In this document: positions 1-64,000 of the stretch, one piece after another
Position numbering within the stretch: position 1 is the stretch's first letter
Layout of the letters: each line of letters opens with the position of its first letter
Assembly (NCBI GenBank): GCA_026936335.1
Contig: JAPMXV010000034.1
Span: 1-64,000 of the forward strand
Length of the DNA stretch: 64,000 nt
Source of the DNA: Mantamonas sphyraenae STR306
Taxonomy: Eukaryota > Protista > CRuMs
Direction: 5' to 3'
The notes under the pieces: model-generated
Told to the model about the DNA's origin: nothing
Seen by the model: only the letters and a program-made list of their open reading frames with translations
Database searches by the model: none
Position numbers and translations under genes: made by a program

Positions 1-176
1 CCTAACCCTAACCCTAACCCTAACCCTAACCCTAACCCTAACCCTAACCCTAACCCTAACCCTAACCCTAACCCTAACCCTAACCCTAACCCTAACCCTA
101 ACCCTAACCCTAACCCTAACCCTAACCCTAACCCTAACCCTGACCCTAACCCTAGCCCTAACCCTAACCCTAACCT
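1..176 (+). repeat. Telomeric repeat array (CCCTAA)n = TTAGGG on the minus strand; left chromosome end
   Basis: Perfect CCCTAA tandem array from base 1, with proximal variants CCCTGA and CCCTAG near 138-156 before unique sequence begins. Confidence 0.99.
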
Positions 177-841
177 TATTTTGTCCAAATCCCCTAGGAA
201 TATGATGAGTCCGGTCTATGTCAAGTGAGTTGTGCTCGTGTCCGCTGGCGGGGTTGCTGAGTTCGGTGGTGACATGGGGCAGTGGGCAATGGGTGGGAGT
301 GGAAATGTTGCTGGTGAGTGGTCGTCGTCCTGCAAAGCCGCGAAGTCAGCACTGCCCATCCGCCTTCAACCAAAATATCACCAACACCCACAACACCCTC
401 CACCTGTCCAACACAATCCACATACACTCCAGTTCCACCACCACCGCCATGGACAAAGACTACTCAAGCACTCCGAAGCAACAACACACACCCAACACCT
501 ACCCAGCGTGCGTTCTGCCTTCCACTCCGTTTTCTGACTGCCCGCTTCTCCCGCTTCCTTGCCTCCTCCATGCCTTCGTCGCTTCCCTGCACTCCTCCCC
601 TGCATCTCCACCTCCCCATCACCCCCGTTGCTGCCTTCTCCGCTCTTCTCCGATCCCGTCTCCCCTGTCACTGCCCTCCCCGTCGCCGGTTTCCCGGTCT
701 GCCAATCTCCTTCGTTTTCCCCTCTTTGCTCGTTCCAGCCTCCCTTCACCCACGCTTCTGCCCTGACGGCGTCCATCCCGCCTTCCGCTCACCGTTCCCA
801 TCCCTCCCTGCCCCTCCGCGTCTCCCCACAGCTACGGTTAC

Positions 842-3800
842 ATGGTCCTTCCCATGGCTGCCCAGCCGTTTCCGAACACGCTGCCCGTCTCTGGCGTACA
901 AAACCCGTACCAGCACCCACAACCACCCATCATCTGGGTCCCTGTCAACACCCATGCCCAGCAGCACCACGCATATGCTCATCAGGGCCACCAATACTAC
1001 GCCTACCCTCCTCCGCCGCCTCCTAGGCCGCGACAAACCGCCCAGATGCGCTTCGCTCAGACTCCGTTGCACCCTCCGCCTGCTCAACCCACCACAAACC
1101 ACAACCGCGTCCCCAAACGCATCAGCCCTGCCTTTGTCGGCATCACACGGACCACGTCCACCACCACATCGTCGTCCTCCTCCCACCAGGCCACACGGCA
1201 GACTGGAGACAGCGACGACGACGACGCAGACCAGGACACACACACACATGACACCGGCGATGTGGAGGACCTGATGTTCCTGAACTTTGGCCACCGTGTA
1301 CCACGGTCAACCTCCAGCAACTCAGAGTGGATGACCAGCTCATGGATGGAGGCGAACGAAGGAGACGACTTGGCAAACGACGCAACTGAGCAGCACGTGG
1401 ATGACGAGTTGGAAACTGGGGGTTCATTCAGCATTGCAGACACTGGTGATGCCATGGATGAGGAGTACATGACGCAAGACGACAGCTACGACGACACAGG
1501 CGACATGGAACAGGAAGGCACGGACGAATGGCAGCCGAGACGCACAAGCAGAGGCCGCAGACGGCGTCACAGAAGCCACAGCAGCCGACGTACTGGTCCA
1601 CAAAAGATGAAAGGCAGCGGACAGCGCAGGGTCAGGGTCACGGCTGGCAGTGGCACAGAGACAGGAACGTCGAGCACACGGGCAAGAAGGGCCAAGAACG
1701 GATACAACGGCGCAGGGAAGTCAGAAAGCGTGAATAAGAAGAACAAGTTGCCAGATGGAGTTGTGCGCAAAGGGTGGACAAAGGGACTCAGTGACGAGCG
1801 CAGCCACAGCAACAAGAAGGAGCACACCGCACTGCTGAACCACATGCACACTCTCGCCAACGAGCATCCCATCGACTACATCTCAGACCTCATGACCCTG
1901 CAGGCGCGTGTTGTGGTCTGTCATGGCACCCTGTTGGCGCTGGTCCGACAGATTCAGCTCGCTCTTGGCAACATTCCCCTCTCCCAGGGAGACATGGCCC
2001 TCTGCCTCACCCTTCTCGGCCGGGACATGGATCAACGTGGGTGCAGCCTTGCCATCCTCAACGCTGGTCTGGCCATGGGTGTGACAAAGGCTGGGTTGAA
2101 GGTGTGCTGGCTGGAGGAGCCACACGACCACGGCGACCCCAACTACGCCCTCCTCCACCTGCTTATGACAGAAATGGACACTGTTGGCGACAGGCCCCAT
2201 CCCACCACCAGGAAGGAGCACAAGCAGACCCAGCTGTGGCTGCAGGAAGCACGACGCCCTGCTGACAACGACAGCGACCCACACTGGACACAATGCGACT
2301 ACGACCACCACCTCCCCACCACCAATGTGAACAAGTGGCATCCTGAGTCTGTGCGCTGTGGCTGGAGCAAGACCGGAGACGAGCGTGGCAGCTGCACGGC
2401 GCGGGAGTTCCAGACGCTGCTGGCACACATGAAGGCACGCGCAGCCAGGCACCCTCGCCATCAGCACACACACGAGCACCAGGCACTGCGTGAGCTGATT
2501 AACAACGGCAGCCTGAAGTCCCTGGTGCGAAGCATCATCCTGGCGCTGGGCAACGTTGGCGTGCCGCCGGTCGACCTGGCTTTCTTTGTCCGCCTCCTCA
2601 GGCCACAAGCCACCTACCAGCAGTTCTCCCCTTCCACCGGCAACGCCCTCGCCCGTGGCGTCACCTCCCTTTCCCTCAAGATCGCCTGGCTCGACACACC
2701 CAAACCCAGCGACGCCACACTGCACACCCTCCTCCACACCCTCATCGACCGCATCACACCCCACATCAACACCCGCCCTACCACAGTCGACGTCGTCAAC
2801 ACCCTTGACATCCCCGAGCTTGTTCTGCCTGAGCCCACAGAGGAGGAGATGGCCTTGGAGGATGGACTGCCAGATGGCGTTGTGCGCAGTGGCTGGACGT
2901 CCTGGCGCAAGAGCGAGCGCAGCCACAGCAACAAGAAGGAGCACACCGCACTGCGGAACCACATGCACACCCTGGACAATGAGCATCCCATCGACGACAT
3001 CTCAGAACACATGACCCTGCAGGCGCGTGTTGTGGTCTGCCATGGCACCCTGCGCACGCTCGTCCGACAGATTCAGCTCGCTCTGGGCAACATTCCACTC
3101 TCCCAGGGAGACATGGCCCTCTGCCTCACCCTTCTCGGCCGGGACATGGATCAACGCGCGTGCAGACTCGCCATCCACGACGCTGGGCTGGCCATGGGTG
3201 TGACAAAGACTGGGTTGAAGGTGTGCTGGCTGGAGGAGCCACACGACCACGGCGACCCCAACTACGCCCTCCTCCACCTGCTTATGACAGAGATGGACAC
3301 TCTCGGCGACAGGCCCCATCCCACCACCTGGAAGGAGCACAAGCAGACCCAGCTGTGGCTGCAGAAAGCACGACGCCCTGCTGACAACGACAGCGACCCA
3401 CACTGGACACAATGTGACTACGACCACCACCTCACCACCAACAAGGTGGGTAAGTGGCATCCCGAGTCTGTGCGCAGCGGCTGGGATGCGTCCAATCACG
3501 ACGAGCGTGGCAGCTGCACGGCGCGGGAGTTCCAGACGCTGCTGGCACACATGAATGCACGCGCAGCCAAGCACCCTCGCCATCAGCATGCACGCGAGCA
3601 CCATGCACTGCGTGAGCTGATCAAGAACGGTGACCTGAAGTCTCTGCTGCGACACATCATCCTGGCGCTGGGCAACGTTGGCGTGCCGCCTGTCGATCTG
3701 GCCTTCTTTGTCCGCCTCCTCAGGCCACACCTCACCTACAAGCAGGTGCAACCTGCCATCAGCAACACCCTCATGCGCGGCGTCACCTCCCTCTCCCTCA

Positions 3801-4048
3801 AGATCGCCTGGCTCGACAATCCGAAACCCAGCGACGCCACACTGCACACCCTCCTCCACACCCTCCTCGACCGCATCACACCCCACATCACCACCCGCCC
3901 CACCACCTCCGCACTCGTCAACGCCTACCCCATCCCCCCTTTCACCCTGCCCAAGCGCAAAGACCCTTCCTCCTCCTCCTCCTCCTCCTCCTCCTCCTCC
4001 TCCTCCTCCTCCTCCTCCTACTCCTCCAAACGCCAGCGCCTCGAATGA
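842..4048 (+). CDS. Subtelomeric intronless hypothetical protein (1068 aa) with an internal duplication (A-B-A'-B' domain repeats)
   Basis: Long ORF with a Pro/Gln-rich then acidic/basic N-terminus, two ~370-aa copies, poly-Ser and a basic C-terminus (KRKD...KRQRLE). Confidence 0.8.
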   Translation: MVLPMAAQPFPNTLPVSGVQNPYQHPQPPIIWVPVNTHAQQHHAYAHQGHQYYAYPPPPPPRPRQTAQMRFAQTPLHPPPAQPTTNHNRVPKRISPAFVGITRTTSTTTSSSSSHQATRQTGDSDDDDADQDTHTHDTGDVEDLMFLNFGHRVPRSTSSNSEWMTSSWMEANEGDDLANDATEQHVDDELETGGSFSIADTGDAMDEEYMTQDDSYDDTGDMEQEGTDEWQPRRTSRGRRRRHRSHSSRRTGPQKMKGSGQRRVRVTAGSGTETGTSSTRARRAKNGYNGAGKSESVNKKNKLPDGVVRKGWTKGLSDERSHSNKKEHTALLNHMHTLANEHPIDYISDLMTLQARVVVCHGTLLALVRQIQLALGNIPLSQGDMALCLTLLGRDMDQRGCSLAILNAGLAMGVTKAGLKVCWLEEPHDHGDPNYALLHLLMTEMDTVGDRPHPTTRKEHKQTQLWLQEARRPADNDSDPHWTQCDYDHHLPTTNVNKWHPESVRCGWSKTGDERGSCTAREFQTLLAHMKARAARHPRHQHTHEHQALRELINNGSLKSLVRSIILALGNVGVPPVDLAFFVRLLRPQATYQQFSPSTGNALARGVTSLSLKIAWLDTPKPSDATLHTLLHTLIDRITPHINTRPTTVDVVNTLDIPELVLPEPTEEEMALEDGLPDGVVRSGWTSWRKSERSHSNKKEHTALRNHMHTLDNEHPIDDISEHMTLQARVVVCHGTLRTLVRQIQLALGNIPLSQGDMALCLTLLGRDMDQRACRLAIHDAGLAMGVTKTGLKVCWLEEPHDHGDPNYALLHLLMTEMDTLGDRPHPTTWKEHKQTQLWLQKARRPADNDSDPHWTQCDYDHHLTTNKVGKWHPESVRSGWDASNHDERGSCTAREFQTLLAHMNARAAKHPRHQHAREHHALRELIKNGDLKSLLRHIILALGNVGVPPVDLAFFVRLLRPHLTYKQVQPAISNTLMRGVTSLSLKIAWLDNPKPSDATLHTLLHTLLDRITPHITTRPTTSALVNAYPIPPFTLPKRKDPSSSSSSSSSSSSSSSSSYSSKRQRLE
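1748..3950 (+). repeat. Intragenic direct duplication of ~1.1 kb (1748-~2820 vs 2867-~3950)
   Basis: Long identical stretches in both copies, e.g. 'gagcgcagccacagcaacaagaaggagcacaccgcactgc'; offset ~1119 nt. Confidence 0.95.
3969..4026 (+). repeat. (CCT)n microsatellite encoding poly-Ser
   Basis: Seen directly in the sequence. Confidence 0.95.
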
Positions 4049-4250
4049 ACCCCCCCCCTCCTTCCTAAAGTCCATCCAAAACCCCCTTCCCAATGTCCAT
4101 CCAAAATCCTCCTCTTCCAACTCCTCCGTCAGCGTGACCTCAGCCGCCCGCTCCAAACTCCTGCATCAAGTGGCACGCGAGTGATCGAATGAGGGACAAG
4201 GAGTGCAAGCAGAGACTTTTTCAATCGGCGCTGGTTCGCCCGAACCCAAC

Positions 4251-5783
4251 TCACACCCTTTCAATCACAATGGCGCTCGCCCCGCCTCCCCCGTTGCAAA
4301 TACCCGCCACACCAATCGTGCCCTCCTCCTGTTCCAAAACGCTCGTCAGCGTGACCACGATACGCGCTCCGGAGCACCCGATCGGATGACCCAGTGCCAC
4401 CGCGCCGCCGTACACGTTCACCTTTTCCGGATTCAGATCCAGCAGTTTGTTGTTGGCCAGCGACACCACAGAGAATGCCTCGTTGATCTCATAATAGATA
4501 TCATCGTTCGCCTCCACTCCCGCACGCTTCAGCGCAAGCGGGATCGCTCCCGCCGGTGCCGTCGTAAAGTCCTCCGGCGCCTGAGCAAAGTCGGCAAAGC
4601 CCCGGATCACTGCCAGCGGCTTCACGCCCTGTTCTGCCGCCTTGCTTGCGCTCATCAACACCAACGCGGCCGCACCGTCGTTCAGCGTCGACGCGTTCGC
4701 CGCGGTCACTGTTCCGTCTTTCTTGAAAGCCGGTCGCAGACCTGGGATCTTGTCAAAGTTCACATTGGTGTACTCCATGTCCTGTGCATACACCTTGGGG
4801 TCTCCGCGCCGCTGCGGCACGCTCACAGGCACAATCTCTCGCTCAAACTTGCCCGCCGCCACCGCTGCCGCCACTCGCTTGTAGCTCTCGATGGCAAACG
4901 CGTCCTGGTCCTCACGCGTAAAGTGGTAGTCCTCTGCGCACTTTTCGGCGCACATGCCCATGTGAAAGTTGTTGTACACGTCCCACAGGCCGTCTTTCAC
5001 AACGCCGTCCACAATCTGGTTGTGTCCGTAGCCCAGTCCCGTTCGAGCTCCGGGCAGGTAGTACGGCACGTTGCTCATGCTTTCCATGCCTCCGGCCAGC
5101 ACCACCTCCGCCTGTCCCGTCATGATCGCCTGAGCACCAAACATCACACTCTTCATCCCCGACGCGCACACCTTGTTGATCGTGGTGCTTGGCACGCCGT
5201 TGCCCAGCCCAGATCCCTTCACAACCTGCTTGGTCGGCGCCTGGCCCAGGTTTGCAGAGATCACGTTGCCCATGATTGCCTCGTCCACCTCGGGTTCCCT
5301 GTGCACCTGCGTCAGCCTCCCATTGCAGCTCTCCATATACCCCCGCTTCGCCACTTACCAGCACGCTCCAGCGCCTCCTTGGCTGCGGCTGTGCCCAGGT
5401 CCACTGCAGACAGGCCTGCAAAAGCACCCTGGATTGCCCTCGCCGTGTCAGCTTGTCAAGCGGAAAATCCAAACTCCCGACGGAATCCTTTTCGCCCTCT
5501 TTGCCTCCCTCTTCCTCCACCGCACACGCTCCGGCCGTCGCTCCTTCGCCACCCTCCCGCTTGCCACTCCACGTTTTGAATTCCCGCATTCCGCTTCACG
5601 CCTCTGCCCTAGTCGCCCTACCTGGAAAGTTGCAATTGGCGTGCGAGCCGCGCTCACAATCACCACGTCGTCCCGCGCCGTTGCCGACGATGCAAAACCG
5701 GCGCAGGCGCCAGCTCCACGTGCAGCACTCGACGATGCGCGTGCCACCGTCGAGGCAGAAGAGGTTCCAAATCGTGCAAACAT
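4251..5783 (-). CDS. ACAT1: Acetyl-CoA acetyltransferase (thiolase), probably mitochondrial; exons 5783-5622, 5428-5359, ~5306-4251, with a probable 1-nt indel near 5295
   Basis: Motifs [37 protein letters not shown] and CNGGGGA; Ser/Ala/Arg-rich presequence-like N-terminus; GT-AG introns. Confidence 0.93.
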
Positions 5784-5835
5784 TTTCGAGAGAGAGAAAG
5801 AAGTTTCCTGTGCCTCCACCAACGCAACGCAACGC

Positions 5836-8800
5836 ATGACCTCCAACCCACAGAGTGCGGAGCAACTCTTGGTGCAATGGGTCAACCAGCGCCTCGAATC
5901 TGGCGGCAAAGAACCCATCCAGAACGTCCGCCAAGACCTTCAATCTGGTGCCGTTTTGGCCTCCCTCCTCTCCCAGCTCACGGGCAAGCCCATCCGCCTC
6001 GCCACCACCAGCCCAAAGAACATTTTCCAGATGCGCGACAACCTTGACCAGGTTGCCGCTGCGTTGAAAGGCCTTGGCCTCTCTGTGCCCGACTTTGGCC
6101 CAGACGACTTTTCCTCTGACGGCGATTCCACCGTCCCGCTCGCCGTTCTCGGCGCCATCGTCCGCCACTTCGAGTTGGCCTCTATCGACGCCACACAGAG
6201 AGCAGACCTTGAGGGCCGCCGCCGCTCCATCCGCCTTGAACGCGCACGCTCCGCCTCCACGGCCAACTCCTCCTCCACCGAGTCCAAGCCCAGCCCCCTC
6301 GACCAGGTCTCTTCCCTCGAAGAAGACGACCCGCAGAGGCAGGTCGTCGTGTCCCTTAAACAAAGCAGCATCTGTGCGGCCAAGTTTGCAAAGGCTGCCG
6401 TCTCTGCAGGTCTCTCCGCTGACCTCCGCACCCAGCTCATTGCCGCCACCAAGGAGCTCAATGCAAAGACTGCGCATGCCGCTCAGTGCAACCTGGCCGA
6501 TCTCACCGACGCCGACGCCAAGCGTGCCTTTGCGCTGGCCGTCCGCCAGTACATGGCTGTCGTTGCCCAGATTCGTGCCGTGGCAGACGAGGTCGGCGAC
6601 ACCCACGACGACCTCCAGGAGCTTGTCGACGCCTTCCACCAATCTGTCCTCACCCTCAACACTCACCTTGCCGCCCGCCTCAAGCAGCAATCCACCGACG
6701 CCAGCGACAATCAGTCCGAGCAGCAAACCCAGGATCCAGAGGAACGCCCTCCACTTCCCGACAACGAAGAGGCTCTACTCAAAGCCGGCAAGGGCGTAGC
6801 CGTCGCCCTCGTCAAGGTTTCCAAGCAGCTGGCCCAGAAATCTTCTGCCAAGCTTGTTCAGGCCAAGGTCGCCGTCATGACCAAGGCCCTTTCCGCCTTT
6901 GCCGACGCCCTGCGCTCTTCAAGCGCCGATGACAACTCGGACCGATCCCAACTCGAGGCCGCACAGAAGCGCTTTGCCACCTCCGTTGTCCTTGCCCTCA
7001 GTGCCCTCAAGGACGCTGTCCGCACCCTCGACGACAGCACCGTCGAGACAAAGGGCATCCAGCTCATCATGCAGATGATCGCCGTCTACAAAGAACGCCT
7101 TGACGCAACCACCGGCCTCGGTGGAGGCAACAGCCTCGACAAGCCGTCCCCCAAACCCCGCGTGGGCTTTGCTCAGCCCCCTCCCGACGACTCTCCACAG
7201 CGTGGCGACCAAGTTCAGAGTGTCGAGGAGGCACAAGAACAAAAGCGCAACACCCGTGCTTGCATCAAAGAAATCGGCGAACACGTCTGCTCCTTCGCCA
7301 CCGCCATCGCAGACCTCGGCGTGCGCGGCCAGGCCAAGAAGGAGATCGTCATTGCCTGCAAGTGCTTTGGCAACGCTGTCCACAGCATCATCAAGCACCT
7401 CTCTGCCACTTCCCTCGTCTACGACAACGAGTGCCGACTGCTCGAGCTCCATGCCCGCCGCGTCATCCGCCAGGTCGAAATCCTCCTCGACATTGGCGAC
7501 GCTGCCACAAAAACCCTTGGTTCCTCCGACGACATCCGCGACGCCGCAGACGTCCTCAGCAACTCCCTTAAAGAGATCAAGGCCTACGCCTGCATCAGCG
7601 AGCGCGAAGAGACCGAACGCCAGCGCTTCGCGCGCGTAGCCAAGGACCTTGCACGCCGCGTGGTCTCTGTCGTCAAGGACCTCGTGCGCGAAGGCGTCGA
7701 CGCAGGCTTCAAGCGAAACCTCATGCAAAACGTGAAAAAGGTAAAGTCCCTCACCTCTGACCTCGTCGACATCACCAAGGACCTGCACATCGACTGGGAA
7801 TCTGGCTCCACCAACAAGCGCTTCAACAAGCACTGCAACGACATGAGCCTCCAGACCATGCAGGTTGTCAGCACCTGCAAGCAGCTCGCCAAGGAGCGTC
7901 TTCGTGGCGCAGGCTCCCTCACAGCCGTGGCCGCAGACCTCGAGCGCAGCCTACAAACCTTTGAGGACGAGGCAGAGGCTCTCAAGCGTGCCCTGGGTGG
8001 CGAGGCTGCCGCTCAGAACTTTGCTTCTTTCCGCCTCACCGTCCACGTCGACCTCGATGCAGTCGCCGCACTCGGCTTTGCTCTCGACGGCTCTGCCCCT
8101 GCTCCCCGCACCACATCCACCATTCTGCGCCAGGGATCCACTGGCCAGTCCCAGTCCCAGTCCCAGTCGTCGTCTTCCAACTCCTCCTCGGTTGACACGG
8201 CGGCCTTCGACCTTGGCTTCGACCTCGGCTCAGGTGGTGGTGGTGGTGGAAGCAGCAGCACCACCAGCACCAGCGCCGACACAGACGGCACAGGCGCCTC
8301 TGCCGACTCGCTCACCACCCAATCCGAGGCTTGGCAAGGACTTGGCAACGAAGCAAATGATCTGGACGACATCATGAGCGGTCTGATGATGCAAAAGGCG
8401 CAGATCGAGCGCAGCCAGACCGCCGCCCAAACTCTTTCGGCTCTCGACGAGCTCTTTGTCGGCCTGCAGGATGCCATGACGGGAGAGGGCATGGAAGAGT
8501 CCTTTTCTGTGTGCCCTGCCTGTGAACAGCCCATCATGGACATGCTCACCAGCGTCGAGCTCCTCGGATCCCGCTGGCACCCTGAGCATCTCCTCTGCAA
8601 CAGCTGTGGAGCCACACATGCCCTCTTTGAGCTCGAGGGCGTTGTATTTTGTGAATCCTGCTTCCGCGATGTGTTTGCTTCCCGCTGCAGTGTGTGCAGC
8701 CTTTCCATTGTCAGCAACATGATCCGTGTCGGCGACCGCATGTTCCATGACTACTGCTTCCAGTGCATCGACTGCTCAGCCTTCTTGGCCGGCCAGGTCT

Positions 8801-9036
8801 ATTACGAACACTCGGGAGACATCGTATGCACCCTCGACTACCATAAGCGCATGGGCCTCATCTGTCCTGGCTGCGCAAAACCCGTCACCTCCACTGGCAT
8901 CTCTTTTGCCGACCACAAGTTCCACAGCGACTGCTTCTGCTGCAACGCCTGCTACAAGAAGCTTGTCGGCAAGCCCTACCGAGTCCACAACGAGAAGCCC
9001 TTCTGCAAGCTGTGTTTCGACAAGCGCTACGGATGA
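5836..9036 (+). CDS. Calponin-homology + helical-bundle rod + LD-like motifs + 3 LIM domain protein (intronless, ~1066 aa)
   Basis: CH motif LLVQWVNQRL...DLQSGAVLASLL...DNLDQV; amphipathic Ala-rich helices; three CxxC...HxxC/HxxCxxC...CxxC/D LIM units at 8510-9020. Confidence 0.85.
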   Translation: MTSNPQSAEQLLVQWVNQRLESGGKEPIQNVRQDLQSGAVLASLLSQLTGKPIRLATTSPKNIFQMRDNLDQVAAALKGLGLSVPDFGPDDFSSDGDSTVPLAVLGAIVRHFELASIDATQRADLEGRRRSIRLERARSASTANSSSTESKPSPLDQVSSLEEDDPQRQVVVSLKQSSICAAKFAKAAVSAGLSADLRTQLIAATKELNAKTAHAAQCNLADLTDADAKRAFALAVRQYMAVVAQIRAVADEVGDTHDDLQELVDAFHQSVLTLNTHLAARLKQQSTDASDNQSEQQTQDPEERPPLPDNEEALLKAGKGVAVALVKVSKQLAQKSSAKLVQAKVAVMTKALSAFADALRSSSADDNSDRSQLEAAQKRFATSVVLALSALKDAVRTLDDSTVETKGIQLIMQMIAVYKERLDATTGLGGGNSLDKPSPKPRVGFAQPPPDDSPQRGDQVQSVEEAQEQKRNTRACIKEIGEHVCSFATAIADLGVRGQAKKEIVIACKCFGNAVHSIIKHLSATSLVYDNECRLLELHARRVIRQVEILLDIGDAATKTLGSSDDIRDAADVLSNSLKEIKAYACISEREETERQRFARVAKDLARRVVSVVKDLVREGVDAGFKRNLMQNVKKVKSLTSDLVDITKDLHIDWESGSTNKRFNKHCNDMSLQTMQVVSTCKQLAKERLRGAGSLTAVAADLERSLQTFEDEAEALKRALGGEAAAQNFASFRLTVHVDLDAVAALGFALDGSAPAPRTTSTILRQGSTGQSQSQSQSSSSNSSSVDTAAFDLGFDLGSGGGGGGSSSTTSTSADTDGTGASADSLTTQSEAWQGLGNEANDLDDIMSGLMMQKAQIERSQTAAQTLSALDELFVGLQDAMTGEGMEESFSVCPACEQPIMDMLTSVELLGSRWHPEHLLCNSCGATHALFELEGVVFCESCFRDVFASRCSVCSLSIVSNMIRVGDRMFHDYCFQCIDCSAFLAGQVYYEHSGDIVCTLDYHKRMGLICPGCAKPVTSTGISFADHKFHSDCFCCNACYKKLVGKPYRVHNEKPFCKLCFDKRYG

Positions 9037-9080
9037 GGGGAAAATGAATTTGGCAAACTGTGCTCCAACCAACCCAATCC

Positions 9081-9927
9081 ATGTCCATGTCCACCTCCCA
9101 GCCCGAAACCGATCCATCCCAGTGGACCAAATATCCTGACGAGTGCCAGCAGGCCTACCCGGACGGCATCACTGTGGATCTAGGCGAGGGAGTCGCACGC
9201 ACAAAACACGGCGAGGATCCAGAGAGCATGACTTTCACCGTGTCTGCCGAAGAGCTTGTGTTTGCCCGCTACCTTTCCTTCTTCAAGCGCACCGTGGATG
9301 TCTCCAACGGCCAGACCATCGAATACGACGTCGTCAGCCGCGGCCGCGGCGGCTACACAGACCCGGATCCTACCTTTGCCTGCGTCTGCCCTTTTGACAC
9401 CTCCACCAACACCGTCACTGTCGTCAAAGAGTTTGCCCAGGCCACAGGCGAGTTTGTCTACAGCCTACCCTGTGGATCCTTCGACGCGCGCAAACACGAC
9501 ACCATCTTTGCCGCAGGTACGTCCAGACCCCTTTCCAGCCTTCCAGCTCCGCTGCCCAAACCCCAGCCAACCAACCTCCCATCATCCCTCCCCTTCCCTC
9601 CCCTTCCTTCCCACAGCACAGGCTGAACTCAGTGAGGAAGGCATGCTCACCGACGGCACCTGGGTCTCCCTCCTGCCTGAGGGAGAAACAGGCATCATGG
9701 AAGTCAAATGGGGCCGTGCACGCCTCCACCCGTTTCTCTGCATCGACGCCGTCCCGGACAAGCAACCAGGCCAGCTCGACGACGAGGAGTTTCTCGTCGT
9801 CTACGACCAGGTGCCCTTTGACGAGTTTAAGAAGCTTATCTGCGCCGGTCGCGTCATGCTCCACTCCACGCAGACCTTTTTCATGGCCATGGTGTACCTC
9901 CAGGACCATGGCTACCTCTCCTCCTGA
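9081..9927 (+). CDS. Nudix-family hydrolase; exons 9081-9516 and 9617-9927
   Basis: Spliced Nudix-like box LPCGSFDARKHDTIFAAAQAELSEEG and a LDDEEFL motif; intron gtacgt...cacag. Confidence 0.75.
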
Positions 9928-9965
9928 GCTGCTCCTGCCCCTTGCCCCTTCGCAACCAATCCTCC

Positions 9966-11519
9966 ATGTTTCGCACCCAAACCCGCAGTGCCCAAGCTGC
10001 TGCACACGCTGCAGACATTATAGGCCACACCCAACAACAACCATGGTTTTCCCACCTCCGTGAACAGCTGGGTGCCCGCGGACGCGTCCTCCCAGCGCAC
10101 GCCAGTCGCATCCGTTGCCTCCACACCCCCCACGAGTTCCACGCCACCCTCCTCCAGGGCATCGAGCGTGCACAGTCCCGTGTCATCCTCTCGGCCCTCT
10201 ATCTTGGCACATCATCCCAGGAAGCCCAGCTCGTCGACGCTTTGGTCCGCCGAAAAGTTGCCCACCCGGACCTCGAGGTCACTCTCCTTCTTGACTACTT
10301 TCGCGGCCAGCGCCAAGTCCACGGTGAAAACAGTGTCACCATGCTGCGCTCCCTCCATGACCACGGTACGTTGCCAAATCGCCCCGCCCAGCACTCCCCA
10401 GCACTCCCCACGCCCGCCACCAACACCCGCCTTCCTCCAGACGTAAACATCGACCTATTCCACACACCATACCTCACTGGCTTCACAAAATCGCTAGCCC
10501 CAGCCCGCTACAACGAGACTCTGGGCATCCAACACGTCAAGGCCTTTGTCTTTGACGACGACATCCTCCTCTCCGGCGCAAACCTGTCGCAGGACTACTT
10601 TACAAACCGCGCCGACCGCTACATGTACTTTGAGCAGCACGACCACCTTGCCGACTGGTACGCCGAGCTCATACGCCGCGTTGGCGAATGCTCCTTTCGC
10701 GTAGCCACTCGCGCTCACTTCAACCTACACAACGCCTCCACCGACATGGAACACCACCCTCTTGGCTACACTCTCCTTGCCCCACAAGCACTCGACCTCA
10801 ACGACAGTTTGGCTTTCTCAGATCACCTCGCCCAGCGCCTCCACTCCCTTTGCTCTCCACGAGAGTGGGATCGTGCCCGCACTGCACACGCAGACACTGT
10901 AGTCATGCCCACCATTCAGTACGGCCCAGGCCAGCTCCGCCACGACCAAGACATCACGCTCTGGGCTATCCAGCAGGGCATTGCCTCTGGCCAACCGCTA
11001 GCCCTCAGCAGTGCCTACTTCAATCTCACCCCCCAGTACCAAGACGCCCTGCTGCAAACGGACGCCACCACCTCGGTCGATCTTATTACTGCCAGTCCCC
11101 AGGCCAATGGCTTCTGGAACGCCCGTGGCCCTCCAGGTGGCCTCCCCTTTGCATACTCCGACTTTGAAGCCGAGTTTGTCCGCCGCGCCTCTGCACATCC
11201 CTCCACTCGCTCCCGCATCCGAGTCTGGGAGTACAACAAACCTGGTTGGACCTTTCACGTCAAGGGTCTCTGGTCCGGCCCAGCCATCACCATGATCGGC
11301 TCTCCAAACTACGGCCACCGCTCCACACAACGCGACCTCGAGTCCCAGGTTTTCCTCGTCACTCAAGACGCCGATCTGCAGCACAGGATCGAACACGAGC
11401 GTCAAGCCATCTTTGAACATGCCCAAGGCCCAGTCCAACCGACTCTCTTTGACGATCCCTCTCGCAAATCTCCCTGGTGGGTCAAGCTGATTGCCCCTCG
11501 CGTCCGAGAGCTCATGTAG
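9966..11519 (+). CDS. PGS1: CDP-diacylglycerol--glycerol-3-phosphate 3-phosphatidyltransferase (PLD superfamily); 75-nt in-frame intron 10366-10440
   Basis: LSALYLG, LLDYFRG, QHVKAFVFDD..LLSGANLSQDYFTNRADRY, WTFHVKGLW and IGSPNYGHRS..RDLE motifs. Confidence 0.93.
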   Translation: MFRTQTRSAQAAAHAADIIGHTQQQPWFSHLREQLGARGRVLPAHASRIRCLHTPHEFHATLLQGIERAQSRVILSALYLGTSSQEAQLVDALVRRKVAHPDLEVTLLLDYFRGQRQVHGENSVTMLRSLHDHGTLPNRPAQHSPALPTPATNTRLPPDVNIDLFHTPYLTGFTKSLAPARYNETLGIQHVKAFVFDDDILLSGANLSQDYFTNRADRYMYFEQHDHLADWYAELIRRVGECSFRVATRAHFNLHNASTDMEHHPLGYTLLAPQALDLNDSLAFSDHLAQRLHSLCSPREWDRARTAHADTVVMPTIQYGPGQLRHDQDITLWAIQQGIASGQPLALSSAYFNLTPQYQDALLQTDATTSVDLITASPQANGFWNARGPPGGLPFAYSDFEAEFVRRASAHPSTRSRIRVWEYNKPGWTFHVKGLWSGPAITMIGSPNYGHRSTQRDLESQVFLVTQDADLQHRIEHERQAIFEHAQGPVQPTLFDDPSRKSPWWVKLIAPRVRELM

Positions 11520-11640
11520 CAATGTACACGTGTATGTGTGTGTGCGTGTGCGCCACGGTCTCCGAAACCGAATCAATCACTCCGCCCCACCACCACGACC
11601 CCCCACAACTCCCCACCTCCCCCAACCAAACTCTTCCATC

Positions 11641-13950
11641 ATGGGCAACTTGTTGGACACCTGCAGAGGTGGCGGCGAGGACCAGACTTCCACCACCGGC
11701 ACCCGCGTTGAGAACGGCGTCAAGACGAGCATCAATCGCCAGACAAAGTACAAGGATTTGTCCGCGCTCGAAGACGTACGTTGTCTTCCCGGAGGCCCCC
11801 GCTCCCTTCCCTGCCCTCTCCCGCATCGTCTCCCTATCCCGCACATCCAATCACGCACACCCGTCTCTAGCTCCCTCTCCTTCGCGTACCTGCCTCGTAC
11901 CCCGCGCTGACCCCGCCCCGCAACCAATCGGCAACCTTGTCTGCCTCGCAGCATCTCCTTGAGCAAAACCTGGCCACCACCTTTGCTCTCTGCGAAAAGG
12001 TCCAGATTTCGGATGCAGATATCGTACGTCCCGTCCCGTTTTCATCCTGTCCCCTTGGCCCCTACCGTCCCCCGCTCCTTCCGTTCCCCTGCGTATCCGC
12101 GTCAAACACGCAGAGGTTGCCCGCTGCCTCCAAAAAGCATGCTCGTCGCTCACACCCACCCCCTCGTTTCTTTGCTCTACCGCTTGTCTCCCCCTCACCT
12201 ACCCAAACAGGTTGCCAAGGGTCTCATCCACGTGTTCGAGTTTCATGGTGACTCCATTCGCCTCATCAAGCTCGCCATCTCCCACGAAGTCCGCAAAGCA
12301 AGTACGTTTGCCGCCCTTGCCACTTTTCCCATCTTCGGCCGACCTCTTCCCCGCCCACTCCAGCCCCGCCTGCCATTGTCCATCTCCTTCTCTCCCTCTC
12401 CGCCCCCCTTTTGCCTTGTGTACTCACCCTCACCTGCGTCCATCCTCATCCTTCCCGCCCTTGCCCGCTCCCACGCGCTTCAATTTGACTCCCCCCAAAC
12501 ACGCCCTCAGTGTCCCTCGGCACTCTCTTCCGCAACAACAGCGTCGCCACCAAAATCATGAAGCAATACTCCAAGATCGTCGGCGCAAACTACTTGCGCA
12601 AGACCCTGCGTCCAGTGCTCCTCGATGTGTGCCAGGAGGCCGAGCAGGGCGTCTTTGAGGTTCGTCCTGCCCGCTGGGAGGGGATTTTTCGCTCCATGCT
12701 CTCCGCACCCTTCCCGCTCCCACCTCACCTCGCTCTCCATACCCCAATCCCCGGTCCCCTCTCGACCCTTACCCACCTCTGCATACTCCCTTCCCTTCCT
12801 CTCCCGCCTCCCTCGTGCCACGCTCTCCCGTTTTCGTGTGCGCTCACGCTCGGCGCTCCTTTCACGTCCCAGATTGACCCCAAGAAACTCGTGGACGGCG
12901 ACGAGGAAGTCGAGGTCGACACGTCCGAGAACCTTGCTCGTCTCCTCAAATACTGCGACCACGTCTTCCAGGCCATCATCAATTCCGTCGACGACTGCCC
13001 CATGTATGTGTCTGCGTACCCTTCAGACCTCTTTATCCTTCCGGTCGTTTTCCAGCTCCGCTCACACCACCCTTCCCGCCCATCTCACCCTCATCCCCAC
13101 AGTCAATTCCGCACCATTTGCCAGCACCTGCAAAAGGAGGAGTTTGAGCGCTTCCAGCAGCAGGAGGGCCCCGGCAAGAGTGTCGGTGGCTTCATGTTCC
13201 TCCGCTACTTCTGCCCTGCCGTCACCGCCCCGTTCGGCTTTGGTGTCCTCGAGAGTACGTCACGCCCATGCCCTTGATCTTCCCCTCCCACTCCCCCTCA
13301 CACCCAACCAACCACCCATCCCAGTCACCGAGGCAAACAAGAACGCCAAGCGCGGTATGATTCTCATCGCCAAGATCCTGCAGAACCTTGCCAACGGCGT
13401 GGAGTTTGGCCAAAAGGAGCCCTACATGACGCCATGCAACGAGTTTGTCGTCAACAACAAGGACAACTACAGGGCATTCCTTGAGCAACTCACCACCATC
13501 CCCGACTCCCAGTCCACCGGCGCCACCCAGCAGGCCATCATCAGCGAGGAGGCAAAGGACGAGCAGATGCAAGTCCTCGCACGCCAGATCATCTTGACCA
13601 AGGACAAGATGAAGGAACTCGAGTACATGAACACAGTCGCCACAGGCGACAACGAGGGAGGTATGCTCTTCAAGATGCGCGCCAAGCACGACTTTGCCGC
13701 AGAGGGCGACACCGAACTCGACCTTAAGAAGGGCGACGTCATCATTGTCGTCGAGGGCAACGAGGACGACGAATGGATCTGCGGTGAAAGTGGCGGCCGC
13801 ATCGGCTGGTTCCCGGGCTCATACGTCGAAAAGATGAGCGCCGCCGCATCAAAGTCCAACGAAGCGCCCATGGTCCGCCTTGAGCAGATTCTTGAAGACC
13901 TTGAGGAGGCCGACGACGACTCTTCCGCCGCCGCTGCCGCAAAGGCGTGA
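11641..13950 (+). CDS. RasGAP-domain + SH3-domain protein; exons 11641-11775, 11952-12023, 12211-12301, 12511-12659, 12873-13002, 13102-13254, 13325-13950
   Basis: TLFRNNSVATKIM, GGFMFLRYFCPAV and LIAKILQNLAN (RasGAP); AKHDF...ELDLKKGDVI...W..G...GWFPGSYV (SH3); N-terminus MGNLLDTC (possible acylation). Confidence 0.9.
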
Positions 13951-13981
13951 CCCTGCTCTGACTTGTTCACCTGCCTGCGAG

Positions 13982-13982
<1 letters not shown>

Positions 13983-14011
<29 letters not shown>
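13983..14011 (+). repeat. (CA)n microsatellite; others at 20572-20602, 29495-29538 and 29812-29840
   Basis: Seen directly; located in spacers and introns. Confidence 0.9.
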
Positions 14012-14018
<7 letters not shown>

Positions 14019-14039
14019 AGCACAAACACGCAAACATTC

Positions 14040-17010
14040 ATGCGTCCAAGCACATCGAAACACGATCACGTACAGCCAACAAGGGCTGGCTTCCCACCAG
14101 GCGAACAGTGCAAACCAAGCATGAGCACCAGCAGCCAGCAGCCGCGCAGTAGCACCTGCCTGCCCATTCCCCAAATGAACAACAGCAACCATCCTCCCCC
14201 TCCCCCCACTCTCTCCCGCCCACTCGCCAACCCAAACCCGCAATTGTCAGCACACACCTCTCCGGCGCCACAGTCTCGCACCATCCAAGCTTCCAATGTC
14301 CTTCCAACCGAAAGAGGGTGCCATTGGCTTGCCACAGATGTCAGGCTCTGTACGCGCCACCTCAGCAGGCAGCCCTGCTGCTGATGCCGTGACTCCAGCC
14401 AGGCGCAAGCCCAGCGTTGTGAACCAGAGGGTCTGGGACAAAGTCATGAACATCAACAACACCTCTGTTCCTGACGATACGCCATCTCAACAGCCAGTCA
14501 CCACCGAGTCCACATATCGCCTCCCTGATGGTCGCACCGCAGCCGAGTACGTTTACCCATCCTCCTTTCAAACTCCTCCCTCCCACACACACCACCAGGC
14601 CCCTTCCCCGCCGCCGGCAATCACTCTAACGGTACAACACGCCCGTCCGATCCCCTCCCACCTGCTTCCACTCTGCATTCCACAGAGGCTTTCGCATGGA
14701 CCACAACAAACTGTGGATCGACTTTATCGACCCGGCCACAGGCAGGCGCTTCTATCTCAACAGGCTCACACGCGAGGTCAGTCCCACCCACTGTGCCGCA
14801 CCCTCCCCTGCCGTACACCTCCCTTTCCCTTCCCTCCGTACCGTGCCTCCAGCTGCGTGGAGGCCTCCTCCACACGACGCACGCCCGCGTTTTGACGTTG
14901 ACACACACGAGAATCCTGCTTCACGCTCCGCGCCGCAACACACACCACACAGGTCTCCTACGACGAGCCCGCCCAGAACACCACCCTGGAGGACACATCC
15001 AACCATGCGCGCGAGCAGTACTTCCTAGAGAAGAATATCCTCCCGGCTGCAGAGGTATGTTCACCCCCGCTACGACCCTCCATTCCGCGCCACAATCCCT
15101 GACGACCGTTCCAAATTTGTCTTTTCGCCCTCCCGACTCACTTTTTGCCCACCCCACAAATTCCTTTTCCATAGCATGGCATCATCGACAATCCTGATGA
15201 CATCAGCAGCGACCAGCGCCAGATCCTGTACGTGCCTCTGCACCTTGAGGGTGCTTGCCGGCCAACTTTGCCTTCACTTTTGCCAAACCCATCCCCGCCC
15301 ACCCCACTTGTATCCTCCAAACCCTGTCGTGCGACACCATACCACCATGCACCCTCGTACAGGCCCCTTCTTCTGACTCCCTGTCACGTCCCATGACCCC
15401 ACAGCGACCGAGTGGTGCGCATCATGAAGAGCACAACCTTGAACGATACCACCCAGAACGTCCTCGAATTTGAGCGCATCGTGCAGCGCAAGGACGACCG
15501 CATGCTCGTTGTTGGCCTCCTCGGCATCGTTCTCACCGTCATCGAGCTCTTTGTCGTCTGGGATCCGGTCACCCGAACTGTCGACGGCAACACCGTCGCC
15601 GCAAACGTCATCAAGAGCCTCATCAGTTTCGACACACTCATCCTCCTTTTCATGCTCGTGGACTACTACCACTTCCAGCTCGAAGTCAAGCAGGTCAAGT
15701 GGAAGCACGTCAGCAAAAACAACATCTTCTCCGAAAGCTCCCTCCGATTCAAGATGCTCCTCGAACTCGTCCTCTGCCTTCTTCACGTCCCTCCCTTTAT
15801 GCCATACATCGACGAAAAGTTCGGACTCGTCATCTTTGTCCGCCTTTACCTGGCCGCACGCTCCATTCGTGACCACTCCATGATCTGGCAGAACCGCAAC
15901 CGAATCCTCTTTGGTCTCGGCCGCTCCATCCATGTCGACAAATTTGGCTGGTACCTTACCCTCAAGACGTTCTTCTTTGAGAACTCCATCAAGTTTGTCA
16001 CCCTCCTCACCGTGTTTGTCTGGGTCATTTCCGTCCTGTTCGGCAACGTCTTTGAACGCGAGGTGCAGGAGGACTGGACCCTGGGCAACACCATGTGGTG
16101 GGGTATCGTCACCATGACCACCCTCGGTTACGGCGACTACCAACCCATCACACTCGGCGGCCGCATGGTCGCCTCTTTCGCCGCCGTCATGGGTCTCATT
16201 CTCTTCTCTCTTTCCATCGCTGTCCTCAACGGCACGCTCACCCTCTCCGACTACCAACGCTACTGCGTCAGCTGGGTCCAGGAGACCAAGCGCAGGGAGA
16301 AGGAGCGAGTCCTCGCCGCACGGTACATCCAGCACATCTGGAGGTACCGCGTCTGGATGCGCCGCTTCTCAACACGCAACCTGCCAGCCAAGTTCCGCGA
16401 CAAGGGAAAGTCGGTCTCTCGTCAGAGTATGTACCTCAACGAGAACGAACTCGAAGACGAGGATGCCAAGTTCCAGAGCGTCCATCTCATGAAGTCACGC
16501 AAGCTGATCAAGGAGCTGCGCAAGTCACGTGGCTACCGCACAGAAGACAAAATCCAGATGCAGAAGAAGATGGCAAACGACCCTTACGTGCAGCGCATGT
16601 CCTCCATCGAGGCTTCCATGCGCACCATGGACGAAAACGTCGAAGCTCGCTTCCGCACTCTCGAGCTTCGCATGGAGGAGCTGCTCGCCCTGATGGTCCT
16701 AGAGCGAACCAACACAGCAAGCACACAACATATGCCAAGCAGCAACCGCACCGCAACCACCACCAACACCCACAGCGGCGCAAACGAATCCACCTCGTCC
16801 GCTCGCTCCTCCTCTTCAGCACTTGCTCGCAAAGGCAGCAAGTCCAACCTTGAGCACGAGCAACCTCCGCAGCAGCAGGAGACACCACAGACCAGGCAGC
16901 AACATGGTGCAGGTGTCGGCACGCAGCGCGACTCAGACAGCGATGACGGCGAAGAAGACTACGAGGAACCTCTCTCCGATGAGGAGGAAGACCCAGCAGT
17001 CAAACAATGA
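14040..17010 (+). CDS. 6TM K+ channel, SK/KCNN-like, with an N-terminal WW-like domain; exons ~14040-14546 (indel ~14315, or start at 14296), 14686-14776, 14953-15054, 15175-15227, 15405-17010
   Basis: Pore WWGIVTMTTLGYGD; S2 IKSLIS; S3 LLELVLCLLHVPP; S4 FVRLYLAAR; IQ-like AARYIQHIWR; WW-like LWIDFIDPATGRRFYLNRLTREVSYDEP; exon phases are consistent. Confidence 0.85.
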
Positions 17011-17041
17011 ACACACACCCATCGTCTCCCATGCTCATGCC

Positions 17042-19074
17042 ATGCTCAGGCAGACCACCCAGCTTGACCAACAATTCACCTGCGTCGCCATGTAAGTCGT
17101 GTCGCAGCAACACGTCCACCGCTCCACATTCACAGTACTCACTTCCACGTGTGCCACAGGAACATGAAGGCATTGACCGCCATGCTGGCGGTAATGAGCG
17201 TGGCGCTGGTGGGCTCGATGTTGTTGCACTACCGCAATCCACAGAGCACGTGCACGTGTGCCAAGTACAAGGATATGATTACACGCATGAGTGCGGTGCA
17301 AAACAGTCTCAGAAGCGAGGTGGCCAAGGCAACCTCCACGGCTGTGAAGATGAAGCGCCACGTGACGGCCTTGGAGACCAAGAACAAGAAGCTGAGTGCA
17401 GGCTGTGGCATCGAGTCCGACACAACACACAAGGATGTAGAGGAGGAACCGCACAGCAACGAAGAATTGCTGAAACTCAAATCTGAGCTGGAAACGTCCC
17501 ACAAGCAGCTGGAGGAGCTGCGCAGCGAGTTGGAGGAGACCAAGCTCGAGCTCACACAGGCCCGGGAAAAGATGACCAAGGACTGCGCCACGACGTCCAT
17601 GGCCACCAGCAGCGTAGATGTTCCCACACAGCTGCAACAACTGACCAACGTCAAGGACATGGACTCCACCTACTTCAAGCAGTTGCAAGACGACGGCCGC
17701 GTCCTGGTCTACGACGAGCTGGAGGATTACATGATCGAGTCACCCTTGGGCACACCCAACGTCCAGGTCGCACCCGTGTTCTCCGAGTACGGCAAGCGTA
17801 CGACTTTCCAGTGGCCCAAGGAAGACCACGTGCGTTTCCTGTTTAAACTGCCGAATGCGTGGGTGTCCCCGTACCAGAGTCTCGTCTTTGACCAGAAATA
17901 CGTGTACCGCATCGGCAACCAGGGAAATTGGCCAGGAGTAAGTGATGGCGCGGCGGAGGGAGAGAAACCGTGTGCACCATGCCCTGCGGAGTGCGTTGTG
18001 CGCTGGCTCCCAAATACCCTGGGTTTCAGGCCCCGTGCAGCCTTTTGCCGCTGTGCGCGTGTGCATGCCATGTGACATGCCTACGACGGGTCAATCCCTT
18101 TGCATGTGTGCCCAAAACACATGCGCGCTGCATGGTGGGGGTTGTGTGTGACACTGCGTGTGTGTTTGTGTGTGTGCGGAAGGACTGACCCGCGGGCTCG
18201 CTCCCAGTACGTGCCCAACCTCGTTGGAGGTGGCAAGCCCTCCATCGACGTTCAGAACTCGCCCAAGTTCCAGAAACTGTTTGTGTTGAGTGCCATGTGG
18301 TGTACCGAGTACTACCACTTCTGGGCTGAGACCATGACTCGCCTGATGATCGGTCTGGACGTCCTCAAGAAGGATCCGTCCATCAAGGTACTGCTGGGCA
18401 TCCCAGAGAAGCAGTACGCGTACAATGCCCTTGAAAGAGCCGGCATTGGCAAGGATCGCATTGTGCTCAACCACGACAATGCGTACATCCACGCAGAAGA
18501 GCTGTACTTTCCGCGCCCGTCGTATTATGGCAACCCGACCAAGGAAGATGCGCACCTGCTGCACAAGCTCTTTGTGCCTGAGCCGGTACCATGGGAGAAG
18601 CGTCGCAAGGTGATTCTGATCATCAGGCCACCCAATAGCGAGCGAGCCTTTGGAAACGAAGCGGAAACCCAACAGTGGGTGGATCTGGTGGACACGTTGG
18701 CCAAGAAGTATCCTCTGCTGGAAGTGGCTCAATTTCGTGGGGGCTTGAGCCTGGATGAAACTGTGGCTCTGTTTTCACACGCCGCGGTGACTGTGGGTGC
18801 TTCCGGTGCCGGCCAGGTGAACAACATGTTTGCCGAACCAAGCAACATTGTGGTGGAAGTCAACACTCCGAGCGTCAAGAATTGGTGTCATTACATCACC
18901 GCCAAGGTGCACCACATGGACTACGCCCAGATCGAGTGCCTGGGAGCACGCACCAACGGACAAGGCGAGTGGGCTCAGTATCCGCTGCCTGGATGCGCCT
19001 CGGCCGAGGAAACGCTGGATCTTGTGATGAAGAAGGCCACTGAGACTTTGAAGGAGCACGGGGTGGCCGCATAA
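17042..19074 (+). CDS. Type II membrane glycosyltransferase, GT61/DUF563-like, with a coiled-coil stem; introns 17092-17159 and 17938-18207; start may instead be 17007
   Basis: TM anchor ALTAMLAVMSVALVGSMLL; heptad region; YYHFWAETMTRL; ETVALFSHAAVTVGASGAGQVNNMF. Confidence 0.8.
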
Positions 19075-19165
19075 GGTGGACGGGGGTGGGAGGGGCGTGA
19101 ATGTCCTTGTCAAGGCGTGTAGTGGAATGAGTTGCATTGCATGTGGTGTGCACGCGCGGGGTTGT

Positions 19166-20571
19166 TCATTCCTCCGAGGTCAACGACTCGATGAGCTCTT
19201 CAAGCGGGGCAAGCTCCTTGGAGTCGACGAGCTTGAACTCTTGGATGAAAAAGATAAAGTGCTTGAAGGAGGTGTTCAGATGGGCCTCCTCGCCCAGAGA
19301 GACGACCTTGGAGAAATGCGAGTGGTAGATGTGGGCGTAGACACGGAAGAGGCGTTTGAAGATGTTCTTCACCACCGTCTTGAAGTTCTTGGGGAAGGGC
19401 ACGCCGATCTTGGAGGGAAAGATCTCCTCGTCGTCCAGCTGGTTCTGCACCCAGGTCATGAGGTAGTCGACGTACTCTGGCGCGCTGACCTTGATTGCCT
19501 TTTTGATAGTTTGTCCATCTGCCCAGTGGTACTCATATCTGCGTCGCGGTTGCCAAGCATGCGCAGGCGGCGGAGGAAAGGCGGTGGGGTCAGTTTTGGA
19601 GGCAGAGGGCGAGCACAGGGCGCGCTCACAAGGACCTACTTGGGACCTGCGCTCATCACGGGACAGTCCTCAGGCGTGCAAAATTCTGTGATGGTGCCAT
19701 ACAGCATGTTGATCTGGTTGAAAAAGTCCACGGCTGTGTGTGCACACGGAAAGCTTGTGTGAGCAAATCGCCGCGCCGGCCGTTCGGTTCCTGGGGCACG
19801 GCACGCCCAGGTCAACGAGGCCACAAAGAAGGGCGAAGGGAGGCACGACGATGGAACCACATGATGTGATTGCACGTGCAGCACGTGTGCGCAGGCAAAT
19901 CATGCGCACTGCGCACCTGCGCCGGTTTTGTGGGGTTGGCCAAATACGCAGCCGGTTTCCCTCTTGACGCAGCGTTTTCCGGCCCGCGTTTGCTCGACCG
20001 CGTGTGCCCTTCCCCGTTCGCAACTACTTACTGTTGACAGCGAGCCACTCGTTGGTGTCCTCGCCCTCGGGCAGCACCACGGCAAGGCGCAGGTTACCGC
20101 TGCCTGTGGACGGGAAAAAGTCGAAAGCGAGCGAGCCCAGAGCGTGATGTGTGAGCAAGTGCTTCTGCTTCTACGGCCACATATAGCCATCGCACACACT
20201 CGTCCAACCTACCCAGGGTGGCCTCGGCGTACTGCTGCAGCTGGTACTGCTTTGTGCCCTCGGGAATGTTCTTCTTGGGCTTGAACGTCTGGTTGCCACG
20301 CTTGCTGTGGAGTCGCACGCACACACACGGAGAACCAAAACCAAACACGCACCCAAACAGAGGGAGAACCACACACACACATTTAAACGCATACACACAC
20401 ACATACACAAACACATACACACGCACACGCACACACACACAACACACGGGAGGCCACAGTCGTGGAGCCGAGTCAGCTTGCAAGCGGATTTCCCTCCGAC
20501 GCACGCTCGGTTGCGGCCAGTCGTCCGCCCGTCATCACGCAACATACAAGAGCTTCGACTGTAAATGGGCA

Positions 20572-20605
<34 letters not shown>

Positions 20606-20672
20606 GTTAGCCAATTTGCCCCATCTCACCCTCTGCTCAAGGAACGCGCCCCAGCACACACACACATACCAT
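19166..20672 (-). CDS. MOB1: MOB kinase activator 1; multi-exon, including an ATG-only coding exon (20672-20670) and an 11-nt exon (20558-20548)
   Basis: [12 protein letters not shown]...[42 protein letters not shown]...CPVMSAGPK...[15 protein letters not shown]. Confidence 0.96.
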
Positions 20673-20694
20673 CGCAGGGTTGGGTTGGGTCCTC

Positions 20695-22949
20695 ATGAGC
20701 GCTGACGCTGCATGGAAGGCAAGTGTTTCCTGCACCCACCACAAAAAGGCTTTCCCGTAGACACCGCACCCCTGTACAATCGTGCTCCTGTGTCTGTCCG
20801 TGCGTGGCAGCCAGACGCAAATAGTTCCTGACACCCGCCAACATCACACACCGCCACTCTGCAGACCTGGCTCGATTGGACCACTCGTGCGGTATCCCAA
20901 GACGCCCAAGGTATACATGCGCCCTCTCTATCGTCTGTACACCGCCTCATGCACACCGAGTATGCCGCTTGCGGCACACAAGAGTCTGACGCGCCAAAGG
21001 CTCTCCTGCGCCACCATGCCGTCCTGGTCACCTCCATTCTCAACGGCATGGACTCGGAAGATGACTTGCGGCCCTCATCACAATGGTGGTGGGACCCTGT
21101 TCAACGTTGGCTCGACGCAAACAGCTGGCACACTGGCGAGGACGACGACAAACTTGCGCAACAGCCCGTCGCCAAGCGTCGGCGCATCGATCACCTTTCG
21201 CTCCTGCAGCGCATACGATCCCTGCGTACAGCCTCACAACTCAACGACACCCGTCTGCATTCTCACATGCGAACGCGCTCTGTGCTCCTTCAAGCGTGGC
21301 TGGACGGCACGCGCCGCCTCGACACCAGCCTCGATTTAGCCGACCCGCACACCCATTCAGCCCTTGCTTTGCTGCAAGCCCTCGAAAACGGCCACACAAC
21401 CACAGAGGAGGCTCTCACCCTCGCCCACAACCTGATGCAGCACGACCAGCACCACCCACAGAGCACCTGGCTCGCTGCCTACCTCTTGGCACACACTCGG
21501 CCCTCAACCGATCCTGTCCTTGCCCTTGCTCGCCAGCTTCTCCACACTTCTGCATACGAGCATGCTTTCCACCCGTGGATGGCCACAAACACTCTCGCTC
21601 TCGACCACCTGCACTCAACACCGCTCACGCCAGACTCGTACAAACACATCCTTGCTCTCCTGCACACCAGCGCCCACGAGGCCTCTCATCCCTTCACAGT
21701 ATCCCTTTCCCTCATTCTCTTCAACACATTCGCCCTCCACGACCGCATGGGCCGCTACCACAGCTTGAAGACTGTCGCTCGTGCTTTTCGCTCCGCCTTT
21801 GCCCATGAATTTGGCCGGAGAAGTACCACTGTCCCACAACATGCATCTTCTTCCTCCTCCTCCTCCTCCGCCACCTCCGCAACCGCAAACCTCCCGTGGC
21901 GCTTTGTACAAGTCCGTGCCGACGGACGCATTCAGTTTGCTCGCTCTGTCGTCGAGCTGCTGCAGTTGCGCATGTCCAACCCGCTCAACGATTACGACGC
22001 CTCGCTCTGTCAGATCCACCAGTGCGTCATCGACACCCGCCTTGCAATGCATGCTCTGCGAGTCGCCGATTTCTCGCAGGCTCTCACCAGCCTCCGCGCT
22101 ATCGTCCGCCTCCTCCTCCTACGCCGCTCCACCATTGCACGCCTTTTACGCCGCACACTTTCCATCGACCCATGGCTCCTAATCATGGCCTACCTCCACT
22201 GCCTCTACCGCTCGGGCCACATCGAGCACGCTCTCGCCCTCGCTGATGAGGTTGGACGCCGTTTGCCCCTTCACAGCAAACACACCTGGTTTCTGCACGC
22301 ACTCAAGGCCTCCGCGTTTCTCAACAAAGCCCTTGCGCGTGGCCATGCCCATGGCTGGGCTGCCGCTCACTCGCTTTTTGAAGAGTCCTGCCACAGCATC
22401 GACGAGGCCCTCGACCATTGCCAGCATGCACACAGCAGGCGTGCTCTTTACCTCAATCGAGGAATTGCTCTCTTCTGCATGGGTCGCACTCACCGCGCAC
22501 GTACCACCAACAGACACCGCGCCCTACGCGCCATCCTCCTCGCCCATCGCATGACTACCACACACGACGGTGAGGGCGAGCTTATCGACACACAGCACAC
22601 GTACCATGTCGCCTACAACGCCGCCCTCGCCCTCCTGCGACAGGGGCAAACCGTCCAGGGCTGTCTCTTGTGGCTGCGAACACGTGGATTTCCCCTTACA
22701 GACGTCCTCGACGTCTACCAAACCGCCCTGGACGACAGAACACGCGCTCTACACACCAGCCAATGGAACGGTCATCCAGAACAATTGCGCAACTCCCCAG
22801 AACTGAGCTTTGTCTCCCTCGACTGCTGGGTGCTCTCTCAATGGAAAACAATCCGTGCGGCCGCCATTGCAGAGAAGGAAATTGCCCAACTGGCCGAACT
22901 CGACATTGCCGATGACGACTGGGACTGGGAGGGCAGTGCCATCGAATGA
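20695..22949 (+). CDS. Hypothetical helical/TPR-like protein; first exon 20695-20718 joined by a GC-AG intron (20719-20864)
   Basis: 666-aa ORF extends in frame upstream to the AG at 20864; AAG|gcaagt donor; TPR-like LYLNRGIALFCMG and VAYNAALALLRQG. Confidence 0.65.
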
Positions 22950-23099
22950 ATCCCGCCCTCCGCCCCGCCCCATCCACACAAAACTCCAACACAACGTGCG
23001 TACCACCCAGTTTTTCATACCGGAGAGCGACGCCCCGCCCAGTCACCTTCTTGCTCACACACACATTCCCTTTCACCCGTCTCCTGCAGCTCTTCCATC

Positions 23100-24342
23100 A
23101 TGCAGCGGTTGATGCGTGATCTCGCCGGAATGGGCGGCGGCGGCATGATGCAGGGTATGGGCGACGAAGACATCCCAGACACCTCGGAGATCATCTACAT
23201 CTCCTCGCTTGCTCTCCTCAAGATGCTCAAGCACGGTACGTGGACATTTCATGCCTGTCTGGTCCTTTCCGCGCCCCCAAGAACACCGCGCCCCTGCCAA
23301 TTCCGCGCCCGAGCTGGCCCTCCCTGCCCTGCTTCCGCCTTTCGCCGCTCCCTTTGCCATCCTCCCCTCCTCGCTTCTTCCCCCACCCCCTTTTCTCTCC
23401 TCTTTGTATGCTTCCCTCGCTGCACCTTCTACCTTCCCACCTTCCTCGTTGCCCCTGCCATCCAGGGCCACTCACCCGCTTCGCGTTTCCGCGCGCAACA
23501 CTCTCGCCCCACTCCGCGCCTCTCTCCCACTCATCACAGGACGCGCCGGCGTACCCATGGAGGTGATGGGTCTCATGCTCGGTGACCTCGTCGACGACTA
23601 CACCATCAAGGTCGTCGATGTCTTTGCCATGCCCCAGAGCGGAACCGGCGTCAGCGTCGAGGCTGTCGACCCGGTCTTCCAGCAAAAGATGATGGAGATG
23701 CTCGAACGCACTCAGCGATCCTCTGTCGTTGTCGGTTGGTACCATTCCCATCCGGGGTTCGGCTGCTGGCTCTCTGGCGTCGATGTCAACACCCAAAAGA
23801 GCTTCGAGCGACTCCACCCGCGCAACGTCGCCGTCGTCGTCGATCCCATCCAGTCTGTCAAGGGCAAGGTTGTCATCGACGCCTTCCGCACCATCCCTCA
23901 GCAGATGGCCATCCTCGGCCAGGAGCCCCGCCAAACAACAAGCAACATCGGCCACCTGAAGAAGCCCAGCGTCGCCGCACTCATCCACGGCCTCAATCGC
24001 CACTACTACAGCATGGTCATTGGCTACCGCAAGAGTGAGCTCGAACAAAAGATGCTGCTCAACCTCCACCGCCGAGCCTGGACGGCTGGCCTCAAGCTCA
24101 AGGACTACGAGGAGCACGACAAGAGCAACCAGGAAACCGTCCAGGAGATGCTCGAACTCAGCAAGAACTACCACAAAATGGTCCAGGAAGAGAACAGCAT
24201 GACCCGCGAGAAGTTTGAGCTCGCCCAGGTTGGCAAGACTAACCCCAAGAAGCATCTCGCCGAGAATGTCAACAAGCTCATGTCCTCCAACATCAACCAA
24301 ATCCTCGGCTCCATGCTCGACAGTGTCGTGTTCAAGCTCTGA
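23100..24342 (+). CDS. PSMD14: 26S proteasome deubiquitinase subunit RPN11; intron 23236-23539; probable 5'UTR intron 22996-23089
   Basis: [28 protein letters not shown] and the JAMM motif [17 protein letters not shown]. Confidence 0.98.
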
Positions 24343-24398
24343 TTGTCCACACAAAGAAAATGCACATCCATTCCACACAACAACCTGCTCGCCTGCCG

Positions 24399-26318
24399 TC
24401 ACTGCAATCCCGAGCCACGATAAACGCGTTGTTGGCCACCGTCACCCGCACCTTGACTCCCTTCTTCACCCTGCGTGCTGGCCCCCACAGCCTGGAACGG
24501 TTCTGTGCCCACTTGTGTCTCTACCACATCGTACAGCCGTTGCCACACCTTTTGCACATGCTTTTCGTTGCGCACCTGCATCGATGCAAACTGCAACAGA
24601 CTTTGGCGAAGGTCGCCTGCCCGCTCCACATCAAACCGCGCCAGCTCCTGCTTGATTTCCGTGTCCATGGCCATAAACTCCGTCTCCAGCGCCTCCAGCT
24701 CGTTCATCGCTTCGCGCATCTCGTACTGTGCTTCAAACGACGTCGAATAGTACACCCGTTTGGCGTCCGCATTCCTCGCCGACTCCTGAACCTCCAGCAG
24801 GGCCTTGCTGCGGTTCGTCAGCAGCTTCTTTGTTGCCAGAGCGTACTGTGCGTAGTCTTGGAACGTGTCTTCGAACCCCAACTCCTCCAGTTGACTGTTG
24901 TGCACCGTCACCACGTGCATATCCTCGCACGCCTTGCCCAGCTTTGCCAGCCCGTTCGAAAGCTGAGGTTCGCTCTCTGCGTTGCCCATGTACTGTGCCG
25001 CCACTCCCAGGTCCGAAAAGGCAAGCCCCAGTTCCTGCTTCTTGCGCACAAGCTCCGCCTGCGTCTCTGTGATCCCCTGCAGGTTGTCGCTCAGTTCGTC
25101 CAGATAGTAGTTGAAGTTTGCAATCCCCGCGTCCACCTCGACGGGCGTCTCAGACAACACGTCCGAGATCGACTTGCCCACATAGTCCAGCAGGTCTGTC
25201 AGTGTCTCCTCCGTGTCCATCATTCTCGATTGCAGCATCTGTGTTTCCATCCTCTCCACTCGGTCAGTCTCTGTCCTCTCAACTCCATCACATCCATCGC
25301 GCACAAACAACTCACATCGATGCTGTCCTGTAGAAAGATCACCGTCCAGTGTGACCCTCGCAGCAGCGGGTGTGCTACAACTCGCCGAATGAACTTTTCC
25401 ATCAGCTTCCGCCGCCCTTCCACAAACTCTGCGTCGAACCGGTCTGCAAACCTGCGTGTCAGAGTGTGCGCTGCTTCCTCTACCCGCCCTTCACGTCTCG
25501 CATTTCCTGTCTCCCCCACTCACTGTAGTGCACGTCGCCTGGAAGAGGCGGAATCAGAACCCCAAAGTTTTCCTCGTCCAACCTGTCCCGCAGCCACTGG
25601 AAGTGGCTGTAGCACCGTAGCACCGTCTTGCTCTTGGCATACTTGTTGTGGTCCGCCTTGATTGCAAGTACGTCGTGCTGTGTGTGAGCCTCTGCCTGTC
25701 CTTGTTGTCCTCGAGGCCCCTCTTTGCCACCATCCCTCCCGCTCCTCTCCTCTCTCCCTGTGTTCCCTTTCCTGCACCCGTGCTGCACACTTGCCCATGC
25801 ACCTGTCTCTTCTCGTCCTCACTTACCTCTGTGGTCACGTTGTACGCAATAAACGCCTGCATACCCTCCCCCATCACGTGCGGTTCGCGCACCCTCACTT
25901 GCACATACGGGTTGCTCAGCAGGTCCTGGAACTCATAATCAGACACATCCAATTCCACCTTGCGCCGAGCGGCTGCCACTCGGCTACTCTCCTCGCGTGC
26001 CTCCGACTCCCCGCTCCTCTCACCACTTCCCTCTCGGCTTCCCTCCCCTCCCGCCGGCAACCCTTCTTCCCTCTCCTCGTTAAGTTCCACCACTGTCCCT
26101 GCAAACGCGTTGCTGCTCTCCCCATTCTCGCTGGCGGCGTCTCCGCCCGTCTTGTGTGCCGCCTTTAGCGCCTGGCTGCGCCGTGCTCCCTCGGCCAACT
26201 CCTCTCTTGACACAAGGTCTGCAAACGGATCCACCACAGCTGCGCCAGTCTCCTTTCCTCTGCCGTTTCCCTCTCCACTCTCCGCCGTCGTTGTCACACT
26301 CTTGTCTCCTTCGCTCAT
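24399..26318 (-). CDS. PX-BAR sorting nexin; 4 exons, probable 1-nt deletion near 25449
   Basis: PX motifs VREP...FIAYNV, VLRCYSHFQWLRDRL...LIPPLP, FDAEFVEGRRKLMEKFI..HP; BAR tail ELARFDVERAGDL. Confidence 0.85.
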
Positions 26319-26374
26319 GGCCGAATGCTTGCTGCAGCCCGAGCACAGCCACCTCAATCGAAACACTTTTTCCC

Positions 26375-27782
26375 ATGTCTTCCGAACCCGCCATTGTTGA
26401 TCTTTCTGTCTTTCTCAACGAAACCGACTTTGAGAACCCGTCCGAAGAGACCATTGCCGAGTGCCAGAAGCTCGCCAAGAGCCTCCAAGAAACCGGCATT
26501 GTGATTGCAAAGGACCCTCGCGTCTCCTCTGTATGTTTCTCGATGCGCACACACCTTTCCACAATGCCCTGCACCCGCCCACCCGTTCTTGTAGTCGTTT
26601 CATACACTTGGCGCACTGCATGCATGTCTGTGTGTTCCGCACGCTGCTGCAAAGACTAACCACGGATTTTCCCTTTTTGCAGGAGGACAACGCCACCTTC
26701 CTCGACATGATGGAGCGCTACTACGACCAGGACGACGACATCAAGCGCAAGGATGAGCGCCCAGACATTCACTACCAGTTGGGCGTGACCCCCGAGTTTA
26801 CTGAGGTCCCTCGTGACCATACGGCCCTTGTACGTGCGACGTGTTTTTCGCCCGCGCGGGGTTTCCGTTTTTCTCATCTCAAAACCTGCCAGTCCCTTCC
26901 CGAACCTTCTCGCGGGCTCCTGTGTGTATACAGCCCACCACCGTTCTGACACCCGTTGCCCTTTGGGCGTGCACTCTGTGCATACCACAGATCAACCAGC
27001 TGGATGGCTGCAACCTCGCCCACATCCCCGAAGGCGCCGATCCCAAGTGGCGTTTCCATTGGCGCATCGGCCCGCAGCCGGAAACCACCGAGTTTCCCCT
27101 GCTCAACGCAGACCCCGTCGTGCCCGAAGCATTCCAGGATGAGTGGGCCGAAAAGATGGACAAGTGGGGTGACTCCATGCTGGATTGCTGTGTCACCGTC
27201 GCCCAGATGGCCGCTGTCGGCATGGGCCTCGACAAGGACGTCCTTTCCGACAAGATGGCCTTTGGTCCCCACCTGCTGGCCCCGACCGGCTCCGATCTCA
27301 ACAAGTACGGCGACAAGGACACCATCTTTGCTGGCTTCCACTACGACCTCAACTTCCTTACCTGCCACGGCAAGAGCCGCTTCCCTGGCCTCTTTGCCTG
27401 GCTGCGCGACGGACAAAAGGTGCCCATCAAGGTGCCCGACGGATGCCTCCTCCTCCAGGCCGGTGCCCAGTTTGAGTACTTCACTGGCGGCAAGGTCATG
27501 GCTGGTTTCCACGAGGTTGTCGTTGCCGACAGCACTCTGGAGCGTATCGAGGAAGCCAAGGCGAACCAGCAATGCCTGTGGCGTGTCTCCTCCACCATGT
27601 TCTCCCACATCCAGTCTGACCAGACCCTCGAGGTTCTTGAGCCCTTTGCCAAGGATCTCGACGAGGAGACTCTGGCCAAGTATCCGCCCGTCAAGGCCGG
27701 CACTCAGGTCCAGGCCGAACTCGATGCCATCAACCTGGGTGAGGGCAAGACAGGCGGCAAGAGCAGCAACTCGGAGGAGTAG
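26375..27782 (+). CDS. 2-oxoglutarate/Fe(II)-dependent oxygenase (isopenicillin N synthase-like fold); introns 26532-26682 and 26830-26990
   Basis: AIVDLS N-terminus; HYD, AGFHEV and RVSS catalytic motifs. Confidence 0.88.
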
Positions 27783-27988
27783 ACACCAAGACATGAACAC
27801 TACCGTACACAAGCTACCCAGTGATCTTCCTGCACCTCCTGCATCCTCCTGCCCCCCCTGCCCCTTCTGCACCATCTGCATCCTCCTCCACCTGCATTCT
27901 CTCTTCCATCTCACTTCTGTCTTGCCACAAACAACAATTCAACATCCATCCACGCTACACCAACCACTCCAAGACCTCCCTCCCAAGC

Positions 27989-28561
27989 ATGCTCGATCCG
28001 CAACTCCGAAAACGCACCACCGCAGACGATTCGGGACAATCCAACACCAACGATGACATTGATTCCATGCAACATGCCCGTCCCGGTCGCTCCATTGCTC
28101 CAGCGTCTGGCGTCCGTGTCCGCATGGCCAACCAGAGCCACCGCGCTCCAGCATCGGGTCCAGCCGACCTCTCGCGCGACCCGCCCTCGGACTGGACCAC
28201 CACGATCCTCACTCTCCTCCTGCTCACTTGCGTCGCCCTCATTGTCTATCTCTATGGCGTGGCCTACCTTGACGAGGACTCCCAGCATATCTTTTGGGCC
28301 GTATCCCTCATGATCCTCTCCGCCGTGTTTTGGACCTGGTTCATCCTCAACCGCTCCGCCAACAAGAGGCGGCAGGCCAAGGCCAAGATTGCCCAGGAGA
28401 AGGAACGTCTCGCCAAAAAGTACTCCTCTTCATCCTCGTCGTCCTCGTCTGCTGCGTCATCCAGGAACAGGAGCTCCCGAAGACGACAGCCTGCACGCTC
28501 CTCCTCCTCCTCCTCCTCCTCCTCCCCGTCCTTTACAGCAGACAACGTACAACTCAGGTGA
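27989..28561 (+). CDS. Small hypothetical 2-TM membrane protein with a basic/Ser-rich tail
   Basis: Two hydrophobic helices (ILTLLLLTCVALIVYLYGV; IFWAVSLMILSAVFWTWFIL); codon style matches neighbouring genes. Confidence 0.7.
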   Translation: MLDPQLRKRTTADDSGQSNTNDDIDSMQHARPGRSIAPASGVRVRMANQSHRAPASGPADLSRDPPSDWTTTILTLLLLTCVALIVYLYGVAYLDEDSQHIFWAVSLMILSAVFWTWFILNRSANKRRQAKAKIAQEKERLAKKYSSSSSSSSSAASSRNRSSRRRQPARSSSSSSSSSPSFTADNVQLR

Positions 28562-28655
28562 TAGTCCAGACACACTTCCCAACCCTCTTCAACCTGCCTG
28601 CCAGCCACACAAACAAAATGGACTGCATTGCATTTCCAACTCCTCTGCCACCCCT

Positions 28656-29494
28656 TCAGATGGCCTGGTCGTAAAGCGACTGCGCGACCAGCGGTGCGAT
28701 GGACAGCACTTCGAACGGCTTTTGCCCTCGGATGGAGCTCAGCACTCGCGGATTGCTGTTGGTCACCCAGAACGTGTCAAAGATGTCCTCCTCCACGAAA
28801 CGCGTCCACGCATCGCCCGGAAACACTGCATGCGTGCAGTACGCAGACACCTTGGATGCTCCAGCCTCCTTGATGGCTTTGGAGCACTGCACCAGCGTGC
28901 CTCCGGTCTGAACCAAGTCGTCCACAATCACCACATGCTTCCCCTCGGGATTGCCGTCCTTGATCGTCACAATGCGCTTGTCCTCCACTCGCTTCTTCAC
29001 ACAAACCACCAACTCAAACCCGTCAAAGAATGTGCCGAATCGTTTTGCCGCCCCATCGTCGGGGAAGGCAATTGCCAGCTCGTCCTCAGACTCTTCCTTC
29101 AGCTTCTCCAGCTGCTCGTGCAGCAGCGGGATCGCCGTCTCTAGGATCGGGATCACGTTGTCGTCAAAGTAGAAGCGGCCCTGCAGCGTGTGCAGGTCAA
29201 ACACCGTCAGCCGCGTCGGCCCGCCCGGAGACACTGGCGTGCACGAGATCATGCGAGAAAGGGTCTTTGCCGTCGCGATCTCTCCCTCGTACATGACTCG
29301 CTCCATCGTCGCTGTCGGAAAGAACGGAAGCACAAGGTGCACACTTCGCGCGAGGTACTTCGGCAGGGCGTACAGCACCGCAAACTGGTCAAAGATGTCC
29401 CCGTCAAAGTGCATCGACGACAGGAACACCACGTTCCTATGCTTGATCTGCTTCACAGGCACATGGATGTTGGGAAACCCATCTGACCCACGCC

Positions 29495-29529
<35 letters not shown>

Positions 29530-29808
29530 ACGCACACATTCTGTCAGTCGCCGTTTGCGCACAAACACAAACCACCGCAAACGCGTCACCCACTTGAAAA
29601 ATCACTTACCCGGGAACTTCTTCCACGAGATCTCTCCAACTTCAAACGAGTCCGGATACAGCTCCGCGATCTCCTTGGCCAGATCTTCCATGCTTTCTGC
29701 GTACAGAATCAACATCTTGTCGTCCGCTATGAACAGCGCCCTTTGTGTCAGCCGGGCCCTCTCCCTCTCGCTCGTGCCCCTCCTGCTCTCGTCCCATCTC
29801 CCACCCTC

Positions 29809-29842
<34 letters not shown>

Positions 29843-29893
29843 CAACAACGCACACGACTTCTTCAGCTGCTGGATAGAGGAGGTGCTGCTCAT
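28656..29893 (-). CDS. Ribose-phosphate pyrophosphokinase, class II (plant PRS3/4-like); 3 exons
   Basis: WKKFPDGFPNI, LPFFPTATMERV, DLHTLQGRFYF, FPDDGAAKRF, VDDLVQTGGT; first exon MSSTSSIQQLKKS splices in phase. Confidence 0.92.
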
Positions 29894-29905
29894 CGTTCTC
29901 TTTCT

Positions 29906-31192
29906 TCACTGCTCTGTTTCAACTGCCTCTCCCGTCGCTGCATCGTCCTCGTCCACTCCTCCAGCACTCAGCGTCACCTCCACTGGCTCCTCCGTCTTCA
30001 CTGCCCCGCTCTCTTCCCCCGACTCCGACCCACCCGCCTTCTCCGTCTCCTCCTGGCCCACTTGTCCCCCCAGTTCGAAAAAGTCGTCGTCTTTGCTCTC
30101 GCCTGCCTCCTGCTCCTGCCCCTCCTCCGTGTCTTCGTTGTTCATCAACAACAGCACCTTGCCCTGACTCATGTTGGCCGTGTAGTGCTCAATGGCTTCC
30201 TTCACGCTCCGCAGCGGGAAGTACTTGCTCACAGTCACCGTTTCCATGCTCGAGGCCGTCTTTCCAGCTCGTGCTGCCATGTACACGGTCGACAGAAAAT
30301 TCTTGTTGCGCAGGTACACCCCCAGGTGGAATCCCAACAGCTGCTTCTCCTCCAGCACAAAGTCACTCGACTGCAGATTCCCAACCGTTGTCTGCGCCAT
30401 GTTTCCGTACAGGTAAAGCTTCGATTTCGGCGGCAGGCAGTTCATGATTGTTCCAGTCACGTCGTTGGCCACTGCATCAAACGCCACAGTGGCCCCCAGT
30501 TCAGCGGCAAGCGAACGCAGTTCCGCCGCGAAGCCCTCCTGCTCTTGAATCAGCACGTGCTTTGCCCCCACGCTCTTCAGAATCTCCACCTGCTCCTGCC
30601 GCCGCACGATGTTGATCACTTCCACCCCATTCTTTGTGCACAGGGCCAGAAGCAGTTTGCCCAAGCTGCTGCATGCCGGCGTGTTCACGCAGGCTTTCGC
30701 TCCGTTCGCACTCAGAATGTCCACGAATGCAATCACAGTCATCGGGTTCACCAGCATCGTCGCCGCCGCCTCGTCCGGCACGCTCTCGTCCACGTCAATG
30801 CACAGTGTGCTCTTTGTCACCATGTACTCTGCCCAGCAACCGCTTGCGCTACTTGCCTCATCTGGCGAGCAAGCAACACGTTTCCCCACCAACCGGTAGC
30901 CCAGCAGACCGCCCCCATTCTTCACGACCACCCCAGTTCCCTCCAGCCCAGGGATCATTGGCAATTCCTTGTCCACATGTCCGTACTTGCCCATAACCAG
31001 CGCCAGGTCGCTCGGATTGATCGGAGATGCAATCATGCGCAGCAGAACCTCTCCTTCCTGCGGCTCTGGCACAGGAACCTCCTCCACGCGAAGACCGTCT
31101 AGGTTGTCGTCGTTAAATTCGTGCAGGTGGACCACCTTCATTGTCTCTGGGATCTCATTTGCCCCGCTTTTGCTTCCACTGCTGCTGCTCAT
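29906..31192 (-). CDS. MDR-family (quinone/enoyl reductase-like) oxidoreductase with an acidic C-terminal tail; intronless
   Basis: IPETMKVV, ASPINPSDL, PGLEGTGVV, WAEYM, VNPMT, GKVLL. Confidence 0.9.
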   Translation of the reverse strand: MSSSSGSKSGANEIPETMKVVHLHEFNDDNLDGLRVEEVPVPEPQEGEVLLRMIASPINPSDLALVMGKYGHVDKELPMIPGLEGTGVVVKNGGGLLGYRLVGKRVACSPDEASSASGCWAEYMVTKSTLCIDVDESVPDEAAATMLVNPMTVIAFVDILSANGAKACVNTPACSSLGKLLLALCTKNGVEVINIVRRQEQVEILKSVGAKHVLIQEQEGFAAELRSLAAELGATVAFDAVANDVTGTIMNCLPPKSKLYLYGNMAQTTVGNLQSSDFVLEEKQLLGFHLGVYLRNKNFLSTVYMAARAGKTASSMETVTVSKYFPLRSVKEAIEHYTANMSQGKVLLLMNNEDTEEGQEQEAGESKDDDFFELGGQVGQEETEKAGGSESGEESGAVKTEEPVEVTLSAGGVDEDDAATGEAVETEQ

Positions 31193-32511
31193 CCTCTTTG
31201 GCTGCTTTGCCCGGCGCGCTTCACTCGGAATGCAACCATCCCATCCCGCGTGTCCACTCCCAGCACCACCCGTGTGTCCCTGTTCACCCATGCCACCACA
31301 GGCCCCTGCCGGAGACGCATCTCCAGCTCTGGGCCCCGGTCGTCAAACTCTGCTTGTGACACGTACAACACCTGCAAATCTGCTGTCTTGCTCTGGTATC
31401 CCTGTGTGTTGATCGATGCCAGAGATCCATCACGACGAATCGACAGCACCATAGGCCCCTTTGGACACCGCTCGTGCGGATTCCCAAGCATCATCCAGTT
31501 GTGTTTGCTCTTGCCGCACGCGAAGCACACGCTACACACACGCACACAAGTGTCAGTAGTCTTGCACATACATCTCGCCACAGCCATTCATACACCCCTC
31601 CCCGCACTAGCCCCTTACATCTCGCTGCAGCCGGGACAGCGTACAAACCGGCCCTTCACCGTATTCTTCACCACCATCTTCACTCGGCACTCCCCACACA
31701 CCCGCGACACGTCCCCGTTCATATTCCCAATCGCCACTAGGTTGTCCCATTCCTGCTCTGCAAGCTTCTCCCGGTATGCTGCCTCCGCCTCCTCCCGCTT
31801 TGCCTCCATCGTTGCAGCCGCCGCTTCCTCCACGCTCTCCACACTCAATGCCTCTTGGTGCTCCGACCGCTTCCCTCGGCTGTGAGTGTTCTCCAGACAC
31901 GACTCGCAGTACACCTCGTCGCACTCCTGGCAGTACAGGCTCGCCACGCTAGCCCGTCCGTTGGCGTCGCACACGGCACACACTTCTTCCACCATCAACA
32001 CCCCTTGGCCCTCTTCCTTCTCCTTCTCGTCCACATCCGCCTTTTCATCCACCGTGTCCACCACGCCCTCCGTTGTAGTCGCCACAACCCCACCCTCCAG
32101 GGCCGCTCTCGCCTTCTTCACCGCCTCCCCCACCTCCCCCACCTCCGTGCACTCCCCCATCTGCGCCACCATCTTTGTGTACACTCGTTCTCCGTCCTCC
32201 ACACTCATGCTTCGCCCACATCCATCCACCGCACAATTCCCCTTCAGCTCCAACCAACTCCGCGCTCCACACACGTCCGCACACACGCTGTGCCCACATT
32301 CACCCACATTCCGCACACAGTTGCTACTTTCGCACAATCTCTTGCATCCATCACACCGGCTCAACTCCTCCCGATCGTGCGTCTGCCGCCGACCCCGCGC
32401 GTGGAACTTTGCATCGCACTCTCCGCAAAACAGATTGTCTGTACACATCAAACACTCCACTGTTGCCTCCTTCTCGCATGATACGCATGAAAGCCGCCCC
32501 GCTGTGCTCAT
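31189..32511 (-). CDS. B-box / RING-like / B-box / IBR-like zinc-finger protein (putative E3 ligase); intron 31618-31532; start could be 32655
   Basis: CVSC...C..C...FCGECD...H......TH; CDGC...CGHSVC..C...CAVDGC; LYCQECDEVYCESC...H; spliced CGEC...CPGCSEIVCFACGKSKH. Confidence 0.75.
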
Positions 32512-32694
32512 GTTCCCTTCTCCACGTCTCCCGTTGGCGCCTCTGGCGCCAACTTTTCCACCCTGACCCTTGTGTGTTTGTTCTCCATCATCCCTCTTTC
32601 CAACTGCAACCCCCCGCATGCCCACATCCGCTGACACCCGTTTTTCCATCCCCATGACCTCGTTTTCCCCACCAAAGACACACTCTCGCCAACC

Positions 32695-34962
32695 ATGGCC
32701 TCTGGCGCTGCGACCATGGGAATGGGCGCTTTCCGCGGCTCCATGCGGGGAGGGGACCGTGGCAAGAGCCGAGTAGACGTCCGTGATCTTTTTGACGAGC
32801 GTAGAGAAAGCTTCGACTCCGTTCTTGAGGACATTGAACGCCTCAACGGTACGTTTTCCTGAGCGTTGCCCCGACCAGCCCCTCTTCCCTGACCCCCGCC
32901 ACCTGTGCCCTTGCCTCCACCTCTACACAGAAACACTGGAGCTCCAAGACCTCGGCTCCTTGGACATCCTAAAGAACAGCCCCGCTGCAGAGCCGGAAAA
33001 GGAGGACCAGGAAGAAGAGCCGCCAGAAGGCGCCTTTGTGTCCCGCCGGGCACGAAGAACCTCGCGAGCGGACGCCCATCGGCCCGTCCTCCGCTTGCCG
33101 AAGCAGAACCTCACCGGTGTACGTCGACCCTCTGCCCTCCCACCCACATCCCCTCCCATATCCTCTCTCCTCCCGTTCTCCGTCACTCCCATCCCCTGGG
33201 CCTCACACCTTCATATGCCTTTGCCCCACAACTCCCTCCCAGTACAAACTCCTCCTCTTCCTCCTCTCCGCCGGCAAGCTCTACTCCTCCTCAAAATGCT
33301 CCGCGTAAGTTTCCACACCATGCCTTGTCCAACAACTCCCTGGTGCCCCAAACATCGCATCACACTGGCCATGGCTCCACAACCTGCCCACAACACGCCC
33401 CACCACCCGTAGCAGCCTGACAACCTCGTGCCCCTCCCCATTCTCCCAACCCCTTTGGCTCCCGAACACCCATTCCTTCCTCAGAGAGACCTTTATCGTC
33501 CTCGACAACTGGTTCAAGCGCATGATGAAGTCCTTCATGGACTACACCTGTGCCACAGCCGCCTTTGGCTGCGTCATGATGGCCATCGACAACGAGGTCC
33601 TCTGGTCCTTCAACAACCAGCCCAACGACGCAAGCACTGCTATCAAGATGCTCATTTCCATCAGCACTCTTGTCTCTCTCGTCTGTCTGACATTTTTCTA
33701 CCTCCTCAAGAAGGAGTACTACAAGCTTCTGGGCAACATTCCATCCGAGGCCCATCTTCTCAACTGCAAACTCCGCAAGTGGTACCTTCTCGAGTTCTTC
33801 ATCATCCTCATTCACACACCGCCCTTTGTTGACGGCTCTTTCAAGATCGAGGCCCTCGGCCGCGTCCAAACTTACACATTTGACATGGTCGGCGGCCTCC
33901 TCATCTTCCTCCGCTTGTATCTGCTGCCTCGCTTCATCCTCTTCCGCAGCAAGTACTATCACCGCCAACACCTCTTTGTCAAAGTCATCAGCAACATCCG
34001 CGTCAACGCCGTCTTTGTCATCAAGACCATCCTCTATTTCCATCCATTCACCGCCCTCATCTGCGCCTGGATCTTCGTCGTCCTCACCTCCGGCTACTTC
34101 ATCCGCCTCTGTGAACGCCCTGTCAACCCAGACCACGATTGGTATTGGAACTCCCTGTGGCTCACTGTCATCACCATGACCACAGTCGGCTACGGCGACA
34201 TGAACCCGGAAACCCACTGTGGCCGCACCTTTGCCGTCATTGCTGCTGTACTCGGCGTCTGTATCACCTCTCTCTCCATCGTCGTCGTCAGCAACAGGAT
34301 TAGCCTTTCGGGCGACGAGGTACGCGTCGTCAGTATGATCGAAAAGGACACCGAGCGCCGCCGATTCCGCAACCTCGCCTGCCTATGCGTCCAGTACGCC
34401 TGGAAGTTCTATGTTGCCAAAATGCGCCTCGACGCCGACAAGATGGCCATCAAGCGCACGCTGTATCATCTTGTCCAGCAATTCCGCCAGTCCAAGCGAT
34501 CCTTGCATTCCGCCATTGCCGAGTTCAACGCCTCCATGAACGGCGCCATGCTCGAGGACATGTTCCAACGTGGACAACAAATCGACGACAGGCTCGAGCA
34601 GCTCGCTACAGTCACCCTCAAGCTCCAAAAGAACAACGTTCCGCCAGCTCGCCTTCATCACAAACCACATCCGCAAGAGCGACCTCCACGACACTCCGTC
34701 AGCCCTTTCATCGCGTCACTCGGCCTCCTCCGTCACCTCATCCTCCTCTTCCTCAGCTGCTCCCGCCTTTGACGACAAGCAGCACCCAAACAACAATGAT
34801 GCACAATCCTTGGACGACGCCTCCCTCGCCTCCACTGTCCTCAAGATGCGCAAGAACATGCAGCGTATGGAAACCAAGGTCGATCGCATGATGGCTCTCA
34901 TTGAAAACTTGCATGTAGCTGCCGTCAGCGACGACGAAGCCGCTGCTCAGGTCCCGTCCTGA
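32695..34962 (+). CDS. 6TM K+ channel, SK/KCNN-like; exons 32695-32848, 32932-33118, 33243-33304, 33485-34962 with a +1 indel near 34628
   Basis: IKMLISIST, LLEFFIILIHTPP, FLRLYLLPR, IRLCER, WLTVITMTTVGYGDMNPETHCGR; C-terminal coiled coil after the frameshift. Confidence 0.88.
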
Positions 34963-36179
34963 TCGCTCGCCACCGCCTCCTTGCCTTTCCGTGGAAACCG
35001 ATTCATCCACCCTTGATCAATGTAATCCTTCAGCGTCCACACCCATGATCCGCTTACACTCATCCCATGCCACACTCCGATTGCCTCTCCGTCGCCCGTC
35101 GCCAGCAATGACAGAAATCCGTCCTGTGGTTCGTACTCCTCCAACTCTTGGCCCCGCACGTACCTCACAATATTGGCTGCGACCACCGGTCCCTCCCTAA
35201 CCGCATACACCCCGGCCTTTTGCACTTGCGGCAGCTTTTCTCCCTTTGCATCCACAACATCCACGCAGTCTCCTGCCCCAAACACCTCCTCCCGCTCCAC
35301 GCTTTGCAATGTCTTGCCCACCATCATGTATCCATCCTCTGACAATGGCAGCCCAGTGCACTCCTGCAGCATGGCCGGTGCCGCGGGCCCCGTTGCCCAC
35401 ACACACAAGTCAAACGGCAGCAATTGCCCATTGTCAAGCACCACACATTGCTCATCCACACGCTCCACTCGAGTATCATTGTACACCTCGATTCCCAAAG
35501 CATCCGCCTTGGTGTTGCACCGATCGCTGACCCCCTCCGACGAACTGGACACCAAGCGCTCGCGAGCGTTGACAACGCATACATGCACGGGCAAGTCCAC
35601 ATTGCCCAGTGCCTCGGCCACGCTGTCATTCTCCTGCATCTGCTGTTCCACTTGCTTTCCCAGTGCAGCGCGGAAAGCAAAGGCCAACTCGACCCCTGCC
35701 GCTCCACCCCCCACCACCACCACCTGCGGCACGTGATCCCACGCAGGATGCTGCTCGTAAAATGCATCCATTCGCTCCAACAGCTTCGCCAAAGGGCGGG
35801 TTTGCACCGTATGTTCTCGAACTCCCGACACTCCGGACACAGACGTCTCCGAACCAATGTCCAGCGACACCACGTCGTACTTCAACTCCCTGCCGTCTTC
35901 CAGCACCACCTGCTGCTTTTCTGCCTCCACACGCGCCACTCTACCGTTCACAAACTCCACTCCCAGCTTGTCGCACAACGCGACCACGTCCGTCATGATC
36001 TCCTCGGCGTCGTATAGCTTCGCAACCGCTCCAGGCAGCATTCCACTGTAGAACGCAACCCCGCCGTCACTCACCATGCACACACGACAATCGTCCTCCT
36101 CCACCAGCGCATCCACCAACAGACTTGCCACCTGCACATGCGCATGGCCAGCGCCAACCAGGAGGATCGTTCGCGTCAT
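34947..36179 (-). CDS. FAD-dependent pyridine nucleotide-disulfide oxidoreductase resembling the domain found N-terminal to SelD; stand-alone and intronless
   Basis: LVGAGHAHVQV, YSGMLPG, YDVVSLDIGS, VVGGGAAGVELA, FGAGDC, KAGVYAVREGP, WTLKDYID. Confidence 0.88.
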   Translation of the reverse strand: MTRTILLVGAGHAHVQVASLLVDALVEEDDCRVCMVSDGGVAFYSGMLPGAVAKLYDAEEIMTDVVALCDKLGVEFVNGRVARVEAEKQQVVLEDGRELKYDVVSLDIGSETSVSGVSGVREHTVQTRPLAKLLERMDAFYEQHPAWDHVPQVVVVGGGAAGVELAFAFRAALGKQVEQQMQENDSVAEALGNVDLPVHVCVVNARERLVSSSSEGVSDRCNTKADALGIEVYNDTRVERVDEQCVVLDNGQLLPFDLCVWATGPAAPAMLQECTGLPLSEDGYMMVGKTLQSVEREEVFGAGDCVDVVDAKGEKLPQVQKAGVYAVREGPVVAANIVRYVRGQELEEYEPQDGFLSLLATGDGEAIGVWHGMSVSGSWVWTLKDYIDQGWMNRFPRKGKEAVASDQDGT

Positions 36180-36248
36180 TCCTTTGCGACAGACCGCGCA
36201 AATCAATATTCTCAACTTCATCCCACCCGCGCGTACAGAATCACGCCA

Positions 36249-39200
36249 ATGAGCCACCCAATGCGTCATTTGTTTGTGATTGCCATTGTACTGGGCGCGT
36301 TCTGCGTTGCAGTGACTCGTGGAGAAACACAACCTGCATACGCCACCCGAGCTACATACACCGATCAAGTAGCCCTCTGGGATATGACCGACACTTCTGA
36401 CTCGTCGGGCTTTGGTACAGCCGCCCCTCTCACGCTTCAGGGCGGTGACCCTCCAGTTTTGTCACAGAATCCGACGGGACTGGCGCGCTCCACGGCTGCT
36501 GGCACGGGCCAAGCCATTTCCGCCTCGGCAGGTGCTTCAACCAAGCTCACCACCGAACCGAACACCACCCAGAGCATCAGTGTTGAGCTTGCTCTCAGCA
36601 CTGCCTCTCTGGCCCAAGATTGCGTCCTCCTGGATGTCTCCAGTTCAAGCGGTGAGTTTCATCAGCTGCTTCTCCGCGAAAGGCTCTTTGTCGCTCACAC
36701 ACTCCCTAAAAACCATTGCCCACCCCGCTACCCAACGCCCTCTTGTCCTCAATCACTCTTGTTCCCCCCATGCATGCCGTACAGACTGCACTTCCGGTCT
36801 CAACTACCGCGTTCACCTGAAAGCCCAAGCCGTGCAATTTGACTTGGCTCTGCGAAACGCCAGCTGTGTCGACCAGCAGTCCACATTCTCCTCAGCCCTT
36901 GGTGCTTCCAACCAGCTCTACCACATGGTCTTCACCTTTAGTGCGACCAATGCCTCCAAGCGGGCCATCATCAATGGTGTTGCCCATCCACAGAGTACGT
37001 TCCCTGCAACACCTTTTTAGCCTTCCCGCGCCAAACACGAAACCGCGTTTAACACTCGAAACCCTCCCCGACCCCTCTACCCGTCCACACTCCAGGTTAC
37101 CCCTTTGCGAGCCCCAACAACACTATCCAGTTCCCCACAAGCCCCCAGTTGCGCTTGTTCAATTCCGTTACAGGCGCTCAGGGCTGCACAGGCACGGTGT
37201 TGCTTGCTGCTGTTCATCGAAACATTCTCACGGACACCGAGGCTGCTGCAAACTACAACAACCTGCTTTACACGCGCGCCTTTGGCACCGCGGTGGGTAC
37301 AGTCCTGTCCTACACAGTCGCTCAGAATGGCAACGTGTCCATTGTCCTTAGTCAAGCCTCTGCGGACCATTTCGGCAACGCTCTCACTGCAACCGTCAGA
37401 ACGCTTCCCACCAATGGCTCCATCAACGCAACTGTGGCGGCACCTATCTCCTCTCCCTTTATTGTACAGTACTCAGCCACCGCAAACTTTGTCGGCGTGG
37501 AAACCTTCAATGTCACGTTGAACAACGGGATCCTGGATTCGGCCCATTTTTCAATCAGCGTCAATGTCACCGTGCAGTCCCGCCCTGCCCTTGGATCACG
37601 CAGTAGCTACCAGGTGTCCAACATTCGGCCCATTGCCGGCTCCTCCTTCCAGATTACCATCGACGCTCGTGACACGTACGGGAACCCGACCACCTACACA
37701 AACGACCCCAGCACGAGTGCGTCTTGCACAATTGCCGGTAGCACCACCGCTTGTTCCCGTACCTCTGCAGCTGTGCACACATGTACCATTACACACACAG
37801 TTGCTGGCACGCAGTCTCTGTCCTGCAAGTTTGGTACAGCCGATACCATTACCACAGGTGCCACATCCATCACCGTCGACCCGAGCAGTCTCAACGCAAC
37901 CACGACAACAGCCTCAGGCCTGGGCCTCACCTCAACCGTGGCAGGCGCCCAATCATCTTTCCTTCTGCAGCTGCGAGACGCGTTTGGAAACAACATGACA
38001 ACCGCCATTGGTTTCACCCCAAGTGCACAGCTGACGCACAACACAGCTGCATCCACATCGGTACCGGTCACTTACTCAGTTGCACAAAATGCAACAGGTA
38101 CCTTCTTGGCGACATACAACGCCACCATCAGCGGAGGGTACACCCTCGTCGTGGCGGTGGACGGCGTCAACATAACAGCGTCGCCATTTTCCGTCACTGT
38201 AGCAGTTGCAGCAACGCATGTGCCTCAAACCTTGAGCAGCGGCAACGGATTGGTGTCTGGGATTGCCGGAGCAGGACGCACGGTGACCATTGTGACACGG
38301 GATGCGTTTGGCAACAACCGCACACAGAACGGTGACACGGTGACTGTGAACGCAGTGCCACAGGGCATTGCAGGGGCCAGCACGGTGGGTGCCGTGGTGA
38401 CCTCGTCTGCCAACGCAGGGGTGTACACGGCCGTGTTCAACGTGACAGTGAGCGGCGCGTACAACGTGGAGGTGCGTGTGGACAGCACCCACGTTCCCGG
38501 CAGTCCGTTTGCGATTGTGGTGAGCCCAGAGAGCACGTTTGGAAGCACCAGTTTGCTGAGCCTGACGTCTGGGTCTGTGACGACAGCGGGTAGCATGGTA
38601 CGTGCGTATGTGTATGCACGTGACGCGCTTGGCAACAACCGTACTGTGGCAGACGACACGATTGCAGTGACATTGGTGAACCAGAACGTGAGCGTGTCGA
38701 CGCCAGTGAGCGCAGTGAACGTGAGCAGCAACCCGGCTGTGTATGTGGTGCAGTACAACACGACGGTGTCTGGGCTGTATGTGCTGAGTGGCACCATCAA
38801 CGGAATGACACTTGGTGGGTCGCCGCTGAACGTGGAAGTCAAGACACAGGTGACGCATGTGCCGCAAACCTTGAGCAGCGGCAACGGATTGGTGTCTGGG
38901 ATTGCCGGAGCAGGACGCACGGTGACCATTGTGACACGGGATGCGTTTGGCAACAACCGCACACAGAACGGTGACACGGTGACTGTGAACGCAGTGCCAC
39001 AGGGCATTGCAGGGGCCAGCACGGTGGGTGCCGTGGTGACCTCGTCTGCCAACGCAGGGGTGTACACGGCCGTGTTCAACGTGACAGTGAGCGGCGCATA
39101 CAACGTGGAGGTGCGTGTGGACAGCACCCACGTTCCCGGCAGTCCGTTTGCGATTGTGGTGAGCCCAGAGAGCACGTTTGGAAGCACCAGTTTGCTGAGC

Positions 39201-42200
39201 CTGACGTCTGGGTCTGTGACGACAGCGGGTAGCATGGTACGTGCGTATGTGTATGCACGTGACGCGCTTGGCAACAACCGTACTGTGGCAGACGACACGA
39301 TTGCAGTGACGTTGGTGAACCAGAACGTGAGCGTGTCGACGCCAGTGAGCGCAGTGAACGTGAGCAGCAACCCGGCTGTGTATGTGGTGCAGTACAACAC
39401 GACGGTGTCTGGGCTGTATGTGCTGAGCGGTACCATCAACGGAATGACACTTGGTGGGTCGCCGCTGAACGTGGAAGTCAAGACACAGGTGACGCATGTG
39501 CCTCAAACCTTGAGCAGCGGCAACGGATTGGTGTCTGGGAGTGCCGGAGCAGGACGCACGGTGACAATTGTGACACGGGATGCGTTTGGCAACAACCGCA
39601 CACAGAACGGTGACACGGTGACTGTGAACGCAGTGCCACAGGGCATTGCAGGGGCCAGCACGGTAGGTGCCGTGGTGACCTCGTCTGCCAACGCAGGGGT
39701 GTACACGGCCGTGTTCAACGTGACAGTGAGCGGCGCATACAACGTGGAGGTGCGTGTGGACAGCACCCACGTTCCCGGCAGTCCGTTTGCGATTGTGGTG
39801 AGCCCAGAGAGCACGTTTGGAAGCACCAGTTTGCTGAGCCTGACGTCTGGGTCTGTGACGACAGCGGGTAGCATGGTACGTGCGTATGTGTATGCACGTG
39901 ACGCGCTTGGCAACAACCGTACTGTGGCAGACGACACGATTGCAGTGACGTTGGTGAACCAGAACGTGAGCGTGTCGACGCCAGTGAGCGCAGTGAACGT
40001 GAGCAGCAACCCGGCTGTGTATGTGGTGCAGTACAACACGACGGTGTCTGGGCTGTATGTGCTGAGCGGTACCATCAACGGAATGACACTTGGTGGGTCG
40101 CCGCTGAACGTGGAAGTCAAGACACAGGTGACGCATGTGCCGCAAACCTTGAGCAGCGGCAACGGATTGGTGTCTGGGATTGCCGGAGCAGGACGCACGG
40201 TGACAATTGTGACACGGGATGCGTTTGGCAACAACCGCACACAGAACGGTGACACGGTGACTGTGAACGCAGTGCCACAGGGCATTGCAGGTGCCAGCAC
40301 GGTGGGTGCCGTGGTGACCTCGTCTGCCAACGCAGGGGTGTACACGGCCGTGTTCAACGTGACAGTGAGCGGCGCGTACAACGTGGAGGTGCGTGTGGAC
40401 AGCACCCACGTTCCCGGCAGTCCGTTTGCGATTGTGGTGAGCCCAGAGAGCACGTTTGGAAGCACCAGTTTGCTGAGCCTGACGTCTGGGTCTGTGACGA
40501 CAGCGGGTAGCATGGTACGTGCGTATGTGTATGCACGTGACGCGCTTGGCAACAACCGTACTGTGGCAGACGACACGATTGCAGTGACGTTGGTGAACCA
40601 GAACGTGAGCGTGTCGACGCCAGTGAGCGCAGTGAACGTGAGCAGCAACCCGGCTGTGTATGTGGTGCAGTACAACACGACGGTGTCTGGGCTGTATGTG
40701 CTGAGCGGTACCATCAACGGAATGACACTTGGTGGGTCGCCGCTGAACGTGGAAGTCAAGACGCGGGAAATCAACGGCCCCACCAGCAAAGTTTTTGGTT
40801 CCGCGTTCGCTGGTGCCGTAGCCGGAGAAGGGTCCAGCTTTGTCATTCAAGCACGCGACGTGTACGGAAACAACCGCACTGAAGCCGTTGCCAGCGACTT
40901 TGTGGTCACTCTCGTGCACACCACACAAATCGTCCAGGTAAATGCATCGTTGGCGGTTGTCCCGGCGGTGTACGGTCAATACGATGCTGTTTACAATCTC
41001 ACCGTCTCCGGTACGTACCAGATGTACGTCCGTACGTCTCTCGGCGTCCCAGTTGCCGCCAGCCCGTACTCCATTCTCATCACCCCGGCCGCCACCTACA
41101 CACCGACCACGTATCTGTATGGTGTTGGCCTCTCTGATTCCAAAGCTGGTCGATTGGGCCACTTCATCGTTCAAGCAAGGGACGCCTTCTACAACAACCG
41201 AACACTCACCAATGACATCGTCACCGCAAGTTTGGTGAACACCGTGGACACACAGGTCGGCCTCAACGCAACCGTAGTCGCCACTGTTCCCCCTTCGCTG
41301 GGCAGGTACGACGTCAGTTACAACATCACCGATTCGGGCACATACAACTTGGACGTTCGTGTCAACGGTTTCAGCACGCCAGCTTCTCCATACACCGTAG
41401 TCGTTGTCACTGCGCCGACGCATATTCCCCATACGCAAGTGTACGGTGCTGGACTCACTGCAGCCACAGCTGGCAAGACAGCCTTTTTCACCACCATTCA
41501 GTCACGTGACACTCATTTCAACAACCTCACCGCCAACGTCGATGCATACACTGTGGTTCTGACGCACACATCTTTCGGTGCCGTCGTCATCAACGCTGCT
41601 GTCGTCAATCAAACGTTCCCCAGTGGCTCTTACGGCGTTTCCTACAACGCCACTGTGGCGGGTTCCTATTCGGTGGCAATCACAGAAGATGGCACAACGG
41701 TTCCGGGCAGCCCGTTCACTGCCGTGGTCGAAGCCAATCCCCTCGCTGATCCTCGCCTGTCCACCAGCAACATCTTTGCGTACCAGGCAGGCGACCGTGG
41801 TGAACTCACCGTGCAAGTGCGTGACATCTTCAACAACAACCGCAGTGCCAACACGGACACCCTTGTGGTCACTCTGCAGCACTTGCAGTACGCTGCGGTG
41901 TCAATCAACGCTTCCAAGGACGCGTTGAAGGTTGATACCCAAGGACTCTACCACTACACCTACAACCGCACCGTGGCTGGAAACTACTCGGTTGCGGTCT
42001 CTGTCAATGATGTGCCCATCGCAGGGTCTCCGTTTGCCCTGTGGGTGATCACACGGGCAACCTTCCCGGCGGAGACGCTGTCTTTTGGCTCTGGGCTCGA
42101 CGCGTCTGTTGCTGGACAGATGCAAACGATCCTCGTACAAGCGCGTGATGCGTTCACCAACAACCGCACCCTGGGCACAGACACGTTGTACCTCGCATTG

Positions 42201-45200
42201 GTTCACCCCGTCTTTCCCGCGGCTGCAAACAGGCAGTCTGTGTCGCAGGTTCTCAGTGCCTCGCAGGGCACATACCTGATAAGCTACAACGCCACTGTGT
42301 CTGGTACCTACTCACTGTCCATTGGCACCGGTCCCTCTGCCCCGGGCCAGGCCATCAAGGGGATGCCGCGTTCCCTTGTCGTCTCCCCCGACGTCGTGTT
42401 TGCGCCTCGCACCCTGGCCTATGGTCTACGCAACAGCATTGCTGGTGAATTTGTCAACTTCACAGTACAGGCGCGCGATCGCTTTGACAACAACCGCACC
42501 ACCTTTGGCCAGGTTGCCTTTGTTGCCACCATGGTCCACCAGACGCAAGCAGTGCAGCTCAACGCCACCATCACGGCGGACAGTGGCGCACGCTATCGCA
42601 TGGCCTACAATGCAACCGTCGCCGGTGCGTACAAGCTCGGTGTTCGCATTGCAGACGTGCACATTTTGGCCAGTCCGTTTGACACCCTCGTGCAACCAGG
42701 CCCAACGTTTGTCTCGGGATCAAACACACCCCTGTATGGCAACGGCACTGTGCGAGCCGTCGCTGGAGAGTGGTCTGTGTTCACCATCCAGGCTCGCGAT
42801 GCCTTTGGCAACAACCGCACCGTTTCGGACGACACCGTGCACTTCAACGTGTCCTTTGTGCCTGTCACCACGAATTCTCCCAACTACCTCTCGCTTAGCG
42901 ATAGGTATCTCATTCCCGGACCCGCGCTCACAGGCACGTACATCGTGCATATGCTGCCGCGTGCCGCCGTGCCACACACCGTCTCTCTGACAATCAACGG
43001 CGTCTCTCTGCCCGATTTTGTCCTTCCCACCGATCCTGCCGCAGCGGATGCCACCGAAACCCTCGTGCTTGGCTCCCTCGATTCGTTGGCTGGCCAGGGA
43101 GGGTCGGCACTTGTCCAAACGCGCGATCGTTTCCAGAACAACCGCACAGGGCATTTGGACACCCTCGTGGGATCGCTCCTACACACGACAGCCAACTACT
43201 CCGTTGTGGCCAGTTTGACTGCCGACGCCGGTTCCAACGGCAGGTACGTCCTGGCCTACAACGCAACGCTCGCCGGCACGTACACACTCTCGCTCACTGT
43301 CAACGGTGCCAACGTGACGGCACAACCAGCCATCACTGTTCTTCCCTTTGTCACCCATGCCGCTACTTCGCTCCCATACGGCGACGGCCTGATCCAATCG
43401 ATCGCTGGCAACCTTGCAACCTTTGAGCTGCAAGCCCGTGACGCCTTTTTCAACAACCGTACGGAACGCACCGACTCGGTGGTCGTCACCGTCACCCATC
43501 AGACCCGAGTCATCCCTGTGGGTGTGCAGCCGAGTGTCAGCGGAGTCAACAACACCATCGCCGGCCGCTACTCGGTCAACTACAACGCTACCGTCAGCGG
43601 CAATTACACTCTTTCCGTGACGCTCAATGGCGCACACGTGATTGGCTCGCCCTATCGGGTGCTGGTTTCCCCAAACAGCATTGAACCAAGCACCAGCGTC
43701 ATGTTTGGTCCAAACACAAACGCAGCCGTGGCCGGTGAAGCCTCCGTTTTCTTTGTGCAAGCACGTGACCGGTTCGAGAACAACCGAACACTTGCTGACG
43801 ACACATTTTCCGTCCAGATCGTGCAGCAGTCGGGTGCTCCGCCTGCAGCGGCCCCGTTCAGCCTCGCAGTGGAGGAGGCAGTCTCGGCCACATTTCGGGT
43901 GACATACAACGCAACAGTGGTTTCCGTGTCCAGCTTGGGCACGAACGAGACTTTGTACAACGTGCGCGTCAGCGTGTTGCGCCCTACTGCGTGTGTGCCA
44001 CGAATGCGACATCCAACTGCACGTACCCGACATCCATTGCAAACAGCCCGCAGCTGCTCAATGTCCAACCAGCAATTCTCAGCCACGAGACAACCACGGC
44101 CGAGTTGCTGGTGCCCAGTACGCGCACAGCCGGCGAATCGACCCGAGTTGCTGTCACCGTGCGCGACCGCTTTGGCAATGTTCGTCTGCCCGCCGAGTTT
44201 GCAGATGTTCTCATGGTCTACGCCTCGCCGGATCGCACGGACTACACCAACGCTACAGCCACCGAGATTGCTGCCGAGCCCCTGCGACGCGTGTTTGATT
44301 TCAACGTCACACTTGCGGCCAACTACACTTTGTTCGTGCGTCACCTGGGGCAGAATGTGGGTGGTTCGCCCACTCCCTTCCTCGTGCAGCCATCGACTAC
44401 ATTCGCAGGTACCAGTACTCTCCAGGCAATCCAGACCAACACCGTCGGAAACGGTGGAGTCTTCCAGCTGCAAGCTCGCGATGCCTTTGGCAACCACCAG
44501 AAGGCCACAGTGTTGAACAACTTCACCGTGGAGCTTCGACTCGGCAGTGGCATCACTGTCGCCACCACCATTCAGCCCTCCAACACTGTGGGTGACAATG
44601 GCCTTTACTTTGTGTCTTACCCGGTGGTGACCATTGCAGGAAACTACAGCGTCACCGCAGTCACCACTGCGGGTGCAACGCCTTTGTTTGGGACGCCATA
44701 CCAACTGGTTATGAACCCAGAGGCCACGAACATCAACGAGACGGTCCTGTATGGCCAGGGTCTTTCATCCGCAGTTGCCGGCGTCTACGGCGAGTTTGTT
44801 ATTCAGGCCCGCGATGTCTACCAAAACAACCGCACGACCACGACCGACACATACACCGTGCGGTTGGTTCTTGGTACCACCACGGTGTTTGGCTCGGCCT
44901 CGGCGCACCCGACGCTGCCGGGGGCCTATGCCGTCAAGTACAATGCAACCATCGCGGGCGCATACACCATGACGGTGACCGACGGCGCTCTGCAGGCCGT
45001 GCCCCAATCGCCCTTTTCCGTCACAGTGCAGCCCAACGTGCCGCACCCCGGAACAAGCAGTCCGACTGGTGAAGGATCGCGCATCTGGGCGGTGGATTCC
45101 CAAGCCAACTTCCGGATCATCATTCGCGATTCGTTTTTCAACGTGCGTACACAGGCCGGTCTGCTCTTTAATGCCTATCTCATTGCACCAAGCACCGCAC

Positions 45201-48200
45201 GTATTGACGTCGCGTTTACTGAGGACCCAGCGGGAGCGTACACGGGCAGGTACCTCCCGCGCGAAGTCGGCAATCACACCATGCATGTCTCTCTCAACAA
45301 CCAAACACTGTACCAGTCGCCGTATCGTGTTGATGTGGTGGGTGCCGTCAACATCACCTCGTTCTCGCCGGTGTCCGGGCCGAACTCGGGTGACACCCGC
45401 ATCACCATCTACGGAGATAACTTTGTGGACTCAACCGACCTGAAAGCATACGTTGGTGGGGAAGCATGTCGCAGCACCATCTATGCTTCCCGCAATGGAT
45501 TGTGTGTATCAGCGGGGCAGGTACCGCAAACGACTTGAAGAACGTCACCGTCACCAACAATGCTCAAAACTTCACCACTGCCGCGAGCACATTCAAGTAT
45601 TACACGCCATCTACGGTGACCCGATTCAACCCCGAGACGGCCATCATCTATGGTCGCTCGGTGATCACCATCTTCGGCACGAACTTCCTGGACACGCCCG
45701 AGCTCAAGTGCATCTTTGGCACAACGGAAGCGGAAATCACCCAACTTCCGGTGACATATGTTTCGGCAACCAAGATGGAGTGTCGCACTCCTGCGCATGC
45801 CATTGGCCCGGTCAATGTCGGTGTCGCCAACAACGGCCAACAGTTTCAGTATCAACCGGCCAAGACGGACCTACCCGAGTTCCGCTTCTTTGAGCCCTTC
45901 TCGCCCATGTGTCGAACAGCAGGCGAGCTGGAGGTCGGGGTGGCCACGCGTACGAGTCTGGGTATCGAGTATCTGCCCAACGTGGCCATCAACGCCACCG
46001 TCAACACAAGCACTCTCGTGGGCGACGGTCTTTTCCCGTTGGGAATCGTCGACGGCGACCGCTGCTGCGACCAGACTCTGGAGAACCAGGGTATCAAGTG
46101 CGGTGTGTCTTTTCCAACCAACATCACGGGCAACGTGGTCGTGGACATTACGCTCGACCGGCAGGCGTTTGTCAACGAGTTTGTCACGGCGTGGTTCAAA
46201 CCCTGTCAAAACCAGCCCCCGTTGTTTGACATCCAACTGTTCAATCTCACCACCAACGACTTTTCGCCACTCATCACGCGTGTCACCAAGGCTGGCGTGG
46301 CATCCACTTCGCAACAGCGTCCCTGTTTCTTTATCCCCTCTGACAAAGACGATGTGTCGCTGTGCATCGATTTCATGGCCACCGAGGTGCGTTCGAATCG
46401 CTTCCGCTTGACATTCAACAACAGTGTCGATGCGATGAATCTCCAGGCCGGGACCGAGGTCGCGGGCAACCTCTTTGAGTTTGAGGTCCACGGCGTGTTT
46501 GTGGACACCCCCGAGTTCCTCGCATTCCAACAGGATCTGTCCACAGTGTCTAACCTCACAGCGGCCGAGCTCGTGCCAGTGCCCACCGTCAGCCTGTACA
46601 CGCTCAACCACCAGCGCGAGAGCCTCTTTACGAACGACACAACGACCCGTGTGGCCTATTTCAATGTCACCCGCCTCGGATCAACTAGCTCAAACCTGGC
46701 TTCGTCCCTTACCGGCTCGTTCAATGTGTCCTTCGTGGGCGGTGTGGCCAACTTTTCCGACCTCGTGTTTGTGCAACCCGTGGCAGACACGTACACGTTT
46801 ACCTACTACACGGACAACAACCTGGTGGTGGTGAACACTACCGTGCGCGTCGTGATTGGGCCAGCAGTGTATCTGCGTTTGGACTCGGGCAACGGCCAGT
46901 CGTGGCTGTCAGCCAAAACCGTGCAGCTGTCCGCCATTTCACTGTCCCTCATGGACGGTGGAAACAACTTTTTGGGCTCCACAGACACGGGCCATCAGGT
47001 CAACGCAACTGTGGACAAGACACTGCAGTCGTTCAGTGGCAACAGCGTGGTCAGCTCCAACGGCGTGGCCACCTTTGCCAACATCTCCTTTGTGCGACCT
47101 GTGCGCGACACGTACACTCTGACCTTCAGTATTCCTGGAGTACGTAATGTGTCGGCAACGTTCACCATCACCGAAGGTCTTCCAGACTCGCTTGTCGTGC
47201 AGTCGACGTTTGCTGCCGCCATCTTTTCGTCCACAAACACCACTGTCAGCACTGTGTCCATTCGTGTATTGGACGCAGGAGGCCAGCTGTCCACCCTCAA
47301 CGCACTCGGCACGCCTGTAACCGCGACAGTGGTCAATGGGTCGACCGGGCCGAATGCAGCGGTGTTCACAGGCCAGACCACACGCACGCCCGTGGCCGGC
47401 ATCGTCACGTTCCCACAAGGGACTGTGTTCATGCAAAACACGCGCTTCGGCAACTATTTGGTGTCATTCACTGCGGCTGGGTTGGCAAACACAAGTACGG
47501 TGCTCACTGTCAACATCGGCACGCCGATTGTCATGAAACTGGACAGTGCTCCTGTGGTCAGCTACCAATCCGTGCCCACCGTGATCGTACAACCCGTGGT
47601 GCTGAAGGGCTACGACGCTGGTGACACCTTTGTCGGCGCGGCAGACTCTGTGCTGCGCACCGCGACCGTGGCGCCCGTGTCCAACAGCACGGGCCTGCAG
47701 CTCGTGGGCCAGACCACGGTCAACATGACTTTTGGCGTGGCGAACTTTTCGCAGCTGCAACTACTGGCCCCCGTGATAGGTGTGTACGAGTTCGAATTTG
47801 CTGTTTCGGGTCTCACCAAGGTGCGCTTGAACCTAACGGTGACTGTGGGTCCCGTGCATCGCTTGGTGCTGCGTACCAACAGCTCTATCACAACCACAAC
47901 CAAGGTGTTGGACACTCTACCCACCGTGCGCATCCAGGCCATCGATGCCGGAGGCACGTTTGTCGGCGGTTCGGACGTGGCCAACCGTACTATTGTGGCC
48001 TCGTTGGACAAGCGCCCGCAAACCCTGCAAACCGCAGGTGCCACTGCATTTATGATCAACGGGACGGTGGAGTTTTCGTCGCTGCAGCTTGTACGTGCGC
48101 TGCAAGACTCGTACACGGTGAACTTCACCACACCCGGACTCAACGTCATCCAGGTTGTGGTCAATGTCAGCATTGGAAGCCCTTTCCGCCTGACTGTCAA

Positions 48201-51200
48201 TACCACATCCAATGCGGTGTACCGCTCGTCAGCCAGCAGCGCCATTGCCCCGATTGCGATGAAGGTGCTCGATCCGGCCGACCAGGTGGTCACTGACGCA
48301 GCCGCTACAGGCTTGAACGCAGGTGTGCTGCAGTTCAACGCAACGTTGAGTCTTTCTGGGACGTATGTCGCGGTTCTGACGTCTGCCACGCGTGTTTTCA
48401 ATGATATTGCTCTTGTGAAGCCAAAGATCGGTTCCTATGTGTTCGTGTTGGGTGGTACGGGCTTGTTGAACGCGACTGTGCAGTTCAGCGTCGTGCAGGG
48501 CGAGCCACACCGACTGGCCATCACGTCGGCTGCGGCTGTGGAGTACCCGGCCCAACCCGTTGTGTCTGTGCAAGCGGTGACGGCAGACGTGTTTGACGTG
48601 GCGGACAACTTTGCAAGTGATGCTTCTGGTTTGCAAATCGAGGCGGTGGTGACAGCGCCGGCTTTGTCGTTCACCTCGCCAACGTTTAGCGGCGTGGTCC
48701 AGGCAGGGCGCATCAACATGACCAACCTGCAGCTAAGCAAGCCGCTGAATGGCACGTACGTGGTAACGCTTACGTCGCCAAACATCACCGGTGCTTCGGA
48801 CACAACCTTCCTCTTTGTGCGCCCTGGTCCTGCGGTCGAGTTTACGGCAGTTGCACAGTCACCCGGACCTTTCCCGAGCAAGGCGTTGACGCAGCTTACC
48901 AACATCACTGTGCGTGTGTTGGATATCAACGGTGATCTTGTGCCCCCGCAATTCGCTGTAAACGGACGCGTGGCTACAATCTCGCTCGTTTCGACGCCGG
49001 TTAACGTGACCACGCAGTTGCTGGGTACGTTGACGCAGCCCGTAAACGGGTCAACCGCGCAGTTCGACGACCTGCAGTTCACCTCACCCGTAGCTGGTGT
49101 GTATGGCCTGCGCATCGATTCGACCGGGCTTGATTCCGTGTCTGTGAATGTGAATGTGTCCATCGGGCCCGCGGTGAAGCTGGTGCGCGTCTCGCCGCTT
49201 CCTGGCGCCGAACCCGTGTTGCAGTCCCTGCGAACTGTGTCCGTGCCGTCCATCACCCTTCGGGCAGTCGACGCAGGTGGCTCATTCGTTGGTGCCACCG
49301 ACACAGAGAGCCGTGTCGTAAATGCCACAAGCGATACAACCTCGTTTGGGGGAACCACGAGCGTGACGATGCAAAACGGCGATGTCGTGTTTTCTGGGCT
49401 GACGTTTGTGCGGCCTCGCAACGCCACATACTCGCTTGTGTTTGCCACGCCGGGACTCGTCAACCATAGCATGAGTGTGGTTATTGTCACGGGCCCGCCC
49501 GACGCGTTGTTCATCGAGACAACGACATTGGCCTCTGTGGCTTCGGCGGACCAGTCGCCGATTCCGTCGCTGCGCTTGATTACTCTCGATGCCGGAGGAG
49601 GATTTACCACGCTGACGTCGAGCAACGATACCGTGCATGTGTCTGCAAATGGAACCGTGGCGCTGCTGGGTAACCGCACGGTGTCGTTTGACAAGGGTGA
49701 AGCTGTGTTTGTCGACCTCCGCTTGAGTGCGCCTCCCAAGGGTGTGTATGCGCTGACGTTCAACAGTTCCGGTCTTGCTGGCGAGTTGGTGTTTGTGCCT
49801 GTGGTTGTGGGCTCGCCCGTGCGCCTGATCGTGCCCGTGGCGTTGCAGAGGCAGGTCCAACGGTCTTTGGCGACGGTACAGGTGTCCACAGTGACTGTGC
49901 AGTCTTTGGATGCGGGTGGGAACCTTGTCGGAGCCCAGGACGCGGTTTCGCGCACTCTAAGCGTTCGCACGACCAACCAGTCTGCATTGTCCACTGTTTC
50001 TGGTGCCAGCAACTACACGATGACGAGCGGCAACGCCAGTGTGGACTCTGTGCAGCTTCTGAAGCCCAGCAACGGCCTGTACCAGTTTGAGATCTCGTCG
50101 CAGGGTTTGCAGTCGGCGTCGTTTGACGTGCAGATTATCACTGGTCCCCCGGCCACCTTGGTCCTTGGTTCAGTGGCCCAACAGTCTCACCCATCCGTGG
50201 AGACGGTTCGTGTTGACGACATTGTGGTGCGCGCGATCGACAGTGGAGGCTCGTTTGTGGGTAGTACCGACTCGCAGGTGCGGCCTGTGCGCGTGTGGTC
50301 GCCTCAGATTCAGTTTGAAGGCACTCTCGTGTACCAGATGGAGAATGGCACCACAGTGCTGAACGACTTGCAGCTGCGCAGACCCGTGGTCGGAAGTTAC
50401 CGCTTGGACATCTCCTCGCCGGGTATGACGAACACGAGTGTGCTGGTGAACGTGACAATCGGTCCCGTGGCTACTCTGCAGCTGTCGAGTGCATGGAACG
50501 GCACCTTCCAGAGCAACCTGAGCGTTCAGTTGGACAGCATTTCGTTGCGGGCCCTCGATATTGGTGGCACCTTTGTGCAGAGCAGCGACGACGCTACGCA
50601 ACGCCGAGTTGAGCTGAGCATCCCTTCATTGAATGTGGTTGGCTCCGCCACACGTGTGATGAGCCAAGGCACCGTTTTGTTTGACGACATCCGCTTGCTG
50701 AAGCCCGTGCAAGGCACGTATCAGCTTGTGTTGAGCAGTGCGGGACTGGCCAACATCACACTGCCCATTGTGATTGTGCAGGGACCACCGCTGACTCTGG
50801 TCGCAGTTCCTCACACCACCACGCCGTACAAGACGGCCGATCTTGTACCGCTGCAGCCAGTGCAGGTGCGAACCACGGATGCCGGTGGGTTGTTTTCAAA
50901 GGTGCCTCCGCTGAACCCGGTGCTCAGCGTGGGCGTGGATCCCTCCTCGCCCGCGCTTACTCTGCAAGGCACGTTGAACGCCAACGTCGTGGCTGGCGTG
51001 GCCACTTTCAACAACCTGCAATTGGTACGCCCGCGCTCATACGGCGCGAACGTGAACGAATCGTTCTACACGCTGAGAATAACCGGTGACGGTCTGGAGT
51101 CCACTTCGGTGCGCCTCTACATTGCCATTGGTGAGCCACAGACGATGCAACTGAGTGCAAGCGTCAACTTGTTCTACCCGTGTGTGCAAAGGACGAAGCT

Positions 51201-54200
51201 GGCCGACGTTACCTTGCGTCTGTTGGATGCGGCTGGAGTCTTTGTGGGCGCTACAGACCAGGCCAACCGCACGCTGGTGGCCTCATTGCGCAACTACACC
51301 CTCGCGAACAGTCCGTTGGAGGTTGCAGGGACGCAGGTGGACGTCAAGGATGGACAGGGTGTGTTCGGCAACCTTGTGCTGACCGCCCCCAAGGTGGGCT
51401 TCTACACTGTGGACGTCACACTTGCAGGCATTCCATCTCGTTCTGTGCAATTCCGTGTGACCCCCGGCACGCCGTTGCGCCTCACTGTCATTTCGCCGCA
51501 GAATGTGACTGTTCCTTCGCTTGCGCAGTCCAACCTGCCGACCATCACATTGGGCGAGCTGGATGCAGGCGAGAATCTGGTGGGGAAGGAAGACACGCTG
51601 ACACGTATCATCGTGGCGTCTGTGGCCCAGTCGGCCGGTGGCATTGGTCTCAATCAAGAGGCTCTGCCGACCGTGCTGATGGGCGGTGCAACCAGGCTGG
51701 AGATGGTGTCGGGCAACGTTCAGTTCACCACATTGAACCTGTTGAACCCGAAGCAAGGAAGGCATGTGATCCGGTTTGACCACGTGATTCTGCAGAGTGT
51801 GGACAAGCTGCGCGACGTCAGTCTGAACGTGGAGGTCACCCTGGGTGCAGCCGCTTCTCTTCGCGTGGAAGGAAGCGCAAATCTGACGGTGTCGTACACT
51901 GGCAACGGTTTGGGTCGTGTTGATCTGCCCACTGTGGTCATTGTGCTCGCCGATGCTGGTGGCAACGTGGCATCTGAACCTGGTTCGCGCCTTGTTTCCG
52001 TCAATGTGACGCAAGGAGGTGCGGGCACAGCAGCAGCCACATCAGCAGGCGTTCTGGTCGGCAAGTTTACCGCTTCGCTCGTGGCCAGGTCAGTGTTGCT
52101 GCCCGGCTCGGTGATCACGCGCCCTACCGCCTTTGATGCAACGCGTCAGTCGATTGTGGCTGTGTTTGACACGCTGCGCCTTACGCCGCAGGTGGGCGAG
52201 TATGGGTTCCGCTTCTACAGCCCTGGCCTGGAGTCGATCGACATGTACATCCAGGTGCGCGCAGGTCCACCTGCGCAATTGCGTCTGGTGCAGGATTTCC
52301 GCCAGACCATTGACAACAGTGAGCCGCGACTGCCGTTGCCCATGGTGGTGGATATTTTGGACGATGTCAACAACATTGTGCCGCTGAACACTGGCGCGAG
52401 TGGTGTGTCTGTGACGTTGGAGCTGGACAAGCTCCCGCGCGAAAACCAAGCTGGAGTCAACGTGACCATTGTGCAAGGGCGCATGACCATCGCCAACATC
52501 CCGTTTGTTGGCCGTCGTGGCTCTGCGTATCCGCCCAGTCTTGTGCTGCTGGTGGACAGTACGCGCGTTTTTGCGCGCACATACGACAACCAAAACGTGA
52601 CTGTGATCCCGTGTAGTGATTCCACGGAGCCGAACTCGGAAACTGGTTGCCGCTGCCGCGCTGGTTTCCGCCAAACCGGCACTGGAACGGACGGCAGTCC
52701 CGTTTGCATTGAATGCCAGAACGGCGAGTACCAGTCTCAGCCTGGAGAGAGCGTGTGCCTCAAGTGCTCAGCCAACAGTGACACGGGCGGACTGGTGGGT
52801 TCCATCTCTCTCGACGCGTGCATCTGCAAGGAAAACTTCTACTCGCTGACGGGCAGGGACTCGGATTGCGTAAAGTGCCCCAGCGGTGCGGTGTGCACAC
52901 AAGGGACGCCCATCCAGCCGAACCCGGGCTACTACCGTTTTGACGCCAGCTCGCCCGATTCTGTGTTCGAATGCCCCAATGTGGAGGCGTGCCGAGGCGG
53001 TGCCAACTCGACTTGCTCAAAGGGCTACAAGGGCCCGCTGTGCTCTGTGTGTGAGGAAGGCTACGGTCGATTCGGCCAGACTTGCCTGATTTTGCACCAA
53101 CGACGACACACAGTGGGGTCTGATGGGAGCCAGTGCGTTTGCGGTGATTGTTGTGTTTGCGCTGTTTGTGCGCTCCGCCACAGGCCGCAAGTCCAAACTG
53201 TCCATCATCTTCAAGATTCTGCTGAACTACCTGCAGGTGTTGGCCATGGTGGGCGAGTTCCAGCTCAAGTGGTCGCGTGAAGTGACCAACATGTTTCAGT
53301 TCCAGGCGTTGACCCTGATTTCTCTCGATGTGCACCCGATCCAGTGCACGTTGCGGCTGGACTTTTACGAGCGCTACTACGTGACCATTGCATCCGTACT
53401 GCTTGTGATGATTGTGCCTGCCGTGTTTCTGGTGATCCTGTATCTGGTGGTGGCCAAGATCATGCCGTTGGCCGGCAACCGCGCCACGCTGGAGAACTGG
53501 GTTTCCGACATGGAGAGCTTTCAACACCAGGAGGTGGCGGTGGATTACCGTACACAAGGTGTGAAGCGACGCAAGAAGCGACCGGGAGTAGGTGGCCAGC
53601 CGTCAAGCGAAGACGAGCCTGCACGCCTCTCACGCACCGATAGCACCGACTCAGACCGCATGAGCGTTTACATGAACGACTCCTCCCTGCTGGCGGCAGC
53701 GCTGAAGCGAGAGGGGGCGCGTGTGGAAAAAGAAAAGGCCGAGGCTGCCCGCACGGCTGCTGCTGCAGGGGACCAGGACGACGACGGTGAAGATGGCAAG
53801 AAGGAAGAGGCGGCCAATTCTGTGGTAAGGCAACACAAGACCTGGAACGGCAAGGTGATCGACATCTACGAACGTCAGACTGGCGAGTGGCGCCCTCGCC
53901 TTCGCTCGGCAGAGGAGCTGCTGCGTTTGCGCCTGTTCAACTTTTACGTGATCATCAACCTGGTGTTTTTCATTCTGTCCCACCCGGGTCTGTCCAAGGT
54001 GACGCTTCAGGTGTTTGACTGCGTGGATTTCGGCAACAGGGTGGACTTTTTTGTGAGCAGCGACATGTCCATTTCATGCAAGGATCCGGAGTACATTGCG
54101 TTCAGCACCCAGGTCGCGCTGCCGGTGTTGATTGTGTATTGCATTGGCGGCCTGGTGGCCGTGGCATACACGCTCTTCAGCAACCGATACTACTTGACGA

Positions 54201-55156
54201 CGCCTCGGGCGATTGCTCGATTCCGCTTCCTGTACGACGGATACCAAGGCAAGCGCTTCTACTGGGAGATCCTCATCATTCTGCGCAAGCTGTTCATTGT
54301 GGCCACGAGTGTGTTTGCCCGTTACACGCCCCTGCTGCAGTTGTATCTTGGGTTGTGGCTGACCCTGGGAGCGCTTGTGCTGCACATGTACGGTCGTCCC
54401 TTCAGCTCGCGCGTAGCAACCAACTTGGAGACGCTTGCGCTCAGTGCGACGTCCATCACCCTGCTGAGTGGCATGTTGTTCTACTCGGGCGACGAGATGG
54501 ACTTTGTCACGGGCTTCCTGCTGTCGTGGATTCTCGTTGTCCTCAACTTCCTCGTGGTGGCAGTCATCATTGCCATGAGCACGGGTGTGGCGGCCAAGAT
54601 CGTGGCTGCACGTTTGCGCAAGGATGACGAGGAAGAGGAAGAGCGCGTGTTTGTGGCAACCACAGCCATGGCTGGCTTCGATGCACAGGCGTTCCTGATG
54701 AACAAGCGTGCATCGGTTGCTCCTGGAGCACGAATGGGCAGGCGTGACAGCGTGGTTGAGCGTATGCGCAGCGACTCCTCTGCGTCGGACATGACCGCGC
54801 AGCTGCCATCATCGCTCTCCCCAATGCGACCAAGAACGCTGTCCACGAGTGTAGACAGTGCTCCGTCTGTATTTACGACAGAGGCGGAAGAGGAAGATAT
54901 GGAAGAGGAGGAGACCGTTCAACAGTTTGTTTTTGTTGAGGAGGACGCCGAGGAGACGGACGAGGCACGTGAAGAGCGGCTCAAGATGGAAAAGCGACGG
55001 GCTAGGCGCAAGGCCAAGAAACAGGCGCTGGAAGAGGCGGTCAGTGCCTCGGTGGAGAGTGACACGCTGACGACAGAGGTTGTCAGCGAGTCTGTGGAGA
55101 GTGAGGCGCCTGTGCGTGAAGGAGAGGGTGAGGAGAGCACTGCGGCGTTCCTGTAG
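36249..55156 (+). CDS. Giant (~6,200 aa) surface protein: signal peptide, LamG-like, ~24 filamin-type Ig repeats, 2 IPT/TIG, discoidin-like, ~18 Ig-like repeats, Cys-rich region, multipass TM domain; introns 36652-36784 and 36995-37095; three 1-nt indels (~43983, ~45490, ~53081)
   Basis: Four overlapping long ORFs (37149, 43991, 45466, 53123) continue the same domain series across single-base shifts; repeated RD(A)FGNNR...G.Y...GSPF; KILLNYLQV and FLYDGY..KRFYWEILIILRKL TM motifs. Confidence 0.82.
38214..40762 (+). repeat. Four near-identical 639-bp tandem repeats (213 aa = two filamin-type domains each), starting at 38214, 38853, 39492 and 40131
   Basis: 'acgcatgtgcc(t/g)caaaccttgagcagcggc' recurs every 639 nt with only a few substitutions. 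Confidence 0.97.
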
Positions 55157-55211
55157 GTGGAGTGCGCGCGTGGAAGCAATTGAAAGTTTGCTTTGAAACC
55201 CAAAGACCACC

Positions 55212-55972
55212 ATGAGCATGGACATTCTCGCAGCCGCATCATCGTATGAGCAACAGATGACACGATTGAAGACTATGCTCGACGCAGAGAAACGTGCACA
55301 TGCAGATACTCGGAAGGAGAAGGAGGAAGCGCATCAAGAGGTGCTGAAGATGCGGGCAAGGCTGGAGGAAATCGAGTCGGCGGCTCATGTGTGCCGAGAG
55401 GAGCTGGAAAGCTGTCGGCGGGATGCTCGCGTGATGGAGGATCGCATGGACCGAGAAAAAGAGATGTATGAGCAAGAACGCGGCAAGCTGAAACACCAAG
55501 AAGAAGAGATGCGACGCCGTTTGTGAGTTATGAGTGACCAGGTGAGGGGTGTGTCGAATTGGAGCAAACAGAATTCCTGACACGGATGGGCGGGCACAAA
55601 CACGCGTCAACACCGGGGTTGGGGATGTGTATGTGCACATGGCACATCAGGTCGGAGGTCGAGCTGGAGTACGATCATATGGAGACAGCGGTGTCGGAGG
55701 AGCGACGCTGGATGGACAAGGAGGCGCGTGTCCAGTCTGTAAGGGAGCTGGAGGAGCAACTGAAAGAGAGCCGAGGGAACGTCGATGCCATGGAAAAGGA
55801 CATCCAAGAGCTTGAGGCGTACCTAGACAACCTGGAGCGGGTGACGCAGGAGCGTGAACGGGTCCTGCACGAATACGCGTGTCCTACGTGTGGAGCCGCG
55901 TTTGCTGGAGAGGACCAAGCCAGCGATGGGACAGGCAGTGCGGAAAAGGAAAACAGCAGCGACAACATGTGA
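55212..55972 (+). CDS. Hypothetical coiled-coil protein; intron 55523-55650
   Basis: Two E/K/R-rich heptad ORFs joined in phase by gtgagt...catcag; CPTC near the C-terminus. Confidence 0.75.
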
Positions 55973-56002
55973 AGAGTGCATTGCGAGGCAGCGCCGAGTC
56001 GT

Positions 56003-57610
56003 TCACCAGGCAGATCCAGTCCCCGTGCCAATGGAGTCCTGTTGCTGCGCTTCACGTTGTAACAATGCGTCCAGTGTGACCTTGTGCTTGCCTTTGCCCT
56101 TCGTGTCCATGACTTTGGGAGTGCTTGTCCCCTCTGTCGACAGATCTTGCGCAACAAAAGGCTTCTGCGACTTCTTGGCAGACTTGACCACCTCACGCTT
56201 GAGTACGCCGTCGTCCAGATGCTTCTTCTTTTTGCCTCGACGCAGTTTCTTGCGTTTTGTTTGGTGATCCTCTGTGTGATCGCCTTCCACACGTGTGGCA
56301 TCCGAACGCTCATCGTTCTGCTCGTGGGACTCGGGTGTCTCGCGGATGCTCTTCTCCGTGTTGTTCTTTGCCTTGTCGGTACCCTTGCTCTTGCCCTTCA
56401 CCTTGCTCTTTCCACTGTCCGTGCCCATGCCCTTCTCCTTGCCTTTGCCCTTCTCCTTGCCTTTGCCCTTCTCCTTGCCTTTGCCCTTCTCCTTGCCTTT
56501 GCCTTTGCCTTTGCCCTTCTCCTTGCTCTTTCCATTGTCCGTGCCCTTGCCTTTTCCCTTTCTTGGGCGTCGATCGTCACCCAAGCTGTCTTGTACACGC
56601 TGTCGTTTGTGATGCTGAAGTGGTGATTCAGTCAAAGATGAGGACGCTTCGTCCTCCACTGAGCCACCATGGTCGCCACGAGTGTTTTCGTCATCACCGA
56701 GAGGACGCTTCCGAGCTGGGCGCTCACGGGTGCTGCTGGAGGAGGCCAATTCACCCTGGTTCTGTTCATAAATCCTCTGCATGCGCTGTTGCTGCTGCTG
56801 GATACGGCGTTGGCGACGTGCTTGCTTCCCACCCTTGGGTGTGCGGTTGACACCGTCGAGCACACGCAAATGAGGCATGTTCTCCACAATAGCCTCCTCG
56901 TATCCTTCTTCCTTGCACAGCGGATTGCCCTTTACGTTGAGCTGCACCATGTTCTTGAGCAGATGCAACTGCTCTAGCCTGGCGGTGCTGTCCAACAGAT
57001 TGTTGCCCACGTCCAGCAGCTTCAGGCTGAACGGTAGAAACTCAGGCAGTGCAATGAGCCGGTTGTTGTTCAATCGCAACTCTGTCAAGTGTTCCAGCGT
57101 TTTGATGCCCACAGGGAGTGCAGTGAGCTGGTTGTGAGACACAGAGAGCTTGGCAAGCGAGTGGAGACCGGACAGCCCCTTGAGCGTGTCCAATTGGTTG
57201 TGAGACACCACCAACGAGTTGAGCTGTGGTAATCGGCCGATACCAACAAGGTCACTGAGCTTGTTGTGTGTGAGCACCAGTGCTTTGAGCTCGGTGAAGC
57301 GGGAGACACCTTCCACGCTGTGCAGCTGGTTGTGCGAAGCGTTCAGCACCACCAGAGAAGGCAGCTCGCCCAGAGTACGCAGAGACGACAGCTTGTTGTG
57401 TGCTACGTTCAGCCATGTCATCTCCAGATGCCGGGTCAAGAAGGACAGGCTCTCCAGTTGATTGTGTGAGACATCCATGCGGCGGACTTCCACCAGCATG
57501 TCCAGCTCCTCAATCTCCTCCAGCTCCATGTTCTTCAACTCCACACGCGTGGCAGTGCGCAGATCCCCATCTACCAACGAGGACAACTGCGCTAGGGTTA
57601 GCTTGCCCAT
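56003..57610 (-). CDS. Leucine-rich repeat protein (SDS22-like LRRs + LRRcap) with a Lys/Gly-rich basic tail
   Basis: Repeated LxxSHNQL; NPLCKEEGYEEAIVENMPHLRVLD cap; KGKGKE repeats. Confidence 0.88.
   Translation of the reverse strand: MGKLTLAQLSSLVDGDLRTATRVELKNMELEEIEELDMLVEVRRMDVSHNQLESLSFLTRHLEMTWLNVAHNKLSSLRTLGELPSLVVLNASHNQLHSVEGVSRFTELKALVLTHNKLSDLVGIGRLPQLNSLVVSHNQLDTLKGLSGLHSLAKLSVSHNQLTALPVGIKTLEHLTELRLNNNRLIALPEFLPFSLKLLDVGNNLLDSTARLEQLHLLKNMVQLNVKGNPLCKEEGYEEAIVENMPHLRVLDGVNRTPKGGKQARRQRRIQQQQQRMQRIYEQNQGELASSSSTRERPARKRPLGDDENTRGDHGGSVEDEASSSLTESPLQHHKRQRVQDSLGDDRRPRKGKGKGTDNGKSKEKGKGKGKGKEKGKGKEKGKGKEKGKGKEKGMGTDSGKSKVKGKSKGTDKAKNNTEKSIRETPESHEQNDERSDATRVEGDHTEDHQTKRKKLRRGKKKKHLDDGVLKREVVKSAKKSQKPFVAQDLSTEGTSTPKVMDTKGKGKHKVTLDALLQREAQQQDSIGTGTGSAW
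56431..56530 (-). repeat. 18-nt coding minisatellite (KGKGKE)n
   Basis: 'gcctttgcccttctcctt' in tandem on the + strand. Confidence 0.9.
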
Positions 57611-57707
57611 GGTGGATTGAGGGATGAATTGAGGGGGATGACGAGTTGGCGCCGCCCGCGGACGCAACTCCCCTCTCCACACACACACACGCACACACTT
57701 AGGGTCA

Positions 57708-58617
57708 ATGCCTGTCACTGAAATCACAGATCAGGCTCACTTTGACAAGATTCTGTCGGATGCAGGGCCATCTCTGGTCGTCATCGACTGCTGGGCTCCA
57801 TGGTAGGTGCTCAATCTCGCGAGTGCACCACACAGCCACTGTGTGTCCACCACGGCCCACCCTTCCCCTGGGTGACTTGATGCACAGTGAGCAAGTATTG
57901 CGCCTGCTGAGTTGCACTGTTGTTGAGTTTGGCAATGAGTTTCCCCACTGCTGACGTCGTCCACTGGTTCCGTCCTTTGTTTCCACTCCCACCCCCCTTC
58001 CCCGTGCCCAGGTGTGGTCCGTGCAAAGAGTTGGCCCCGTTTGTGGATCAACTCAGTGAGCAGTACAAGGACGTGGTGTTTGCCAAGATGGACACGGATG
58101 ATGACGAGCTGACGGTGCGTTTTTGGTCCTTGCCCTTTTGCGGCTGAACTCTCTCACGCAGCTGTGTGTTTGCGAGAGCTGACCCCGCCCACAAACACGG
58201 ATGAATGGCATTTGATAGGATCTTGCGGACGATCTCAAGATCAAAAGCTTGCCCACGCTGCTGTTCTACCGCAACGCCAAGCTGTTGATGCGCTTGAAGA
58301 GCCCCAACGAAAAGCAGCTCGAGACGTCGTTGCGCACACTGCTGGACGACACAGACTTGGACAACATGGTCAACCCAGATTCCACCACAAGTGGCAGTAG
58401 CAAGAGCAGCAACAGCAAGAGCACAACCACCACAACCACAACGGCGGCGGGAAAGGCAGCTGCATCGCCATCCAAAGCCAAGAAGACCAAGGGCAAGAGT
58501 GGCATGAAGACCACAAAGGTGGGACAGCGCAAGGTGCAGTCGTCCAATTTCACCACCATCCTCGTCGTGGTTGTCGCTGCAGCCGTGGCTGGTCTGGCGT
58601 ACACAAACTTTGCGTGA
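57708..58617 (+). CDS. Thioredoxin-domain protein with a C-terminal tail anchor; exons 57708-57802, 58012-58114, 58219-58617
   Basis: Spliced VIDCWAPWCGPCK; IKSLPTLLFY cis-Pro motif; terminal hydrophobic helix ILVVVVAAAVAGLAY. Confidence 0.9.
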
Positions 58618-58653
58618 GCCAATCCAATCCAAAACAAAAGAACCCGCCATCCA

Positions 58654-59211
58654 ATGTCCACCTCCTCCAAGCGTCCACGTCCTGCCTCCTTGTCCGACGA
58701 CATCAACGATGACCTTTGCGCCGCAGACCAGCAGGGTGCAAAACGGCAACGATTGCAAGACGAGCTGCTGGAAGCCGCCTGCAGAAGCCTGCCCACCACA
58801 CGTGCCATCCGCTCCCTCGTTCATGAAGAGTCGAGGTTGTTGCAGCGTATGCGTGACACCCTGTGTGACACACGCAAGGCCATGGTTGGCGAGAGAAAAG
58901 CCCTCCTGGAAGCACACACAGCACAGCTTGTCTTGCTGGCACGCTCCAAGCCACCCAGCAGCGCACAGGGCAATTCATTTGTCCAAGTGCATGGAACACA
59001 TCACCAGGAGCGTGTGGCGCAAGAGAAAGACCTTCACAGACGTCTGGTCGAGCTGGAAGCTGAGTTTTTGGCCTCGCTCGCCTCACTCCGCACCGAACAC
59101 CGCCTCAAACTCCAGAAGCTTGGGGTGCCTGGATTCGACCAGCCTTCATTTGCCCTCAACCGCGCGGCGGCGGCACGAGTGCTCGCTCTCATTCAGGCGC
59201 GTCCAAAGTGA
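58654..59211 (+). CDS. Hypothetical helical protein (185 aa)
   Basis: ATG-initiated ORF filling the gap between genes; helical composition; KLQKLGVPGF near the C-terminus. Confidence 0.6.
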   Translation: MSTSSKRPRPASLSDDINDDLCAADQQGAKRQRLQDELLEAACRSLPTTRAIRSLVHEESRLLQRMRDTLCDTRKAMVGERKALLEAHTAQLVLLARSKPPSSAQGNSFVQVHGTHHQERVAQEKDLHRRLVELEAEFLASLASLRTEHRLKLQKLGVPGFDQPSFALNRAAAARVLALIQARPK

Positions 59212-61417
59212 GCAGCCGGGTGACGGTTTGCTTCTCGTCGTCGAACAGCAGCAGCGCCTTGTCCATCAGCTCCACAGTGTGGTTGAGGATTGATGCCACG
59301 GCCGCCCTGTCCTGCGCCTCCAGGGACTTGCGGTACGTCTCCACGGTTGATTCGTGCTCCTCCAGCGCCGCTGCCATGCGTGCCACCTTGCGTGCGTTGA
59401 ACACCGTACGCACTGGCACGTTGCCCCAAAAGTGCTGCAACAGAGCACGTGCCTTCTGATACAGCTCCCTCACCTCGCGACGCACATGCTCCGGTGCATC
59501 TTGAGGCCCACGACGCTTGTTGGCTCCTGTGCTTCTGCTCAGTCCCTGGGAATCCAGCGCCAGGTTGCGCACCTGATTCAAAACACGCTGCATCCCACTG
59601 TCGTCGCCATTGACTCTGTCAATTTCTTCTGTTGCTGCCTTGGGCTCCAACCAACCACACAGCGCTTTGGTATCCACCTGCTTCAACGTGGAATACAGAC
59701 TCTTGGCTTGTTTGGCCACCACAGACCCTTTCACCTTTCTTTCACGCGCTCCGTCCGCCTCTTGCCCGTCACGTTTCCCTTCAAAGTACCTTCGCTGGTC
59801 TGCAATGTTCAGTTCGATGGTCTCTGTCTCTTGCGTGCGTTCCAGATCATGGAAGCGCAGATTGTTGCGCACGCGCTCCCGATCTGCCTCCACCCCATTT
59901 GCTACCCGAGTCGCTCGACTCTTCTGTGAGCCTTGTCCCTTTCCACTCTGCTTCTTGCGTCTGCCTTGTGTTCCGGGTTCTTCAAGGGCAAAGCCTTGTT
60001 CCCCCTGCTTGACAATCACGGAACTCTGCCAATTCAGGGCCTCCACCATGGTATGTCTGCTCATTCTCTCCTTCTCCTTCAATTGGCCGTACGACTCTGG
60101 CAGTTCACTGTCTGCGCCCATGTCTGAGAACAGACTGACTTGCGTGGCATACTGCTCTTCCCGCTCACGCGCCATGTGCTCCAGCTGCTCTTCCGCCAGT
60201 CCATCGAAAATGTTTGCCCCCTGTTGCTGTCGGTTAACTGTGTTCTTGCGCGTCATGCCTGTCTTGGTGCGGTAGAACCAGTCCGAGTTGATGTACTGCA
60301 TAAAGAACTCACTGGAGCTGAGCTTCACCGGCACCAGCTCGTTGTACTTTTGCGCCAACGAAGGATGTTCTGCAAACAGCTGATAAGCTTTGTCAAATGT
60401 AATGTTGGCCTTGTGCGTCACCTGGTTTGTGTTCACCTTGCCCGTGTCCTCCACAAGCTCAAGTCCGCCCAGGAACCCAATTTGCTGATGCCGCTTGTCG
60501 ATCGCCTCGTTCAGCAGCATTTGCTTGCGCGATTCCCAAAACTCCTGTTCGGTGAGCACTCCCCGTCCCACTAGCTCGTCGTAAAGAGTACGCTGTTCCT
60601 TGTTGTTGGCCAGCACCGCCGACCGTTGCGCCAGCTCTTCCTTGCTGACATCAGCCAAGGTCGACGAGCTGCTGCTGCTACTGCTGCTACTGCTGCTACT
60701 GCTGCTACTGCTGCTACTGCTGGTAGTTGTTGTTGTTGTTGTCGTCGTCGTCGTCGTTGTGGACCTGCTCCCTCCTTCTGTCGATGTGGTCTCCGCGCGG
60801 CTTCGCTTGCTTGCCCCATTGCCCCCCGAAGAGTCCGATAGGTGGCGTTTGCCTCTGTTTGGGTTGGCCATGATCTGCTGGAGGGAATCACCAAACAGCT
60901 TCATGTCCTCCTGTGGCTTGTCCGTCAAAAAGCGGAACCGGTGATCTGAACAGCACAGCGTTTAGCTTCACGCACGCAGAAACATACCACACACACATAC
61001 ACACAATCAACGTACCTCCTTTGTCCTTCGTAAGGATGCGCAAGATGCACTTTTTGTTTCCCAGTTGAGGCTCTGCAATGAGTGGTAGGTGGCAACTTGT
61101 GAGTGGCGGCTCTCGAGAACCGAGAGAGTGTTTGACCACCCATGGTGCGAGTGCGGGCCGTGCGACAGCCAAGGCGTCGCCAGTTCTCGGAAAGAAAGGT
61201 GTGCAGGAAGACGGGAAAGTGGGGCTGGGAACGGGGGCGACTGGGTCTGCCCAACGTGTGGGCAAACGAGCGGGAACGCACCGGCGACATCAGCAAGTGC
61301 AATCTCCACTGGCTTCTTGCCAGACGACGAGTCCAGTGGCCTCCACAGCAGTGCATCTTGGGTCAAACGCAGTGTGCCCTTGACCTTGTCGTACTTGGTG
61401 AGCGCAGACAGATCCAT
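59189..61417 (-). CDS. GTF2H1: TFIIH subunit p62/Tfb1 (PH + two BSD domains); 3 exons
   Basis: N-terminal KYDKVKGTLRL...LLWRP PH-like segment; BSD LANNKEQRTLYDELV..GVLTEQEFW and LFAEHP...YNELVP..LSSSEFF; LLQHFW. Confidence 0.85.
60668..60759 (-). repeat. Trinucleotide/9-mer coding repeats (poly-Thr then poly-Ser)
   Basis: (ctgctgcta)n, (gtt)n and (gtc)n on the + strand. Confidence 0.9.
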
Positions 61418-61476
61418 GTGGAGGGTTGGCTGCGACGGCGAAGCCACACCCACTCACCGGAAATCCTCTCCCCACC

Positions 61477-63952
61477 ATGGAGACCGAGGCTGCACCTAAG
61501 CTGGTGACCACCAAGATGTCCGGTGTCATTGTGCCTCCGCCAGAGATCAAAAGTATGTCCCCCATGCTTGTGTGCTGTGAACTGTGCCTCTCTCGCCCTG
61601 CATGTCTCTTCCGTCGCTGACCCGTCACACCCTTCTCCCCTCGCTTCCGCCCCCCAGCTCTGGTGGAGCGCACAGCCACCTTTGTCAACAAATCCGGCGT
61701 GGCTTTTGAACAGCGTCTGCGCACAGACAAGAAGGACGACCGCAATTTTAGCTTTCTCAAGCCGACTGATTTGTACCACGGCTACTATCAACAGTGCCTC
61801 CAACAGGTGGGTTGCCCTCTGCCCGCTTCACACAATCACGACGCTCCCCTTTCCTACGGTTTTGCCACCTTCACCATACCTCCATTGACCGCTCACACTG
61901 CTCCTGTCTTCAAATCCCCAGGCGAAACGAGGCCAGGTGGGTGGCGCGCACAACAGAGATTCTTCCACCCCAGCACGCGTTCTGACACCCGACACACCGT
62001 CCCATGCACAGACCGTTGGGGCTCCTGTAACCGACAATGCCCAGGAACCCACCACCACCACCACCACCACCACCACAAGCAGCAGCAGTAGTAGCTCAAG
62101 CAGCTCCAAGTCGGAACCTGAGCACTCAGCAGCTGCAGCCAAGGACGCAGGTCCCAGCAAACCCGAGGAACCCGAGTTTGGTGAGCCTTTGGCTGATATG
62201 TACACTCTGGACGTGCCCGACGACTTTCATCTCGGCGCACAGGACCTGGACATCATGAAGCTCGCTGCTCAGTATGTCGCTCGCAACGGCATGGCCTTCC
62301 AGCAAGGCCTGGCCTTTCGAGAAAAGCACAACTCGCCCCAATTCGACTTTCTCAACCCACTCCACTTTCTGCACCCACTGTTTCTGGCCATGGGTAAGTG
62401 TGGGCAGCGTTGTGCGTGTTGAGGTGCAGAGTGACGACGTGCGCCGCACACCGCTAACCCGTAACCCCACCTTTCACACCACCTCGCATTCATATTATCA
62501 CAGTGGACAAATATCGCAAGTGCATCGAGATGCCGGCCGAGGTGTCCGAGCAGATGAAGCACGACGCGCTGCGCAAGAACAAGGACGCGCTGCTGGCTCG
62601 CTTGAGGCACAAACAAAAGGTGCTGGCGAAACGGGAGGAGGAGGAACGACGCAAGGAAGAAGACAAGGAGCTGGAAGAGCAGTTCCAAAGCCAGATTGAT
62701 TGGTACGACTTCAAAACGGCAGAAACCATTGATTTCGACGACGACGACTTTGAAGAAACCGACGCAGGTGCAGAGGCAGAAGGAGCGAGTGCAGGAGAGG
62801 CAAACGAGGACGAGGACGAGGACGACGGGGGAGACATGGACATGGAGGATTCGGACAGTGATGATGACGACTTGGCCAACGTCAAGGTGGTCAAAGACTA
62901 TGTCCCGGGACAGGGATTCCAGAGACAAAAGAAGGAGCTGACCCAGGTGTGTCCACGATGTGGCCGCGAAGTGCCCATCGATGAGTTTGCAGAGCATATG
63001 CGTGTTGAGCTGCTCGATCCCAAGTGGCAGGAGCAACGGCGTGCGGCGCAGCAGGTGCCCGATGTCCTGGCCTCCTCCGACACCGTTGCCGCTAGCCTGT
63101 GTCCGTCTGTCCAAACACCGCACAGATATCTTTGGAGGAGAGGACGAAGTGGCTGTCAAGAGGCCGCCCACGCGTGAGATCACCCCGAAAACTGCGAGCA
63201 TGCCCGCCGCCAACGCAAACATGTCTCTGGCCGACCAAATTGCTGCCATCCACGCAAGCAACGCCAAAAACAGGAACACAAACACAGAGGGGTCTCTGTT
63301 GGGCAGTGACCACCCCAAGCACAACACCACCTCAACAACCACAGCCGCCGCCGCACAGGCTGTCTCCCGCCCGCCTTTCATGCCCCAACCCAACCAACCA
63401 GGCATGATGCAGATGCATCACGGTGGCCCTCCCATGGGCTTGTCGCGTACGCCGCAAGCTTCGTCCTCGTTGGTGCGTCCACGCGAGGCCATGTCCGAAG
63501 ACTCCGCTCTGGCCCCCACCTCCTCCTCATCCTCATCCTCATCCTCCTCCAACGCCAAGGTGCCAGGACGCTCAGGCCAACTGGCAGAGTCGGACGGGGA
63601 CGGCGACGAAGCAAGCAAGCGCAGGAAAACCGACACTGGCCTGCTGTCGGAGCAGGAATGGCTTGCAAACCATCCGGGGGACGTGCAGGTGCAGGTGCAG
63701 GTGCCCGACGACTCGGAAAAGAGCGATTGGAAGTTCAATGGTCAGACATTGAGCTACGACATCGACATCCAAAGTCTGGTGAGCGCGCTAAAGAAGCTCA
63801 TCTCCCAGGACCTGGGCATCCCCATCAACAAGCAGAAGCTGAAAATGGACAACATCGGCTTCCTCAAAGACAAGCTGTCGCTAGCCCATTACAACATGAG
63901 CGATGGTGTGGTGCTGGAACTGGGCAGCAAGACTCGCGGCGGCAAGAAATGA
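61477..63952 (+). CDS. SF3A1: Splicing factor 3A subunit 1 (Prp21; two SURP domains + ubiquitin-like C-terminus); 4 exons, +1 indel near 63099
   Basis: VIVPPPEIK, RTATFVNKSG..FE, DIMKLAAQYVARNG...QFDFL, IDWYDF, EHMRVELLDPKW, RTDIFG, FLKDKLSLAHYN, RGGKK. Confidence 0.95.
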
Positions 63953-64000
63953 AGTCGTGGTGCTCTCCATGTTGCTGTATGGTTCTGCCTTGCTTTTCAC

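Follow-up and report, generated by a model that had tools for sequence, protein, structure and literature searches.

Genes that follow each other on one strand at very small distances have been described in several systems. In the spliced-leader operons of nematodes and kinetoplastids, unrelated genes share one orientation and are separated by short spacers, as at the locus studied here. Multi-gene RNAs and overlapping UTRs are known in microsporidia and Cryptosporidium (PMC3629993, PMC11761812). The polycistronic loci of green algae are translated by leaky scanning, which requires that upstream AUGs be few (PMC11291117), and their upstream ORFs have medians of 444-600 nt; in Auxenochlorella, the stop codon of the first ORF and the start codon of the second overlap at some of these loci (PMC11291117). 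After long ORFs, reinitiation is as a rule inefficient; its efficiency drops as ORFs become longer, and special elements are then required (PMC10275272).

In this study, we analyzed a 64-kb window (the whole stretch of 64,000 nucleotides) of the Mantamonas sphyraenae genome, in which three genes on the minus strand, coding for a zinc finger, an MDR oxidoreductase and a PRPP synthetase (PRS), lie close together, the first two overlapping in the tetranucleotide ATGA. Judged from the sequence, this trio is most likely a case of extreme compaction with overlapping transcripts, and not a bacterial-style operon.

The overlap of the zinc-finger and MDR genes

Exon 1 of the zinc-finger gene (31619-32511, minus strand; 297 codons plus 2 nt) begins with the ATG at 32511 and is delimited by its ORF, by Pfam matches and by codon log-odds that are positive in the zinc-finger frame. 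It holds an ANCHR-like B-box (1.8e-11) and a zf-B_box match in Pfam searches in which the exons of this gene and of the PRS gene were queried one by one and not as joined proteins, while no homologues of exon 1 were found within the length window searched. The intron that follows (31532-31618, 87 nt) was placed from the sequence, with a GTAAGG donor and a TAG acceptor preceded at about 20 nt by CTGAC; it contains an in-frame TAA, and each of its three frames is either negative in codon score or interrupted by stops. Exon 2, an orphan C-terminal region (31189-31531), is open for 115 codons and terminates with TGA at 31191-31189, and up to about 31241 the zinc-finger frame outscores the two others in codon usage. 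Exon 2 is present as a single copy in the genome. According to the exon translations only, splicing recreates an IBR-like C-x2-C-x4-C-x2-C-x4-H spacing across the exon junction, and the spliced ORF of 411 codons stays in frame to the TGA. By these predicted domains, the upstream gene is a B-box/IBR-like zinc finger.

The MDR gene (29906-31192, minus strand) comprises 428 codons and the stop TGA at 29908-29906, as delimited by Pfam and by homologues. Both a GroES-like ADH_N domain (PF08240, 3.8e-12) and a Rossmann ADH_zinc_N domain (PF00107, 1.1e-13) were recognized in Pfam, and by these two domains the predicted product is a quinone-oxidoreductase-like member of the MDR superfamily. Its homologues (n = 458, best identity 43-44%) are stand-alone proteins that share the same starting point, and in the alignment they lack the acidic tail of about 80 amino acids found at the C-terminus of the Mantamonas protein. 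No conserved neighbourhood was found on the contigs of a homologue, the best MDR homologue being surrounded by unrelated genes.

The first-pass annotation had described a stop/start overlap between these two genes, and both codons are indeed present: the MDR ATG (31192-31190) lies on the zinc-finger TGA (31191-31189), forming ATGA at 31189-31192 on the minus strand. The MDR start proposed there also holds, as it agrees with the sequence, with codon log-odds and with the IPET motif. The IPET codons, located upstream of Met18, count as family sequence because MDR homologues of about 338 amino acids begin with M..IPxTM(R/K)AV. Codon-usage log-odds place a change of coding frame, zinc finger to MDR, between 31240 and 31181, and ATG 31192 is the sole in-frame ATG between IPET and this switch. 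The MDR frame is open upstream as far as 31342, yet its codon score is negative upstream of 31240, including at the other in-frame ATG, 31291.

The tetranucleotide itself is frequent. TGA forms 78 of 119 ORF ends, A precedes it at 21 of 96 TGA ends (an enrichment that varies with the threshold and is not robust), and ATGA turns up by chance at about 14% of the confident ORF ends. It is thus the zero spacing, and not ATGA, that is remarkable, and a downstream start at such an end needs an independent argument, which exists for the zinc-finger/MDR pair and not for RPN11. A second ATGA near RPN11 was considered and found unnecessary, as the alignment of the RPN11 N-terminus with solved RPN11 pairs the first residues of both.

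In a crude scan of ORF junctions over 264 kb of chromosome, 3 of 26 strict junctions fell at -4, -1 or 0 and none at 1 to 32 nt, many of the 26 being exon-intron ends and two of the three cases doubtful; no excess of -4/-1/0 junctions was demonstrated in the 264 kb. The zero-spacer candidates at 195102, 192891, 121840, 12448 and 200524 in the 264 kb were rejected as low-complexity or unsupported. Plus- and minus-strand genes have opposite G/C preferences at third positions, so a single codon model failed and two models performed better; even with two models, starts and multi-exon genes from the crude ORF gene finder are unreliable for spacer statistics.

The start of the PRS gene and its distance from MDR

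The third gene is, by its domains and its closest named relatives, predicted to encode a class II PRPP synthetase of the plant PRS4 type. Its exon 3 (28656-29482, minus strand, ending with TGA at 28658-28656) carries the Pfam domains Pribosyltran, Pribosyl_synth and Pribosyltran_N, and the homologues, 52-55% identical, are named ribose-phosphate pyrophosphokinase 4. Removal of intron 2 (29483-29609, 127 nt, GTAAGT...CTGAC...CAG) restores the W-K-K-F-P-D-G-F-P-N motif conserved in these homologues, while exon 2 (29610-29726), whose codon log-odds are positive, corresponds in the alignment to the N-terminal strand of class II PRS homologues.

Two starts come into consideration. In the first, translation would begin at ATG 29893, which does sit 12 nt past the MDR stop, as the first-pass annotation had claimed; the spacer AGAAAGAGAACG (29894-29905) is a multiple of three, so that the MDR stop and this ATG share a frame. 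A putative exon 1 of 13 codons (MSSTSSIQQLKKS plus 1 nt, 29854-29893) would then be joined to exon 2 over a putative intron 1 of 127 nt (29727-29853) with a (GT)n tract. This model is supported by a correctly phased GTGCGT donor, a CTGAC located 22 nt ahead of the AG, and the ATGAGCAGCA start common to MDR. The pattern AAAGAG....ATGAGCAGCA with this spacing occurs genome-wide only at 29884-29903, and the ATGAGCAGCA start is enriched in the 264 kb, partly through (CAG)n-type repeats. In the second, translation would begin in exon 2 at Met 29715-29713 (MLILYAES...), and the segment 29727-29853 would instead represent the 3′ flank of MDR plus the 5′ flank of PRS. The N-termini of PRS homologues are variable and Met 29715 matches them equally well, while exon 1 has no support from homology and the start at 29893 is a putative one. 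The MDR-PRS junction is consequently of either kind: a near-zero spacing (start at 29893, 127-nt intron) or an ordinary spacer of 190 nt (start at 29715), to be compared with the 150 nt that precede RPN11 in the window. Of the closely packed triplet described in the first-pass annotation, zinc finger and MDR do lie tightly together, but the locus may be no more than a pair, because the 12-nt spacer between MDR and PRS depends on the putative 13-codon exon.

Alternatively, ordinary spacing could be hidden by the gene models at both junctions, with PRS starting from Met 29715 and the zinc finger ending at TAA 31617-31615, about 420 nt before MDR. The fit of Met 29715 to the homologues and the resemblance of 190 nt to the RPN11 spacer are in accordance with this. 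Exon 2 of the zinc finger also has no homologues among 1.84 billion representatives and gives a poor single-sequence AlphaFold model (pLDDT 46). However, the same exon is open for 115 codons in the best-scoring of the three frames, the intron before it has a canonical donor, CTGAC and AG, its removal restores the IBR-like spacing, and putative PRS intron 1 likewise combines an in-phase donor with a suitably spaced CTGAC. The MDR start remains at 31192 even so, and we consider such spacing at both junctions improbable.

It could also be proposed that the neighbours are joined into fusion proteins, zinc finger with MDR by an assembly indel or a programmed frameshift, or MDR with PRS exon 1 by read-through of TGA 29908. 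The frame open upstream to 31342 would allow the former; for the latter, the MDR stop is in frame with ATG 29893. The acidic tail of MDR and the Ser-rich MSSSSGSKSGAN are both linker-like. Nevertheless, the homologous MDRs are stand-alone with the same starting point, no homopolymer is present in the sequence of the zinc-finger/MDR junction, the MDR frame scores negatively upstream of 31240, a shared frame has a one-in-three chance of arising, and a UGA followed by A is not known as a leaky stop context. Fusion therefore seems very unlikely.

Genome density and the transcription of the trio

Small distances are also found around the trio. The divergent starts of the zinc finger (ATG 32511) and of a candidate K+ channel gene on the plus strand (ATG 32695) are 183 nt apart (32512-32694), and 94 nt (28562-28655) separate the convergent stops of PRS and of a plus-strand membrane-protein ORF that ends at 28561. 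As these flanks are tight as well, polycistrony cannot account for the packing there. The published M. sphyraenae genome consists of 25,061,354 bases (25.06 Mb) in 78 contigs with a GC content of 59.19%, and contains 9,416 genes with a mean of 2,282 bp and 12% repeats, so that very little non-repeat spacer remains. Gene models cover about 86% of the DNA, and the genome as a whole is too dense for UTRs to fit between genes. In the published transcriptome, 8,885 single-best proteins were obtained from 9,256 contigs, and a comparison with the 9,416 genes argues that most genes were assembled as their own transcript.

The close packing of zinc finger and MDR forces one of two solutions, either a spliced polycistron with reinitiation or signals nested in the neighbouring CDSs, and these were also the alternatives offered by the first-pass annotation. 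We lean, by a modest degree of belief, towards three separate and unrelated nuclear genes that have start sites and 3′ ends inside adjacent genes, the genome being extremely compacted. Deletion would have eaten away the spacer between zinc finger and MDR until the two genes shared ATGA, the overlap of lowest cost. MDR would be expressed from its own short-leader mRNA, with a start site in the zinc-finger coding sequence, within ~40 nt of its end; the 44 nt directly before ATG 31192 are free of ATG, so a transcription start there would make it the first AUG. The zinc-finger mRNA would have its 3′ end inside or beyond MDR. The RNAs would overlap, some perhaps spanning two genes, and each protein would be translated from an mRNA of its own by ordinary cap-dependent initiation, using the first AUG. 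The three products, zinc finger, MDR and PRS, have no functional link.

No promoter or initiator motif was found within the zinc-finger 3′ end, and the context of putative starts did not differ from that of internal Mets, with no recognizable motif. GU-rich hexamers are enriched on the transcribed strand 0-120 nt after stops; as a marker of poly(A) sites such words were rejected, because they showed no enrichment at convergent ends (6 vs 5 of 16). The sole gene-free 5′ flank of the trio (32512-32694) lies upstream of the zinc finger, as expected of a single transcription unit, and this counts against nested signals.

A true polycistron would be transcribed from a promoter in this flank as one spliced RNA with two or three ORFs, reinitiation taking place at UGA 31189 and 12 nt past the MDR stop. 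The ATGA overlap and the very short second spacer would suit such an RNA, as would the single gene-free flank at the 5′ and at the 3′ side of the trio. TGGGA, the calicivirus reinitiation motif, is found at 31243-31239, 47-51 nt upstream of the would-be restart AUG, the position that it has in those viruses; however, its chance rate on the minus strand is 12-13% per 60 nt, and RNA structure is not unusual at either junction (z = -0.10 for zinc finger/MDR, +1.63 for MDR-PRS). Proven algal bicistrons can overlap in stop and start (PMC11291117), and polycistronic mRNAs have been reported from the compact Cryptosporidium (PMC11761812). On the other hand, both upstream ORFs are long, at 411 and 428 codons, the genes are functionally unrelated, and leaky scanning, the algal mechanism, is excluded by the 29 ATGs before the MDR ATG and the 22 before ATG 29893. 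A spliced bi- or tricistronic mRNA that restarts at AUGA after 411 codons, without a virus-type structured element, in a free-living and deep-branching eukaryote of the CRuMs is in our opinion unlikely. Between the two alternatives, nested signals fit the genome density and the precedents in compact eukaryotes, while no result favours a polycistron with reinitiation.

Another possibility is a polycistronic precursor cut to single-gene mRNAs by spliced-leader trans-splicing or other processing, in the style of kinetoplastid or nematode operons. The genes are co-oriented and unrelated, and an AG is located 9-11 nt upstream of both ATG 31192 and ATG 29715, the latter being also preceded by CTGAC. 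An acceptor upstream of ATG 31192, however, would cut the zinc-finger coding sequence, and neither a pyrimidine tract nor a branch motif precedes this ATG. The 64-kb window has no Rfam matches, spliced-leader RNAs included, a literature search found no link between Mantamonas and polycistrons, and gene orientation in the genome is mixed, with no long one-way arrays. To our knowledge, no spliced leader is known in Mantamonas, and such processing appears highly improbable.

In the eukaryotic tree, Mantamonas is placed close to the base of Amorphea, and among free-living eukaryotes its 25-Mb genome is one of the densest. If promoters and 3′-end signals are routinely nested in neighbouring CDSs, it would offer a new culturable model for transcription with near-zero spacers, and also a warning for gene prediction in the Mantamonas genome. 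If the downstream genes were instead translated from mRNAs that they share with their neighbours, cellular eukaryotic genes would provide a case of reinitiation after long ORFs; coupling by stop-start overlap would then count as a mechanism of eukaryotic cells, and Mantamonas might use it throughout its genome.

Comparison with known systems

With regard to spliced-leader operons, the Mantamonas trio differs in that a zero spacer allows no acceptor outside the upstream coding sequence. The four-letter overlap between co-oriented genes is identical to that of prokaryotic ATGA/TGATG coupling (PMC6728339), which operates on operon mRNA through 70S/30S reinitiation, whereas in Mantamonas it belongs to a spliced nuclear locus of a eukaryote. 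Viral termination-reinitiation, as in calicivirus VP1/VP2 and influenza B M1/BM2, likewise involves a stop/start overlap after a long ORF (AUGA, UAAUG) (PMC2793014, PMC3035654), and an AUG placed at the stop, typical of TURBS, is also found here. In the viruses, a structured element upstream, with a motif complementary to 18S, is required to tether the 40S subunit, while in Mantamonas there is no structure signal and TGGGA is at chance level.

The polycistronic loci of Chlamydomonas, Chromochloris and Auxenochlorella resemble the trio in having co-oriented nuclear ORFs at very short distances, down to overlap. They differ in their short upstream ORFs with few AUGs, the upstream ORFs of the predicted genes in Mantamonas having 1.2-1.3 kb with 29 and 22 ATGs. 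The compacted genomes of microsporidia such as Encephalitozoon, of nucleomorphs and of Cryptosporidium, in which start sites and 3′ ends are pushed into adjacent genes, belong to parasites or endosymbiont remnants. Mantamonas, in contrast, is free-living, a flagellate that has 9,416 genes, whose introns exceed its spacers in length and whose transcript overlap is predicted. It is nevertheless with these genomes that the locus shares tiny or absent spacers, unrelated neighbours and the retention of introns (PMC3629993, PMC11761812).

Gene models and the zinc finger-MDR overlap

The first of the three minus-strand genes at 28656-32511 encodes a protein with two B-box-type zinc modules (PF22586, 1.8e-11) and runs from ATG 32511 to TGA 31191-31189. 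Its unspliced reading frame stops at TAA 31617-31615, and removal of an 87-nt intron (31618-31532), whose signals are GTAAGG as donor at 31618, CTGAC, and TAG as acceptor, keeps the frame open for 115 more codons, up to the TGA at 31191-31189. The second gene, an MDR-superfamily oxidoreductase (ADH_N 3.8e-12, ADH_zinc_N 1.1e-13), extends from ATG 31192 to TGA 29908-29906. In the third, a class II (PRS4-like) PRPP synthetase (PRS), the last two exons (29726-29610 and 29482-28656) are secured by homologues and the splice motif; their splicing restores the conserved WKKFPDGFPN motif, and the product is 52-55% identical to its homologues. The trio is separated from a divergent K+ channel gene by a 183-nt spacer, and at its other end 94 nt separate it from the stop codon of a convergently oriented ORF for a membrane protein.

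The first-pass annotation had reported that the zinc-finger stop and the MDR start overlap as ATGA, and this overlap is well supported. In codon-usage log-odds trained on the contig, the zinc-finger frame is favoured down to ~31241 and the MDR frame from ~31240, and no homopolymer suggestive of an indel was present at the junction. Homologues of the MDR protein are stand-alone, about 338 aa long, and begin with M..IPxTM(R/K)AV. The protein encoded here reads ...NEIPETMKVV, with IPET ahead of Met18, so the coding sequence reaches upstream of that Met, as had been proposed. Between the IPET codons and the point upstream where the frame ceases to be coding, ATG 31192 is the single in-frame ATG, and no near-cognate CTG, GTG or ACG lies in frame between it and IPET. 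The intron signals of the zinc-finger gene are canonical, and in the two exon translations, read separately, splicing gives C-x2-C-x4-C-x2-C-x4-H spacing over the exon junction, as in IBR-type zinc domains. Exon 2 of this gene is the weak point of the case, with no homologues in a search of 1.84 billion representatives and a low-confidence single-sequence structure model. Ordinary spacing masked by wrong gene models is an unlikely explanation of the trio.

The MDR-PRS spacer

The 12-nt spacer proposed between MDR and PRS fared less clearly: ATG 29893 is present, making the junction plausible from the sequence, while its role as the PRS start is unproven. AAAGAG....ATGAGCAGCA is common to this ATG and the MDR start (29884-29903 and 31183-31201), and a splice through T|GTGCGT at 29853 and CTGAC 22 nt before AG at 29727 could join this ATG in frame to the PRS body. 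The putative first exon of 13 codons has no homology support, and the N-termini of homologues are variable. Met 29715 (MLILYAES) would serve equally well as the start, in which case the spacer to MDR would be 190 nt. The combination of AAAGAG and ATGAGCAGCA with a 4-nt gap occurs once in the genome, and the zinc-finger start is likewise ATGAGCA, preceded by a purine-only stretch. The secure PRS intron (29483-29609) and the putative first one (29727-29853) are both exactly 127 nt long and hold a (GT)n tract and CTGACA, their sequences being otherwise unrelated by eye.

The MDR TGA and ATG 29893 share one reading frame (29893-29908), and read-through of the stop would join MDR, via an acidic tail of ~80 aa, to PRPP synthetase. 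Expression of the trio as fusion proteins is considered very improbable.

Genome packing and chance occurrence of ATGA

The published genome of M. sphyraenae comprises 25.06 Mb in 78 contigs (GC 59.19%), with 12% repeats and 9,416 mostly single-exon genes of 2,282 bp mean length. Gene models thus account for ~86% of the sequence, leaving only tiny spacers outside repeats. Of 119 confident ORF ends in 264 kb of the contig, 78 use TGA, and A directly precedes the stop in 21/96 TGA ends, so that ~14% of ORF ends read ATGA, and as a string it is not very surprising. Neighbours are in tandem in 52 of 102 pairs of a crude ORF set, about half being co-oriented. Combined with a frame probability of 1/3, a 100-150-nt spacer open in ~0.2-0.3 of cases and the ~14% of ATGA ends, this predicts, without any coupling, ~50 cases genome-wide in which an ATGA shares the frame of the following gene. 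The unusual feature here is the zero spacing between zinc finger and MDR, backed by the MDR family motif. A strict scan of 26 ORF junctions, a small sample including exon-intron ends, found three at -4, -1 or 0 (the two others doubtful); spacings of 1-32 nt did not occur.

Another ATGA junction, before RPN11 (22946-23102), proved superfluous: the product from ATG 23100 matches solved RPN11/PSMD14 residue 1 to residue 1, which leaves a spacer of 150 nt, where GTGCGT and CTGCAG could mark a 5′ UTR intron. At 20670-20720, candidate divergent starts (CAT 20671-20673 and ATG 20696) lie 22 nt apart around GGGTTGGGTTGGG; each first exon would span only a few codons.

GC skew follows the DNA strand and not gene orientation, both at 1-36000 and along the contig up to 264 kb. 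On the plus strand (G-C)/(G+C) is about -0.24 across the first 36 kb, and its sign flips in blocks (e.g., +0.24 to +0.37 at 180-198 kb), which may be linked to replication. Codons end in C in plus-strand genes and in G in minus-strand genes, so two codon models are needed. In the same 264 kb, GTTGTT/TTGTTG/TGTTGC-type words and GTGTGT are enriched on the transcribed strand 0-120 nt past confident ORF ends; this enrichment holds in both skew classes and does not extend to reverse complements. No enrichment of these words was found at convergent gene ends, so they may be markers of introns and not of 3′ ends.

Expression of the three genes

On balance, we consider it somewhat probable that the trio is expressed monocistronically, as independent, nested or overlapping transcription units. 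The very high published gene density, the functionally unrelated products and the 44-nt stretch without ATG that precedes ATG 31192, where a start site would make this the first AUG, are consistent with such an arrangement. Packing is just as tight at the convergent and divergent flanks, where polycistrony cannot account for it. No conserved neighbourhood was found in the contigs of a homologue, and the published de novo transcriptome holds nearly one single-best protein per gene. Against independent units, no promoter motif was found in the start-context test and no 3′-end motif was found, and the trio has one gene-free 5′ flank only.

The operon-like interpretation of the first-pass annotation has only the spacing in its favour. 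Reinitiation on a polycistron seems improbable, as the upstream ORFs are long (411 codons and 29 ATGs for the zinc finger, 428 codons and 22 ATGs for MDR), and reinitiation declines with ORF length, special elements being required after long ORFs (PMC10275272). Folding at the junctions is no better than in shuffled sequence (z = -0.10 for ATGA and +1.63 for MDR-PRS), and the TGGGA lying 47-51 nt ahead of the restart AUG would be expected by chance at a rate of 12-13%. We found no literature link between Mantamonas and polycistronic expression, and processing of a polycistronic precursor appears remote.

Leaky scanning, demonstrated for green-algal bicistrons (PMC11291117), is ruled out here by the ATGs ahead of the downstream starts. 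Independent, overlapping units would have precedents in microsporidia (PMC3629993) and Cryptosporidium (PMC11761812). Previously undescribed in the Mantamonas lineage, tight or overlapping genes are known in compacted eukaryotic genomes such as these.
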